IMG/VR virus record: IMGVR_UViG_3300012942_000055
Span: 1-53,717 of that record
Length of the DNA stretch: 53,717 nt
Source of the DNA: a virus
Lineage: Duplodnaviria > Caudoviricetes
Direction: 5' to 3' (one strand)
In this document: positions 1 to 53,717 of the stretch, in pieces
Layout: each line of letters starts with the position of its first letter
How positions within the stretch are numbered: position 1 is the stretch's first letter
Translations under genes and position numbers: made by a program
Notes under the pieces: model-generated
What the model was told of the DNA's origin: nothing
Seen by the model: the letters and a program-made list of their open reading frames with translations, nothing else
The model's database searches: none

Positions 1-161
1 ACGTGCCAGACGTGCGTGCCCTTGGCAACCAGTTCCTCGCCCTTGGCAACCGAGATGTAAACGTTGGTGGGGTAGAAGTCCCAGCCTCGCGTTTCCTTGT
101 AGAAGTGTCCACGCTCCCAGTCGTAGTAGATGACCGTGGGCTTCGACGTGGCGCTGGACAT
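1..161 (-). CDS. Small hypothetical protein, truncated at window edge (MSSATSKPTVIYYDWERGHFYKETRGWDFYPTNVYISVAKGEELVAKGTHVWH...)
   Basis: Not in the ORF track. ATG at 161 (minus) with a GGAGG Shine-Dalgarno 5 nt upstream, open to position 1, directly downstream of the minus-strand promoter at 209-237. Confidence 0.7.
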   Translation of the reverse strand, partial: MSSATSKPTVIYYDWERGHFYKETRGWDFYPTNVYISVAKGEELVAKGTHVWH

Positions 162-194
162 GAGAACCTCCGAGGGTCCGAGGGCGGCGGGTCC

Positions 195-228
195 GCCCTG
201 ATGACTAAAGACTATGGGAGGGGCCGGG
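195..228. repeat. 34-bp direct repeat, copy 1 (GCCCTGATGACTAAAGACTATGGGAGGGGCCGGG)
   Basis: Identical to 426-459; both copies are followed by TGTCAAC within 2-3 nt. Confidence 0.95.
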
Positions 229-237
229 GGCTGTCAA
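209..237 (-). promoter_or_regulatory. SigA/sigma70-type leftward promoter TTGACA-N17-TAGTCT
   Basis: Minus strand: TTGACA (237-232), 17-nt spacer, TAGTCT (214-209), upstream of the ORF starting at 161. Confidence 0.75.
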
Positions 238-256
238 CCCCGGACCGGGTGAAAGA

Positions 257-391
257 TCAGCCCCGCGCGACGCGAGCAGCGAAGTGACGACGCGACTCGA
301 AGAGGCGACGCTTGAAGGTCTTCGTGGTGATGCTCGACAGGGCGAGGGCGTGAAGGTCAGTGACAGTCTGGGCGCTGAGGCTGGTGTTCAT
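257..391 (-). CDS. 44-aa basic hypothetical protein (MNTSLSAQTVTDLHALALSSITTKTFKRRLFESRRHFAARVARG)
   Basis: Not in the ORF track. ATG at 391 with a GGGAG SD just upstream, TGA at 259-257, downstream of the second copy of the promoter repeat. Confidence 0.65.
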   Translation of the reverse strand: MNTSLSAQTVTDLHALALSSITTKTFKRRLFESRRHFAARVARG

Positions 392-425
392 TGTGACTCC
401 CTCATCTGGTGGGCTGTTGTGTCCT

Positions 426-459
426 GCCCTGATGACTAAAGACTATGGGAGGGGCCGGG
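426..459. repeat. 34-bp direct repeat, copy 2
   Basis: Identical to 195-228. Confidence 0.95.
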
Positions 460-467
460 CGTGTCAA
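440..467 (-). promoter_or_regulatory. SigA-type leftward promoter TTGACA-N16-TAGTCT
   Basis: Minus strand TTGACA (467-462), 16-nt spacer, TAGTCT (445-440). Confidence 0.65.
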
Positions 468-580
468 CTCCCCAGAGGGTGAAGCCTGATACCTACTTAG
501 AGCGCGCGCACGGGCGCACGCGCGCGTCTATCAGACACACGCGCGCGTGTCAAGTGCACAGGCTGGCCGCTGGCGCGCCT

Positions 581-606
581 GACAAATCCGACATGTCGGA
601 TTTGTC
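581..606. repeat. Perfect 26-bp palindrome GACAAATCCGACATGTCGGATTTGTC
   Basis: Left 13 nt are the exact reverse complement of the right 13 nt; lies in the non-coding gap between divergent promoters. Confidence 0.95.
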
Positions 607-712
607 CGGTATGGGCATTGCGGGCGTTTTTGAAAAACTTTTCGGGGGCCGCGCTGGGGACATGCACAACCGCCTCTACAAAATTTGGAAAAAATAACAT
701 TGGGTATCGCAC

Positions 713-741
713 TTGACACAACTTGTAAAGTACGTTAGACT
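713..741 (+). promoter_or_regulatory. SigA-type promoter TTGACA-N17-TAGACT, probably giving a leaderless mRNA
   Basis: TTGACA 713-718, TAGACT 736-741, ATG at 748 only 6 nt after the -10 with no SD. Confidence 0.75.
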
Positions 742-747
742 GAACCC

Positions 748-1572
748 ATGATCAACGAACAGCACCCCACCAAGATCGCTTTCGTGGGCGATGTGCATGG
801 GCAGACTGCTCAAATGCTCCACGCCTGCGTAACTGCGCACAACCACGGAGCAACCCACATTCTCCAACTCGGAGACTTCGGTATCTGGGATAAGGACACA
901 GAATTTCTCAACACCGTCAATAAGTACCTGCAAGACAATGCTATGCAACTCTACTTCATCGACGGTAACCACGAGAACTTCCCACGTCTGTACGCACATC
1001 CTCTAGCGGAGGATGGTACACGCTCCGTACGTACCAACATTCACCACCTCCCCCGAGGTTTCGTATTCACCTGGGACGACTTCACATTCATGGCAATGGG
1101 TGGAGCCTATTCGATTGATCGTAGGTTCAGAACGCTCAACCGTGATTTTTGGACCGAGGAATTGATTACCGACAACGATATTGCCACTGCCCGCGCAAAT
1201 GCCAAGGGCCGTGTCATTGACGTTCTTCTCACGCACGACTCCCCAGCAGGAGCACCAAACTCCATTACGGATGACCTAGCCAGCCAAGCAAAGGCAGCCT
1301 GGTTCTTCGGGGAAAACCATCTCGAAGGTTGCAACGAGCATCGCGAGCGTCTTCGCCTTGTAGCCCAAGCGGCTGACCCTGCGTTCATCGCGCATGGACA
1401 CTACCACAAGTACATGAGCGGTGTATACACGCAGCCTTCGGGCAAAAAGACCGTAGTTCTTGGTCTCGATGAAGGCACAGCAGCAACGTTCCGCTACATC
1501 TGGGTAACGACAATCGATGAACTCAAGGTCTATCGGCCAAAGGCCCAAAGACTAGCCGAGAGAAGCGCTTGA
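748..1572 (+). CDS. Calcineurin-like metallophosphoesterase
   Basis: Motifs GDVHG, LGDFG, DGNHE, LLTHD and HGHYH in canonical order. Confidence 0.92.
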   Translation: MINEQHPTKIAFVGDVHGQTAQMLHACVTAHNHGATHILQLGDFGIWDKDTEFLNTVNKYLQDNAMQLYFIDGNHENFPRLYAHPLAEDGTRSVRTNIHHLPRGFVFTWDDFTFMAMGGAYSIDRRFRTLNRDFWTEELITDNDIATARANAKGRVIDVLLTHDSPAGAPNSITDDLASQAKAAWFFGENHLEGCNEHRERLRLVAQAADPAFIAHGHYHKYMSGVYTQPSGKKTVVLGLDEGTAATFRYIWVTTIDELKVYRPKAQRLAERSA

Positions 1573-1597
1573 CACCGACCTGCGCATGTTGTATGCT
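1569..1597 (+). promoter_or_regulatory. SigA-type promoter TTGACA-N17-TATGCT
   Basis: TTGACA 1569-1574, TATGCT 1592-1597, upstream of the ORF at 1622. Confidence 0.7.
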
Positions 1598-1621
1598 TAG
1601 CCTGACAAGACAGGAAACAAC

Positions 1622-1876
1622 ATGCGCAGGTCACTTCTCTTTTTCGTAGTCGCAATTACCATACTCATCGGTAACTTGATCGACCTATTCTTCAATAACT
1701 TACACGACCCAGTAGGCAACATCGTCGCCGCGTCCGTGGCAATTATCGTCGCTGCGTGGCTTCTTGAGCATATGTGGCGCACCCCTGACCGTAATTTCGT
1801 TCCGCTCAGCAAAGTCAAGAAGTACCTGCCAGAAGAACTCATTAAAGACTTTAAAAAGAAGGGACCCTTCCAATAA
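1622..1876 (+). CDS. Small membrane protein (2 predicted TM helices)
   Basis: Two hydrophobic stretches, AGGA SD, stop overlaps the next start. Confidence 0.75.
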   Translation: MRRSLLFFVVAITILIGNLIDLFFNNLHDPVGNIVAASVAIIVAAWLLEHMWRTPDRNFVPLSKVKKYLPEELIKDFKKKGPFQ

Positions 1877-2712
1877 TGGGACTTGACATTTCACTACAAG
1901 TTGCAGCCACCGCCCGTCTAGAGCGTCTACGCTATAAAGTAGAAGACGAGTGGTACGAGAACATCCCAGACAACGGAGACCTCAGTTACGAAGAGCGCAA
2001 GAGTCTACGTGACTCCTACATCGCTGATCGCATCCCCGCCGATATTCGTGCAGCCGCAGACAATGCTCAGCCCTTCGAACCTGTCTCCAAGGTAGACACG
2101 GAGCACATCAACACGCCCACCTACCTACGTTCTTCGTACAACGAAAGCGGATTTGACAGTGTTGTGCCACGCCGCCTCAATGACGAATACGCCACATACG
2201 AAGGAATCTTTGGCGGCATTGCCTGGAAAGACGCGGACGGAAATCCGACAGACGAAGGATACCCAGGAGGCTTCCTCAACAAAGACGACATTCCCGCTCT
2301 GCGTGTAGTACAGGGTCGTGCACTTGAAGTGGCGAAGCGTCTAGAGGATGCTGACCCCTACGACGTAACTTTCGTCGGAGCCAACCCATTCGCTGACAAG
2401 TCAACCCTTCCAAAGAGTGCAACCGAAGCCTTGCAAGTCTTCCGCGACCAGGCGGAAAAGACCAAAGGCAAAGACGCACCATACAACTACTCCACTTCAA
2501 GCGGACACTTCTTTGAACAAGAAGCGCTCACCATCGTTGCAGCCATCCCAGGCGCAGAGCATTTCCGGGAGCAAGGCGTCTACCTCGTCTTTGAGCGAGA
2601 CAAGGACGATGACTTCTACTTCAAGGCTGCCCTTATTGCTGCCGAGTTTGCCCAGGCTACCATGAACCTCATTGAGCGTGACGGAGAGGCATACGTCTCG
2701 TGGTCAGGCTGA
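1876..2712 (+). CDS. Hypothetical protein (278 aa)
   Basis: Long ORF translationally coupled (TAATG) to the upstream gene. Confidence 0.8.
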   Translation: MGLDISLQVAATARLERLRYKVEDEWYENIPDNGDLSYEERKSLRDSYIADRIPADIRAAADNAQPFEPVSKVDTEHINTPTYLRSSYNESGFDSVVPRRLNDEYATYEGIFGGIAWKDADGNPTDEGYPGGFLNKDDIPALRVVQGRALEVAKRLEDADPYDVTFVGANPFADKSTLPKSATEALQVFRDQAEKTKGKDAPYNYSTSSGHFFEQEALTIVAAIPGAEHFREQGVYLVFERDKDDDFYFKAALIAAEFAQATMNLIERDGEAYVSWSG

Positions 2713-3002
2713 GGTTACTAGAGGATATCAAAGAACTTGCCTCGTACCGCAAATACGAAGTGCAAACTTCTGTCATCCCTAAACACAATTGGAAAACGGG
2801 TCTTACTACATACCGATGCATTGGTGTTGGCAAGACCCTGCCCCACTGGTGGGAACGTATCTCAGGTTCATATCAAACCACAGAATTCCGCTTCGAACAC
2901 ACCTACGAAGGTCCACCCACCGAAGAAGAATTCATTCGAGCACGTGAACTTGCCGAATATAAGGTAGACCTAGAAATGCTAAGCAGAGGACATTACAGAT
3001 GA
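2700..3002 (+). CDS. Hypothetical protein
   Basis: Fills the operon gap; GAGG upstream; ATGA overlap with the next gene. Confidence 0.6.
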   Translation: MVRLRLLEDIKELASYRKYEVQTSVIPKHNWKTGLTTYRCIGVGKTLPHWWERISGSYQTTEFRFEHTYEGPPTEEEFIRARELAEYKVDLEMLSRGHYR

Positions 3003-3253
3003 CAAAGCCACCACCACGTCTCGGAATCAATGACTTCCTCATCTACGCCTGGGAAATTACCGAGGGCTGGGGATTCGACTTTGATATGGTCTCAGACCAG
3101 TGGTGGGGACTGCGTTTCGAATGCTTGTGTAGCATCTGTGACCCCAAGCACACCGAGCACGGCAAAATCTTTTACCAAACCTCCGTAGGGCCTCTTGACG
3201 TAGAGGAAACCTTGTACAAACTACAACAAAAACTGAAAGACGAACACGAATGA
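2999..3253 (+). CDS. Hypothetical protein with Cys cluster (CLCSIC)
   Basis: ATGA overlaps on both sides. Confidence 0.65.
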   Translation: MTKPPPRLGINDFLIYAWEITEGWGFDFDMVSDQWWGLRFECLCSICDPKHTEHGKIFYQTSVGPLDVEETLYKLQQKLKDEHE

Positions 3254-3924
3254 CAGAGCCTACTTATTTTTCTTACCTTCAAGACGAGATTGACACTTTC
3301 CTTCCCGAGAATCACGGGGTAGAACTGTCAGGATATGTGAAGGATGGCATACATTTCTATACAGTTGCAGTTTTTGATCACAACAACAGCACTGAGCACG
3401 AGACACACATTGCATTCCCCGCAGATGCAGTAGAATCTGCATATGACCCAGAACAATACTTGCGAGAAATTCTAGCCTACTATCTCCGCCCGCTCCGTGC
3501 AAAAGTTATTGCAGCGCAAAAACCAGACCTCGCTACCCAACTCGTCACAGAGTTCCACGAAACATATAACCAACCCGTACGCACCACCCCTACCCTGGAC
3601 GTTCCGGAGAAACGTCTGAGGCTGGCCCTTATTGAAGAGGAAGTCCGAGAACTGCGAGACGCGATCCTTTGGGACGACCTCACAGAAGTCTACGACGCAC
3701 TTCTTGATATCATTTGGGTGTGCCACGGTGCACTACTAACTTTCGGCCTTCCGTTCCGCGAAGGTATCGAAGAGGTTGCCCGCTCCAACCGATCAAAACT
3801 CGGGGAAGACGGAAAGCCTATTTACCGGGAAAGTGACGGTAAAGTCCTCAAAGGCCCCGGCTTCTTCCCACCTGATCTAAAAGGAATCATTGATGCCACA
3901 CAGAAAACTACAGGGCGCGGCTGA
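3250..3924 (+). CDS. MazG-like / PRA-PH-type nucleotide pyrophosphohydrolase with N-terminal extension
   Basis: C-terminal half has LIEEEVREL..EVYDALLDIIWV..SNRSK..DGKVLKGP, typical of all-alpha NTP pyrophosphohydrolases. Confidence 0.85.
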   Translation: MTEPTYFSYLQDEIDTFLPENHGVELSGYVKDGIHFYTVAVFDHNNSTEHETHIAFPADAVESAYDPEQYLREILAYYLRPLRAKVIAAQKPDLATQLVTEFHETYNQPVRTTPTLDVPEKRLRLALIEEEVRELRDAILWDDLTEVYDALLDIIWVCHGALLTFGLPFREGIEEVARSNRSKLGEDGKPIYRESDGKVLKGPGFFPPDLKGIIDATQKTTGRG

Positions 3925-4246
3925 CAAAATCGGCGTGGTCCTCGCAAGCGCCTCTCCCTCACCGTGGAAACTCAACACGAGGAACGGAGAGGTCACTTCG
4001 GCTGACGGCCACACCATCGTCCAGCCTCACTACTTGAAAAAATCCCAAGGACTCATCGATTCTGAGTACGTAGCCTTGCTCCAACCAGACGTTGCCACAG
4101 CGCTATATCGTCTGCTAGACTCGCAGGCAGACTTGCACAAGATGAACATTGAAAAGTGTTTCTACTGCAACAAGGACAACAACCCACTAGACTTGCCCTG
4201 TCCAGCACTTGAGTTGGCTGATGCAATTCTGAACTCTACGTATTGA
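3890..4246 (+). CDS. Hypothetical protein (SPSPW motif, C-terminal Cys motifs)
   Basis: Co-oriented ORF filling the gap; start codon uncertain. Confidence 0.6.
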   Translation: MMPHRKLQGAADKIGVVLASASPSPWKLNTRNGEVTSADGHTIVQPHYLKKSQGLIDSEYVALLQPDVATALYRLLDSQADLHKMNIEKCFYCNKDNNPLDLPCPALELADAILNSTY

Positions 4247-4302
4247 GGTATACTGTACTATACTCCAACACAGCGAAGGAGTAAACAAGCAAAGGGACCG
4301 AA

Positions 4303-4818
4303 ATGACAAAACCACTAGCGCAACTACCTCAAGAAACTGTAGATACGCTCTTAGACTTAAAGACAAACAACAGAACGGAGTTTTTGCTGTTTGTCTTGAA
4401 TCTACGTGCAGCCAACTGGCCTCTGCGCGCAATCGCAGAGCCTTTTGGCGTTTCTAGGGCAGCAGCAAGTCTCTGGGTGAAGCAGGGGCAGAAGTTGCAA
4501 AGTGACGGCGTAGCCGCCACTTTACAACTTACCGTCCCCCCAATTCCAGTGACAACATACGGGCAAAAATACAAGCCCGTAAAAGTAACTCCGAATGTCA
4601 AGAAGTCTGACGTAGAATATATGCGTAACCTTTTCAGCGAAGCCAAAAAGGTGACACGTTGGTCAGACCCATCCTCTCCGGAGAAGATTGCAGCATCGAA
4701 ACTCGAAGAACTCATTCTTTACTACACTCAGCAAAGAAAAGTTCCAGTAGCAACGATTGCAAATCACCTCGGAGTTACAAGACGAGCAATTGCTCAAAGA
4801 ATAGAAAAGTATAAGTAA
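4303..4818 (+). CDS. DNA-binding protein with two helix-turn-helix motifs
   Basis: WPLRAIAEPFGVSRAAASLW and VPVATIANHLGVTRRAIAQRI both fit the HTH pattern. Confidence 0.75.
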   Translation: MTKPLAQLPQETVDTLLDLKTNNRTEFLLFVLNLRAANWPLRAIAEPFGVSRAAASLWVKQGQKLQSDGVAATLQLTVPPIPVTTYGQKYKPVKVTPNVKKSDVEYMRNLFSEAKKVTRWSDPSSPEKIAASKLEELILYYTQQRKVPVATIANHLGVTRRAIAQRIEKYK

Positions 4819-4819
4819 G

Positions 4820-5050
4820 ATGCAACCTCAAAACGCATACGCGCTCATCTGGTTCGAAGGAGATACCCCGTATCTACTTGCAGACCACAAAGGAAAGACA
4901 GTCCTGTTCTCCGAGCAGGACGCACTGTCTCACGCCACATCTGCGCTAAAAACGCAAGATGACGTGGACAACGCAGAAGATGATTTGCGCTACGCTATCG
5001 CAACCGAATTGCTAGAGGAACTTTACGGCTGGGAGGCACCCACCGCATGA
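4820..5050 (+). CDS. Hypothetical protein
   Basis: Tightly packed co-oriented ORF. Confidence 0.65.
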   Translation: MQPQNAYALIWFEGDTPYLLADHKGKTVLFSEQDALSHATSALKTQDDVDNAEDDLRYAIATELLEELYGWEAPTA

Positions 5051-5403
5051 GTGCCCCCACATTTGACGTTCCAGCAGCACAATTCATCAGACTTGATCTT
5101 TTCCCTGCACTGCTTCACGGCACTGGCATCCCCGGAGCCGATGCAAACGGAGTGTTGGATGGAAAGCGAGTCATTGTCACGGATTCCTACATTCTGATGT
5201 TCTCCGATACGCAAACTGGCCCACAACTTGTGTGGTCGGATGCATTGGTTGACATTGAGGGCAGGAACACGATAGGATGGACTATCACCACAGAAAGCGG
5301 CGCAAACTTCCTTGTTCGTCGCTCTACAGGCTGTGGTTGTGGCTCCAAACTTCGTGGGATATTCCCATACCCAGGAGTTCCTTACAAGCCACAAAGTGAC
5401 TGA
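5047..5403 (+). CDS. Hypothetical protein (C-terminal GCGCGSKL)
   Basis: GGAGG SD and ATGA overlap. Confidence 0.75.
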   Translation: MSAPTFDVPAAQFIRLDLFPALLHGTGIPGADANGVLDGKRVIVTDSYILMFSDTQTGPQLVWSDALVDIEGRNTIGWTITTESGANFLVRRSTGCGCGSKLRGIFPYPGVPYKPQSD

Positions 5404-5423
5404 TTAGCGAAAGGAAAGACGTA

Positions 5424-5666
5424 ATGACACCCATCCCCACCGAAGGTTGGTGGCCGCAGGCAGCAGAGCAGAGTGCTCCCGAAGAGCCAGCACAGACTTC
5501 CGTTTCCGGATTCAAGTGCACGATCTGCTCTGAGCCTGCTACCTACTTTGTCGCAGGTACAACCTCCTGCCAAACACACGTTGATGCTGTTCTTGCGTCC
5601 GTGTCCCCACAACTAGCCAAAGAAAGAGAAAATGCCAAACCAGACCTCCACGTACCGTCCTTCTGA
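5424..5666 (+). CDS. Small putative Zn-binding protein (CxxC...CxxH)
   Basis: AAGGA SD; CTIC and CQTH motifs. Confidence 0.6.
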   Translation: MTPIPTEGWWPQAAEQSAPEEPAQTSVSGFKCTICSEPATYFVAGTTSCQTHVDAVLASVSPQLAKERENAKPDLHVPSF

Positions 5667-5952
5667 GGCCGTAATAGATGTTGCTGCTACCGCTCGACTT
5701 ACCCGTCTGGTAATTGAGGACGAGATTACCCGAGAGTTGCGCGAAAAGGCATTTCTCGCTCTTCAAAAGATCGACCACCCCATTTCAGCAAAACTGCAAT
5801 ATTTGCTCACATGTCCGTGGTGTGTAAGCATATACGCGGGAGCGGCACTACTCACATTACGTGTCATTTCCCCATCTACTGCTAAAATAGTCAATACAGC
5901 CCTTGCAGCCAGCCAAGTAACGGGTATGGCAGCAGAAAAGTACGGTCTGTAG
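5632..5952 (+). CDS. DUF1360-like membrane protein
   Basis: RLTRLVIEDEIT and LLTCPWCVSIY motifs; immediately upstream of the portal gene. Confidence 0.75.
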   Translation: MPNQTSTYRPSEAVIDVAATARLTRLVIEDEITRELREKAFLALQKIDHPISAKLQYLLTCPWCVSIYAGAALLTLRVISPSTAKIVNTALAASQVTGMAAEKYGL

Positions 5953-5984
5953 TATACTAGAGCGCAGACAAGATAGGAATTTTT

Positions 5985-7595
5985 GTGAGCATTTTCAGTC
6001 GCCCTGTGCCTAGGGATGAGAACAACGATATAGTTGCTTCCCCCTATCGCGCACCACGATCCCTCACCGCAGCAGCCGTGAGAGTTGATCTAAACAACAA
6101 AACAGAAGTTGCTGCGCTCAAGGATCGCCGCCAAGAAGATAAATGGCAGGATGACGCTTGGGATTACTACGACCTCATTGGTGAGGTTAAGTACGCCGCA
6201 GGGCTTATTGCAAATGTCACCTCGCAGGTGCGTCTATACCCAGGATACGTCTTGGATGACGCATCTGCCCCTTCACACCTCAAAGATGTAAAAGACCTAC
6301 CCGAAGACATTAAAAATGCAGCATACTCTACTATTCGCCTCCTTGGCACGGGTAACGGAGGAATCCCAGGATTGCTCAACGACGCTGCACTCAACCTCTT
6401 CATCGCCGGAGAATGTTACCTCGTTCAAGAGCCAGCCTCTTTTGCGACGGGAACCGGAGAGAAGTGGTCTATTCGCTCTGTGGACGAGGTAGTCACCACC
6501 GCAGCAGGCCGTGGGAAGTCCTCAGTGTCCCTCAGGACGCGCCGAAACGCCAAGCCTGACCAGATGAAGCAACTGCCCAACACGGCCTACCTAGGGCGAA
6601 TCTGGCGCATGCACCCACGCTACTCGGATGAGGCTGACTCTTCGATGCGCGGACTACTTGAACTTATGGACGAACTCTTGCTTCTCAACAAGAGCGCCCG
6701 TAAAACTCTCAAGTCCCGCCTTAACGCCGGTATTCTTTACCTCCCAGACGACCTTTCCAACATTGCACAGTCCGACGGAGACACTGACGGCTCACAAGAC
6801 ACCTATGCCGAGGACTCAGACGACAACACAGATTCCTTCGAAGAAGAGTTGATTCAGGCAGCAATCACGCCAATCTCGGACGAAGGCTCCGCGTCTGCCG
6901 TTGTTCCGCTCATTGTTCGCGGTCCAGCCGATCTAGCAGACAAAATCAAGCACATTACGTTCGAGCAGACCTTTGACCCACAGCACACAGAACGTGCCGA
7001 CAAGGTTATGGACCGTATTCTTGCTGGTCTAGAGATTCCAAAGGACATTGTTGCTGGAATTGGTGACGCAAAGTACGCCAACGCTGTGCAAATCGAAGAA
7101 TCACTGTACAAGAGCCACATTGAGCCAATGATTTTGCTTATTGTTGACTCTCTTACCACGGTATTCCTCAAGCCAGTGCTCCGCGCGATGGGCTACGACG
7201 AAGATTTGATCGCCAACATCGTCATCTGGTATGATCCTAGCGCGATCACTACCAAGCCTTCCAAGTCTGAGTCAGCATCTGAGGGGTATGACAAGAAGAT
7301 CATCTCCGCAGAAGCATGGCGCAGGACTCACGGATTTGCTGAATCTGACGCACCTACCTCAGTCGAGGTTGCCCAGAGGATCGCAGTAGACCGAGGAATG
7401 CTCTCTGAGCCAATTACAGAGGCTCTATTCCAACTTCTCATCCCAGAACTTATGGACCGAGTACGCCAGCAGGCAATTCAACAATCGCCTTCTGGACAAT
7501 CTCTCGATCAAGTTCTCGATAACAACCAACCACAAGATACGACTCAAGATAACGCTGCGCAGGAGCAGCCACCGACTCAACTATTGGAGCCATAA
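5985..7595 (+). CDS. Portal protein
   Basis: 536 aa, first gene of the head module; WQDDAWDYYDLIGEVKY, RIWRMHPR and AVVPLIVRGP resemble actinophage portals. Confidence 0.8.
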   Translation: MSIFSRPVPRDENNDIVASPYRAPRSLTAAAVRVDLNNKTEVAALKDRRQEDKWQDDAWDYYDLIGEVKYAAGLIANVTSQVRLYPGYVLDDASAPSHLKDVKDLPEDIKNAAYSTIRLLGTGNGGIPGLLNDAALNLFIAGECYLVQEPASFATGTGEKWSIRSVDEVVTTAAGRGKSSVSLRTRRNAKPDQMKQLPNTAYLGRIWRMHPRYSDEADSSMRGLLELMDELLLLNKSARKTLKSRLNAGILYLPDDLSNIAQSDGDTDGSQDTYAEDSDDNTDSFEEELIQAAITPISDEGSASAVVPLIVRGPADLADKIKHITFEQTFDPQHTERADKVMDRILAGLEIPKDIVAGIGDAKYANAVQIEESLYKSHIEPMILLIVDSLTTVFLKPVLRAMGYDEDLIANIVIWYDPSAITTKPSKSESASEGYDKKIISAEAWRRTHGFAESDAPTSVEVAQRIAVDRGMLSEPITEALFQLLIPELMDRVRQQAIQQSPSGQSLDQVLDNNQPQDTTQDNAAQEQPPTQLLEP

Positions 7596-7598
7596 TAG

Positions 7599-10500
7599 AT
7601 GTATTCATCATTTGAACGCTCCGCCAATGCTAAGAAGCAACTCCGTGACAAGTACGGTAAGTGGATTTTCATGGGCGGACTTGGAAAATTTTTCGATGCC
7701 CTTTCAAATTCGTGGAAGACAGGAACCGTTGACGGAATCAACGGTGACTACGTACATTTCCACGGAGATGACGGACACGAATATAACGTTCACCGCTCAT
7801 ATGTAGAGTCAATTCCAAGCAAGGCACACCTACCGGGAACAAATACCCCTAACGTCTCTGCGCCTGCAAAAGCGCCAACTACTTCTGTCCCACACTACCA
7901 CGGAGCAGGAGACAGTTTCGTCTCTGCTCAGGCCACTCCAAAGAGCATGTACGGGGCCAATTACGTCGTTACCGTAGGAAAAGACGGACAAGTCTACCCT
8001 TCCTACATCAAAGACGGTGACGTGCTGTACGGTGACGGAAACGGCGGACTCGCCCGAGGCAGCAAGCCCATTCTTGGGGGCTCTAGTTTCAGCCACTTCA
8101 ACACAGATGGTGAAACCTGGACAGTTCAAGGAAAGCCTAAGGTTAAAGGCGGCTCAAATGGTGGTACCACCATCACAGCCGTGGACAAGGACGGTAACAC
8201 CAAGGAATTCTTTATTCCTAAGTCTGACACCCAGCCTTTTGCCCGTGCAGATGCACAAACAGACCAATACATCAAGCAGCAAGAAGATGCCAAGAAGGCA
8301 AGCATTCCTACAAATACAAAGGCAACTACGGAACCAAAAGCAGACACCGACGAGATTACCGACGCATCTTCTTGGAAGAAGACCGGAAACCTCGGAGGGT
8401 CTAATGGTGCTGCCATCTATGAAGACGAGGATGGAAACAAGTACGTCCTCAAATTCCCACCGTCAGAGTCTCACGCCAAGAATGAAGTTCTAGCCAGCCG
8501 TCTTTACGGTCTCGCTGGCGTGCCTATGCCACACTATGAACTTGCGTCTCGTGATGGCAAACTCGGTGTCTATTCCCCATACATGGAAGACATTGACACC
8601 AATGGGCTTAACAGTGCACTTAACAAGAACGACAGCAAGTACCTAGACAAACTCCGTGAAGATTTCGGAGCAGACGCCTGGCTCGCAAACTGGGACGTTG
8701 CAGGACTTGCAAATGATAACGTAATCTCTGATAAAGACGGAGACCCTATTCGTGTTGATCCAGGTGGCTCGCTCATTTACCGCGCACAGGGCTCTCCTAA
8801 GGGTGCTGCATGGAACAAGGACGCGAATGAGTGGGAAACACTACGCGACTCTTCTACGTCTCCGCAAGGCTCAAAAATCTTCAATGGAATGTCAGACGAG
8901 CAACTAAAGGATTCTGCCCAAAAGGTTGCTAACATTTCTGATGCGGATATCGACTACACAGTAGATTCTGTTGGACTCTCCGACAAAGATGCAGCCGACA
9001 TGAAGGCTACCCTCAAGGCACGTCGAGACGCTATTGCCAAAAAGGCTGGCGTTACCCCGCATCCAGACGAGGATTCTCTCGGAGCAAAGGCACAACTTCC
9101 CGCCCCAACTTCCACTGAGAACAAGTCCTACAAGGAATTCCTCACTGATAACCACCTAGATGACAACAACGCCGCAACTGCGTACGTTAAGCACTATGCG
9201 GAAGACGGTAATGCACCAGAAATCTCTACCGATAACTACGTCCCACAAGACGGAGATATCGTACAGATTGGTGACAAGTCCTACGTTGTTGGCACAAACT
9301 CTATCCTTGATGATCAAGATAAAGTGCATCTACAGCGTGCAGGACTTTCCACCCCAGGTAAGGGCTCATCTGCCAAAAAACCAGACGGCGGTTCAGTCGT
9401 CTCCAAGTCCGACCTTACCCCTGACAAGGCTTGGCGTCCAGGTGCAAGTAAAGAACAAGCAAAGGCTGAGTTAACACCTGAGGCAACTAGCGATACCCAA
9501 GAACAGCAATTCCACGTACTACCGTCAGATCAGCGCGGTAAGTCCGGAGACGGTTACCACGAATCTGGTCCTTGGGGTAAGTACGGTGCATCTGGCGTGC
9601 TCATTCACGCTCAAGATACCGATAAGTACTACATCGTACAGCGCGGAGGATTTGTTTCATCCAACAAGGGTAAGTGGCAACTTCCTGGTGGGGCGATGGA
9701 AGAACACGAGAACCCATATCAGGGTGCTTCTCGTGAACTCACCGAAGAAACCTCTTTCACTGAGGATGACCTCAAAGACCTTTCCCACGCCGGAGACGTA
9801 GTTTTCGACAATGGAAAGGGCTGGCAATACACCAACATTGCGGCCAACATTCCTAATGAGAAAGATATTACTGTTGACCCTAAGGAGTCCGCAGACGGCA
9901 AGTGGGTTTCCGCAGATGAACTCAAGCAAATGCGTGATAACGGAGAACTTGTCCCAGCATTTTCAAGCAACCTAGACAACATTCTCGCAAAGTACAACGA
10001 ACCAGACAATACCCCTGAGGTCGAGCACATTTCCGAAAAGGAAGCAGAAGATGTTGCTGATGCACCGCAGACTCCAAAGGCAGAGATTTCCAACATTCCT
10101 GAGATTGGGTATGATGAAGTCAATGATGTTGTAGCCAACCACGCAGATGAGGGTGGATCACAGGCTCCTGCCGACTACAATCTCCCAGATGGTACACACA
10201 TTTCCATCGATCCAGGAGACGAGGACCACTTTGTTGTGCACTCAGACCCAGAAGGTAAAACTCTTAATACTTATTCAAAAGAAGAAGCAACTAATTCTGA
10301 CTTTGACCAAGTTCTAGAGAATTCTGCATTCGGCTCCGAAGCACCAGACCGTGTGGAAAAGTCCGCACCACGTGTTTCCCCAGACGCCAACGACCTTGAC
10401 TCTCTTGCCGCAGGTGATGTAGTCAAGTTGTCCGATGCTGCTGGCAACAAGGTATTCATCAAGCAACCAGATGGCACATTCGAAGCCTCCTGGCTCCCTG

Positions 10501-13500
10501 ATGACCACAAAAACAAATACCAAACATCTGACCAGATTCACGCTGTTGCAGCCTACACCGGCCAAGATGTTCAGGTTGTCAAGGAAACAGAAGCAAAGGC
10601 AGATGTTCCAGAAGAAGCGACGCCAACGCCAGACACCACCCCTGCTGCATCTGAGGGTCTACAGGACTTCTCTGGCATTTCTGACAAGGACTTCTCTGAC
10701 TGGGTAGATGGGCTCAACCCAAACGATTCTGTTACTATTCACGATGATGACTATAACAACAATGAGACCTTCTACAAAGGCGGAGATGACGAGTGGTTTG
10801 CATCCGGCGACACACAAGGTGAATACCCATTTTCAGATCAGTACATCAAGAACCACAAAGATGATGTAGTTGCGTTTGAGTCTTCCAGCGGAGCACCACA
10901 ATCGTCTGCTCCTTCAACAGAACAGGCACCCGAGCCTGAGCCTGAAACACCGCAGGCCCCTGCCGCTACTGCCACACCAGATGTAGCCAAGACAATTGAC
11001 GGAATCAACTACGACTCCAACGGAGACGCTTGGGTTCCAGACAAGTCCGGTAATGCTATTTCTCTCGGTACTGTTGTCAAGAACAAATCTGGCGAACTCG
11101 GTAAGGTAGATTACATCCAAAAGGGTGGAAAGAAAGTACGTGTCAAGACAGAAGATGGAAACACCAAATTCTGGAATGCACACATGATCGATACCCAAGA
11201 CGATGCTGCGTTCACCGAGAAGGACTCTCCATATCAAGTCCACACCGACACTAATGGAGAGAACTACGTCAAGACATTTGACGGAGAAAATCTCTACGTA
11301 GGTGATGAGGCAAAGACCGAGGGCAAGACTGGAATCAGCGGTAAGGTAGTAGGTTTTGCCAAGGGCGGAGAATTCGTTCTCATTGAAGACGCCAAGACTG
11401 GTGACGTTAAGCCACGTAAACTTGACAAGGTTCAAAAGACCAAGGCAAATCACGCTGATGTTCCTGAGGCAGAAGTTCCTGCGTCCAATACACCAGAGGA
11501 AGAGACTCCAAATGCTGAACTACAGCCAGGAGATAAAATCACCTCAGTAGCACCACTTGCTGACCTGCCAGTTGGGTCACAGATTAATTACGTAGGTAAC
11601 AAAGGCACAGTCACATACGTCAAGCAGGAAGATGGAAGTTGGAACGGAAAAGGCAATAACGGCACACCTGACTACTTTGACGACGATGCATTCTCTAATG
11701 CTGCAAAGCAAGGCAAACTAGAGTACAGCGGCATGTCTGAGGCTTCGCCTGCACAGCCTGCACCTGAACCTGGCACCAAAGTACCATCTGATGAAGACTT
11801 CAAGAACTACCCAGTAGGTACGGTTGTCACTCACAAGGACCAGTACGGCCCTGCCACAACATATACCAAAGTTTCAGATGACTCATGGGAAAGCGGGGAC
11901 ACCAAGGATATCCACGATTGGGCCTTTGCTGGCGCAATCAAGGAAGGTACCTTGTACACGGGCGAAGAAAAAGACCACCCCGGCGTACAAGAAGAAAATG
12001 CTACCCCTGAACCTGCCGAATCTACAGAAACACCTGAAACGGGTATTTCCATTTCTTCTGTAGAAGAGGTAGCCAACCTACCAGAAGGCTCCTACGTTGA
12101 GGGCAAGAACATGTGGGGGGAGACTCAGGCATACGTTAAGATGGGCGACGGTAAGTGGCACATGGCGTATCCAGACGGATATCTCTCTTCTGGTGTGTGG
12201 CCGGATTCGGCTATTGCAGTTCTAGATGACGCTCAAAAGAAGGATATGCCAGATCATGTCCAGTACACACCATCTGTAAATACAGAGCCAGGTGCTCAGG
12301 TAGATTCTGTGCAAGTCCTCAAGGCTATGCCAACTGGAACTAAAATCTCTGTAGACGGCCTTGGAAACTTCACCAAGGATTACGATGGTTCATGGCAGTC
12401 TGATGACATTAATGAGCCACCTAATGAAAGTGAAGAATTTGCTTCTCTCGCAAAGGACGGTAAAATCCACGTTGCAGGGGAAAACACTGCCATAGAGCCT
12501 GGGACTACTATCAACGACTATGAAACCTTCAAGGGACTGCCTGTTGGCACTAAAGTAACAGCAGGAAATGTAGGTAATGTGTATGAGAAGCAGGCAAACG
12601 GTGACTGGAAAGTAGGTAACGGTTCTGAGGCTCAATTCCCTGATCAGGCATTTGAGAATGCTGTAAACAACGGTACTGTGAAAACTGTGGGGGATGCTCC
12701 TGTTGCCGAGGCTACCGCAATCGATTCCGGACCTTCCATCAAGGGTGCCGGTAACGCTGACCTGCACGTTGGCGACACCGTAACCAAATCTCCTGGCGGT
12801 AAGAAAGAATCAACCGGAAAGATCGTAGAGATTTCCGATGACGGCGTTCACGTTGTCATGGAACAGCAAGGCACCGGAAAGCACATTCCTTACGTTGCTA
12901 AGCACCTTCACCTCAAGGAAAAGGGAACACAAACTTCTGCCCCTAAGACTCCACAGCAGGCTGAGATTTCCAAGGATGCTCCGGAATTCGTAGCGCCACC
13001 TAAGAAGCCATCAGCAGCCACCACTGACGTTAATTCTCCGTGGTACGGTAAGCCAAAGCCTGAGGCACCTATTGCCGCAGAAACTGAGCAAACTTCTTGG
13101 GTTCCTGATGATTTCCTCAAAGAAATTGAAGATCGATACAAGGCTAAGATTCGCCCAGAATGGACAAAAGACTCCATCCAAGAATCTAGTAAGTGGTCTT
13201 TGGTTAAGAAGGCAATTGACACGGGTGACGTAGACACAATCAATTCTCTCCACCAATCACAACTTATCAGTGATGAAATGCACCAAAAAACTTTGGCGCA
13301 TATCGAACAGGCTAAGGCAAAGATTGAGCAAGAGAAGAAGGTGTTTGCTGAACTACAGAAGCAACACAATGAAGACCTCAGTGCGTGGAAGGCTGCAAAT
13401 GGTGTATCTTCCCAGACAGGATTTGACGATCTTCCAGAAATGTCTACGGAGAACTTCTATGGTGGACCTGCCGACTGGAACAAGGCACACTATGGAACTC

Positions 13501-14834
13501 CAACAGTCAACTCTGCTTTTGATAAGGTAAATAGCAGTAATGCGGCAGCAATTCACACCGTATCCGTTGCCACTGATTCTTCTGATATCGAAGACCTTGA
13601 TGTTCAAGTTTCTCGCGTCATCGATAAAAACGGAAATGAAGTTCTTGCACTTAAGTTCAAGTTGTCTCCAAAGGCCGGAGATGAATTCAACAAGACTGTT
13701 GGAAACATTGAAGGCGTAGATGTAGCCAGTGAACTTCAACTAGATCAGACTGAACTTAGTTCAAACGGGCTTGTTAAGTACACGGGACTTAGTGCATGGA
13801 CTTCACACAAGGGCAAGACTTACCGCTGGACCGATCAAGAAACCGGAGCACAATTCACGTTCTCCCACGACACCGGAGCCACAACGAAACTTAACCCAAC
13901 AGCGGTTCACAATCGTGTTCAGGTATTCCTACCAACAACTGCAACAGCAGAGGACTACCAGAAGGTTCTTGAGAAACTTGGTGTCAAGAGTGCTGCCCCA
14001 GCCTCCGAAGGAGACATTGAAGACTACATCAAGCACCGTATGGTTACTTTGATGGGAAGTAAGACTAACCCACTTGCACGCTATACTCCGCAGCAACTTA
14101 ATACCGAACTTGCCGCTATTAAGGCTGAGTATGGTGTGGATTGGACAGATATGAAGTTCTCTACAGATACTTCTGGTAGAGTACGAGTATTCCTTCCTGA
14201 TGCTGCAACTGATAAAGTTATTGAAAAGACTAATTTCAACGGCCTTTATCACAACTTGTCAAGCGCAGGCCACCTAGAGCAAATGCTCACAAGTGATAAG
14301 GCAGGTCTTATTGCAACAACCGACCGTTGGTCTGAGGGCCTTGGTGGGCACGGTATGTCGTCTGCTTCTGACATTAGTGAAGGAAGTTCGGACTACACAT
14401 TCCACAAGGTCAATCCTTCTGAGGTTGTTGCCGGTGCAAAGAATCCATTTGACAGTTATGCGCCTAAGATCGTAGCGCACCCTAAGGCGATTGCACGCCG
14501 TATGGATATTTACGGAAATGCTGGTGACTCATTTGGAAAGCACTCGACTGGGACCGATGTGTACTCTCTTATGGGTAACAAGTACACGTATGAAATTATG
14601 ATGAAGCACGGCATCGATCTTTCAGATATTTGGTTCATCACCATGTCTGAGTCTGATAGACAAGCGCTTTTGTCCAAACTCAAGGCTAGAGGTATTACTG
14701 AAATTAATGGTCTACCGATTGACAACTTCATCATTTCACACGGTATGACCATTCCTGAGGTCGATGAATCTCAGTGGAGCACCGACTACATGGCCGGTGC
14801 CTCTGCTCCGCCTTCCAGTGGCGGAGTTGCTTGA
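7599..14834 (+). CDS. Giant multidomain head-associated protein: HipA/PI3K-like kinase fold + Nudix hydrolase + repeated beta modules + ART-like C-terminus
   Basis: 2411-aa ORF between portal and protease. Kinase-like motifs GGSNG/YVLK/NEVLA/DAWLANWD/RVDPG; Nudix box GAMEEHENPYQGASRELTEET; C-terminal LYHNL..GLIAT..DYTF..YEIMMK. Confidence 0.8.
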   Translation: MYSSFERSANAKKQLRDKYGKWIFMGGLGKFFDALSNSWKTGTVDGINGDYVHFHGDDGHEYNVHRSYVESIPSKAHLPGTNTPNVSAPAKAPTTSVPHYHGAGDSFVSAQATPKSMYGANYVVTVGKDGQVYPSYIKDGDVLYGDGNGGLARGSKPILGGSSFSHFNTDGETWTVQGKPKVKGGSNGGTTITAVDKDGNTKEFFIPKSDTQPFARADAQTDQYIKQQEDAKKASIPTNTKATTEPKADTDEITDASSWKKTGNLGGSNGAAIYEDEDGNKYVLKFPPSESHAKNEVLASRLYGLAGVPMPHYELASRDGKLGVYSPYMEDIDTNGLNSALNKNDSKYLDKLREDFGADAWLANWDVAGLANDNVISDKDGDPIRVDPGGSLIYRAQGSPKGAAWNKDANEWETLRDSSTSPQGSKIFNGMSDEQLKDSAQKVANISDADIDYTVDSVGLSDKDAADMKATLKARRDAIAKKAGVTPHPDEDSLGAKAQLPAPTSTENKSYKEFLTDNHLDDNNAATAYVKHYAEDGNAPEISTDNYVPQDGDIVQIGDKSYVVGTNSILDDQDKVHLQRAGLSTPGKGSSAKKPDGGSVVSKSDLTPDKAWRPGASKEQAKAELTPEATSDTQEQQFHVLPSDQRGKSGDGYHESGPWGKYGASGVLIHAQDTDKYYIVQRGGFVSSNKGKWQLPGGAMEEHENPYQGASRELTEETSFTEDDLKDLSHAGDVVFDNGKGWQYTNIAANIPNEKDITVDPKESADGKWVSADELKQMRDNGELVPAFSSNLDNILAKYNEPDNTPEVEHISEKEAEDVADAPQTPKAEISNIPEIGYDEVNDVVANHADEGGSQAPADYNLPDGTHISIDPGDEDHFVVHSDPEGKTLNTYSKEEATNSDFDQVLENSAFGSEAPDRVEKSAPRVSPDANDLDSLAAGDVVKLSDAAGNKVFIKQPDGTFEASWLPDDHKNKYQTSDQIHAVAAYTGQDVQVVKETEAKADVPEEATPTPDTTPAASEGLQDFSGISDKDFSDWVDGLNPNDSVTIHDDDYNNNETFYKGGDDEWFASGDTQGEYPFSDQYIKNHKDDVVAFESSSGAPQSSAPSTEQAPEPEPETPQAPAATATPDVAKTIDGINYDSNGDAWVPDKSGNAISLGTVVKNKSGELGKVDYIQKGGKKVRVKTEDGNTKFWNAHMIDTQDDAAFTEKDSPYQVHTDTNGENYVKTFDGENLYVGDEAKTEGKTGISGKVVGFAKGGEFVLIEDAKTGDVKPRKLDKVQKTKANHADVPEAEVPASNTPEEETPNAELQPGDKITSVAPLADLPVGSQINYVGNKGTVTYVKQEDGSWNGKGNNGTPDYFDDDAFSNAAKQGKLEYSGMSEASPAQPAPEPGTKVPSDEDFKNYPVGTVVTHKDQYGPATTYTKVSDDSWESGDTKDIHDWAFAGAIKEGTLYTGEEKDHPGVQEENATPEPAESTETPETGISISSVEEVANLPEGSYVEGKNMWGETQAYVKMGDGKWHMAYPDGYLSSGVWPDSAIAVLDDAQKKDMPDHVQYTPSVNTEPGAQVDSVQVLKAMPTGTKISVDGLGNFTKDYDGSWQSDDINEPPNESEEFASLAKDGKIHVAGENTAIEPGTTINDYETFKGLPVGTKVTAGNVGNVYEKQANGDWKVGNGSEAQFPDQAFENAVNNGTVKTVGDAPVAEATAIDSGPSIKGAGNADLHVGDTVTKSPGGKKESTGKIVEISDDGVHVVMEQQGTGKHIPYVAKHLHLKEKGTQTSAPKTPQQAEISKDAPEFVAPPKKPSAATTDVNSPWYGKPKPEAPIAAETEQTSWVPDDFLKEIEDRYKAKIRPEWTKDSIQESSKWSLVKKAIDTGDVDTINSLHQSQLISDEMHQKTLAHIEQAKAKIEQEKKVFAELQKQHNEDLSAWKAANGVSSQTGFDDLPEMSTENFYGGPADWNKAHYGTPTVNSAFDKVNSSNAAAIHTVSVATDSSDIEDLDVQVSRVIDKNGNEVLALKFKLSPKAGDEFNKTVGNIEGVDVASELQLDQTELSSNGLVKYTGLSAWTSHKGKTYRWTDQETGAQFTFSHDTGATTKLNPTAVHNRVQVFLPTTATAEDYQKVLEKLGVKSAAPASEGDIEDYIKHRMVTLMGSKTNPLARYTPQQLNTELAAIKAEYGVDWTDMKFSTDTSGRVRVFLPDAATDKVIEKTNFNGLYHNLSSAGHLEQMLTSDKAGLIATTDRWSEGLGGHGMSSASDISEGSSDYTFHKVNPSEVVAGAKNPFDSYAPKIVAHPKAIARRMDIYGNAGDSFGKHSTGTDVYSLMGNKYTYEIMMKHGIDLSDIWFITMSESDRQALLSKLKARGITEINGLPIDNFIISHGMTIPEVDESQWSTDYMAGASAPPSSGGVA

Positions 14835-14861
14835 AGCAAAGAGATGGTGTAGGATAGGAAC

Positions 14862-15599
14862 ATGCCAACTATTAACCAAGCAGACCTCTCAGAAGCACTC
14901 GTAGGCCCCTTCGTGGGGCCTGCGGGCACTATCTCAGAAGGTCCATTCGTAATCAATCACAACAACGTTGAGTCATTTGGGGCACACCTCATGCAAGACG
15001 GGGAGAACATCACTGTATTTGATGGAAACACCGTGAGAGAGTTCAATGACAAATATGCTGTCACAGTTTCCGATGACACAATTCAGTTTGATAGTGATTT
15101 CTATGACTCACACTACACTCTTCGTCCTGTAACACTTGCAGACCAGGCTATACTTTCTTCTGGAAGTACAGATGCAACTACTGATGCTGAATTTGCAGAA
15201 AGCATTTATTACGGCCTACTACAAAATGGTCTTCTCGGAGACGAGACCGCAGATTACCCACAAAACGGAGATAATGTGACAACGCAACCAGTTACCGCAG
15301 CAGCGGCAACACCAGAAGATCGTGCCGAAGGCTCAACCATCTATGTTCTCGTAGATGACGATGGGACCACGGTGACCGATCTTATGAAAACAGATGCCAA
15401 TGGCTACTATGTTCGTGACAACGAGACATGGCAGGCACTTGACCCTGACGCAGATGAAGAATCTGATCCCCAGTATTTCGACAAAGACTGGATCAAGGTC
15501 AATGCTGATGCAATTGAGCAGTATGATGACGATGTGGCTTCAAAAGACACACTAAACAAGGATGAGTTTTCGCAGTACATCATCCCTTGGTCTGTGTGA
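14862..15599 (+). CDS. Acidic head-module protein (245 aa)
   Basis: AGGA SD; its C-terminal module resembles two modules of the 660-aa neighbour. Confidence 0.8.
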   Translation: MPTINQADLSEALVGPFVGPAGTISEGPFVINHNNVESFGAHLMQDGENITVFDGNTVREFNDKYAVTVSDDTIQFDSDFYDSHYTLRPVTLADQAILSSGSTDATTDAEFAESIYYGLLQNGLLGDETADYPQNGDNVTTQPVTAAAATPEDRAEGSTIYVLVDDDGTTVTDLMKTDANGYYVRDNETWQALDPDADEESDPQYFDKDWIKVNADAIEQYDDDVASKDTLNKDEFSQYIIPWSV

Positions 15600-15639
15600 T
15601 ATACTTAATTAGCCAAATTGTTAAACTACGGAGTGTGAA

Positions 15640-17622
15640 GTGGCAGAATTAGTTAGGATTTCCAGGGAAAATTCAGATTCCCTCGTTCTACGTGACGGAA
15701 GAAAGTATTTCGTCTATAGCGAAGGCAAAGTTTCAGCCTTCTCGACCCTACGTTCTGCCACCTCCCTCGGCACATGGCGCGTTCCGTCTGCCGGAGAAAA
15801 AGAAGGCTTTAATCTAGAAATGGCAAACAAAGCAATTAATAAGGCTGCGGCAGAGAAAACATATCGAGTACCAGCAGCAATTCAGCAAACACTGAGCAAT
15901 TCCATCACGGCAGGGTCTTTCATTGATCCTCACGATGTAGCACACGCAAGTGCACTTGCCTCAGGCAAGCCAGTAACTTTCGCAGCAATCAACTGGTTGA
16001 AGAACTATTTCGACACAACCAATAGAGAATTTGCTATTCGCGGAGGCGAAGCGGCACAGGCTTGGGCAGATAAGTTCGAGGCACCAATTACAGCCGCAGG
16101 ATTTGTTGCTCAAGACGACATGGAATATTTTGGTGTCGGACCTGACCCACAAAATCCATCCCAAGTTGAGCGTCTAGTGGCAACTGATCCAGACGACAAC
16201 GTATACATCTGGACAAACGGAGACTTTGCAGTTTCTCCGAACTCCATTGATGAACTAGACTTCCCATCGGTTATTTCCATCTCCCCAGACGATGCTAAGG
16301 CACTTTCTGATTGGATTGATGACCCAAACCATGATGGTGATTTGTTCGAACTACAGGACACCGACCCAGAAGAGCGTAATCTTGTCACTCTCGCATACTC
16401 AGAAATTGACTGGGAAGAGATTGACCGCCTAGAGATGGCCTCTAATGCAATTAACTACACTCCTGAGGAACGTAGTGAAAATGCAGGACGCCAGCAACGC
16501 TCTAATGACGGCAAGTTTGGTGGGCCACAAGTTCCTAAGGGTACGTCACTCAACTCGGCCATGAAGGCACGTCTCGCTGAGGCACTTGATCTTGTAGAGA
16601 ACCCGGCAGAGCGCATTGCACAGTACATTGCTTCCCTCACTGAGCAGCCTCCTACCCCCGAGCCACAAGACAGCGCCGCACCTGCACCAACAACAGCAGG
16701 TGGATTCTCCGCAGAGTTCCTAGCAAAATTAGATAAGTTTGCAGTAACGGACGCTCCCACAGAAGACGCAGCACCAGCGCCGGAAGAAACACCAGAAAAT
16801 ACTCCTGATGCTCCGCTTTATTTCGCCAAGGTAGACCCAACAGACCACACCGCAGTTCTCGACGTAATTGCCATCGTTAATGACAATGGTGTTGCAACTG
16901 CTTGGAAGCGTTCTGGTGGGACTTGGGTCGCTGCCCCAGATGACCTAGCGGACCTAGAGGGATCAACACCTCCACCAGTTGTAGAACTTTCAAATGATGA
17001 CACAACAAAGGCAGTGCTAGCACAAGTTGATCAGTTTGATTCTTCCTCACAAAGTGATGCAGAGAATCCTGACAATGAGTCTACTATTACGGCATCTGCC
17101 GCAGAACTTACAGACTACTCTAAGAAGCAGCGTGAGCACGATTCCAAGAAGGGAATCGCACTTCCAGATGGTTCCTTCCCAATCCGAAACGTCACTGATC
17201 TAAAGAACGCAGTGAAAGCATTCGGGCGCACAACAGACGCCAAGAAGGCAGAAGTAAAAAAGCACATCAAAAAACGTGCTCGTGCCCTCAACCGTAATGA
17301 CCTCATCCCCGAGGACTGGAAAACCGCATCAATATTCGATGATAGCCACCTATCCCCGCTCTACGGCGAATATGGTGAAGTTATCGCAATGGTTGCTGCT
17401 GCACCGGGCCGAGGTAATGAAGAAGCCTTGCGCCGCTATTGGACAGTTGGAAAGGGCGCAGCAAAGATTCGCTGGGGCACCAAGGGAGACCTTACTCGTT
17501 GCCACCGTCACCTAGAAAAGTACATTCCAGGAAGAAGTTGGGGATTCTGCCAGAATCTTCACGAGCGAGTATTTGGCATGCCAAACGCCACACATGACAA
17601 ACTAACAGGACAAGATAAGTAA
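15640..17622 (+). CDS. Multidomain head-module protein (660 aa) including a DUF6582-like domain
   Basis: GGAG SD + GTG start; DGSFPIRNVTDLKNAVKAFGR..HIKKRARAL domain; C-terminal LRRYWTVGKGAAKIRWG..C..C module. Confidence 0.8.
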   Translation: MAELVRISRENSDSLVLRDGRKYFVYSEGKVSAFSTLRSATSLGTWRVPSAGEKEGFNLEMANKAINKAAAEKTYRVPAAIQQTLSNSITAGSFIDPHDVAHASALASGKPVTFAAINWLKNYFDTTNREFAIRGGEAAQAWADKFEAPITAAGFVAQDDMEYFGVGPDPQNPSQVERLVATDPDDNVYIWTNGDFAVSPNSIDELDFPSVISISPDDAKALSDWIDDPNHDGDLFELQDTDPEERNLVTLAYSEIDWEEIDRLEMASNAINYTPEERSENAGRQQRSNDGKFGGPQVPKGTSLNSAMKARLAEALDLVENPAERIAQYIASLTEQPPTPEPQDSAAPAPTTAGGFSAEFLAKLDKFAVTDAPTEDAAPAPEETPENTPDAPLYFAKVDPTDHTAVLDVIAIVNDNGVATAWKRSGGTWVAAPDDLADLEGSTPPPVVELSNDDTTKAVLAQVDQFDSSSQSDAENPDNESTITASAAELTDYSKKQREHDSKKGIALPDGSFPIRNVTDLKNAVKAFGRTTDAKKAEVKKHIKKRARALNRNDLIPEDWKTASIFDDSHLSPLYGEYGEVIAMVAAAPGRGNEEALRRYWTVGKGAAKIRWGTKGDLTRCHRHLEKYIPGRSWGFCQNLHERVFGMPNATHDKLTGQDK

Positions 17623-19250
17623 TGAAAATACCTTCACGCAAAGAAATTAGGCCGGTAGACCCTGAGGTGGTCATTGCCTCTGCCGCGTCTGCCGCAAAGG
17701 CACTTGTTGCCTGCGGTGACGGATTTGAAATCACTTCCCCAGCAGACGCATCAGGCGGAGCATCTTTCCGCATCCCTGTCCTCATTCCTGAGGAAACAGA
17801 GACAGGAGATTCCCGAGAATTTGAGTTCGGTGCAATCACTTCTCGTGACCTCCCACTTCCACTTTACTGGCAGGTATTCACGGCAGAAGGACACAACGGT
17901 TCCGTTATCGTTGGTCGTATTGACTATGTAGAGCGCCTTGGCGGTCCTGAGACTGCGCCTTTGCCAATTGATGAGGGTACAGTGGCAGACGTATTAGACT
18001 CGGCTGCGGATACAGAAGAATCTGATGATCTTCTTCCACACGAATCTCCTATGTCCGGCTGGGGAAATGCTTACGGTGTATTTGACACTGGTGTATACGG
18101 TCGTGAGGCAGAGCGTCTTGTTCGCGGAGGATTCCTACGTGGAGTTTCCGCAGACCTTGACAAATTCGAGGCCGCTGTCCGTCCATCTATCGCAGACACA
18201 GAACTTGCGACTGACGATAATGAAGATGACAAGTCAGATGACGAGCACAAGATCAAGAATGACAAGATTGTTGTCACTCAGGCTCGTATCATGGGAGCAA
18301 CACTAGTCGGAAAACCAGCATTCCAAGAATGTACCATTGAAATTGTTGATACCCCATACGAAGAAGAATTACCAATCGAGGATGGTATGTACGAAGAAGC
18401 AGTAGATGACGACGATCTATATGAGGCATCTTTGGTCGCCAGTGCGGCTCCTGATGTTCCTCCACGTGATTGGTTCAAGAACCCAGGTCTTAAGGCTCCA
18501 ACTCCAATTACCGTAACGGATGATGGTCAAGTATTCGGCCACATTGCCGCTTGGCACGTAGACCACATTGGTCTACCACGTAACACAAAGCCACCACGTT
18601 CCTACTCTAACTACGCATACTTCCGTACGGGAGTTTTGCGTACAGATGATGGTACAGACGTTCCTGTTGGGCAACTCACGTTGGCCGGAGGACACGCAGG
18701 AATGGCTCTGTCAGCCCAGGCAGCCGTCAAGCACTACGACGACACAGCCTCGGCTATCGCGGACGTGGCAGCCGGTGAGGACGCCCACGGCATCTGGGTA
18801 GCAGGAGCACTACGCTCCACTGCTACAGCGGCACAGGTACGTGCTCTTCGTGCAAGTGCTCCATCAGGTGACTGGCGACCAATTAACGGTAGACTAGAAC
18901 TTGTTGCTGTATGTCAGGTTAACGTTCCAGGATTCCCAGTTGCACGTGCAATGGTCGCAGGAGGACAGGTCATGGCTCTCGTGGCAGCAGGTGCTAAGCC
19001 TCTTGCAGAGATTCGTGAATCTCGCCTCAGCACCCTAGAATCTCGTCTCGATAATCTAGAAGCGAAAGAACTAGAAGCAATCCGTGCAAGTGCACTTGAG
19101 GCTCTTGCTCCGCTTAAGACACAGCACGACACAGAATTGACTGCTAAAGCGGACAAGGCAAAGGAAGCAATTTTTGCCCTACGCGAATCACAGAATGCAG
19201 AGTTGCAGGCTCAAGCAGCAAAGGCCCGAGCAATCCTGCTCGGTGAGTAA
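17622..19250 (+). CDS. Capsid maturation (prohead) protease
   Basis: Directly before the capsid gene; GH..S.IVGRID, LRGVSADLD and GATLVGKPAF fit the HK97-type protease pattern; second domain with GHIAAW and SGDWR; C-terminal coiled coil. Confidence 0.75.
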   Translation: MKIPSRKEIRPVDPEVVIASAASAAKALVACGDGFEITSPADASGGASFRIPVLIPEETETGDSREFEFGAITSRDLPLPLYWQVFTAEGHNGSVIVGRIDYVERLGGPETAPLPIDEGTVADVLDSAADTEESDDLLPHESPMSGWGNAYGVFDTGVYGREAERLVRGGFLRGVSADLDKFEAAVRPSIADTELATDDNEDDKSDDEHKIKNDKIVVTQARIMGATLVGKPAFQECTIEIVDTPYEEELPIEDGMYEEAVDDDDLYEASLVASAAPDVPPRDWFKNPGLKAPTPITVTDDGQVFGHIAAWHVDHIGLPRNTKPPRSYSNYAYFRTGVLRTDDGTDVPVGQLTLAGGHAGMALSAQAAVKHYDDTASAIADVAAGEDAHGIWVAGALRSTATAAQVRALRASAPSGDWRPINGRLELVAVCQVNVPGFPVARAMVAGGQVMALVAAGAKPLAEIRESRLSTLESRLDNLEAKELEAIRASALEALAPLKTQHDTELTAKADKAKEAIFALRESQNAELQAQAAKARAILLGE

Positions 19251-19257
19251 AAGACGG

Positions 19258-19289
19258 TCGGCCCTCTCAAAAGGGGGGCCGATTTTCTT
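19258..19289 (+). terminator. Rho-independent terminator
   Basis: Stem TCGGCCCTCT / GGGGGGCCGA (two G-U pairs) followed by TTTTCTTT. Confidence 0.75.
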
Positions 19290-19324
19290 TGCCTAAAACA
19301 AACACACCTACACCTTTAATTGTT

Positions 19325-19335
19325 TGTGATATACT
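19325..19335 (+). promoter_or_regulatory. Extended -10-like element TGTGA-TATACT upstream of the major capsid gene
   Basis: Same TGTnn-TATACT pattern at 4254, 5948 and 15595. Confidence 0.55.
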
Positions 19336-19458
19336 ACTACCTGAGCGCCTGCCGAAGTTCGTTCCCAGCCCCTCATCTTTAATGACGTATGATACCTGAG
19401 CAAAAGGCTCATAACAACCTTATGTGGTTGTTTATCATTGACCCATTAGGAGGGCACT

Positions 19459-21495
19459 GTGGATCGCATCAACGCTATGCTAGATCGTATTGGCGAACTA
19501 AGTGTTGACGAACTAAACGAACTTCGAGACGCAATTGTCACGGAATTCGAAACCGTTTCCAAAGAAGACCTAACTCGTGAGGTCGCTGATCAGATGACTA
19601 CTCTAGGAAATGCCGCTCAGGCAATCCGCGACGAGCAGTCACGTCGTGAGTCCGAAGCCGCTGACCTAGCCGCTGCACGTGATGCAGCCGCAGCACTCGT
19701 GGCCGGAGATGCATCAGAAGAAGCATCAGACGACTCGCCAGAAGAGGCAGAGGCAGCCGTTGCTACTGACGCCCCTGTAGATGACAACTCTGACGAAGAG
19801 GGCACATCTACTGACGACTCGACCGAAGAGGATGACGACCCTGCCGTAATTGCAGCCAAGAAAAAGAAGGTTGTAGTGGCAGAAGGCGACCCATCTGTAG
19901 CGTCCGTTACAGAGGAAACAGTTACCGAGGAAGTAGCCCCAGAGGCAGAACTTTCCGCAGAAACACCTGTAGAGGCAGAACTTTCAACTGCCGAAGGAAC
20001 ACAGGACGTTTACGACGCCGCTGAGCACCGTGAAGCAAAGGCCGAAGAGCCAGAAGTTTCAGAAGAGGTTGTTGAGCCAGTCGTAGAAGACAGTGCAGAA
20101 GATGCACAATCAGAAGAAACCCCAGACTCGGAGGAAGTAGCAGACGACTCCGAGGTTACTGATTCAAAGGATGACTCGGAGGAAGAAACCGTGACCGCTG
20201 CTGCTAACACAAATGGACTTGAAATTGAAGTTCCTGAGGACCGTCGCGTAGACGCCAAAGAGGTAACTGTTGCACCTGTTACAATTACAGCCGGTGCTGA
20301 CATTCCTGGTGTCTCTGCTGGTTCAGAACTTCCAAACCTACGTGCCGTTGCCCAGGCAATTATTGACCGCAAAAAGGGTATGGGACGTACATCTGGTGGA
20401 GACGGTGAACAGCACACAGTTGCTACATTCACCACACGCTTCCCAGAGAACCGTACACTCGTTTCAAACGACTATGAGGGTAACTCAAAGAAGGTTGAAG
20501 ACGTTATCGCACCTGAGGCACTTGTTGCTGCTGGTGGACTCTGCGCACCTGTAGAGGTATCTTACGACATTTTCGGTCTTGGTGAACTTGGCCGTCCAGT
20601 TCGTGACTCCCTCGCAGTATTCTCCGCAGACCGTGGCGGTATCCGCTTCGTAACCCCTCCAACCCTTTCTGACCTTAACGGTGCAGTTTCGCTTTGGACT
20701 CTACAGGACGACATTGACGCTGCAACAGAAGGTGCACCAGACCCAGTTAAGCCATGTATCCGAGTTGCTTGCGGTACTGAGGTTGTTGTCTACACAGACG
20801 CAATCCCACTCTGCTTGACCTTCGGTAACCTTGGTGCACGTACCTACCCAGAACTCGTAGAGCGTCACACCAAGTTGGGTATGATTTCCCACGCACGTTA
20901 CGCTGAGACTCGTCTTCTCACCCGTATCGGCTCCCTCTCCACCGCAGTTACTTCTGACAAGAAACTCGGTGCAGCACGCGACGTTCTCGTTGCTGTTGAC
21001 CAGGCCGCAGCCGCATACCGTAACCGCTACCGTATGAACCCTAACGAGAACCTACGTGTTATCTTCCCAGAATGGTTCAAGAATGCTCTCCGCGCTGACC
21101 TCGTTCGCCAACTCCCAGGAGACGGCCAGGACGTTGCGTTCAACCTCGCAGAGAACACAATTACCTCTTGGTTTGCTGCACGTAACATCAACGTTACATG
21201 GAGCCTTGATGGTGAGACCGGCCAAATTGCTGGAACTCAGGCATCCGGAGCACTAAACTCCTTCCCATCAACTGTTATCTGGTACCTCTTCGCTGAGGGA
21301 ACCTTCCTCTTCCTTGACGGTGGAACGCTTGACCTCGGTCTTGTCCGTGACTCCACCCTCAACGGCACCAACGACTACAAGATTTTCTTGGAGACATTCG
21401 AAGGTGTTGCCAAGGTTGGTATCGAATCACTACGTATTACTACACCTGTAGCAATCGCTGGTGCTTCTGCCGCAACTGTTAACACACTTTCCTGA
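19459..21495 (+). CDS. Major capsid (hexamer-type) protein with N-terminal coiled-coil/acidic scaffold region
   Basis: AGGAGG SD + GTG; acidic N-terminal ~245 aa; LVAAGGLCAP...LDGGTLDLGLVRDSTLNGTNDYKIFLETFEG resembles cluster-B-like actinophage capsid proteins. Confidence 0.85.
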   Translation: MDRINAMLDRIGELSVDELNELRDAIVTEFETVSKEDLTREVADQMTTLGNAAQAIRDEQSRRESEAADLAAARDAAAALVAGDASEEASDDSPEEAEAAVATDAPVDDNSDEEGTSTDDSTEEDDDPAVIAAKKKKVVVAEGDPSVASVTEETVTEEVAPEAELSAETPVEAELSTAEGTQDVYDAAEHREAKAEEPEVSEEVVEPVVEDSAEDAQSEETPDSEEVADDSEVTDSKDDSEEETVTAAANTNGLEIEVPEDRRVDAKEVTVAPVTITAGADIPGVSAGSELPNLRAVAQAIIDRKKGMGRTSGGDGEQHTVATFTTRFPENRTLVSNDYEGNSKKVEDVIAPEALVAAGGLCAPVEVSYDIFGLGELGRPVRDSLAVFSADRGGIRFVTPPTLSDLNGAVSLWTLQDDIDAATEGAPDPVKPCIRVACGTEVVVYTDAIPLCLTFGNLGARTYPELVERHTKLGMISHARYAETRLLTRIGSLSTAVTSDKKLGAARDVLVAVDQAAAAYRNRYRMNPNENLRVIFPEWFKNALRADLVRQLPGDGQDVAFNLAENTITSWFAARNINVTWSLDGETGQIAGTQASGALNSFPSTVIWYLFAEGTFLFLDGGTLDLGLVRDSTLNGTNDYKIFLETFEGVAKVGIESLRITTPVAIAGASAATVNTLS

Positions 21496-21546
21496 TCAAC
21501 CGATTAGTGAAGTTGCCGGATTTAGTTAGTCTAGAAAGGATAGGTT

Positions 21547-22425
21547 ATGGTTTACATTCAGGATAATACCAGTGCTGAGCCAGCACCTTATGGATTGCTA
21601 AGTCCGGCAACCACGGTCGTCCACGACCACACTGATCACTGGGCCGGTGGGTTCGACTACCAAACTGATGATTGCGGAGTAGAGGTTACACTTCTTGGAA
21701 CGTGTAGTTCCTCCGTCTCTGCGACAGCAGTTGAGGATAACGGTTCTCCGATATTCCGCTCGTACATTCCATTCGAAGTTCAAGTGGCTGTTAAGTGTTC
21801 TACAATGGGCACAACACCAGAGGAACAAGAAAAAAGAGCACGTGATGCTCTCAAGGCATGTGCACAGAAGGCAATCGAATTCGAATTTTGGACAGGCACA
21901 CTGGCGAAAGTTGCTGCGGCTGATCCAAGTTGGGATGTTGATACCAAAGGAGCATACCCTAATCGCTACCTAGCGTCAAGCGATGCTCTCGACGTAACAC
22001 CAACCCCCGGAACCGGAGTCAAGTCAAAGCAGGGTCTCGCTCTTCTTGAGCAGGCACTAGCAGACTGTGGCTGCGGAATCCAAGGAACCATCCACGCACC
22101 GCGTGATGTAGCAAGTGCACTAGGCATTAAGCCAAAGGATGACAGGATTTATACAAATCTTGGAAACCTCGTGGTTGCCGGAGCAGGCTACTCGAATACC
22201 GGACCTGACGGCACACCTGCCGGTGCAGGGAAAAAGTGGATGTATGCAACTGGACCAGTAACAGTGCGTCTAGGCGATCCAATGGTTGTGCCGGACAAGC
22301 AATCGCAAGCAGTTGACATTCAGAAAAACACCATCGTGTACAGGGCGTCACAGCCAGCAGCAGTTACATGGAATTCTTGCTGCCACGCCGCTGTACTAGT
22401 CGATCTAGCACTCGACTATTCATAA
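21547..22425 (+). CDS. Second capsid protein, probable major capsid pentamer protein
   Basis: Directly after the capsid gene; PYGLLS..HWAGG..PFEV..WMYATGPVTV..CCHAAV pattern. Confidence 0.65.
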   Translation: MVYIQDNTSAEPAPYGLLSPATTVVHDHTDHWAGGFDYQTDDCGVEVTLLGTCSSSVSATAVEDNGSPIFRSYIPFEVQVAVKCSTMGTTPEEQEKRARDALKACAQKAIEFEFWTGTLAKVAAADPSWDVDTKGAYPNRYLASSDALDVTPTPGTGVKSKQGLALLEQALADCGCGIQGTIHAPRDVASALGIKPKDDRIYTNLGNLVVAGAGYSNTGPDGTPAGAGKKWMYATGPVTVRLGDPMVVPDKQSQAVDIQKNTIVYRASQPAAVTWNSCCHAAVLVDLALDYS

Positions 22426-22449
22426 GCCACAGGAAACTAGGAGATACAA

Positions 22450-23088
22450 ATGGCTCAGGATTACGCAGCATCTATTGCAGGTGTAGCGCTCCGCGTAACT
22501 CGTCTTAACGCCGATGGCACCACAGCCACAGGCGCAAAGTCGTCTTACGTCATGTCCTCCTTCATCTCGGTATCGTTCACCCCTGAGTACGAAGAAGGCG
22601 ACGAGTTCACACAAAAGGACGCCAACGGTGTTGTTTGTGTAGACTACAAAGCCCCTGACACACTCAAGCGTGTAACACTCGAACTGGCTGTCTGCAACCC
22701 AGACCCAGAACTTACCGAGTTGATTGCTGGTGGTACCGTTCTTACGGATGGTTTAGACAACGTGGTCGGTTATGCCGCACCTCTTGTTGGTACTGACCCT
22801 AACCCTAACGGTGCTTCCCTTGAGGTCTGGTCTCGCGCTATCCAAAACGGAAAGAATGCACCAGTTAACCCATACTTCAAGTGGGTATTCCCATACGTTG
22901 TTCTCACACCATCGGGTGACCGTGTTATTGAGAACGGCCTCATGGCTCAGACCTTCTCAGGTTGGGGCCTTGGAAACGCAGCGTTCGATGACGGACCTGC
23001 AAACGACTGGGACTTCCCAGCCGACCGCCCATACGCTTACGCACGTGTTGCTACAGCACCTTCGGGCAACGGTTGGGTCACTCCTTGA
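22450..23088 (+). CDS. Major tail (tube) protein
   Basis: 212 aa, strong AGGAG SD; LRVTRL..EGDEFTQKDANG.VC..CNPDPEL pattern; followed by a terminator. Confidence 0.75.
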   Translation: MAQDYAASIAGVALRVTRLNADGTTATGAKSSYVMSSFISVSFTPEYEEGDEFTQKDANGVVCVDYKAPDTLKRVTLELAVCNPDPELTELIAGGTVLTDGLDNVVGYAAPLVGTDPNPNGASLEVWSRAIQNGKNAPVNPYFKWVFPYVVLTPSGDRVIENGLMAQTFSGWGLGNAAFDDGPANDWDFPADRPYAYARVATAPSGNGWVTP

Positions 23089-23103
23089 TCTTAACCTAAT
23101 AAT

Positions 23104-23134
23104 AGGGGACTTTGCATACGCAAGGTCCCCTTTT
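23104..23134 (+). terminator. Rho-independent terminator
   Basis: AGGGGACTTTGC-ATAC-GCAAGGTCCCCT followed by TTT. Confidence 0.8.
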
Positions 23135-23170
23135 ATGTTAGAATAGTAATAATTAGGATAGGAGACTTTC

Positions 23171-23752
23171 GTGCCAGACATTCCAAGCCCGCTAACGTCG
23201 GGAAAGATTGTCGGTAACTTTAACATTCTGTCCGCAGATTCAGATGATGCCGGTAGTGAGCCAGACCTCCTGCCAGTACAAGGAACTGCGACAGTAGCGT
23301 TGCACGTTTCTCCTGTGCAAGTTCTAGGCGATACTTACACAACTATTTCGGTAAATACCCCGATCAATTGCACAATTGTTGACGGCGTGCTCACTGGCCC
23401 TGACGGAGAGCCAGGTGTTATCGTTATTGCTTCCGATTCCCCAGGAATCTCACCTTCTCCTATTCAGTGGGACGTTCGAGTAAATATAGTAGGAGCCAAC
23501 CCGCAACCTGCACCAATTACTGTAACTGTTCCTACCGGGGAAACCGTAGACCTTGCAACAATAGTTCCTAATTCTTATGTAGGCTCCGTCGTGACAGTGG
23601 TATCTCACGAGGACGCAGTTGCAGCGCAAGAGGCTGCACAGCAAGCGCAAGAAGCGCTTAATGAAATCATATCTAGAGGATATATTAACGCCGTCTTTAA
23701 TCCTGATGACATTAGTGATCTTCCAGATGGAACATTTATTATCCGAACCTAG
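23171..23752 (+). CDS. Virion structural/accessory protein
   Basis: AGGAG SD, beta-rich, within the structural module. Confidence 0.65.
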   Translation: MPDIPSPLTSGKIVGNFNILSADSDDAGSEPDLLPVQGTATVALHVSPVQVLGDTYTTISVNTPINCTIVDGVLTGPDGEPGVIVIASDSPGISPSPIQWDVRVNIVGANPQPAPITVTVPTGETVDLATIVPNSYVGSVVTVVSHEDAVAAQEAAQQAQEALNEIISRGYINAVFNPDDISDLPDGTFIIRT

Positions 23753-23760
23753 GAGATATA

Positions 23761-24195
23761 ATGGCAGTCACCGCCAAACTTTACGGACTAGCACAACAGT
23801 CCATTTTGAGCAAGGAAATTAATTGGAGTTCCGATACCATCAAGGTAATGCTCACCACTTCCGCATACGTCCCAAATCAGGACACACATCGTTACAAGTC
23901 TGCTGTAACTAATGAAGTAACCGGAACCGGCTACACAGCCGGAGGTGCCACACTAGCATCCAAGACAATAAACTATGACACATCGTCCAACACTTTGACA
24001 CTTGACGCAGCAGACGTTACTTGGCCTTCATCTACAATTACTGCTCGCTACGCTGTAATCTATGACTCAACTGGCACTGATGAAACCAGTGCACTTATCG
24101 CATATGTCGATTTTGGTGCCGATGTTGTTTCCACTAACGGTGATTTTACTTTGTCCTGGAACGCAAGCGGTATTGTTACCCTAGCAACTCCTTGA
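23761..24195 (+). CDS. Virion structural protein (DTIKVML..PNQDTH type)
   Basis: AGGAG SD; Thr/Ser-rich beta protein typical of phage structural modules. Confidence 0.7.
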   Translation: MAVTAKLYGLAQQSILSKEINWSSDTIKVMLTTSAYVPNQDTHRYKSAVTNEVTGTGYTAGGATLASKTINYDTSSNTLTLDAADVTWPSSTITARYAVIYDSTGTDETSALIAYVDFGADVVSTNGDFTLSWNASGIVTLATP

Positions 24196-24217
24196 TTTTT
24201 CGTAGAAAGATATTAAT

Positions 24218-25501
24218 GTGGTATATGTAAAACAAGTATGGTCTGATAGCCCATCTACCTCATCTCCTATTAATGCTGCGGCATTAAACCATATGGAGAG
24301 TGGAATATATGCCGCATCTTCACCTGATACGGCAGGAACTAGACGAGTTGAGGCTTTGTCTGCGGCTGGAATCCAGCCTTGGCACTCTGCACTATCCCGT
24401 CGCCCATTTGCAACTGCCCGTGTAGCGTGCCTTGGAACGTCTAATACCGCAGGATCAACTCTATCTCACTGGGCTGATGTTTACATGCAAAGGGCACAAA
24501 CCACAATGAGGAAAAAGTGGGACTGCCCAACCGCAGGCGGACTTGGTTGGATTCCTGCAATAAAAGATGGACTGGATGCAAATGATCTAGTCACTATCTC
24601 TGGTGGAACGCAAAACTACTTAGGTGGGTATGGATATACCCAACTGTCTGCAAGTGGCAATAACATAGTATTTTCTCTCCCGGCCGGAGGAACTTCTGTG
24701 AAATTACGCTATCGCAATAGAGCGGCTGGGGTATTCTCATGGAAAATAGATTCTGGCGCAGCAACCAATATCACTACAACCAGTCAAAGTGGAAACTCTT
24801 CGTACTTGGGAAGTGCAACAATTACTTTGCCTAGTGACACCGCAACGCACACACTAACACTTACCTGGGTATCCGGAACACCTCAAATTAATGGAATTTA
24901 CCACTACAATGGTGATGAGTCTTCTGGTATTCAGATAGATAATTTTGGTCAAGGCGCTGCAACTACGTCTAACTTCACATCAGACGGAGACGCATATGGT
25001 GTTGTTCTTAATATTGCTGACATGGGATATCAATTAATCATTCTTGAATTTCAAGGTAATGATATCAGTGCAGGAAACACCGTAGCACAGTATAAGGCTA
25101 ATATGCAGTCGATCATATCTTACTACGATAGTGCTTACACAGGTTTAGGTAAGACACCGCCAGCATATCTCCTAACATCTATTACCCCTGGTGTTGGGTC
25201 CACAGGAGACACAGCGGCAGCATTAACTACATGGATAGGGTATCAAACAGCAAGAGACGAGATTGCTGCTGCTAATCCTACCCGAGTAAGTACAGCAATG
25301 CTTTCTGCGTGGCTTCCCGTAGACTGGACAGCAGATTCTTCAATTTTGCCCGGAGCACTTGATCCTATTTCTGGTATGCCTTCAAATCCCACACTGGTTA
25401 ATCAACTGTATGGGTCAGGTCACTGGAATGCTTCTGGTCATGCACTTATCTCAGATCATCTAGTTCGACTATTAGGCGGTAATCTAGGCCAGATAGGTTA
25501 A
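24218..25501 (+). CDS. Virion-associated SGNH/GDSL-like hydrolase
   Basis: Block I VACLGTSNTAG, block III QGND, block V GHWNASGH; N-terminal YVKQVW..PINAAALNHMESGI fibre-type anchor. Confidence 0.65.
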   Translation: MVYVKQVWSDSPSTSSPINAAALNHMESGIYAASSPDTAGTRRVEALSAAGIQPWHSALSRRPFATARVACLGTSNTAGSTLSHWADVYMQRAQTTMRKKWDCPTAGGLGWIPAIKDGLDANDLVTISGGTQNYLGGYGYTQLSASGNNIVFSLPAGGTSVKLRYRNRAAGVFSWKIDSGAATNITTTSQSGNSSYLGSATITLPSDTATHTLTLTWVSGTPQINGIYHYNGDESSGIQIDNFGQGAATTSNFTSDGDAYGVVLNIADMGYQLIILEFQGNDISAGNTVAQYKANMQSIISYYDSAYTGLGKTPPAYLLTSITPGVGSTGDTAAALTTWIGYQTARDEIAAANPTRVSTAMLSAWLPVDWTADSSILPGALDPISGMPSNPTLVNQLYGSGHWNASGHALISDHLVRLLGGNLGQIG

Positions 25502-25503
25502 TC

Positions 25504-27405
25504 ATGGCCCAACTTTATCCTTCAAGTTCTGTATACCCATCTAATTCTTTATATCCTGGGGAACAGGCTCCTACTTCTACTGTACTTGTTCCGTCTATTG
25601 CGGTGACAGCCTCGGCAGCAATACCCACAGTTTCTGGTATCGCTGGGGCTGTGAGTTTCCCATCCACCGCAAATGATATTTCTACAGTAGATGGTAGCAG
25701 TTCTGGAATTGTGACTATTGCGCCACCAGTAAATACAAAAATTGGTGACGTACTATTTGCTATTGCTGCCACTAGGGATGAGGACACTGTAATTACCCCA
25801 CCTGCCGGGTGGACTTTGGTGATGAATCCTGAGCCAGACTCTCTAGGAGACGGTTCTGCTCAGGTTTTCTACTACCCAGTAACATCTACACCACCAACTT
25901 CGTGGAATTGGTCTATTTCTAATACTCGTTGTGTAGTTGCAATTACACGTGCAGTGGGTGTCAATACCTCTTCTCCGATTAGTTCATACAGTCCGTGGAA
26001 AATGGCAGGAACATCAAAAGCCAGTTCTCCTACAATGCCTGATCCGCCAATTGTATTTTCTTCTTTGAGTGTTCCATCTTCGGGTGGAGCAATGGTGTTT
26101 TCCGCGTCTTTCTGGGGAGACGCCACTCCTGCATATAGTGACTTGAACACAAATGGTTGGTCAAGTATACTCAACAAAAATTTTGCTAATGTTGGAAGAA
26201 AAGCACTCTACATCGCAGGTCAAACCGGACAAACATCTACTGGAACAGTAACACTCACAGGGTCAGGAAATACCGCATCCGGATATGGTGGTATTGTTCT
26301 TGCCCTAAATCCTGTAAATGTTACTAAAAATGCAACAGTATCTGTCCCTGTCAGTGTAGTCACATCAACGGCACTTTCTCCGTCGGTATCTAGCGCCTCA
26401 AATGCTACTGTAGCGGCCCCTCTGAGCACCATAACTGTTGGCACCCAGCAGCCAAGTGTCAGTGCATCTAGAGTCGCCTCAGTGGCCGCTCCTGCCCTCA
26501 CAATCACATCTGTAGCCCTTGCACCTAGTGCGTCTGCCACTCGGAGTGCATCAGTAGTAGCAGAAGCGGTTGGGGCACAAATAAATGTTCCTTCTCCGTC
26601 TGTTTCTGGTATCTCTAACGCTCTAGTTGGTATTCCTGTAGTTTCTGCCACGATTGGTGTGCCAGTGCCGTCAATCGGCAGTAGTGGAAATGTTCAGGCT
26701 GACATTCCTAAGATACAAGTTGATGTTGAATTCCAATCTCCATCGATTAGTGCTGGCGGAACTATTATTATTTCTGCTCCTGCGGCTATATCTGAATCTT
26801 TCCCAAACCCACCACAGGTATTTGCACAATCTAATCAAGTCATTAGTGTCCCAGTATCCTCCGCCACCGCATCTGCTCTTTCTCCGCAGGTAGTAGGATT
26901 CTCCGGAACATCAGTTCAAGTCCCTGTATCAGTTATCAACTCAGTGGTACATATTCCAGATGTATCTGGACAATCTGCTGGAAGTATTACACCAAATAGT
27001 GTCAATATTTCACTCAAGGCACTCGTTCCTGATGTAATTGGACAATCCAATACAGTAGTCAATGCACCTACAATAATGGCAACCATTGGGGCACCTGCTC
27101 CAAATGTCTCAGCAACGCAAAACATCTTGGTACTTGTGCCAATTTCGAATATAAGCACAGTAGCACAGGCACCAAATATTTCTGCTTCAAGAAATGCTAC
27201 AATTGATGCTCCGGCTGCACAGGTAAATCTAGCAGTAAAGACTCCTATTGTACAGGCCGGTGGGCTGCACCTAGCATTCTTCTATGTGGCAAAAGATGGA
27301 CAACAAATTACCGGAGACTATTCAGTCAAACTAGATGGAGTGGAGACACCTATTGTCGCAATGTCTTTCATCTACGGCGGAATTGAGTATACTTTATTGA
27401 CATAG
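25504..27405 (+). CDS. Ser/Val/Ala/Pro-rich fibre-like protein with ~23-aa repeats
   Basis: C-terminal half consists of tandem imperfect repeats of the type ATVAAP..TITV....PSVSAS; N-terminal LYPS motifs. Confidence 0.7.
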   Translation: MAQLYPSSSVYPSNSLYPGEQAPTSTVLVPSIAVTASAAIPTVSGIAGAVSFPSTANDISTVDGSSSGIVTIAPPVNTKIGDVLFAIAATRDEDTVITPPAGWTLVMNPEPDSLGDGSAQVFYYPVTSTPPTSWNWSISNTRCVVAITRAVGVNTSSPISSYSPWKMAGTSKASSPTMPDPPIVFSSLSVPSSGGAMVFSASFWGDATPAYSDLNTNGWSSILNKNFANVGRKALYIAGQTGQTSTGTVTLTGSGNTASGYGGIVLALNPVNVTKNATVSVPVSVVTSTALSPSVSSASNATVAAPLSTITVGTQQPSVSASRVASVAAPALTITSVALAPSASATRSASVVAEAVGAQINVPSPSVSGISNALVGIPVVSATIGVPVPSIGSSGNVQADIPKIQVDVEFQSPSISAGGTIIISAPAAISESFPNPPQVFAQSNQVISVPVSSATASALSPQVVGFSGTSVQVPVSVINSVVHIPDVSGQSAGSITPNSVNISLKALVPDVIGQSNTVVNAPTIMATIGAPAPNVSATQNILVLVPISNISTVAQAPNISASRNATIDAPAAQVNLAVKTPIVQAGGLHLAFFYVAKDGQQITGDYSVKLDGVETPIVAMSFIYGGIEYTLLT

Positions 27406-27449
27406 GCCGGGCATATCTGGTATGATAGGACCGGAAGATAGGAAAATCA

Positions 27450-28142
27450 ATGGCAGTTCGCTGGATTACTGAGGCAGACACTACTGCACCTACCGATCCG
27501 ACTTCGGCTCGATACGTAGAGGCAGCATCGTGGATGCTTTACAAATTAACTGGGGAAAAGTACCCAGGAATTACAGAACGCACAGAATGGTACGGATTCG
27601 ACCAGGCTGCGTGTTTGCCATGCGCTGCGTATGTTCCTAGTATGTTTGTCCCAGTCCACGGACACGTACTGTTTCAAACTATGACAACAAATAAGATCAG
27701 ACTACGTGGATATCCCGTACAATCTGTGAGTTCTGTTATAGAGGGTGGAACAGCACTGGCCCCTACAGACTTTTGGGTCATCAATAAAAAATACATTCAA
27801 AAACGTGACAACACTCCTTGGCTTCTTGATCTAGGGGTAGAGATAACGTACCGATCAGGTGTAAATCCTCCTGAGGCTGGCCGCCAAGCAGCAATTATTC
27901 TAGCAAATCAACTTATTGCTGCCGAAACAGACCCAGAGAATTGTCAACTACCTCAGCGTGTCACATCAGTGAGCCGACAAGGGCTTGATTTTACCTTGCT
28001 AGACCCACAAGACTTCCTCGAACAAGGAAGAACAGGTATCTACGAAATTGATGCCTTTATTAAAGCGTCCAATCCGATTAATGCACGAAAGAAACCACGT
28101 GTTTTCTCGGTGGACATACCATCCGGAGAGACGAGAGTATAA
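27450..28142 (+). CDS. Head-to-tail adaptor
   Basis: AASWMLYKLTG..G.NPP.AG..AA..LA..CQLPQRVTSVSRQG..RTGIYEID pattern. Confidence 0.75.
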   Translation: MAVRWITEADTTAPTDPTSARYVEAASWMLYKLTGEKYPGITERTEWYGFDQAACLPCAAYVPSMFVPVHGHVLFQTMTTNKIRLRGYPVQSVSSVIEGGTALAPTDFWVINKKYIQKRDNTPWLLDLGVEITYRSGVNPPEAGRQAAIILANQLIAAETDPENCQLPQRVTSVSRQGLDFTLLDPQDFLEQGRTGIYEIDAFIKASNPINARKKPRVFSVDIPSGETRV

Positions 28143-28408
28143 TGTCAGAATCTAATCCATATGCAGCACCAGAAGACAACGAAGTTGTAGAAGTTCCTAC
28201 GGCTGAGGAAACAGAAACCGCATCTGCCCCAGAACCAGAAGTAAAGGCTAATGACGGAGAAGAAGTTCCTAGTGGAACAATCAAGGAAGTCCTCACATGG
28301 GTTGGAGAGGACAAGGAGCGCGCCCAAGCAGCACTTGATGCTGAGAAGGCAAGCGATTCCGAGCGTAAGACCCTAGTGACTTCTCTTGAGGAAATCCTAG
28401 GAGCCTGA
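28142..28408 (+). CDS. Small acidic hypothetical protein
   Basis: TAATG coupling with the upstream gene. Confidence 0.7.
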   Translation: MSESNPYAAPEDNEVVEVPTAEETETASAPEPEVKANDGEEVPSGTIKEVLTWVGEDKERAQAALDAEKASDSERKTLVTSLEEILGA

Positions 28409-28409
28409 C

Positions 28410-28919
28410 GTGCTTCCTGCGTATAAAACTACCATATATGAAGCGCTAGAGACGCTACGAGACACGCTCAACGCTACAGCAGCAGAATATAGCATAGAGT
28501 TGCCCACACGTCAATACTTTGACAGTGGTGGTCCTAACGAATCTCCGCACGACTGTGAAGAAGTAGTTTTCACCTTCGAGCAAATGTATAATGGTTTTCC
28601 GTCTGGACCCAATGACACACCTACCACCTGTGAAGGGCCGCGAACTGCTACGTTCAGCGTGGAAATTGTTAGGTGCACTCCGACACCCAAGCGTGCCGCA
28701 GGACGTACCGGAGCACTGCTTCCTCCTGATATAGCCGAACTCGACGCTCTTGTATCAAAACAAGGGCAAGATGCCTGGTTACTCATGGACGCAGGACTTA
28801 AGGCCGCAGAGCAAATTGGACTTGAAATCGGAGGTCTTGCTGACGTGGTAATGGGGCAAGAGGCTGGCGGCTTTCAGGCCACTGTACTCAACCTAACTGT
28901 AGGATTGCTAGGCGCGTAA
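28410..28919 (+). CDS. Probable tail terminator / head-tail joining protein
   Basis: Position in the connector cluster; AGGAG SD. Confidence 0.55.
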   Translation: MLPAYKTTIYEALETLRDTLNATAAEYSIELPTRQYFDSGGPNESPHDCEEVVFTFEQMYNGFPSGPNDTPTTCEGPRTATFSVEIVRCTPTPKRAAGRTGALLPPDIAELDALVSKQGQDAWLLMDAGLKAAEQIGLEIGGLADVVMGQEAGGFQATVLNLTVGLLGA

Positions 28920-29311
28920 TGCCAGTAGTATTTGTAAAAAACGAAGCCGGATGGAACGAGTTGACTCGTTCCCCGGCTGGTGCTGTTTACAAAGATATCA
29001 ATAAACGAGGGCAAAAACTTCAACAACTTGCACGTAGACAGGTTGGTAAGAAAACTGGAAGACTTGCAGCAAGTATTACCAGCATCACTACAGTTGATGC
29101 AAAGGGAGTCATTAATGTTACTGGCTCTGGAAGTAAAATTGCCTTGATCCACCACGAAGGGGCCAAGGCACACATCATCCGACCAAAACGTGCAAAGATG
29201 TTAAGATTCGTTCAGAATGGTAGAGTTCGCTACGCAAATGTAGTTCATCACCCTGGACACCGATCCAACAAGTACCTCACGGGAAACCTTCCACGTGTTA
29301 TCTTGCGATAA
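28919..29311 (+). CDS. HK97 gp10-like neck/tail completion protein
   Basis: Basic protein with KTGRLAASI..HHEG..HIIRP..LRF..V.HPG pattern. Confidence 0.65.
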   Translation: MPVVFVKNEAGWNELTRSPAGAVYKDINKRGQKLQQLARRQVGKKTGRLAASITSITTVDAKGVINVTGSGSKIALIHHEGAKAHIIRPKRAKMLRFVQNGRVRYANVVHHPGHRSNKYLTGNLPRVILR

Positions 29312-29365
29312 ATGATATACTTTGCCTAGGGCACGGCCCCAACGACACAAAGGAAAGAAAGACAA

Positions 29366-29707
29366 ATGCCAAAGACAATCGGACGCCACAAGGCTTTTAC
29401 CCGTAAAGCACGAGAAGAAGTAGAACCACTTTCATTTGACCTCGAAGGTCAAACATTCAAATGTCATCCTGAAATTCCAGGTGCAGTAATTCTTGACTTT
29501 GCTGCCGCTTCCAGTGAAGGCGGAGTAGAAGTTGCTATTCAAATGAGTTCATTCTTCAAGCGCGCAATTCTTCCTGAGGATTATGAGAACTTCGAGAAAC
29601 TTATCTATGACCCAGAAGTGGCGATTGATGAGGAATTACTTGCAGATATTCTCGGCTGGCTCGTAGAACAGTACACAGACCGCCCTACGGAGGCGTCCTC
29701 CAAGTAA
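29366..29707 (+). CDS. Tail assembly chaperone (G)
   Basis: Upstream of the tape measure gene; ends WLVEQYTDRPT. Confidence 0.75.
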   Translation: MPKTIGRHKAFTRKAREEVEPLSFDLEGQTFKCHPEIPGAVILDFAAASSEGGVEVAIQMSSFFKRAILPEDYENFEKLIYDPEVAIDEELLADILGWLVEQYTDRPTEASSK

Positions 29708-30078
29708 TCTCTGAGTTTTTGAGGTTCTGGGAGTTTGTAGACGGGTATTATCTGTCCCGCAATACCGATCTTGTCGCTCTGTTCAATGAAATGGATGGGC
29801 GACGCTCCATGAACATTATCGAAAGCATCATTGTGGAGGACGGTATACGCGGGCTTAATCTATTCGCAGATGACGAGAAGCAAATTGGAATGCTTGAAAA
29901 TGCACGTACTGGTATTATTAAGGTGTATAATAGTTCAAGTAAACCTATGGTCTCTGATGACTCAGAATTCGATATGGATTATGTTATAGACCCACTAAGA
30001 CCTTTCAACCCGAATATACCGAACTATATCGAACCGACAGAAAGCGGATATCCGGGACTTGAACCACCTGTAGGATAG
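29683..30078 (+). CDS. Tail assembly chaperone extension (T), probably read by -1 frameshift
   Basis: The -1 frame is open from 29632 to 30078; the listed TTG start at 29719 has no nearby SD. Confidence 0.6.
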   Translation, partial: PYGGVLQVISEFLRFWEFVDGYYLSRNTDLVALFNEMDGRRSMNIIESIIVEDGIRGLNLFADDEKQIGMLENARTGIIKVYNSSSKPMVSDDSEFDMDYVIDPLRPFNPNIPNYIEPTESGYPGLEPPVG

Positions 30079-30100
30079 AAAGACGTAAGAGAGAACGTAC

Positions 30101-30850
30101 ATGACTATGACCCTTAAGCCAACAGTTGTGTACGTTCTTTTGTGCCCAAAAACTGGTGAGATTCGTTACGTAGGAAAGACTACAAGTGGTTTGGCTAGAC
30201 GTTGGTATGAACATGTACGTACAGCAAAGATAGATACGAATAAGACTCATAGAGATTATTGGATTCGTTCTCTTATTGCTGGTGGAGAACTTCCTCTTAT
30301 TGAAGAACTTGACTCTGGTCTATGGAGCGTTGAAACTGCTAATCTAAGGGAACGTTACTGGATTGCAACTTTCCGCGAACGTGTACTAGATTTAGTGAAC
30401 ACTACGGATGGCGGAGATGGTGCTCAGCCTGGTTGTACATACTCTCAGGAAGTCCGAGATAAGGTTGGGGCTGCATCTAAAGAAAGATGGCAGACGAGCG
30501 AGTATCGAGAAAAAATTTCTGAGAAACGTAAAGAATATTGGGACGGCAATGAACGTGCCCGTGCTGCTGTTAGTAGACAATCAAAAGAGCGTTGGGCTGA
30601 TCCGAATTATTTAGGTAGAACTTCATTACAGTCTATTGAATACAGGGCAAAAAGATCAGAAATTGCTAAAAGAAATTCTAATAGTCCTGAGGGCATAAAG
30701 AGATTAGCAAAAAACGGTAAAAAATCTTCTCTACTTCGTAGAGAATGTGTAGACTGTGGAAAAATATGTCCGCCTGCTTCTATGGGTATGCACCTAAAAG
30801 GTACTGGGCATTCTGGGTATTTAGACCTAATGACTGAAAGAGGTGCGTAA
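30101..30850 (+). mobile_element. Free-standing GIY-YIG homing endonuclease gene
   Basis: VVYVLLCPKTGEIRYVGKT..LARRW..H, ERYWI and N.TDGGDG motifs, basic NUMOD-like helices and a C-terminal CxxC..H..H; inserted between chaperone and tape measure genes. Confidence 0.8.
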
Positions 30851-30853
30851 TCC

Positions 30854-33800
30854 GTGGCAATTATAGGATCGGCGTACGTAACAATACGTGCCTTAACAAA
30901 CAATCTAGCCTCTGACATTGAAAAGGGTCTCGGACCTGCTATCGATTCGGCAGGAACAAAAGCCGGAGAACGCCTTGCGCAAAAAATGCAGCAAGGATTT
31001 TCTCGTAATAACAAACTTTCTGCACCAGACATTGATACCTCACGCGCGGAGCGTTCTCTTTCTCGTGTAGGAGACAGCGCCCGTGACGTTGCTCGTGACC
31101 TTAACCGTACAAAAGGCAAGGTAAGCGTAGACACAGACCCAGCAGAACGTGCCCTTAATGATGTGGCAAAAACTGCTGCAAACGCAGGAGAACGTGCTGG
31201 AAGGGACTTCACCCAGCGATTTGGAGCAGGAAACTTCTCCGGTGTAGTTACCCGCTTGTTCAACGTCATTCTCCTTGGTACCCCTGCTATTGGTGCCCTT
31301 GTTGGAGCACTATCCTCTCTTGTATCAGGACTTTTCTCCGTTGCAGCGGCGGCTGCTCCTGCGGCTAATGCATTAGCAATTTTGCCTGGGTTAGCCAGTG
31401 CTGCCGTTGGCGCATTTGCTACCATCGGTCTTGCATTTAAGGGTGTAGGTGCTGCATTCTCTGCCGGACAAAAGGCTCTTGGTGGCGGAGGCGGGGCTGC
31501 TGCGTCTGCTGGGAAGTCAGCACAACGTACAGCAAACCAAGTTGCTGATGCACAGGCCGATGCCGCTGAGAAGATCAAGCAGGCCAACGAAGACGCTGCT
31601 AAAGCCTCTAAAGAGGCAAGAGACCAGATCATCTCTGATCAACAAGATATTATCGATTTGAATGACCAGTATCGAAAGGACTCGAAAGAGACCAAAGATG
31701 CTATTGTTCAGGACAAGAAAGATATCGTTACCGCCAACACTCTTGCTGCTCAACGTCTTCGTGACGCAGAAAAGAATGTTGCAGATGCTGAATATGACCT
31801 AGCCAAAGCACAGGCTAAGTCTAAGCAGGCACAAGCAGACCTCAACGCTGCCCGTAAGCAAGCAAAAGAAGACCTTGAAGACCTCAAGAACAGCGCCGAG
31901 CAGGCGTCTATTTCAGAGGCTCAGGCTGCTATTAACTTGCAGAAGGCCCGTGAAAATCTAGCACTTTATACTGAACTACCTGTTAACAACCGCCTACGTC
32001 AACAGGCTGAATTGCAGTACCGTCAAGCACAACTTGACATGACTGAGGCTACCCAAACAGCCAAGAGAACCAGCGAAGCAAACGATGCTGCCGTTAAGGC
32101 TGGCGTAGAAGGTTCTGCTAAGGTGCAGGACGCTAAGCAGGCCGAGGCAGATGCACAGCACGACGTATCTGAGGCACAGTACAATGAGATGAAGGCCAAT
32201 GAAGACCTTACTCAAACTAAACTAGATAATGCCAAAGATATTCATGATGCCAACCAGCAACTCATTGACGATCAAGAAAAACTTCAAGACATTAATCGTC
32301 AGTATGCTAGAGACTACTCCGATGCTACCAAGAAACTAGCACAGGATCAACAAAAACTTAGTGACATTGAGGAAGAGCGCCGCAAGAAGATCGCTGATGC
32401 TAATAAGCAACTAGCGCGTACTCTTCGTGATGCTGCACTTTCTGCTGAGGGTGTTGGGGCTGCCGGAGCCAGAGGAATTAATGCATTCCAAACGGCAATG
32501 GACAAACTATCTCCTAGCGCACAGCAATTCGTTCGTTATCTGCTTTCTATTCGCGGAATAATGAAAGACTTGCAGGAGGCTGCTGGTGTAGAACTCTTCC
32601 CTAAACTTGAAACCGCAATTGATAAGGTCATCAAGGGCAATGCTCTTGGTGTGCTCAAAGACGCACTAAGAGGTATTGGAAGTACCATTGGTGACGTTGC
32701 AATTGATCTTGCAAATCTCATCAATGATCCATTCTTCCAGGGCACATTCTCCAAGACAATGGATTCCAACAAGGTTGTTATTAAGAACCTTGGCGATTCG
32801 TTGATTAATGTCATTGACCTTCTTAGCACGCTTTCTGCTGCCGCTGCTCCTGTTACTGAGTCATTCAGTAAGTGGATCAACACTATCACCGGAAATTGGG
32901 CAAAGAAGGCTCGTGATAACTTCGATGGTGTCCAGGCGTCAATCCAACACGGTGCTGATGTTGCCAAGCAAATTGGTGGAATCCTCAAGAACTACATTCT
33001 TGGTATTTACAACCTCGGTAAAAATGCACAAGGCGCAGGTGAAGGTCTTCTCGACTCTCTAACCAAGGCTTCGGAGAAGTTTAAAGACTTCACAGGAGAC
33101 CCAGACAGAGCCGGTAAGTTCAAAAAATTCTTCCAGGATACAGCAGAAAACGCTCGCAAAATTTCTACAATGATCGTTTCTGCTACAAAAGCCTTTGCTG
33201 AACTCGGACAAAATCAGGCCATCGGTGAGATTGCGGACACAATTAATGACGAAGTTGTCCCAGCACTTAAAGACCTCTTAGATCAGGCCACAACTGAGGC
33301 CGGTCCTGTCCTTGGTCAACTTTTTGCAAATATTACCGAAGCATTCAAGAATCTTACTCAGAATGGTGGACTTAGGACATTCCTCACTATTCTTAACGAC
33401 TTCTTTACAGTAATTAATGGCATTGCCAGTGCCCCAGGAGGAAAGCAAACTCTTGTCCTACTCGCCAGTCTTGTAGCGTCATTCAAAGCATTGTCTTTGA
33501 TTAAAAAACTTACTAACTTAAACAATATTGGTGCTGACTTGAGAAAACTTGGTGGTATGGGTAAGACTGCCATCAATTTTGGTAAGTCTATTGGAACATG
33601 GTCTAAGGCTGCTAAAGAAGCCGGAAAAAGTGCACCAGTGCTGCGCGGATTCATGTCAGCAGTCGGAAACACACAACCTATCATCAAGGCTCGCCTTGCA
33701 TGGCAAAGCATCTCTGGCGTTACAGTTAAAGCGGCCAAGGGCATTAAAGGCGCATTTGAAACTGTAGCCATCAAGTCCATGTATGTCGGTGAGTCACTTA

Positions 33801-35506
33801 AAAAGGGTGCGGGTACGGCTGTACAGGCTGCTAAAAACTTTGGAACCAAAGTAGGTGGTGCACTTAAGACTGGCCTTTCCAGTACGATGGATGTTGGTAA
33901 GTCTGTCGGAACAAGCATAAAAAATGGCGTAGGAAAAGCCGTATCTGCTGCGTCTAGTGCAGGTAAATCTATCGGAACTTCCCTAGCCAACGGAGCAAAG
34001 ACTGGTGTAAATGCTGTCAAGGCAGGTTTTGACAAGATTGCTGCCAGTGCCGTTGTTGCTCGCGCTAAGGCTCTTGCTTTTGCCGCAGGGCAGAAGATCA
34101 TTGCTGCCGCTACAAAGGCTTGGACAGCAATGCAATGGCTTCTTAACCTAGCGCTCAACGCCAACCCAATTGGTCTTCTCATCACAGCAATTGGACTTCT
34201 TGTTGCTGCTATTGTTGTCATCATTGTCAAGGTCAAGCCTGTTCGAGAATTTTTCCTCAAGTTCTGGAAGAACATCCAAAAGGCTTGGGACAAGGTTGTT
34301 GATTGGTTCAAGAAACTCTGGAATACTATTTACGGATGGTTCAAGAAGAACATTGATAAAATTGTCACTATTCTAGGTCTATTTGTTCCAGGAATTCTTA
34401 TAATTAAATACTGGAAACAAATATCTGATTTCTTTAAGAAATTATGGGATGGTGTTTACAAGTACTTTAAGTCATATATTGGACTAATTGGTAAGGTTGT
34501 CTCTGGGCTTTGGGACACTGTTAAGAAAGTTATTGGTTGGATCAAGGATGGCTGGGATGGTCTAGTCTCCTGGGTCGGCAAACTCCCTGGACGTATAGCC
34601 ACTGCTGCTAAAGGTATTTGGGATTCTTTTTACAATACAATTTCCGGTTTAGTCACTAAAATCCACAAAAAATGGGATGATCTTGTTACTTGGGTAAAAG
34701 GATTACCAAGTAAAATCTCTAAGGCTGCTTCAAATTTGTGGCAATCTTTCAGAGATAAAGTTAATAGTGTATATACTTCTATCCAGACAAAGTGGAATGC
34801 GCTTGTTGATTGGGTAAAAGGTCTTCCTGCAAAAATTGGACGAGCAGCCGGTTCTCTTTGGCAGTCTTTTAGAGACAAAGTTAATAGCGTATATACCTCT
34901 ATTCAAACTAAATGGAACAATCTCGTAGGCTGGGTGAAGGGTCTTCCTAGTAAAATAAGTGGTGCTGCATCGAATTTGTGGCAGTCATTCCGAGATAAGG
35001 CTAATGGCGTATATACTTCTATTCAGACAAAATGGAATGATCTTATTGGTTGGGTGAAGGGTCTTCCGTCTAGAATTAGTCGCGCAGCGTCTGGACTTTG
35101 GGGTGGATTTAAGACTTCTTTCCGCTCGGCCATTAATTACATCATTGATAAGTGGAACAACCTAAGTTTCCACTTGTCAGCACCAAAGAATAAACTTACC
35201 GAGTTTCTTCACATCAGTAATCTAGGATTCACGCTTGACACGCCTAATATTCCTCGTCTTGCAACTGGTGGTGTTGTTAATCCTTCTCCTGGTGGAAGCC
35301 TAGTTAACGTTGCTGAGGCTGGCAAGCCTGAGAAGGTTACGCCTCTTGACAAGGACGGACTCTCCGCAGGTGATCATGCTGTTATTGCCGCAATTAACTC
35401 GCAAAAGTCTGCTACCATTAACATCACAATCTACCAGCAGCCTGGACAGAGCACGCAAGAACTTGCCTCCGAAGTCTCTCGTCAACTTGCATGGCAGATG
35501 GGATGA
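30854..35506 (+). CDS. Tape measure protein
   Basis: 1550 aa, GAAAGAGG SD, N-terminal IGSAYVTIRA, coiled coils, hydrophobic segments, Trp-spaced repeats, C-terminal IPRLATGG. Confidence 0.92.
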   Translation: MAIIGSAYVTIRALTNNLASDIEKGLGPAIDSAGTKAGERLAQKMQQGFSRNNKLSAPDIDTSRAERSLSRVGDSARDVARDLNRTKGKVSVDTDPAERALNDVAKTAANAGERAGRDFTQRFGAGNFSGVVTRLFNVILLGTPAIGALVGALSSLVSGLFSVAAAAAPAANALAILPGLASAAVGAFATIGLAFKGVGAAFSAGQKALGGGGGAAASAGKSAQRTANQVADAQADAAEKIKQANEDAAKASKEARDQIISDQQDIIDLNDQYRKDSKETKDAIVQDKKDIVTANTLAAQRLRDAEKNVADAEYDLAKAQAKSKQAQADLNAARKQAKEDLEDLKNSAEQASISEAQAAINLQKARENLALYTELPVNNRLRQQAELQYRQAQLDMTEATQTAKRTSEANDAAVKAGVEGSAKVQDAKQAEADAQHDVSEAQYNEMKANEDLTQTKLDNAKDIHDANQQLIDDQEKLQDINRQYARDYSDATKKLAQDQQKLSDIEEERRKKIADANKQLARTLRDAALSAEGVGAAGARGINAFQTAMDKLSPSAQQFVRYLLSIRGIMKDLQEAAGVELFPKLETAIDKVIKGNALGVLKDALRGIGSTIGDVAIDLANLINDPFFQGTFSKTMDSNKVVIKNLGDSLINVIDLLSTLSAAAAPVTESFSKWINTITGNWAKKARDNFDGVQASIQHGADVAKQIGGILKNYILGIYNLGKNAQGAGEGLLDSLTKASEKFKDFTGDPDRAGKFKKFFQDTAENARKISTMIVSATKAFAELGQNQAIGEIADTINDEVVPALKDLLDQATTEAGPVLGQLFANITEAFKNLTQNGGLRTFLTILNDFFTVINGIASAPGGKQTLVLLASLVASFKALSLIKKLTNLNNIGADLRKLGGMGKTAINFGKSIGTWSKAAKEAGKSAPVLRGFMSAVGNTQPIIKARLAWQSISGVTVKAAKGIKGAFETVAIKSMYVGESLKKGAGTAVQAAKNFGTKVGGALKTGLSSTMDVGKSVGTSIKNGVGKAVSAASSAGKSIGTSLANGAKTGVNAVKAGFDKIAASAVVARAKALAFAAGQKIIAAATKAWTAMQWLLNLALNANPIGLLITAIGLLVAAIVVIIVKVKPVREFFLKFWKNIQKAWDKVVDWFKKLWNTIYGWFKKNIDKIVTILGLFVPGILIIKYWKQISDFFKKLWDGVYKYFKSYIGLIGKVVSGLWDTVKKVIGWIKDGWDGLVSWVGKLPGRIATAAKGIWDSFYNTISGLVTKIHKKWDDLVTWVKGLPSKISKAASNLWQSFRDKVNSVYTSIQTKWNALVDWVKGLPAKIGRAAGSLWQSFRDKVNSVYTSIQTKWNNLVGWVKGLPSKISGAASNLWQSFRDKANGVYTSIQTKWNDLIGWVKGLPSRISRAASGLWGGFKTSFRSAINYIIDKWNNLSFHLSAPKNKLTEFLHISNLGFTLDTPNIPRLATGGVVNPSPGGSLVNVAEAGKPEKVTPLDKDGLSAGDHAVIAAINSQKSATINITIYQQPGQSTQELASEVSRQLAWQMG
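34550..35105 (+). repeat. 120-bp (40-aa) tandem repeats within the tape measure gene
   Basis: Units like KWNNLVGWVKGLPSKISGAASNLWQSFRDKVNSVYTSIQT start near 34670, 34790, 34910 and 35030. Confidence 0.85.
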
Positions 35507-35520
35507 TAAGGACTTAAGAG

Positions 35521-37017
35521 ATGCCAGTTTCACTATTCACCGGAGATGATATCTCCCTCAACGGAATAACGTTCAATCACTTGGACGACTCCGGTTGTAT
35601 TTGGTTTATCGAAGACATTGATGGTTGGTGGGGACTACCTGACCTAGAAGCATTTGACGATCCTCGCTCATACATTGAAGACGGAAGTTACTTTGCTGCT
35701 GGTAGGTATTCTCCACGAACCATCACCATTACCGGACATATCCTTCCTCCATATGACGGAATGCAGGCAGTAGTTGCAGCAAGAAATGCACTCAACAATG
35801 CCCTTGATTTAGTTCGCCAAGAAGGTAGTTTCCAGGTAAACGAGGGTCCAGACAAATATGCAATGGTGCAGGTAGCAGGTCGTCCACTCACAGCCTTCGA
35901 TAAGATCAACAATGTACTGAATTTCAGCATTCAACTTCGTGCTGCCGATCCACGTAAATTTGCCGTAGAGCAGAGTCTTATTTCTATTGATGTGGCTGCT
36001 TCTAGCGACGGCAGACGCTACAACAAGAATTACCCAGTTTCCTACGGAGAAATTGGCAGTGACGGGACAGCAAGTATTTTCAACGAAGGAAACTACAACA
36101 CACCTGCAACCTTTAGAATTAATGGGCCAGTTCAAAATCCAATCATCTCACACATCGAAAGCGGCAAAGACTTGCTCTTTGATGTTGATTTGGCAATTGA
36201 TGACTATGTAGATGTTGATTTGCGTGCTCGCACTGTTATCCGTAAAGGCGGAGTTTCCGGCAGAAGTACGCTTCTTGCTGGGAGCGAGTGGTTCACCATT
36301 GATCCAGGAAATAACACAGTTAAGTTTAGTGGTTATCAGACGATAGCCCCCCGAGACGCATCTCCTGCGTTAACTAACTATGTACCAAACCCTGCATGGG
36401 CGGATGTTAATGTCAGCGGAACACCTGACGGAGAATACATCAACTCTGCTGTTACAGTCCAAAGCATTGGATTTGATGGACCTAACACCAATAGACGAGT
36501 TCGCTACGTAAGAAGTGCGTCTTCTGGTGGCTCAGGCTTGGCTGTTATCCAGGCAGGCGGAGACACGACTGTTCCCTCTCTTGTACCACAACTTACGGCA
36601 TCTAGTACATATACAGCGTCTGTGTGGGTACGTGCCCCAAAGGCAACACAGGTAGTTTTGCGACTCGCAACGCCAGGCACCACCACAGGAACAGCCTCAG
36701 GAGTTTACAGCCTCGTGCCTAACCAGTGGACACAACTTTCTGTAACAGGAACTACTGGCGCAGCCCAGACAACCGGAGCCGTAAGTATTGAGTGGAAGGC
36801 TGTTGATCCCGGCTATACGGATGCTACAGGAGATACGTTAGACGTTTCTTCTGCAATGATCAATGATGGATCAATCTTATACAATTATTTCGACGGTGAT
36901 AGTGCATTCTCCGTGTGGACAGGAACAGCAAATGCCTCTACATCTACCCAACAAGCATTAACTTATGTTCCTAAGGCTATGGTACAATTTAGATACCACA
37001 GCGCGTGGATTTATTAA
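35521..37017 (+). CDS. Distal tail protein (Dit) with inserted carbohydrate-binding-like domain
   Basis: First gene after the tape measure; PRTITITG, LRAADPRK, N.GN..TP and WF.IDPGNN motifs; inserted TNYVPNP..YTASVWVR..YFDGD domain. Confidence 0.75.
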   Translation: MPVSLFTGDDISLNGITFNHLDDSGCIWFIEDIDGWWGLPDLEAFDDPRSYIEDGSYFAAGRYSPRTITITGHILPPYDGMQAVVAARNALNNALDLVRQEGSFQVNEGPDKYAMVQVAGRPLTAFDKINNVLNFSIQLRAADPRKFAVEQSLISIDVAASSDGRRYNKNYPVSYGEIGSDGTASIFNEGNYNTPATFRINGPVQNPIISHIESGKDLLFDVDLAIDDYVDVDLRARTVIRKGGVSGRSTLLAGSEWFTIDPGNNTVKFSGYQTIAPRDASPALTNYVPNPAWADVNVSGTPDGEYINSAVTVQSIGFDGPNTNRRVRYVRSASSGGSGLAVIQAGGDTTVPSLVPQLTASSTYTASVWVRAPKATQVVLRLATPGTTTGTASGVYSLVPNQWTQLSVTGTTGAAQTTGAVSIEWKAVDPGYTDATGDTLDVSSAMINDGSILYNYFDGDSAFSVWTGTANASTSTQQALTYVPKAMVQFRYHSAWIY

Positions 37018-37033
37018 GACGTAAGGATAAAAG

Positions 37034-38041
37034 ATGGCTTTATTGAACCCTCCTGCCTATATGCAGAATGGGACTTACACTGCCCGAGACGATAGACTTT
37101 TCTTAGATACTATTGTTCCAACCGCAGGTGTAGAACGAGGATTTACTGTCACTCAGACACCAACATCTTCGATGTATGTAAGAGTAACAGGTGGACGTGC
37201 ATTTGTTAAGTGGACGAGCACAGCAAACCAAGGATCATACCTTGTAACTAACGATGGAAATATTGACGTTCCCATCGCCGCAGCATCTTCTGCTAATCCT
37301 CGAAAAGATCGAGTTGTTCTTACAATCAGGGATGCACAATTTAGCGGATCAAACAATGACGCAATTATTCAGGTTCTACAAGGTGATCCTGCTGGTACGC
37401 CTAACCCTCCTGTGCTTCCCGCAAACTCTATTACTCTCGCTGTTGTCACAGTGCCAAAGAGCGCGTCCGTTATCGTCACAGCAAATGTGGATAACTCAGT
37501 ACAAGACGTGGCTAGAATTTCTGCCACACTTGCTCCGCAGGCAATTAAATGTACCAGCACCACAAGACCAACGTCTAACATCACTGATGGTATGATCATC
37601 CAAGAAACTGATACAGGTCTGACACGTGTTCGTGTGGGGTCAGTCTGGCGTCTGCTTACAGGTGAGGTTTCGGCTAACGGGGTATTGTCTGCTGTACTAG
37701 CCAGCAATGGCACAGGATGGAACGTTACTAGTGCGAATGCAGACATTAGAGGAACAGCACTCAGTGTTTACATTAACGCTACGTATACTGGTTCAGGTAT
37801 TACGGTACCATCTACCGGAAACATCGTTAACCAATTAGTTTGCACAATTAAGCCTACCTGGGCTCCTGCACTTACTACCGGAATTTCCAGCACAGGAACT
37901 GGACGTACCATCGGAGGATACGTCAACCCATCAGGACAAATTTATCTTGCAAATGTTGCCCCTGGTGCAAATATTGCAAAGAACGAAACTTTCAGTATGG
38001 CATTTACTGGTATCGTCTCCGGCTCAACTTGGCAGGTATGA
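37034..38041 (+). CDS. Minor tail protein, paralog 1
   Basis: ANPRKDRVVL..GTP..P..P...ITLA.V.VP pattern of actinophage minor tail proteins. Confidence 0.75.
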   Translation: MALLNPPAYMQNGTYTARDDRLFLDTIVPTAGVERGFTVTQTPTSSMYVRVTGGRAFVKWTSTANQGSYLVTNDGNIDVPIAAASSANPRKDRVVLTIRDAQFSGSNNDAIIQVLQGDPAGTPNPPVLPANSITLAVVTVPKSASVIVTANVDNSVQDVARISATLAPQAIKCTSTTRPTSNITDGMIIQETDTGLTRVRVGSVWRLLTGEVSANGVLSAVLASNGTGWNVTSANADIRGTALSVYINATYTGSGITVPSTGNIVNQLVCTIKPTWAPALTTGISSTGTGRTIGGYVNPSGQIYLANVAPGANIAKNETFSMAFTGIVSGSTWQV

Positions 38042-38042
38042 T

Positions 38043-39119
38043 ATGGCGCTTCTACTTCCATCATACATGCAAGAAAATGCCTTCTCGGCCACTGATCAAA
38101 GACTCATTACTGAGACTGTTGTCCCTCTACCCGGAATTGTGCAGGGGTTCAATATCGTAGCCACTGCACCAGCCTCAATGAATGTTACCATTGGCGCTGG
38201 GCGAGCCATTATTGAAAAGACTGACGCATCCAACCAAGGATCATACGTCATCACTAATGACGGCAACATTACTGCCACCATCGGAGCAGCGTCTACTGCA
38301 AACCCAAGAATTGATCGTATTGTCCTCACAGCACGTGACTCACAGTTCTCTGGTTCCAATAATGATGTAATTGTTCAGGTTATTGCTGGTACGGTTGCCG
38401 CATCTCCTGTGGCTCCTGCTGCCCCAGCAAATTCTATTACCTTGGGACTAGTTACCGTACCTAAGAGTGCAACCACAATTACTACTGCTAACATTGATGT
38501 GATATCGTCTGATCAGGCACGCGCCTCTTATACTTTGGCACCACAAATCACTAAATGTCTCAGCACGAAAAGACCAACGACAAATCTTGTTGAAGGAATG
38601 CTTATTCAGGAAACTGATACAGGCTATATTCGTGTCCGCACAGGCGGAGTGTGGAAACTCATCAGCAGTGGGCTATCTACAACTAAAATTTCTGATATTG
38701 CTGTCGCCAAGGGTATTCCAGTAAACACTAAACTACCTGGCTACATTACATACTCCACTACTTTTGCTACACTCGTGGCAGAAGTGCATGGAAATCCTGC
38801 CTTTACACCGTTGAGTGGTTCTGCTCTCATTCGCGGTGGTATGGTACAAGTAAACATTTCCGTTAAAAGTTTGGTTAATATTGTCAAACCTACCAACGGA
38901 AATATTACCAACCTTCCTCTTTGCTCCATCAAAGACCCATACAAACCAGCGGTAACTACCCCTGTTGTGCCTCTAACAACTGGCCCTACTTTTGGGGCGT
39001 ACGCCAACGCAGATGGTTCAGTATATTTGGCTAACCTATTGGGAAGTGTTTCGGCAGGAGATACCTTTAACTTCTCTTACGTAGCAGGAACATCTAGTAA
39101 GTTGTGGGCGGTATCGTGA
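38043..39119 (+). CDS. Minor tail protein, paralog 2 (start reassigned to ATG 38043)
   Basis: MALLLPSYMQ aligns with MALLNPPAYMQ of paralog 1 and begins just after its stop. Confidence 0.75.
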   Translation: MALLLPSYMQENAFSATDQRLITETVVPLPGIVQGFNIVATAPASMNVTIGAGRAIIEKTDASNQGSYVITNDGNITATIGAASTANPRIDRIVLTARDSQFSGSNNDVIVQVIAGTVAASPVAPAAPANSITLGLVTVPKSATTITTANIDVISSDQARASYTLAPQITKCLSTKRPTTNLVEGMLIQETDTGYIRVRTGGVWKLISSGLSTTKISDIAVAKGIPVNTKLPGYITYSTTFATLVAEVHGNPAFTPLSGSALIRGGMVQVNISVKSLVNIVKPTNGNITNLPLCSIKDPYKPAVTTPVVPLTTGPTFGAYANADGSVYLANLLGSVSAGDTFNFSYVAGTSSKLWAVS

Positions 39120-39120
39120 C

Positions 39121-40245
39121 ATGGCAACCACATCACAACATCTCTATACCTTCCTTTTTACAGATATTAGGACAAACAAAGTAATTGCTGAACTTCCAGT
39201 ATCTGCTCCTACCTACGGATACAAACTATCCGACACAGGAGAAATGTCTGGATCATTCAACATCAATGATGAAGTATTAAAACAAGACCCGCTCAACGCA
39301 ACCGTACCTGGCCGCACAGGAGTATACGTCATTCGTGACGGTATTCCTGTGTGGGGAGGCATGGTATGGGGTCGTCAGTACTCTGTGCAAAATCGCCAGA
39401 TGACCATTAATGCTGAGACATTTGACTCATACTTCAACAAGCGCTTCCAGCGGAGCGAGTACCACGTTGATGGGGTTGATCAGTTTGACATGGCACGTTG
39501 GTTGATCAAGAACAATAACATTGACCAAGACATTCTTATGGATGTTTCTACGGCCATGTCTGGTGTTACTCGTCAGCGTAACATGTACAGGTACGAGTAT
39601 AAGACAATTCTAGAAGAATTCACGCAACTAGCAAATCTTCTCAATGGATTTGACTGGGAAGTGCGTGTCTACAAAGATAATCAAACACAAGAGTTAAAGA
39701 GAAGACTAGAGTTCTACTACCCACAAAAAGGTCTTACACCTTCTCAGTCTCACCTTGTTTTCGACTACCCAGGAAATATTCAAACATTTGATGTTTCATG
39801 GGATGCGAAGGAAGGCGCTAACATCGTGTATACTCTTGGTGCTGGTACAGGATATGATCAACTCGTGGGAGAGGCTGACGACTACAGTCAACTCAGCGCT
39901 GGTTGGCCTAAACTAGAAATTTCTAGGTCGTATACTTCCGTGACGTTCCCAAGTACGTTGAATTCACACGCTTCTTCGATCTTGAAACTAAAGAACTCGC
40001 CAATCACGATTTATTCTGTTACCATTAGACCAGACATTGATCCTCCGTTTGGTAGTTACAGCGTCGGAGACTGGGCAACCTTCAACATCGAAGACCCACT
40101 CTTAGGACTTCTTAACATCACACAGAGAATCACAGAAATGACGGTCGCCGTAGACACAAGCGGTCTTGAAACCATTACTCTTACATTGAGCAGTGGTGAA
40201 GAGCCTATTGAAGACAACCCAGAAGATGACATTCCAGACGTATGA
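39121..40245 (+). CDS. Minor tail / baseplate hub (Tal-like) protein
   Basis: IAELP..RDGIPVWGG..GFDWE..FDYPGNI..YSVGD pattern typical of siphovirus hub proteins. Confidence 0.7.
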   Translation: MATTSQHLYTFLFTDIRTNKVIAELPVSAPTYGYKLSDTGEMSGSFNINDEVLKQDPLNATVPGRTGVYVIRDGIPVWGGMVWGRQYSVQNRQMTINAETFDSYFNKRFQRSEYHVDGVDQFDMARWLIKNNNIDQDILMDVSTAMSGVTRQRNMYRYEYKTILEEFTQLANLLNGFDWEVRVYKDNQTQELKRRLEFYYPQKGLTPSQSHLVFDYPGNIQTFDVSWDAKEGANIVYTLGAGTGYDQLVGEADDYSQLSAGWPKLEISRSYTSVTFPSTLNSHASSILKLKNSPITIYSVTIRPDIDPPFGSYSVGDWATFNIEDPLLGLLNITQRITEMTVAVDTSGLETITLTLSSGEEPIEDNPEDDIPDV

Positions 40246-43200
40246 CAGAATACAACAGCCAGAGAACTTTACAAAATAAGTTCCGAGAAATTGAGCGAAG
40301 ACTACGTGGTCTTGAAAGTACTGCCCAATTGGGATTTTCCTCCGTCGTTAGCGATGGAGCCATTAAGGTCTATGACAAAGATGGTACCCTTGTGCAGCAA
40401 GTTGGTACCCAATTTGATGGTACCTACACTTCTGCATCCCTTGGCGGGCCGACACCACCAACCCCAACTACCCCCACAGTTGCGGGAGTAGTTGGTGGAT
40501 TGGATATCAGTTGGGATGGACTATTTACAGACGCAGCATACGCTCCGATGGATTTTTCCCGTGTAGAAGTGCATGCATCTGCTGCATCAGGATTTGAAAT
40601 AACACAAGAAAACCTTGTCAACACATTCGAATCACCTCAAGGCGGAAAGCACTTCGTTTCTTTTCCTGATTCCAATACCTACTATGTAAAATTAGTAACG
40701 AGAACACAATCAGGAAAACTATCTCCTGAATCTGGACAAGCCTCTGGTGTTCCGCAAAGTGTTGAAGCAGGAGAAATTATTCCACCTGCCGCGCCTACTG
40801 GGCTAGTAGAAACATCTTCGTGGTACTACAGCCCAAACTGGCTTGCCCTTATTCGATTTGATCTTTCTTGGAATGCTGTTACTGTAGATGAGCACGGCGG
40901 TCCAACTACAATTTCTGGGTACGAAGTTTGGTATTCAGAGAACGGTGGGGACTACGTATTCGGAGCGGCCTCGCAGACCACCTCTGTGACGCTCTACGCC
41001 CTCAAACCTGATACCACGTACTCTTTCAAGGTCCGTGCCGTTAATCAAGTTCCAGGGCAATTTTCCGGCGCTGCTTCTGGTAATTTTCCATCTTCGTCTA
41101 TCGTAGAGACCATCCCTACCCCAGACACAATGCCTGCTCAGTCACAAATGACTGTAGCACTCATCAGTTACGATGCACTGACAAGCGTATCTGCTGTTCC
41201 TCCCGGTCAAATTGCTTTTGTTGAGGTGGGATACAAGACAACTTCTGGTGGTACGTATAATACGATCACAACATTTGGTTCCCCTAGAATTCCGCAAAGT
41301 GTTCCAGTAGCAAATGCAGGAGACCCAAATGACACTGCGTATCTTGCTCTGCGCTACACTACGTACATGGGAAATCGCGGAGCATGGGCACCTGTTAACC
41401 CTTCCCCGCTTACCATTGTTGGAATTGTTGACGAAGACCTCATTAACACCTCATTGCAGGAACAATTTGCCTCCGTCAATAGTGCGGTGTCTGCTGTACA
41501 GGTTTCTGCTAATGGTAAAAACACCATCACATATTCAACTGCAAATCCGTCAGGAACAGGTGTAGTAGGAGATACATGGTTCAAACAATCCGGAAACATC
41601 ATTGTTGCACAGTGGACATGGGATGGGTCAAGTTGGATAGCAAAAACTCTTGACAATGATGTTATTGCTAATCTCGACGCCGGAAAGATCAATGCCGGAA
41701 CTATTAGCGCTGAGCGAATCGGGGCAGGCACAATTGCTGCCTCCGCGCTTGCTGCCAACTCCGTGACGGCCTCTGCAATCGCCACAGGTGCTATCACCGC
41801 AGGTAAGATCGCTGCTAATGCTGTAACGGCTGGGTCTATTAATGCTGGTGCCATTGACGGTATGATTATCACGGGTGCGGTAGTTCAAACTGACTACTCT
41901 GGTCAACGTGTTGTACTTGACGCACTCGGACTTCACGGGTACAATGAATTAGGTCAGGAAGTTACCACTATCTCATCTGATACTGGTGCTCTGTCTGCGG
42001 CTAGTGGTACATTTTCAGGTAAAATTGTCGGTTCTGAAATTATTGGTGCAGTTCTGAAAACAGGAACCACCGGAAACAGAATGTACCTTGGGGACTACTA
42101 CTATGTGCGCCCACCTAGCCAAAGTGGAGATACCAACTTAGGTGGATCACTTTTTTGGTACGCACCTGATGAGTTTAACTGGTACCCATCAAATCTTACA
42201 TCATTTACTCAAACTAATACTGACATTAACGGGTGGGATAACGCTATATATTTGGCTACTGGATATCCAAATGGAAGTTCTATTAACCCAACTTCTCTAC
42301 AGATGGATTTATATGTTCCGTCACCAGAAGATGCCCTCTCTGATGGTACTTTACCTATCAGTTACTCATTGTTTGATACCGGACACTTTTTTGTCTACTC
42401 AGGTAGTCCAAATGGCAACTCTAATAAAATCCCATATCCACTGGCTATACAACATAATACTTTCCATGTTGGATCAACAGAGAATCTTAAAAATGGGCTG
42501 TACCAAAATACAAGTAAGATTGAATTAGCACTCGAACTTGATGGCATAAGTGATGGTGGACCTAACCCGCCTACTCCGTGGAACTATGTAGACAATGCTC
42601 TTCACTCTACCATTAATATGACTGCCTCGTATTCTGGTGCAACAAGTGCCTCTTCTGTTGATTTAAATTCACTAGTTGGTAGTACTGAGTGGAATATCGG
42701 AGCACTTACTGATTTTTCAATCTCTAAGTGGGGAATAAAGCCACTTGGGCCTAATTCTGCTGATTTTGTGCAATATGATGTTTTGACTATTCATAGTGCG
42801 AGAGACGCAACTGACTCTAGTTTTATTCAATTACAAGCACCACCTGAGGTTGGCGATGTTGACAACAGCAACCCTAACTATGGTTGGGTCACTATTGCTA
42901 ATGAAAGTATTTCTCTTGCTGCAAAAAATGTTGAAATTACAGCAAATAACGGAACTGGTACACTTAATTCGGATAGTTTATTTAGACTAACAGCATCAGC
43001 AAACCTCTCAGCAACTTCTACTGGACATGCATTACAAATTGGACTCACCAATAGCCCTAATCTAAGATTTGACACTTCTGGTATTTCAGCAGTTTCTGGC
43101 GGAACTTTGTCTGATTTGGATTTGAACCGTGGTGGTGGTATAGTACACGTAGGTCAGTCTCAAAGTTCTGGCTCTCCTGAACTTATGGTAGGAAATCCTG

Positions 43201-43688
43201 CTGGTAATTTACAGCCCAACCTATCTCTGGTACGATACAGAAATAGTCAGTTATACAAGGCATTATTTTACGCCACGGCAACTAGCGGTCCAGGACAATT
43301 AGGGGTACAATTACAAATCGATGGCACTTCACAATCAACTTTCTACTTTAATGAGGGTAATACCGGTACTGGAAATATTACGGCAAATACAAATAGTGTT
43401 ACAAGACCCGTTACTCCATTTGCAATGCAGATGGGAACAGTCAGTACTTCTACTGGTATTGCGCAAAATGCGGGATGGCAGCCATCTATCTCATTTGCAT
43501 CTGGAAGATTTACACAGGCACCGTTTGTATTCGTGGCAGTAGACAGCCCAAGACTAACAACTGATGCCGAATCTATCACTACTTCGGGATTTACAGGACG
43601 AGCCTATAACTGGACCACATCTACAGTACCAAGTACTAAAATGACATGGCTAGCAATTCAAATGACTTCAAGTAATACAGTAGGGTGA
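40242..43688 (+). CDS. Tail tip / central fibre protein with FN3-like domains
   Basis: PPAAPTGL..LSWN..YEVW..LKPDTTYSFKVRAVN (FN3-like); ITAGKIAANAVTA repeats; beta-rich C-terminus. Confidence 0.75.
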   Translation: MTEYNSQRTLQNKFREIERRLRGLESTAQLGFSSVVSDGAIKVYDKDGTLVQQVGTQFDGTYTSASLGGPTPPTPTTPTVAGVVGGLDISWDGLFTDAAYAPMDFSRVEVHASAASGFEITQENLVNTFESPQGGKHFVSFPDSNTYYVKLVTRTQSGKLSPESGQASGVPQSVEAGEIIPPAAPTGLVETSSWYYSPNWLALIRFDLSWNAVTVDEHGGPTTISGYEVWYSENGGDYVFGAASQTTSVTLYALKPDTTYSFKVRAVNQVPGQFSGAASGNFPSSSIVETIPTPDTMPAQSQMTVALISYDALTSVSAVPPGQIAFVEVGYKTTSGGTYNTITTFGSPRIPQSVPVANAGDPNDTAYLALRYTTYMGNRGAWAPVNPSPLTIVGIVDEDLINTSLQEQFASVNSAVSAVQVSANGKNTITYSTANPSGTGVVGDTWFKQSGNIIVAQWTWDGSSWIAKTLDNDVIANLDAGKINAGTISAERIGAGTIAASALAANSVTASAIATGAITAGKIAANAVTAGSINAGAIDGMIITGAVVQTDYSGQRVVLDALGLHGYNELGQEVTTISSDTGALSAASGTFSGKIVGSEIIGAVLKTGTTGNRMYLGDYYYVRPPSQSGDTNLGGSLFWYAPDEFNWYPSNLTSFTQTNTDINGWDNAIYLATGYPNGSSINPTSLQMDLYVPSPEDALSDGTLPISYSLFDTGHFFVYSGSPNGNSNKIPYPLAIQHNTFHVGSTENLKNGLYQNTSKIELALELDGISDGGPNPPTPWNYVDNALHSTINMTASYSGATSASSVDLNSLVGSTEWNIGALTDFSISKWGIKPLGPNSADFVQYDVLTIHSARDATDSSFIQLQAPPEVGDVDNSNPNYGWVTIANESISLAAKNVEITANNGTGTLNSDSLFRLTASANLSATSTGHALQIGLTNSPNLRFDTSGISAVSGGTLSDLDLNRGGGIVHVGQSQSSGSPELMVGNPAGNLQPNLSLVRYRNSQLYKALFYATATSGPGQLGVQLQIDGTSQSTFYFNEGNTGTGNITANTNSVTRPVTPFAMQMGTVSTSTGIAQNAGWQPSISFASGRFTQAPFVFVAVDSPRLTTDAESITTSGFTGRAYNWTTSTVPSTKMTWLAIQMTSSNTVG

Positions 43689-43693
43689 TAGGT

Positions 43694-43861
43694 ATGGACG
43701 AAATACAAGAAACAGAAAATCAAATAGTAGTTGTCACATGTAGCACTGATGGTTGTGAGAATAAAAATGCAAAAATTCAACTTACAGTGCCCAAAGAAAA
43801 CCCAGACATATATTGTGGTGTATGTAGCGTTAATATTACAACATCGATACAAATAGTATAA
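43694..43861 (+). CDS. 55-aa Cys-rich protein (CSTDGC...CGVC)
   Basis: Not in the ORF track; ATG 5 nt after the tail tip stop, TAA at 43859-43861. Confidence 0.7.
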   Translation: MDEIQETENQIVVVTCSTDGCENKNAKIQLTVPKENPDIYCGVCSVNITTSIQIV

Positions 43862-43879
43862 AGAAAAGGAAAAGACATA

Positions 43880-44071
43880 ATGGACATTCAGATTCAAGAT
43901 ATCCTTAGTGGATATAAAGACCGCCTCTCAAATGCAGAGCACAATAACATTATCCTTGAAGCGCAGGTAAGTGCTGCGAATAAAACTATCGAGGAAAAGG
44001 ATGCTGAGATTGAAGAACTCAAAGCATCACTGACAGAACTGAAAAAGTCTGACGAAAAGGTATCAGAATAA
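43880..44071 (+). CDS. Small coiled-coil protein
   Basis: AAGGA SD; heptad pattern. Confidence 0.7.
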   Translation: MDIQIQDILSGYKDRLSNAEHNNIILEAQVSAANKTIEEKDAEIEELKASLTELKKSDEKVSE

Positions 44072-44073
44072 GA

Positions 44074-44103
44074 AAAAGCCCCTCTCTTTCAAGAGGGGCT
44101 TTT
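44074..44103. terminator. Bidirectional rho-independent terminator
   Basis: AAAAGCCCCTCT-CTTTCA-AGAGGGGCTTTT between convergent genes. Confidence 0.85.
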
Positions 44104-44104
44104 C

Positions 44105-44413
44105 TCAATCTTCTATTTCTGTTTCGTCGTACTGAACTCCCTGACTTATCAGAATTCTTCGATATTTAGCGGCGATATCTAAGGCGGCATCCCTTTCTTT
44201 TCTGATGACCTCATTGTATCTTTCCGCTTTCTCTGCTCGTGCTCTTTGGTTGTCCGCATCTTCTCGTGCGTTTTCAGCATCCTCATTGAGCCTTTGAAGC
44301 AATGCGGCTTCACTTGCCAACTTGGTGGAACTTAAATTTCTAAGGCCAATAATAATGGCTGTTAAGAATGTGGCACCACCTGCTGAAAGGAGAAGTCCCA
44401 AGAAGTTATTCAT
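44105..44413 (-). CDS. Single-TM plus coiled-coil membrane protein, holin-associated type (start reassigned to ATG 44413)
   Basis: MNNFLGLLLSAGGATFLTAIIIG followed by a charged coiled coil; GAGG SD. Confidence 0.65.
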   Translation of the reverse strand: MNNFLGLLLSAGGATFLTAIIIGLRNLSSTKLASEAALLQRLNEDAENAREDADNQRARAEKAERYNEVIRKERDAALDIAAKYRRILISQGVQYDETEIED

Positions 44414-44837
44414 TTTCCGCATCACCTCGGGAGAACAATTTGAGAGCGCGAACAAGACGTAAAGTTTCTATTGCTCGGGCAGCCAGTCCTCCTGAGAATG
44501 CCAAAACCACCAATGCTGCTGCTAGGGAATAATAGTGTCCTAGTTGGATTGCAGAATTACTTAATGTATATGAATACGAAATGTTTGCGACAATAAGTAG
44601 TGAGATTCCTCCTACTTCAAAATACCATAGTGGCCCAGAACTTTTTACAAAGCGCCTTGCTACTAAACTGACGGCGGCAACAATTCCGCCGACGATATAA
44701 AAAAGGCCAAATAGAACGGCAGTGACACCACTGGCGATTAGTTCTACTGTTGGCGGAGGGATCAACAAGAAAAAGAAACCGGCAGCGGACAGCAACAGAT
44801 ATGTAAATAATAAAGCGCCCGACGCCCTGGAAATCAT
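44406..44837 (-). CDS. 4-TM membrane protein, holin-like
   Basis: Four hydrophobic segments; AAGGA SD; overlaps the next minus-strand gene. Confidence 0.65.
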   Translation of the reverse strand: MISRASGALLFTYLLLSAAGFFFLLIPPPTVELIASGVTAVLFGLFYIVGGIVAAVSLVARRFVKSSGPLWYFEVGGISLLIVANISYSYTLSNSAIQLGHYYSLAAALVVLAFSGGLAARAIETLRLVRALKLFSRGDAENE

Positions 44838-44934
44838 ATGGTATCCTTAGAGTGCTAATAGGTCTCATGGACCTGTAGTAAAAGACAATTCAATTGTAAC
44901 ACAATTGAGGATTTAAGACTTATGACGAGGCACT

Positions 44935-45408
44935 ATGATTACAGTACAAGACGGCTTAAGAAACCTCAAATTTGAGGGAGAACTGCTAGCAGCAAGTTCC
45001 AGCCGCATTAAGAAAAAGTTCAGATGGGTAGAATTCCGTCTGTATCGAACCGAATCAGGACGATTCGTTATCTCTCGCGTCGGCGTGAGTATGATCTACC
45101 ACCAGAAAGCGTGCTCTGTCGTGTCACGCAACAATATTGCGCCAGTACCGTCCAACGCTATTGGAGTCAATCTTGTTCCATGCGACGATTGCCGACCTGA
45201 CAAAGATCACGATTACGAACTATACCCTGAAACTTCGCGCTACCACGCCCAGATTTTGGACACAGCCGAAGGTGTGGTATCATCCTTGAAGAAGTATGAC
45301 GAGTTCGGTACCGAGTACCTTACCATCGTTGCAAAGAAACTTCTCGAAGAAGCATCAAAGAAAGATAACGAAATTCATTCAGCATATTACGAAGAGTGGA
45401 TTGACTGA
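44935..45408 (+). CDS. Hypothetical protein (RWVEFRLYRT motif, Cys pair)
   Basis: GAGG SD; first gene of the replication block. Confidence 0.75.
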   Translation: MITVQDGLRNLKFEGELLAASSSRIKKKFRWVEFRLYRTESGRFVISRVGVSMIYHQKACSVVSRNNIAPVPSNAIGVNLVPCDDCRPDKDHDYELYPETSRYHAQILDTAEGVVSSLKKYDEFGTEYLTIVAKKLLEEASKKDNEIHSAYYEEWID

Positions 45409-45432
45409 ACTTAATTAAGGACAAAAAGACGA

Positions 45433-46218
45433 ATGTTGATTATCGTAGAACCGCCTGCCGGTGTGTCGTACGAACCCTTTGTCAATGGCATCACTGCACA
45501 TCTGGCAGACAACCCTAAAATCAAAATCAATGAAGTTGATGTACGTGGAGATATCTATGCATTCAGCGATGAAATCTCATCATACACACCTAGTACAAAA
45601 AATAATGTACTCATTCTCATTGGATCACATTACAGAGAATTTGCTCTAGATTCTCCCGAGTACCGAAACACTGAGTATGCTGTGCAGAAAAAAGGTGGAC
45701 TGGTCTGGGGAGGTAATGCGGGACATGACTCTTCCATCACCTACTCAGGAGACCTAGACACAGATGTAGAGCACGTACTTTCTGAGGCAGTATATGCTGA
45801 GGCTCGCGCCAGGCTTTTCAAAAAAGAAAGCGTGGGACTTACAGCACGTAGTTACTCCGATCCGCATACCATTTTGGTTGGAATTGGACTAACCTATCCT
45901 GCACTGTCTGCACAGAATAGGCACGTCATTGGGTCATTTCCTACCGAATGGTGGGAAGGTGTGGGCTTTACCCGAGGGACAAATCAAAAGCAATTGGAGA
46001 ATCTTATCTATTGGTATGATTCCACCAATTTTGTTGCTATTGGCGCAAATGCTGCTCAGGCTCTTGACGCCGCTGGCTACAGATCGCCCAAAGACGAAGC
46101 AGCAGGTGTTGCTCCACTAGTTAAAGATATCTACAAGAAAGATTCAAAGAACCGTTACGGTATCCTTCTGAGAAATCTTGCTACGCACCCGGAGAACGCA
46201 CTGGACTGGACGCCATGA
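45433..46218 (+). CDS. Hypothetical protein, possibly a degenerate dNMP-kinase/UDG-like fusion
   Basis: N-terminal MLIIVEPPAG resembles a kinase first strand without GK[ST]; C-terminal ILVG..VAIG..A..AL..HP. Confidence 0.6.
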   Translation: MLIIVEPPAGVSYEPFVNGITAHLADNPKIKINEVDVRGDIYAFSDEISSYTPSTKNNVLILIGSHYREFALDSPEYRNTEYAVQKKGGLVWGGNAGHDSSITYSGDLDTDVEHVLSEAVYAEARARLFKKESVGLTARSYSDPHTILVGIGLTYPALSAQNRHVIGSFPTEWWEGVGFTRGTNQKQLENLIYWYDSTNFVAIGANAAQALDAAGYRSPKDEAAGVAPLVKDIYKKDSKNRYGILLRNLATHPENALDWTP

Positions 46219-46709
46219 CCCAAGCCACTTGGGATCAAACATGGATGAAAGTTGCACTGGCAATGTCAGAGCGTTCCAAATGTGTTCGCGCTACTGTAGG
46301 ATGCGTGATCGTCTCTGCGGACCAGCGAGTCATCTCTTCGGCGTATAATGGCCCTCCGGCTGGATTTCCAGCGGAGGGACCATGCTCTGATTGGTGTCCT
46401 CGCGCACAGGCTGGCGGTGGTGGGTCTCCGACCTACGATGACTGCCATGCGGTGCACTCGGAGACAAATGCCATTATCAGAGCAGATCACCAGGAACTAC
46501 GCGGAGCAACCGTGTACGTTACATCTTCCATATGTAAGGGTTGTGCCAAGGTGGTTGCAAACTCTGGCGTAACAAGGGTTGTGCACATCGTAGATGATGA
46601 GGTACACTGGTACCGGAACAACTCCGAGACTGAACAATTCCTTGTGGATTGTGGCTTGGAGATTGTTAGATGGAAAGCGACGGAGGATAATGAAGGGGAT
46701 CAACCCTAG
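46215..46709 (+). CDS. dCMP deaminase
   Basis: SERSKCVRATVGCVI, YNGPP, HSETNAI and CKGCAK zinc-deaminase motifs. Confidence 0.9.
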   Translation: MTQATWDQTWMKVALAMSERSKCVRATVGCVIVSADQRVISSAYNGPPAGFPAEGPCSDWCPRAQAGGGGSPTYDDCHAVHSETNAIIRADHQELRGATVYVTSSICKGCAKVVANSGVTRVVHIVDDEVHWYRNNSETEQFLVDCGLEIVRWKATEDNEGDQP

Positions 46710-48489
46710 TACTGAGTTTCACCTTGTAAACGACATTGAGACTGCCTGGGCGATGAAACGCTGGCTCTCAGAGAGTCGTCGTGATGTTATAGGTCTCGAC
46801 ACTGAGACCTCTGGCCTCAATCCGTACGCTCCCGATGCTGAACTACGAATGGTTCAAATTGGTGACCGTACTGCTGGTTGGGCAATTCCTTGGAAAGAGT
46901 GGGGCGGGGTTGCCCTAGAAGTTCTCAACGCTTGGGACGGTGAGTGGACACTCCACAACCTAGCATTCGATGAGAAATGGCTTCGTATCCACGCAGGGTG
47001 GCAAATCCCCTGGCACAAGGCACATGACACTCTTATCATGTACAACATGCTCTACCCAGGGCAGCCTGCATCCCTCAAGTTCATCACGGATAAGCACATT
47101 GATCCTCGTGCGTCTGTAGGTCAGAAGATTCTTGATGAGGCTATGAAGAAAGAGGGTTGGGGTTGGCACAACATCCCTACGGATTTTGGACCGTATGCGA
47201 TGTACTCTGCCCTTGACCCGGTACTGGCTGTTCACATCTGGGACTTTCTTCGTGCAGACAAGAAATTCCCAAAGAGTTACGACCTAGAAATGTCAACTCT
47301 TCGTATCTGTTCAGGTATGGAAGACCGTGGCATTAACATTGACGTGGACTACTGTGAGCAACAGCGAGACAAACTCAACGAGTACGTAGAGAAGTCAAAG
47401 AAATGGGCAAAGGATGAGTATGGTGTCAACATTGGCTCCACGCAAAGTCTAGCCGCGTTCTACCAGAACACTCTCAATGCTCACATTGAGAAGCGCACCC
47501 CTGGCGGAGCACCAAGCATGGACAAGGAATCCTTGGACAATATGCTTCTTTCTGATGATCCGTCCGTTGTAGAGTTCACCAAGTTCGTCCTCAATGTTCG
47601 TAAAGCGGATAAGATTCGTGGATCGTACTTCGAGAACTTCCTTCGTGATCACACCAATGGTTTGCTCCATCCGTCAATTAAGACAATGCGTGCCGTTACA
47701 GGTCGTATGTCTATTACGGACCCAGCGCTACAGACTCTACACTCCAATGACTCGATTGTTCGTAACGCCGTTGTGCCACGCGAAGGTCAAGTCATCATGT
47801 CCTCTGACTTGGACCAAGTAGAATTCCGCGTATTCGCACACCTATCTGATGACGAAGCCCTCATTGAGACCTTCAAAAAGGCTGACGATACCGGGTCTGA
47901 TGCATTCACGGAGATTGGTGCTCAGGTTTACCAGGAACCTAACTTCCAGAAATCTGATCCACGACGTAAACTCATTAAGTCTACGATCTACGGTAAACTC
48001 TATGGCTCTGGTATTGCTAAGATGGCGCAAACCGCAGGAGTTCCATTCGAGGATATGAAGAAGGTTTCTGATGACCTCAATGCTGCATACCCTGGTATGA
48101 ACAGGTATGCTAAAGAGGTTGAGCAAATTCTTAGCAACCGTATGGCTGTGGAGAAGTACCCGTACATCGAAACCGTAGTCACTGGTCGTAGGGTTCCTGT
48201 AGAAGAGGATCGACTCTATTCAGGAGTTAACTACACAATTCAATCCAGTGCTGCTGAGATTTTCAAGAGCAATCTTGTCAAACTTGACGCAGCAGGACTT
48301 TCGGATAACTTCGTTGTTCCAGTTCACGATGAGATTATTGTTTCTATCGATCCTGGTGACGTAGAGGAAGTCAAGCAAATCTTGCGAGAGAACATGACAA
48401 CCTCTGAGGGCTGGGCTGTGCCGCTCTCTGCTGATGTGGAAGGCCCCTTTGCTCGATCCTGGGGAGAGAAGTATGAAAAGAACCACTAA
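46690..48489 (+). CDS. polA: Family A DNA polymerase with 3'-5' exonuclease (start reassigned to ATG 46690)
   Basis: Exonuclease DTET, HNLAFD, YSALD; motif A DLDQVEFR, motif B RKLIKSTIYGKLYG, motif C PVHDEI; GGAGG just upstream. Confidence 0.93.
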   Translation: MKGINPSTEFHLVNDIETAWAMKRWLSESRRDVIGLDTETSGLNPYAPDAELRMVQIGDRTAGWAIPWKEWGGVALEVLNAWDGEWTLHNLAFDEKWLRIHAGWQIPWHKAHDTLIMYNMLYPGQPASLKFITDKHIDPRASVGQKILDEAMKKEGWGWHNIPTDFGPYAMYSALDPVLAVHIWDFLRADKKFPKSYDLEMSTLRICSGMEDRGINIDVDYCEQQRDKLNEYVEKSKKWAKDEYGVNIGSTQSLAAFYQNTLNAHIEKRTPGGAPSMDKESLDNMLLSDDPSVVEFTKFVLNVRKADKIRGSYFENFLRDHTNGLLHPSIKTMRAVTGRMSITDPALQTLHSNDSIVRNAVVPREGQVIMSSDLDQVEFRVFAHLSDDEALIETFKKADDTGSDAFTEIGAQVYQEPNFQKSDPRRKLIKSTIYGKLYGSGIAKMAQTAGVPFEDMKKVSDDLNAAYPGMNRYAKEVEQILSNRMAVEKYPYIETVVTGRRVPVEEDRLYSGVNYTIQSSAAEIFKSNLVKLDAAGLSDNFVVPVHDEIIVSIDPGDVEEVKQILRENMTTSEGWAVPLSADVEGPFARSWGEKYEKNH

Positions 48490-48934
48490 ACTCATTGCTA
48501 TTGATCCTGGAAAAGCAACAGGTTTTGCAGTTATTGATTTCGAAGATATGGACAACATTTCAGTTGTCCAGTCTTCGGAACTGGAACAGTACGAGACTTG
48601 TGAAACAGTGGAGAAGTTGCTAGAGGAAGATGCATCTTCATACGAAATTGTGATGGAGAAATTTACCATTACAACTCAAACAGGCAAGAATACCAATGGC
48701 GGAAACTGGTCTCCGGAAATCATTGGTTGCGTGCGATATTTCGCACAAAAATTTGATGTACCTTTTACGGAGCAGACACCCGCAGAAGCCAAGAAATTCG
48801 TCCCAAATGATCGTATGAAGGCCGTAGGCATCTGGCACGTAGGCGGAGAGGGTCACGCCCGTGACGCCCTCAGACACGGCGTTCTGTACCTCGTAAAGCA
48901 TAAAGGATGGAGACCTGAGGGTTTGCTCGGTTGA
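48473..48934 (+). CDS. RuvC-like Holliday junction resolvase (start reassigned to ATG 48473)
   Basis: IAIDPGKATG, IVMEKF and HARDA motifs of the RNase H fold. Confidence 0.8.
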   Translation: MKRTTKLIAIDPGKATGFAVIDFEDMDNISVVQSSELEQYETCETVEKLLEEDASSYEIVMEKFTITTQTGKNTNGGNWSPEIIGCVRYFAQKFDVPFTEQTPAEAKKFVPNDRMKAVGIWHVGGEGHARDALRHGVLYLVKHKGWRPEGLLG

Positions 48935-48959
48935 CTTGCCTGATCAGGCATGTTACACT
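48931..48959 (+). promoter_or_regulatory. SigA-type promoter TTGACT-N17-TACACT with a 14-bp palindrome in the spacer
   Basis: TTGACT 48931-48936, TGCCTGATCAGGCA 48937-48950, TACACT 48954-48959. Confidence 0.65.
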
Positions 48960-48982
48960 GAGACAAAGACGAAAGGAAGCAA

Positions 48983-50794
48983 GTGTCAGTAAACGTTGAA
49001 CTACAAGATGAGAGTCGTATTGCTATCGACGCTCCGTTTCGGTTCAAAGACTTGATCACTGCGCTCCCAGGTAGTAAGTACAAGGCAGGGGCATGGACAG
49101 TGCCTCTGTCTTGGCCTATGTGTATCGCACTTCGAACCACGTTCAAAGACGATTTAACTATTGGCCCAGAACTTTCTAAATGGGCGGCTCAGTGGCGTAC
49201 AGATCGTATTGTTCCTGGGTATGAACTACGTAATGCTCTAGATGCAGAAGGATCAGATAAATTCTATCCCCACCAAAGAGCAGGTATTAAGTTCCTCTCC
49301 GCAATTCATCGCGGACTACTTTGTGATGGTCTAGGGTCTGGTAAAACCTACACCTCCTTTGGTGCTCTAGACGCTCTCAACAAGGCAGGAGAGGATGTTT
49401 TCCCTGCTCTGGTCGTCTGCCCCAACTCCACCAAGTTCGGCTGGCAGAGAGCCATACAGGACATAAATCCAGACCTTAAAGTGGTGGTTGTCCAGGGAAC
49501 ATCGGTCCAGCGACGCAAGCAACTTAATAGTGACTTTGATGTTGCTATTATTAACTGGGAAGCGGTGAAATCTCACTCTCGAATTGCTCCTTATGGTTCT
49601 AATGCCATCAAGAAATGTAAAGAGTGTGGAGGCTTGCAATCTTCGGTAACCGAGGCACAATGCCAAGCCCACGAACGAGAACTTAACCGTATCGATTTCA
49701 AATCAATCATTGCCGATGAGGCGCACCGTATGAAGTCTGGAAGTGCGCTGGCTACCCGTGCACTCAAGGCTGCAACCGGAGATGCTGAGTACAGGTTTGC
49801 CCTCACAGGCACGCCTATCGCTAATGCTCCGGATGATCTATGGAGCATTCTCAACTGGCTCTACCCAGAAGCATACCCGTCCAAGGTCAAGTACATTGAC
49901 CGCTATTTGGAGACCGCGTATAACGTCTGGGGTGCATCTGTTGTTATTGGTGTACGTCAAGGTATGGAGAAAGAGTTCTTTGCTGGACTTGACCCTATTC
50001 TTCGTCGTATGCCTAAAGAAGCAATCCTTAAGAATCTTCCTCCTGTTACGTATGAACGACGTGACGTGGAAATGTCTCCTAAGCAAAAGAAGGCTTACGA
50101 GACCATGAAGGCTCAGATGATTGCAGACATTGATGGTGGACTTCTCATTAACACTAACCCAATGACACAGATGACGAGACTATTGCAGTTTGCCACGTGT
50201 TACGGTGAAGTTAAGAATGAGATGAAGTACAACCCAACCACGGGTCAAGATGAACCGCATCAAGTGGTAACATTGACCGATCCATCGGCTAAGTTGGATG
50301 CATTCATGGATGACATTGACTCATTCGGAGACGAGTCTGTGGTAGTGTTCTCACCGTCCAAACAGGTAATCAATCTCCTTGCAAAGCGACTTGACAAGGC
50401 CAAGATTTCCTATGGTAGAATCACTGGTGACGAAGACTCCTTCGAGCGTCAATTCCACATGGATAACTTCCAGAATGGTAAAACCAAGTTCATCTTGTGC
50501 ACCACAGGAGCCGGTGGAACGGGTGTCACGCTCACCAAGGGCAGCATTGCTGTTTACCTTGGTCGTCCTTGGTCTTCTGTTGAGTCTGAGCAATCTGAGG
50601 GTCGTGTACACCGAATTGGCTCGGAGATTCATGAAAAAATCATCTACCGTGATTACGTGACGAAGGATACCGTTGAAGAGGCTGTGTTCTCTGCTCTTGA
50701 CCGTAAGAGTGATCAACTACAGTCCATTTTGAGGGACAAGGATATGCTCAAGCGTGTTCTTGAAACTAATCAAGTACCAGAAGAGGATAAATGA
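48983..50794 (+). CDS. SNF2-family (SF2) helicase
   Basis: DGLGSGKT, DEAH, LTGTP and QSEGRVHRIG motifs. Confidence 0.92.
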   Translation: MSVNVELQDESRIAIDAPFRFKDLITALPGSKYKAGAWTVPLSWPMCIALRTTFKDDLTIGPELSKWAAQWRTDRIVPGYELRNALDAEGSDKFYPHQRAGIKFLSAIHRGLLCDGLGSGKTYTSFGALDALNKAGEDVFPALVVCPNSTKFGWQRAIQDINPDLKVVVVQGTSVQRRKQLNSDFDVAIINWEAVKSHSRIAPYGSNAIKKCKECGGLQSSVTEAQCQAHERELNRIDFKSIIADEAHRMKSGSALATRALKAATGDAEYRFALTGTPIANAPDDLWSILNWLYPEAYPSKVKYIDRYLETAYNVWGASVVIGVRQGMEKEFFAGLDPILRRMPKEAILKNLPPVTYERRDVEMSPKQKKAYETMKAQMIADIDGGLLINTNPMTQMTRLLQFATCYGEVKNEMKYNPTTGQDEPHQVVTLTDPSAKLDAFMDDIDSFGDESVVVFSPSKQVINLLAKRLDKAKISYGRITGDEDSFERQFHMDNFQNGKTKFILCTTGAGGTGVTLTKGSIAVYLGRPWSSVESEQSEGRVHRIGSEIHEKIIYRDYVTKDTVEEAVFSALDRKSDQLQSILRDKDMLKRVLETNQVPEEDK

Positions 50795-51486
50795 CGACAG
50801 ACGCGACCTTTAGGTCAGACGTTAAAGTCGAACTGGTAGACTTCCTCGGAGGCGATATGCGGGCTGTTCAGGCAGCCCGCGTGTCCACCAAGGGAGCCGG
50901 TTCGATGGAAGAACAAAAAGGCGGAGAGGGCCTAATCAACTATCTCATGCGAGACGGACACCACGTTCCGTTTGAGCATACAGTCTTTACTTTCTACGTA
51001 GAGGCTCCAATTTTCGTGACTCGTCAACTCCTTAAGCACAGAATTAGTAGCATTTCCGAAGAATCTGGCCGCTATCGAGAACTTAAAGGCGTATTTTACG
51101 TTCCTGCGGATACCCGTGCTGTCAAGCAGGTAGGGAAGACCGGAGACTACGTTTTCGCGTACGACGCTGATGCCTGGAAAAATGCTGCATCAGAGATTCG
51201 TCAGGCTTCCGAGAAATCTTGGAAATCATACGAATGGATGCTAGAGAATGGAATTTCCAAGGAAGTTGCTCGTATGGTGCTTCCTGTTAACCTATATAGC
51301 AGCATGTACTTTACTGTGAATGCTCGCAGCCTGATGAACATTGTCAAATTGCGTACTTCTGTGGTAGGATCACATCCTCAGTACGAAATTGAGCAGGTAG
51401 GATTGGCAATGGAGCAGATTTGGAAAGAAACTTCTCCGCTCACCTATGCTGCATTCGAAAAGACGTTAGGAAGCGAATCTCATTGA
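50791..51486 (+). CDS. thyX: FAD-dependent thymidylate synthase
   Basis: H.VPFEH, RQLLKHRISSISEESGRY, EVARMVLP, NARSL and HPQYEI motifs. Confidence 0.93.
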   Translation: MTTDATFRSDVKVELVDFLGGDMRAVQAARVSTKGAGSMEEQKGGEGLINYLMRDGHHVPFEHTVFTFYVEAPIFVTRQLLKHRISSISEESGRYRELKGVFYVPADTRAVKQVGKTGDYVFAYDADAWKNAASEIRQASEKSWKSYEWMLENGISKEVARMVLPVNLYSSMYFTVNARSLMNIVKLRTSVVGSHPQYEIEQVGLAMEQIWKETSPLTYAAFEKTLGSESH

Positions 51487-52454
51487 TTTCACAAGAGCCA
51501 TATCTAGGCAGGCACCCAGACTTTGCGATTCCTGTCTCAAATTCTGAAATCCAAACGTTCAAGGATTGTCGCCGCAGGTGGTGGCTCACGTACTATCGTG
51601 GTCTTTCTCGTAAACAGAAGACCACGATGGGTCCGCTCCCGCTTGGGTCTCGTGTGCACAACTCACTAGAGGCATTCTACAAAGATGGTAGCAACCCTGT
51701 TGAAGTCTACAAGGCATTACTTGAAGTAGACGAAAATCTTTTTGCCATGTCTGAGGACTACAACGACGAGGCAATGCATAAAAAGTTCGAGTCTGAGGCT
51801 GAACTAGGCCGTCTTATGTTGGAGGGATACCTCGAATGGTTGGACGAGACCGGAGCAGATGCTCAATATGAAGTAGTCTCAGTGGAGAACAAAATTTCTA
51901 CCATCATTCATGACGGTAGGGTGGAACTACAGGGTAAGACTGATATGATCGTCCGAGATAAAATGGATGGTGCACGTCTTATTCTTGACCACAAAACTGC
52001 TGCAACGTTCAACGATTATTACAAGACTTCTCACATGAGTGAGCAACTTATGCTCTACTGCATGATTGAGAAGATGCGCGATGACGGAGACTTGACACCC
52101 GTTGAGGGTGGCGTGTATAATCTACTGCGTAAGACCAAAAGAACTGCAACAGCAAAGCCACCATTTTATGAGCGAATTACGGTAAGATTCAATACCGAAA
52201 CGCTGCGATCCTACTGGGTTCGCGTAAACGGCGTAGTTCGTGATATGATGGCTGTAAGAGACGCATTGGACGCAGGAGAAGATCACAAATACGTGGCTTA
52301 TCCTTCACCGACGAAAGACTGTACATGGAAATGTCCTTTCTTCCAGGCATGTCCAATGTTCGATGACGGATCGTCAGTTGAGAGTTGGCTGACGGAATTT
52401 ACGGAGCAACATAATCCGTATGAGCGATATGAAGACAATGGAGATAAAGAATGA
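51483..52454 (+). CDS. Cas4/RecB-like PD-(D/E)xK exonuclease (likely TTG start at 51483)
   Basis: S.SEIQTFKDC.R, GSRVH, GKTD, DHKT, QLMLY and C-terminal CTWKCPFFQAC. Confidence 0.85.
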   Translation: MISQEPYLGRHPDFAIPVSNSEIQTFKDCRRRWWLTYYRGLSRKQKTTMGPLPLGSRVHNSLEAFYKDGSNPVEVYKALLEVDENLFAMSEDYNDEAMHKKFESEAELGRLMLEGYLEWLDETGADAQYEVVSVENKISTIIHDGRVELQGKTDMIVRDKMDGARLILDHKTAATFNDYYKTSHMSEQLMLYCMIEKMRDDGDLTPVEGGVYNLLRKTKRTATAKPPFYERITVRFNTETLRSYWVRVNGVVRDMMAVRDALDAGEDHKYVAYPSPTKDCTWKCPFFQACPMFDDGSSVESWLTEFTEQHNPYERYEDNGDKE

Positions 52455-53191
52455 GCGACCGCGCACTTAGTGTCTTAGTGCATGGAGATTCAAAGGTTGG
52501 TAAAACTACTTTTACCACCACTGCTCCCGCACCTCGTCTTCTCCTTGATGTTGAGTCGGCCAGCCGATTCCTCAAGGTCAAGAAGGTGTATTGGAGACCA
52601 CAGGACGGCGAAGCCCCTCCTGCTTATGATGGAACATGGGACACATGCGTTGTGCAGGTCCACGACTTCGAAACAGCCCTCAAGGCTTACGAGTGGCTAA
52701 AGAGTGGTAAGCACCCATTCAAGTCGGTCATTCTTGACTCAATCTCCGAGTTGCAGGCTAAGGCTCAGGAGTCCGTCAACGGTCGTGCTCAGATGCAAAC
52801 CCAACACTGGGGACAACTTCTCACGAAGATTGCATTCTTCTGTCGAGACCTACGTGACCTCACCACCCACTCATCTAACCCGCTAGAGGCCGTTGTTATT
52901 ACAGCAATGAGCCGTGAGGTTGATGGTGTTAAGAAGCCCTTCCTACAGGGCCAGGTTGCTTCCCAAGTTCCTTACTGGTTTGACGTAACATCTTATCTGT
53001 TCGTTGACCAGGCACCTGATGAGAAAACTGGACAGCCAGTTATGGTACGTAAACTTCTCACCACAAAACACCCTCAGTTTGAGGCCGGTAACCGAGTTCC
53101 TGGCCTACCAGAGATTATTGTTGCACCTAACATTAACTCTATGCTAGAATCAGTATTCGGTCCGCATGAATCTGCGGCTCCGGCTAAGTGA
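52451..53191 (+). CDS. AAA_24/Sak4-like ATPase
   Basis: HGDSKVGKTT Walker A, LLLDVE, VILDSIS Walker B; between an exonuclease and an SSB-like gene. Confidence 0.82.
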   Translation: MSDRALSVLVHGDSKVGKTTFTTTAPAPRLLLDVESASRFLKVKKVYWRPQDGEAPPAYDGTWDTCVVQVHDFETALKAYEWLKSGKHPFKSVILDSISELQAKAQESVNGRAQMQTQHWGQLLTKIAFFCRDLRDLTTHSSNPLEAVVITAMSREVDGVKKPFLQGQVASQVPYWFDVTSYLFVDQAPDEKTGQPVMVRKLLTTKHPQFEAGNRVPGLPEIIVAPNINSMLESVFGPHESAAPAK

Positions 53192-53213
53192 AATCGAAAG
53201 GACATAACGACTA

Positions 53214-53717
53214 ATGCCACTCAAAAGTTGGGCAGACCTAGTAAACGACGCTGACACTTCGAGCAGCACAGCATCATTCGAGCCTCTTCCAGACGGCACG
53301 TATGACTTAAAGATTACCGACGCTGAGCACCGTGTTGCTCAAAGCGGTAAAGACGGCTTCAACATCACTACTGAGGTTGAGTCTGGTGCCTATCAGGGTC
53401 GTAAGGTTTTCAGTTCTTTCTGGATTTCACCTGACAACCCCACAGCACTTGGCATCTTCTTCCGACAGATGGCTGCAATTGGTCTTCCTAAGGAGTTCTT
53501 CCTCTCTAGCCCGTCCAATGAGCAGATTGCCGAGTCACTTAAAGGCAAGCGCTTCAAGGGTCAGGTCTACACTGATGACTACAACGGTAAGAAGAATAAC
53601 CGTATCAAGAACGTCTTTGAGGCTGGTCCAGCCCCTCTTGGTGGTGTAGACCCATCAAGCGTTCCTTCGGTAGACTCGGCTATCGCTTCCTCTTCCGTTC
53701 CTAGTACACCAAGTGCA
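53214..53717 (+). CDS. DUF669-like ssDNA-binding protein, truncated at window edge
   Basis: Not in the ORF track. ATG 53214 with GAAAGGA SD; MPLKSWADL..FEPLPDGTYDLKI..GAYQGRKVF..ALGIFFRQM; open to the end. Confidence 0.75.
   Translation, partial: MPLKSWADLVNDADTSSSTASFEPLPDGTYDLKITDAEHRVAQSGKDGFNITTEVESGAYQGRKVFSSFWISPDNPTALGIFFRQMAAIGLPKEFFLSSPSNEQIAESLKGKRFKGQVYTDDYNGKKNNRIKNVFEAGPAPLGGVDPSSVPSVDSAIASSSVPSTPSA

Follow-up and report, generated by a model that had tools for sequence, protein, structure and literature searches.

A conserved, apparently undescribed peptide tag on giant multi-enzyme proteins and a protease-associated protein of actinobacterial phages, and its possible role in the phage head

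The way in which very large enzymes are loaded into phage heads and delivered to the host has been worked out in few model phages, namely T4, P1 and those that make MuF proteins. The capsid targeting sequence (CTS) of T4 comprises ~10 residues, is strictly N-terminal and is removed by the gp21 protease after assembly. The MuF domain is the head-anchoring part of MuF toxins. The targeting tail at the C-terminus of the HK97 prohead protease and the cargo-loading peptides of encapsulins dock protease or cargo on the inner face of the HK97-fold shell. According to the sections of PMC9024508 drawn on here, the CTS belongs to the T4 internal proteins IPI-III and Alt, and the first 30 residues of P1 DarB (250 kDa) suffice to send a reporter into P1 heads; the darB gene adjoins the portal and protease genes (ORFs 10, 11 and 12), and those sections report no consensus among the Dar proteins. 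In the part of PMC5512222 used here, the MuF domain (Mu gpF, SPP1 gp7) is described as what anchors phage polyvalent proteins to the head.

The window analyzed here, that is, the whole stretch of 53,717 nucleotides of IMG/VR record IMGVR_UViG_3300012942_000055, has the gene order portal, giant protein, 245-aa protein, 660-aa protein, protease and capsid protein. The features are as follows.

5985..7595, + strand: portal protein, phrog_776 (E 1.9e-104), immediately 5' of the giant gene
7599..14834, + strand: giant protein, 2411 aa; Pfam NUDIX at residues 666-781 and no other Pfam domain
7599..7838, + strand: N-terminal module of the giant protein, i.e., the tag and a diverged beta-rich segment; first row of module alignment A3
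7602..7664, + strand: tag copy 1, residues 2-22 of the giant protein, YSSFERSANAKKQLRDKYGKW
14862..15599, + strand: 245-aa protein of an unnamed family, between the giant and 660-aa genes, without the tag
15640..17622, + strand: 660-aa head-morphogenesis protein; phrog_6439 at the C-terminus, also phrog_21406
16456..16518, + strand: tag copy 2, residues 273-293 of the 660-aa protein, YTPEERSENAGRQQRSNDGKF
17622..19250, + strand: head maturation protease, 542 aa; phrog_18402, phrog_859 and phrog_21470
19459..21495, + strand: major capsid protein; phrog_777 at residues 171-674

An in-frame TAG lies directly 5' of the ATG at 7599, with GGAG ~11 nt upstream, and the motif is therefore the extreme N-terminus of the giant protein. 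This order has one of the marks of polyvalent proteins, a portal/terminase-type phage and a setting among virion genes, and the giant protein is a probable packaged polyvalent effector. The system described for P1 is similar: DarB combines a short N-terminal signal with a very large injected enzyme encoded beside the portal and protease genes, and the P1 capsid protein apparently includes a scaffold domain, as also seems so in the window phage, whose capsid protein begins with a coiled-coil and then a very acidic, scaffold-like region (~245 residues). The P1 signal was, however, proven by reporter fusion (PMC9024508, in the sections drawn on here), whereas the present tag is known from sequence alone. 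Furthermore, the present tag is common to two or three proteins per phage and to 600 protein clusters, and it is likened to the P1 signal by description, not by sequence.

The 660-aa protein, whose stop codon overlaps the start of the protease gene, is a protease-associated part that is fused to the protease in related phages. The same internal motif occurs in Big4 gp76 (1552 aa) and in ORFs of 1347-1562 aa at loci L021, L022, L031, L036, L037 and L039, and relatives of the 660-aa protein are annotated as “capsid maturation protease”.

The sequence-only reading had aligned the two peptides without gaps, and translation and BLASTP bear it out: 10/21 residues are identical and 13/21 positive, with an E value of 0.58 in this single comparison. 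By itself, the pair is within chance; the profiles described below indicate that the likeness is real. A loose pattern, R-x(1-5)-G-[KR]-[FW], has four matches in the 45 ORFs of the window, compared with 1.1 expected from shuffles, and only tag copies 1 and 2 among the four have the full motif. The recurrence of RxxxG[RK][FW] in phage head-associated proteins, which the same reading had taken as established, was not traced in the literature searched.

Among 24 homologues of the 660-aa protein, down to ~34% identity, 51 columns are invariant. Ten of these fall within residues 273-294: Y273, E277, R278, N281, A282, Q285, R287, G291, F293 and G294 are kept in 24/24. A hidden Markov model (HMM) of this internal block alone, run against 3250 stop-to-stop ORFs (472,551 aa), detected residues 1-21 of the giant protein with 18.3 bits (E 2.5e-4); its best unrelated match scored 5.0 bits (E 3.6), and the internal copies of the fused form were found at E 7.7e-9 to 2.4e-3. 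From the other side, a 22-column core HMM built from 150 copies in other proteins detected the giant N-terminus with 27.9 bits (E 2.8e-8 within the window). A further HMM, made from 75 modules at strictly N-terminal positions in proteins >1000 aa, matched giant residues 2-52 (38.6 bits, E 1.8e-10); in the protease-fused family, it also matched the internal copies (E 4e-5 to 1.8e-3), with the alignment starting at YTPEERS. Neither of these N-terminal-type HMMs matched the window's own internal copy in the 660-aa protein, and the 22-column model gave the fused-form internal copies ~5 bits (E ~3). The reciprocal profile test is weak; the link between the two motif types rests on intermediates, namely the forms in protease-fused relatives, and on the hybrid-looking N-terminus of the window's giant protein.

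In 152 N-terminal-type copies, S-17, R-13, Q-6, R-4, G0, K/R+1 and W/F+2 are near-invariant, and these positions coincide gaplessly with the invariant positions of the internal type. The closest orthologue of the giant protein, P0182, keeps 18/21 tag residues, while its sequence diverges beyond ~residue 40. Conservation thus extends to orthologues of both proteins, contrary to the refuting condition named in the sequence-only reading, loss of the motif among orthologues. Chance resemblance of two basic peptides, which the pairwise E value alone would allow, is contradicted by the cross-detection of profiles, the coinciding invariant positions and the intermediate forms; we regard it as extremely improbable. 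The profiles indicate homology between the two peptides, as copies of a single conserved and apparently undescribed tag with the core S/T-x3-R-S-x2-A-x2-Q-x-R-x3-G-[KR]-[FW]. Searches of Pfam, PHROGs and the literature yielded no family name for it, and the 660-aa family and the giant-protein N-termini are currently unnamed as families.

The distribution of the tag was surveyed with a profile of the ~80-residue N-terminal module. Among 1.84 billion representatives, it detected 600 protein clusters at E<=1e-3 and 272 at E<=1e-10. The best 150 of the 600 have a median length of 2345 aa; their module starts within residues 1-40 in 100, 41-150 in 3, 151-250 in 37 and 251-450 in 10, and two or three copies occur in 5/150. 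Where an N-terminal extension of >100 aa precedes the module, it best matches (BLASTP) a separate 194-aa protein in 39/49 representatives. That protein is encoded at locus L034, directly 5' of the giant gene; because the extension is a separate upstream gene there, the tag begins at a fusion boundary. Pfam domains were found in 10/16 carriers scanned, and the sets differ. The proposal that the motif is portable is thus upheld: it heads giants with differing enzyme sets, may be repeated in one protein and begins at a fusion boundary.

Other searches were less productive. The first 300 residues of the giant protein gave no tblastn match at E<=1e-5 in 50,697 phage records; a more consensus-like 60-aa module query matched 12 phage records. 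A search for related loci with the 660-aa protein alone returned 18 pattern matches, none of them confirmed. Scanning one genome for each of 185,579 prokaryote species returned 76 pattern matches, none confirmed as a relative, and this absence fits a module of virulent phages.

Most N-terminal-type copies run into a conserved strand-turn-strand, W-I-E-M-G-G-G-V-K-F, and by alignment the motif appears as the first part of a larger module of ~80 residues in most carriers. The sequence-only reading had called the flanks of the two copies unrelated; this holds in the window and fails in relatives, where the internal copy, too, is followed by the barrel-like segment seen after the N-terminal copy. 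The segment after the tag is predicted to be beta-rich and possibly forms an SH3-like barrel. An AF2 model of the 80-residue module (mean pLDDT 53) has a helix at 4-12 and strands after residue 29, and is too poor for the fold or contacts to be read from it. Every score in an Atlas look-up of the module was <0.9, including the feature match to a cluster with SH3_1 in 30% of its members. A sequence profile search of the PDB with the module returned nothing significant (best E 0.44). The best motif-like match, a K-K-Q-x-R-D-x-x-G-R-F stretch in the Milano baseplate hub gp26 chain (8fqc_C1; E 0.74), was treated as chance.

These observations bear on the proposal that the motif is a structural cap only, i.e., the first helix and strand of an inherited, folded N-terminal domain, with the internal copy of the 660-aa protein as a relic. 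That the motif is usually part of the ~80-residue unit speaks for it. A relic, however, would not keep 10 invariant columns, among homologues of 34-55% identity, in a predicted flexible linker that lacks the barrel. In the AF2 model of the 660-aa protein, the tag indeed lies in a low-confidence linker (block pLDDT 55, 56 and 50 over residues 271-300) with segments of pLDDT <50 on both sides, while other highly conserved blocks (~391-470 and ~601-650) reach ~85-91. Strong constraint within a low-confidence linker of a predicted model is what one would expect of a short docking motif, and we consider the structural-cap proposal very unlikely. Foldseek found no match to the 660-aa model in the PDB at E<=0.001; in a viral library, all of its matches were homologues that bear the annotation capsid maturation protease or morphogenesis protein.

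The association with head genes, which had been suggested as a check on portal adjacency, was apparent at most loci. A phrog_776 portal gene lies 0-2 genes upstream of the tag carrier in 11/14 loci with upstream ORFs scanned, and such a portal is also upstream of the carrier in the window, in the Arthrobacter phage Talia1610 and in the Microbacterium phage Big4. Five whole phage records match the module two or three times each. For Talia1610 and Big4, the two matching genes are flanked by the portal and capsid genes; for the three IMG/VR records, the matches lie at most 10-30 kb apart. Two of the 14 loci (L027 and L033) are exceptions, with tag proteins of 697 and 967 aa encoded outside the head genes, between an invertase-like gene and a thymidylate synthase gene. 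The gene neighborhoods indicate that the tag goes with head genes in this actinobacterial phage group. Within the lineage defined by the phrog_776 portal and the phrog_777 capsid protein, every giant multi-enzyme “polyvalent” protein has the tag in our reading of the sequences, and so does the companion protein of the protease, whether separate or fused to it; all of these carriers are, in the same reading, encoded between the portal and capsid genes.

A gene directly after the portal gene recalls the MuF proteins, and the role, that of attaching variable effector domains to the head, would be alike. The present module differs in having ~80 residues, no family name and no MuF match: the Pfam MuF model matched neither the giant nor the 660-aa protein (E<=0.01), nor any of 16 carriers (E<=0.001).

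Most tag copies are closely preceded by a candidate head-protease site, of the form hydrophobic-T/V-A-A/S/D-A/G. The upstream consensus is L-T-A-D-A-T-G-Y in ~20/24 rows of the 660-aa family and A-A-G-G-N-S in the 152 N-terminal-type copies. The candidate cut motif recurs in the portal N-terminus, the 245-aa protein, the 660-aa protein, the protease and the capsid protein; T/P-V-T-A-A/S is strictly kept at the end of the acidic region in 6/6 capsid proteins aligned, and three of the four candidate sites in the 660-aa protein (residues 150, 483 and 584) are in segments that AF2 models with pLDDT <50. All of this would agree with the tag being a processing element: part of the substrate signature of the head protease (an exosite or the P' side) that sets the cut position and has no docking role of its own. 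However, the capsid protein, portal and protease have the candidate motif without the tag, so recognition in these three does not require it. In the window and in Talia1610, the giant protein starts directly with the tag, leaving nothing to cut off, and cleavage itself is predicted from sequence. We judge a pure processing element to be unlikely.

Since the candidate sites precede the tag, the processed product would keep it, now at a new N-terminus. The sequence-only reading had likened the motif to the T4 signal, and on this point the likeness fails: the internal copy is just after, not before, the likely protease site, and would be retained. What is shared with the CTS, as the sections of PMC9024508 drawn on here describe it, is a short peptide common to proteins without other relation; those of T4 are enclosed in the prohead and then injected. 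The differences, again by description, are a core of ~20 residues, one internal copy and candidate cuts upstream that would leave the tag in place. Strictly N-terminal placement applies to the giant protein (residues 2-22) and not to the 660-aa protein (residues 273-293).

With the tag kept on the product, a later role (DNA binding, ejection or action in the host) fits as well as loading. The basic helix and small barrel also resemble a nucleic-acid-binding module, and the tag may be a DNA handle, binding phage DNA or a DNA end in the head and thereby tethering giant enzymes that would leave with the genome or act at once in the host. The consensus is strongly basic, with R/K at -13, -10, -8, -4, -2 and +1; the next segment is beta-rich and perhaps SH3-like, although the hints for this are weak (Atlas <0.9, poor model). 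One carrier outside the head genes (of the two at L027 and L033) has a ParB C-terminal-like domain, and polyvalent proteins are, in the part of PMC5512222 used here, injected along with the DNA. Against a DNA handle, the window's 660-aa protein has the tag without the barrel, and the invariance of the Q, G and aromatic residues points to a specific contact with a protein, not to charge alone. Furthermore, a protease-associated protein has no obvious need to bind DNA, and the Pfam and PDB sequence searches pointed to no nucleic-acid-binding family. We regard a DNA handle as unlikely, too.

We thus favor a tag for incorporation into, or handling within, the head, to which we give about an even chance; its probable use is to mark proteins that are carried within the phage head. 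The proposed capsid-targeting or packaging role gains from the observed conservation, mobility and head-gene link, and is qualified by the finding that the tag is mostly part of a ~80-residue module. In the mechanism that we infer, an exposed basic helix and a short strand would act as an address or handle, docking the carriers onto a shared component inside the assembling procapsid. The carriers would be enclosed ahead of DNA packaging and would later leave with the DNA. A head-protease cut upstream of the tag would make the tag the N-terminus of the processed product. The partner could be the portal, the very acidic scaffold-like region near the N-terminus of the capsid protein, or the protease complex. 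A predicted complex of the module with the portal had a score of 0.00 and a mark of 0.32, with one portal chain used instead of the 12-mer, and weighs neither way on binding. The literature searched contained no virion proteome of a related phage.

A protease-associated protein that shares the cargo's tag recalls the HK97 tail and the encapsulin peptides. Those signals are C-terminal and are not known to be related in sequence to the present tag; the C-terminus of the window protease, in contrast, has no tag, and the portal C-terminus in this phage lineage has none either.

A broader proposal, possible in our view and somewhat doubtful, is that the tag is a general, transferable handle for loading and delivery in a large group of actinobacterial phages. 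One head component would read it on all internal proteins, cargo enzymes and protease complex alike; the protease would cut upstream to free each module; and the same handle would govern exit with the DNA. Were this the case, attaching these 25-80 residues to any protein would lead to its packaging and injection, and for many uncultured phages the injected proteins could be catalogued from sequence alone. The tag points to a single possible reader inside the procapsid, and it is short enough to serve as a handle for protein-packaging tests in phages of harmless soil actinobacteria.

Present on hundreds of giant multi-enzyme proteins and on a protease-associated protein, the tag would mark the packaged set across the lineage. 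By domain content, the carriers in relatives are classic polyvalent proteins. Across the 16 carriers scanned, the domains include NUDIX, UvrD helicase, ADP-ribosyltransferase, ArdC-N with MPTase-PolyVal, RNase T, Zeta-toxin-like, PI3/4-kinase-like and 2H. Two to five domains per protein occur in relatives that share the tag, and the carrier at locus L016 combines RNase T, UvrD, ArdC-N and MPTase-PolyVal.

Do two similar peptides, carried by different proteins of one phage, represent a single movable element? The sequence-only reading placed a shared tag at the start of the giant protein and within the 660-aa protein, and translation of the window's ORFs confirmed both positions exactly:

Tag copy 1: residues 2-22 of the 2411-aa giant protein (ORF 7599-14834)
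Tag copy 2: residues 273-293 of the 660-aa protein (ORF 15640-17622)

An in-frame TAG immediately precedes the ATG of the giant ORF, with GGAG about 11 nt upstream; copy 1 thus truly lies at the extreme N-terminus. As a pair alone, the peptides have a likeness that is within chance. In a single BLASTP comparison, the bare sequences shared 10 of 21 identities (E = 0.58), and a loose regular expression matched four times in the 45 window ORFs vs. an expected 1.1.

The window covers part of the genome of a large actinobacterial phage. Among named phages, those closest to it are Talia1610, Mimi, Racecar and Atuin of Arthrobacter (each roughly 190 kb); farther ones include, among others, the Microbacterium phages Big4 and Cece. 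The head genes run from the portal (phrog_776) through the giant protein (NUDIX at residues 666-781), the 245-aa protein, the 660-aa protein and the head protease to the capsid protein (phrog_777), an order repeated in these relatives (Talia1610 and Big4 inspected). The 660-aa and protease genes overlap, stop codon on start codon, at 17620-17624, and in several relatives the two form a single gene of about 1350–1560 aa; the window's pair therefore looks like a split form of a protease polyprotein.

An HMM built from the internal block alone, run against 3250 ORFs, gave residues 1-21 of the giant protein a score of 18.3 bits (E = 2.5e-4); no unrelated match scored above 5.0 bits. It also matched protease-fused relatives (Big4 gp76 and proteins of the IMG/VR loci L021, L022, L031, L036, L037 and L039), in which internal copies read YTPEERSxxAxKQVRDKTG[KR]F and then continue into a barrel-like segment. 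In the reverse direction, an HMM built on 75 modules, all strictly N-terminal and taken from proteins >1000 aa, recovered the protease-fused internal copies (E = 4e-5 to 1.8e-3); the window's internal copy was not matched by the N-terminal-type core HMM. Aligned without gaps, the near-invariant positions of 152 N-terminal-type copies match those that are invariant in the internal type, and the N-terminus of the window's giant protein appears to combine both types. These comparisons argue that the internal-type and N-terminal-type motifs are one family, not two.

The tag is conserved in orthologues of both proteins. Of the 51 columns that are invariant across 24 homologues of the 660-aa protein (34–55% identity), 10 fall within residues 273-294, whose consensus is G-Y-S/T-P-x-E-R-S-x-N-A-x-R-Q-x-R-x3-G-K-F-G-G. 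P0182, the giant's closest orthologue, keeps 18 of the 21 tag residues and diverges thereafter, and Talia1610 gp77 and Big4 gp74 have clearly related starting sequences. Internal and N-terminal copies occur together in Talia1610 gp79, a homologue of the 660-aa protein, and in the protein P0022. In the AF2 model of the 660-aa protein (mean pLDDT 73.8), the internal tag block falls in a low-confidence linker (block means 55, 56 and 50) with segments below 50 on either side; the remaining strongly conserved blocks lie inside confident domains.

The module, i.e. the tag with its beta-rich segment, was aligned in 26 rows drawn from 37 IMG/VR loci. In a search of 1.84 billion representatives, the resulting profile matched 600 clusters at E ≤ 1e-3, of which 272 passed E ≤ 1e-10. 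The best 150 have a median length of 2345 aa, and their modules start as follows:

Residues 1-40: 100 of 150
Residues 41-150: 3 of 150
Residues 151-250: 37 of 150
Residues 251-450: 10 of 150

N-terminal extensions of more than 100 aa occur in 49 of these 150. In 39 of the 49, the extension has as its best BLASTP hit a 194-aa protein encoded separately in locus L034, so that the tag begins at a gene-fusion boundary. The gene for that protein (L034:2659-3240; no PHROG family) follows the portal gene and stands just ahead of the giant gene; its type has no counterpart in the window. Among 16 carriers, Pfam identified differing enzyme sets (ADP-ribosyltransferase, UvrD helicase, ArdC-N with MPTase-PolyVal, RNase T, NUDIX, Zeta-toxin-like, PI3/4-kinase-like and 2H). 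Six had no Pfam match, and Pfam detected no MuF domain in the 16, the giant protein or the 660-aa protein. The carriers correspond to what Iyer et al. described as polyvalent proteins (PMC5512222). The proposal that the tag is portable is thus borne out by the differing enzyme sets, by the fusion boundary and by the two to three module copies in five of the best 150 representatives.

Genomic context was sampled in 20 of the 37 loci, with upstream ORFs scanned in 14. A phrog_776 portal lay 0–2 genes upstream of the tagged gene in 11 of the 14. The other three were L039, L027 and L033. The latter two are exceptions to the head-gene context: their tagged genes (L027:1192-3285 and L033:1873-4776, encoding 697 and 967 aa) are flanked by genes for an invertase-like recombinase and thymidylate synthase, away from head genes, with a ParB C-terminal-like domain in the L033 protein. 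Five whole phage records had two to three module matches apiece; those of Talia1610 and Big4 fall within the portal-to-capsid block. Some complete relatives have a second tagged giant protein near the first (G002:C1:67319-67537 and G003:C1:87713-87952; open frames of 5983 and 4419 aa). A pattern scan of prokaryotes, in which 185,579 species were represented by a single genome each, confirmed no relative.

A conserved hydrophobic-T/V-A-A/S-A/G motif sits directly upstream of many tags and turns up again in the N-terminus of the portal and in the 245-aa, 660-aa, protease and capsid proteins. Sites include:

6063-6077: portal residues 27-31
16087-16101, 17086-17100 and 17389-17403: 660-aa protein residues 150, 483 and 584
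20191-20205: capsid protein residues 245-249

The acidic region of the capsid protein closes with a strictly conserved T/P-V-T-A-A/S, which in six of six aligned capsid proteins is the first conserved stretch past that variable region. The 660-aa protein has four such sites, three of them in AF2 segments with pLDDT <50. These motifs are candidate cutting sites for the head protease. If those upstream of tags are cut, the tag would stay on the product, which keeps alive two other readings: that it forms part of the signal for cutting, which we consider unlikely, and that it is a DNA or ejection handle, which seems slightly less probable still.

We lend about even credence to what we take as the best reading: a putative tag for head incorporation or handling, which a common partner within the procapsid would recognise. 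P1 DarB is a precedent: its first 30 residues bring a reporter into heads, and darB adjoins the P1 portal and protease genes (PMC9024508). The partner could be the portal, the very acidic N-terminal region of the capsid protein, or the protease complex. The C-terminal tail of portals in this lineage (window 7480-7595) is variable, acidic and rich in proline, and about half of 14 C-termini carry a conserved L-x-E-P (e.g. LLEP, LMEP, LAEP) at or shortly before the end. This tail may be flexible and interior-facing; the basic tag could make contact with it.

Neither the giant's first 80 residues nor the internal block has a Pfam or PHROGs family, and PDB sequence, fold and Atlas searches yielded nothing usable. 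The open-access papers searched on capsid targeting, polyvalent proteins, actinobacteriophage virions and the named relatives gave no description of the tag. It would belong with the known short signals that target packaged phage proteins to the capsid and the modules that anchor such proteins in the head.

A small beta-rich unit (roughly Y-F-x-x-V-D ... D-G-x-W) also recurs in these proteins, several times in the giant:

16816-16935: 660-aa protein, residues about 393-432
ORF 14862-15599: 245-aa protein
Giant protein: residues about 934-969, 1334-1348 and 1500-1526

The stretches pair weakly with one another in BLASTP, and Talia1610 gp78 has a similar one; the unit is apparently a second element common to these head proteins.
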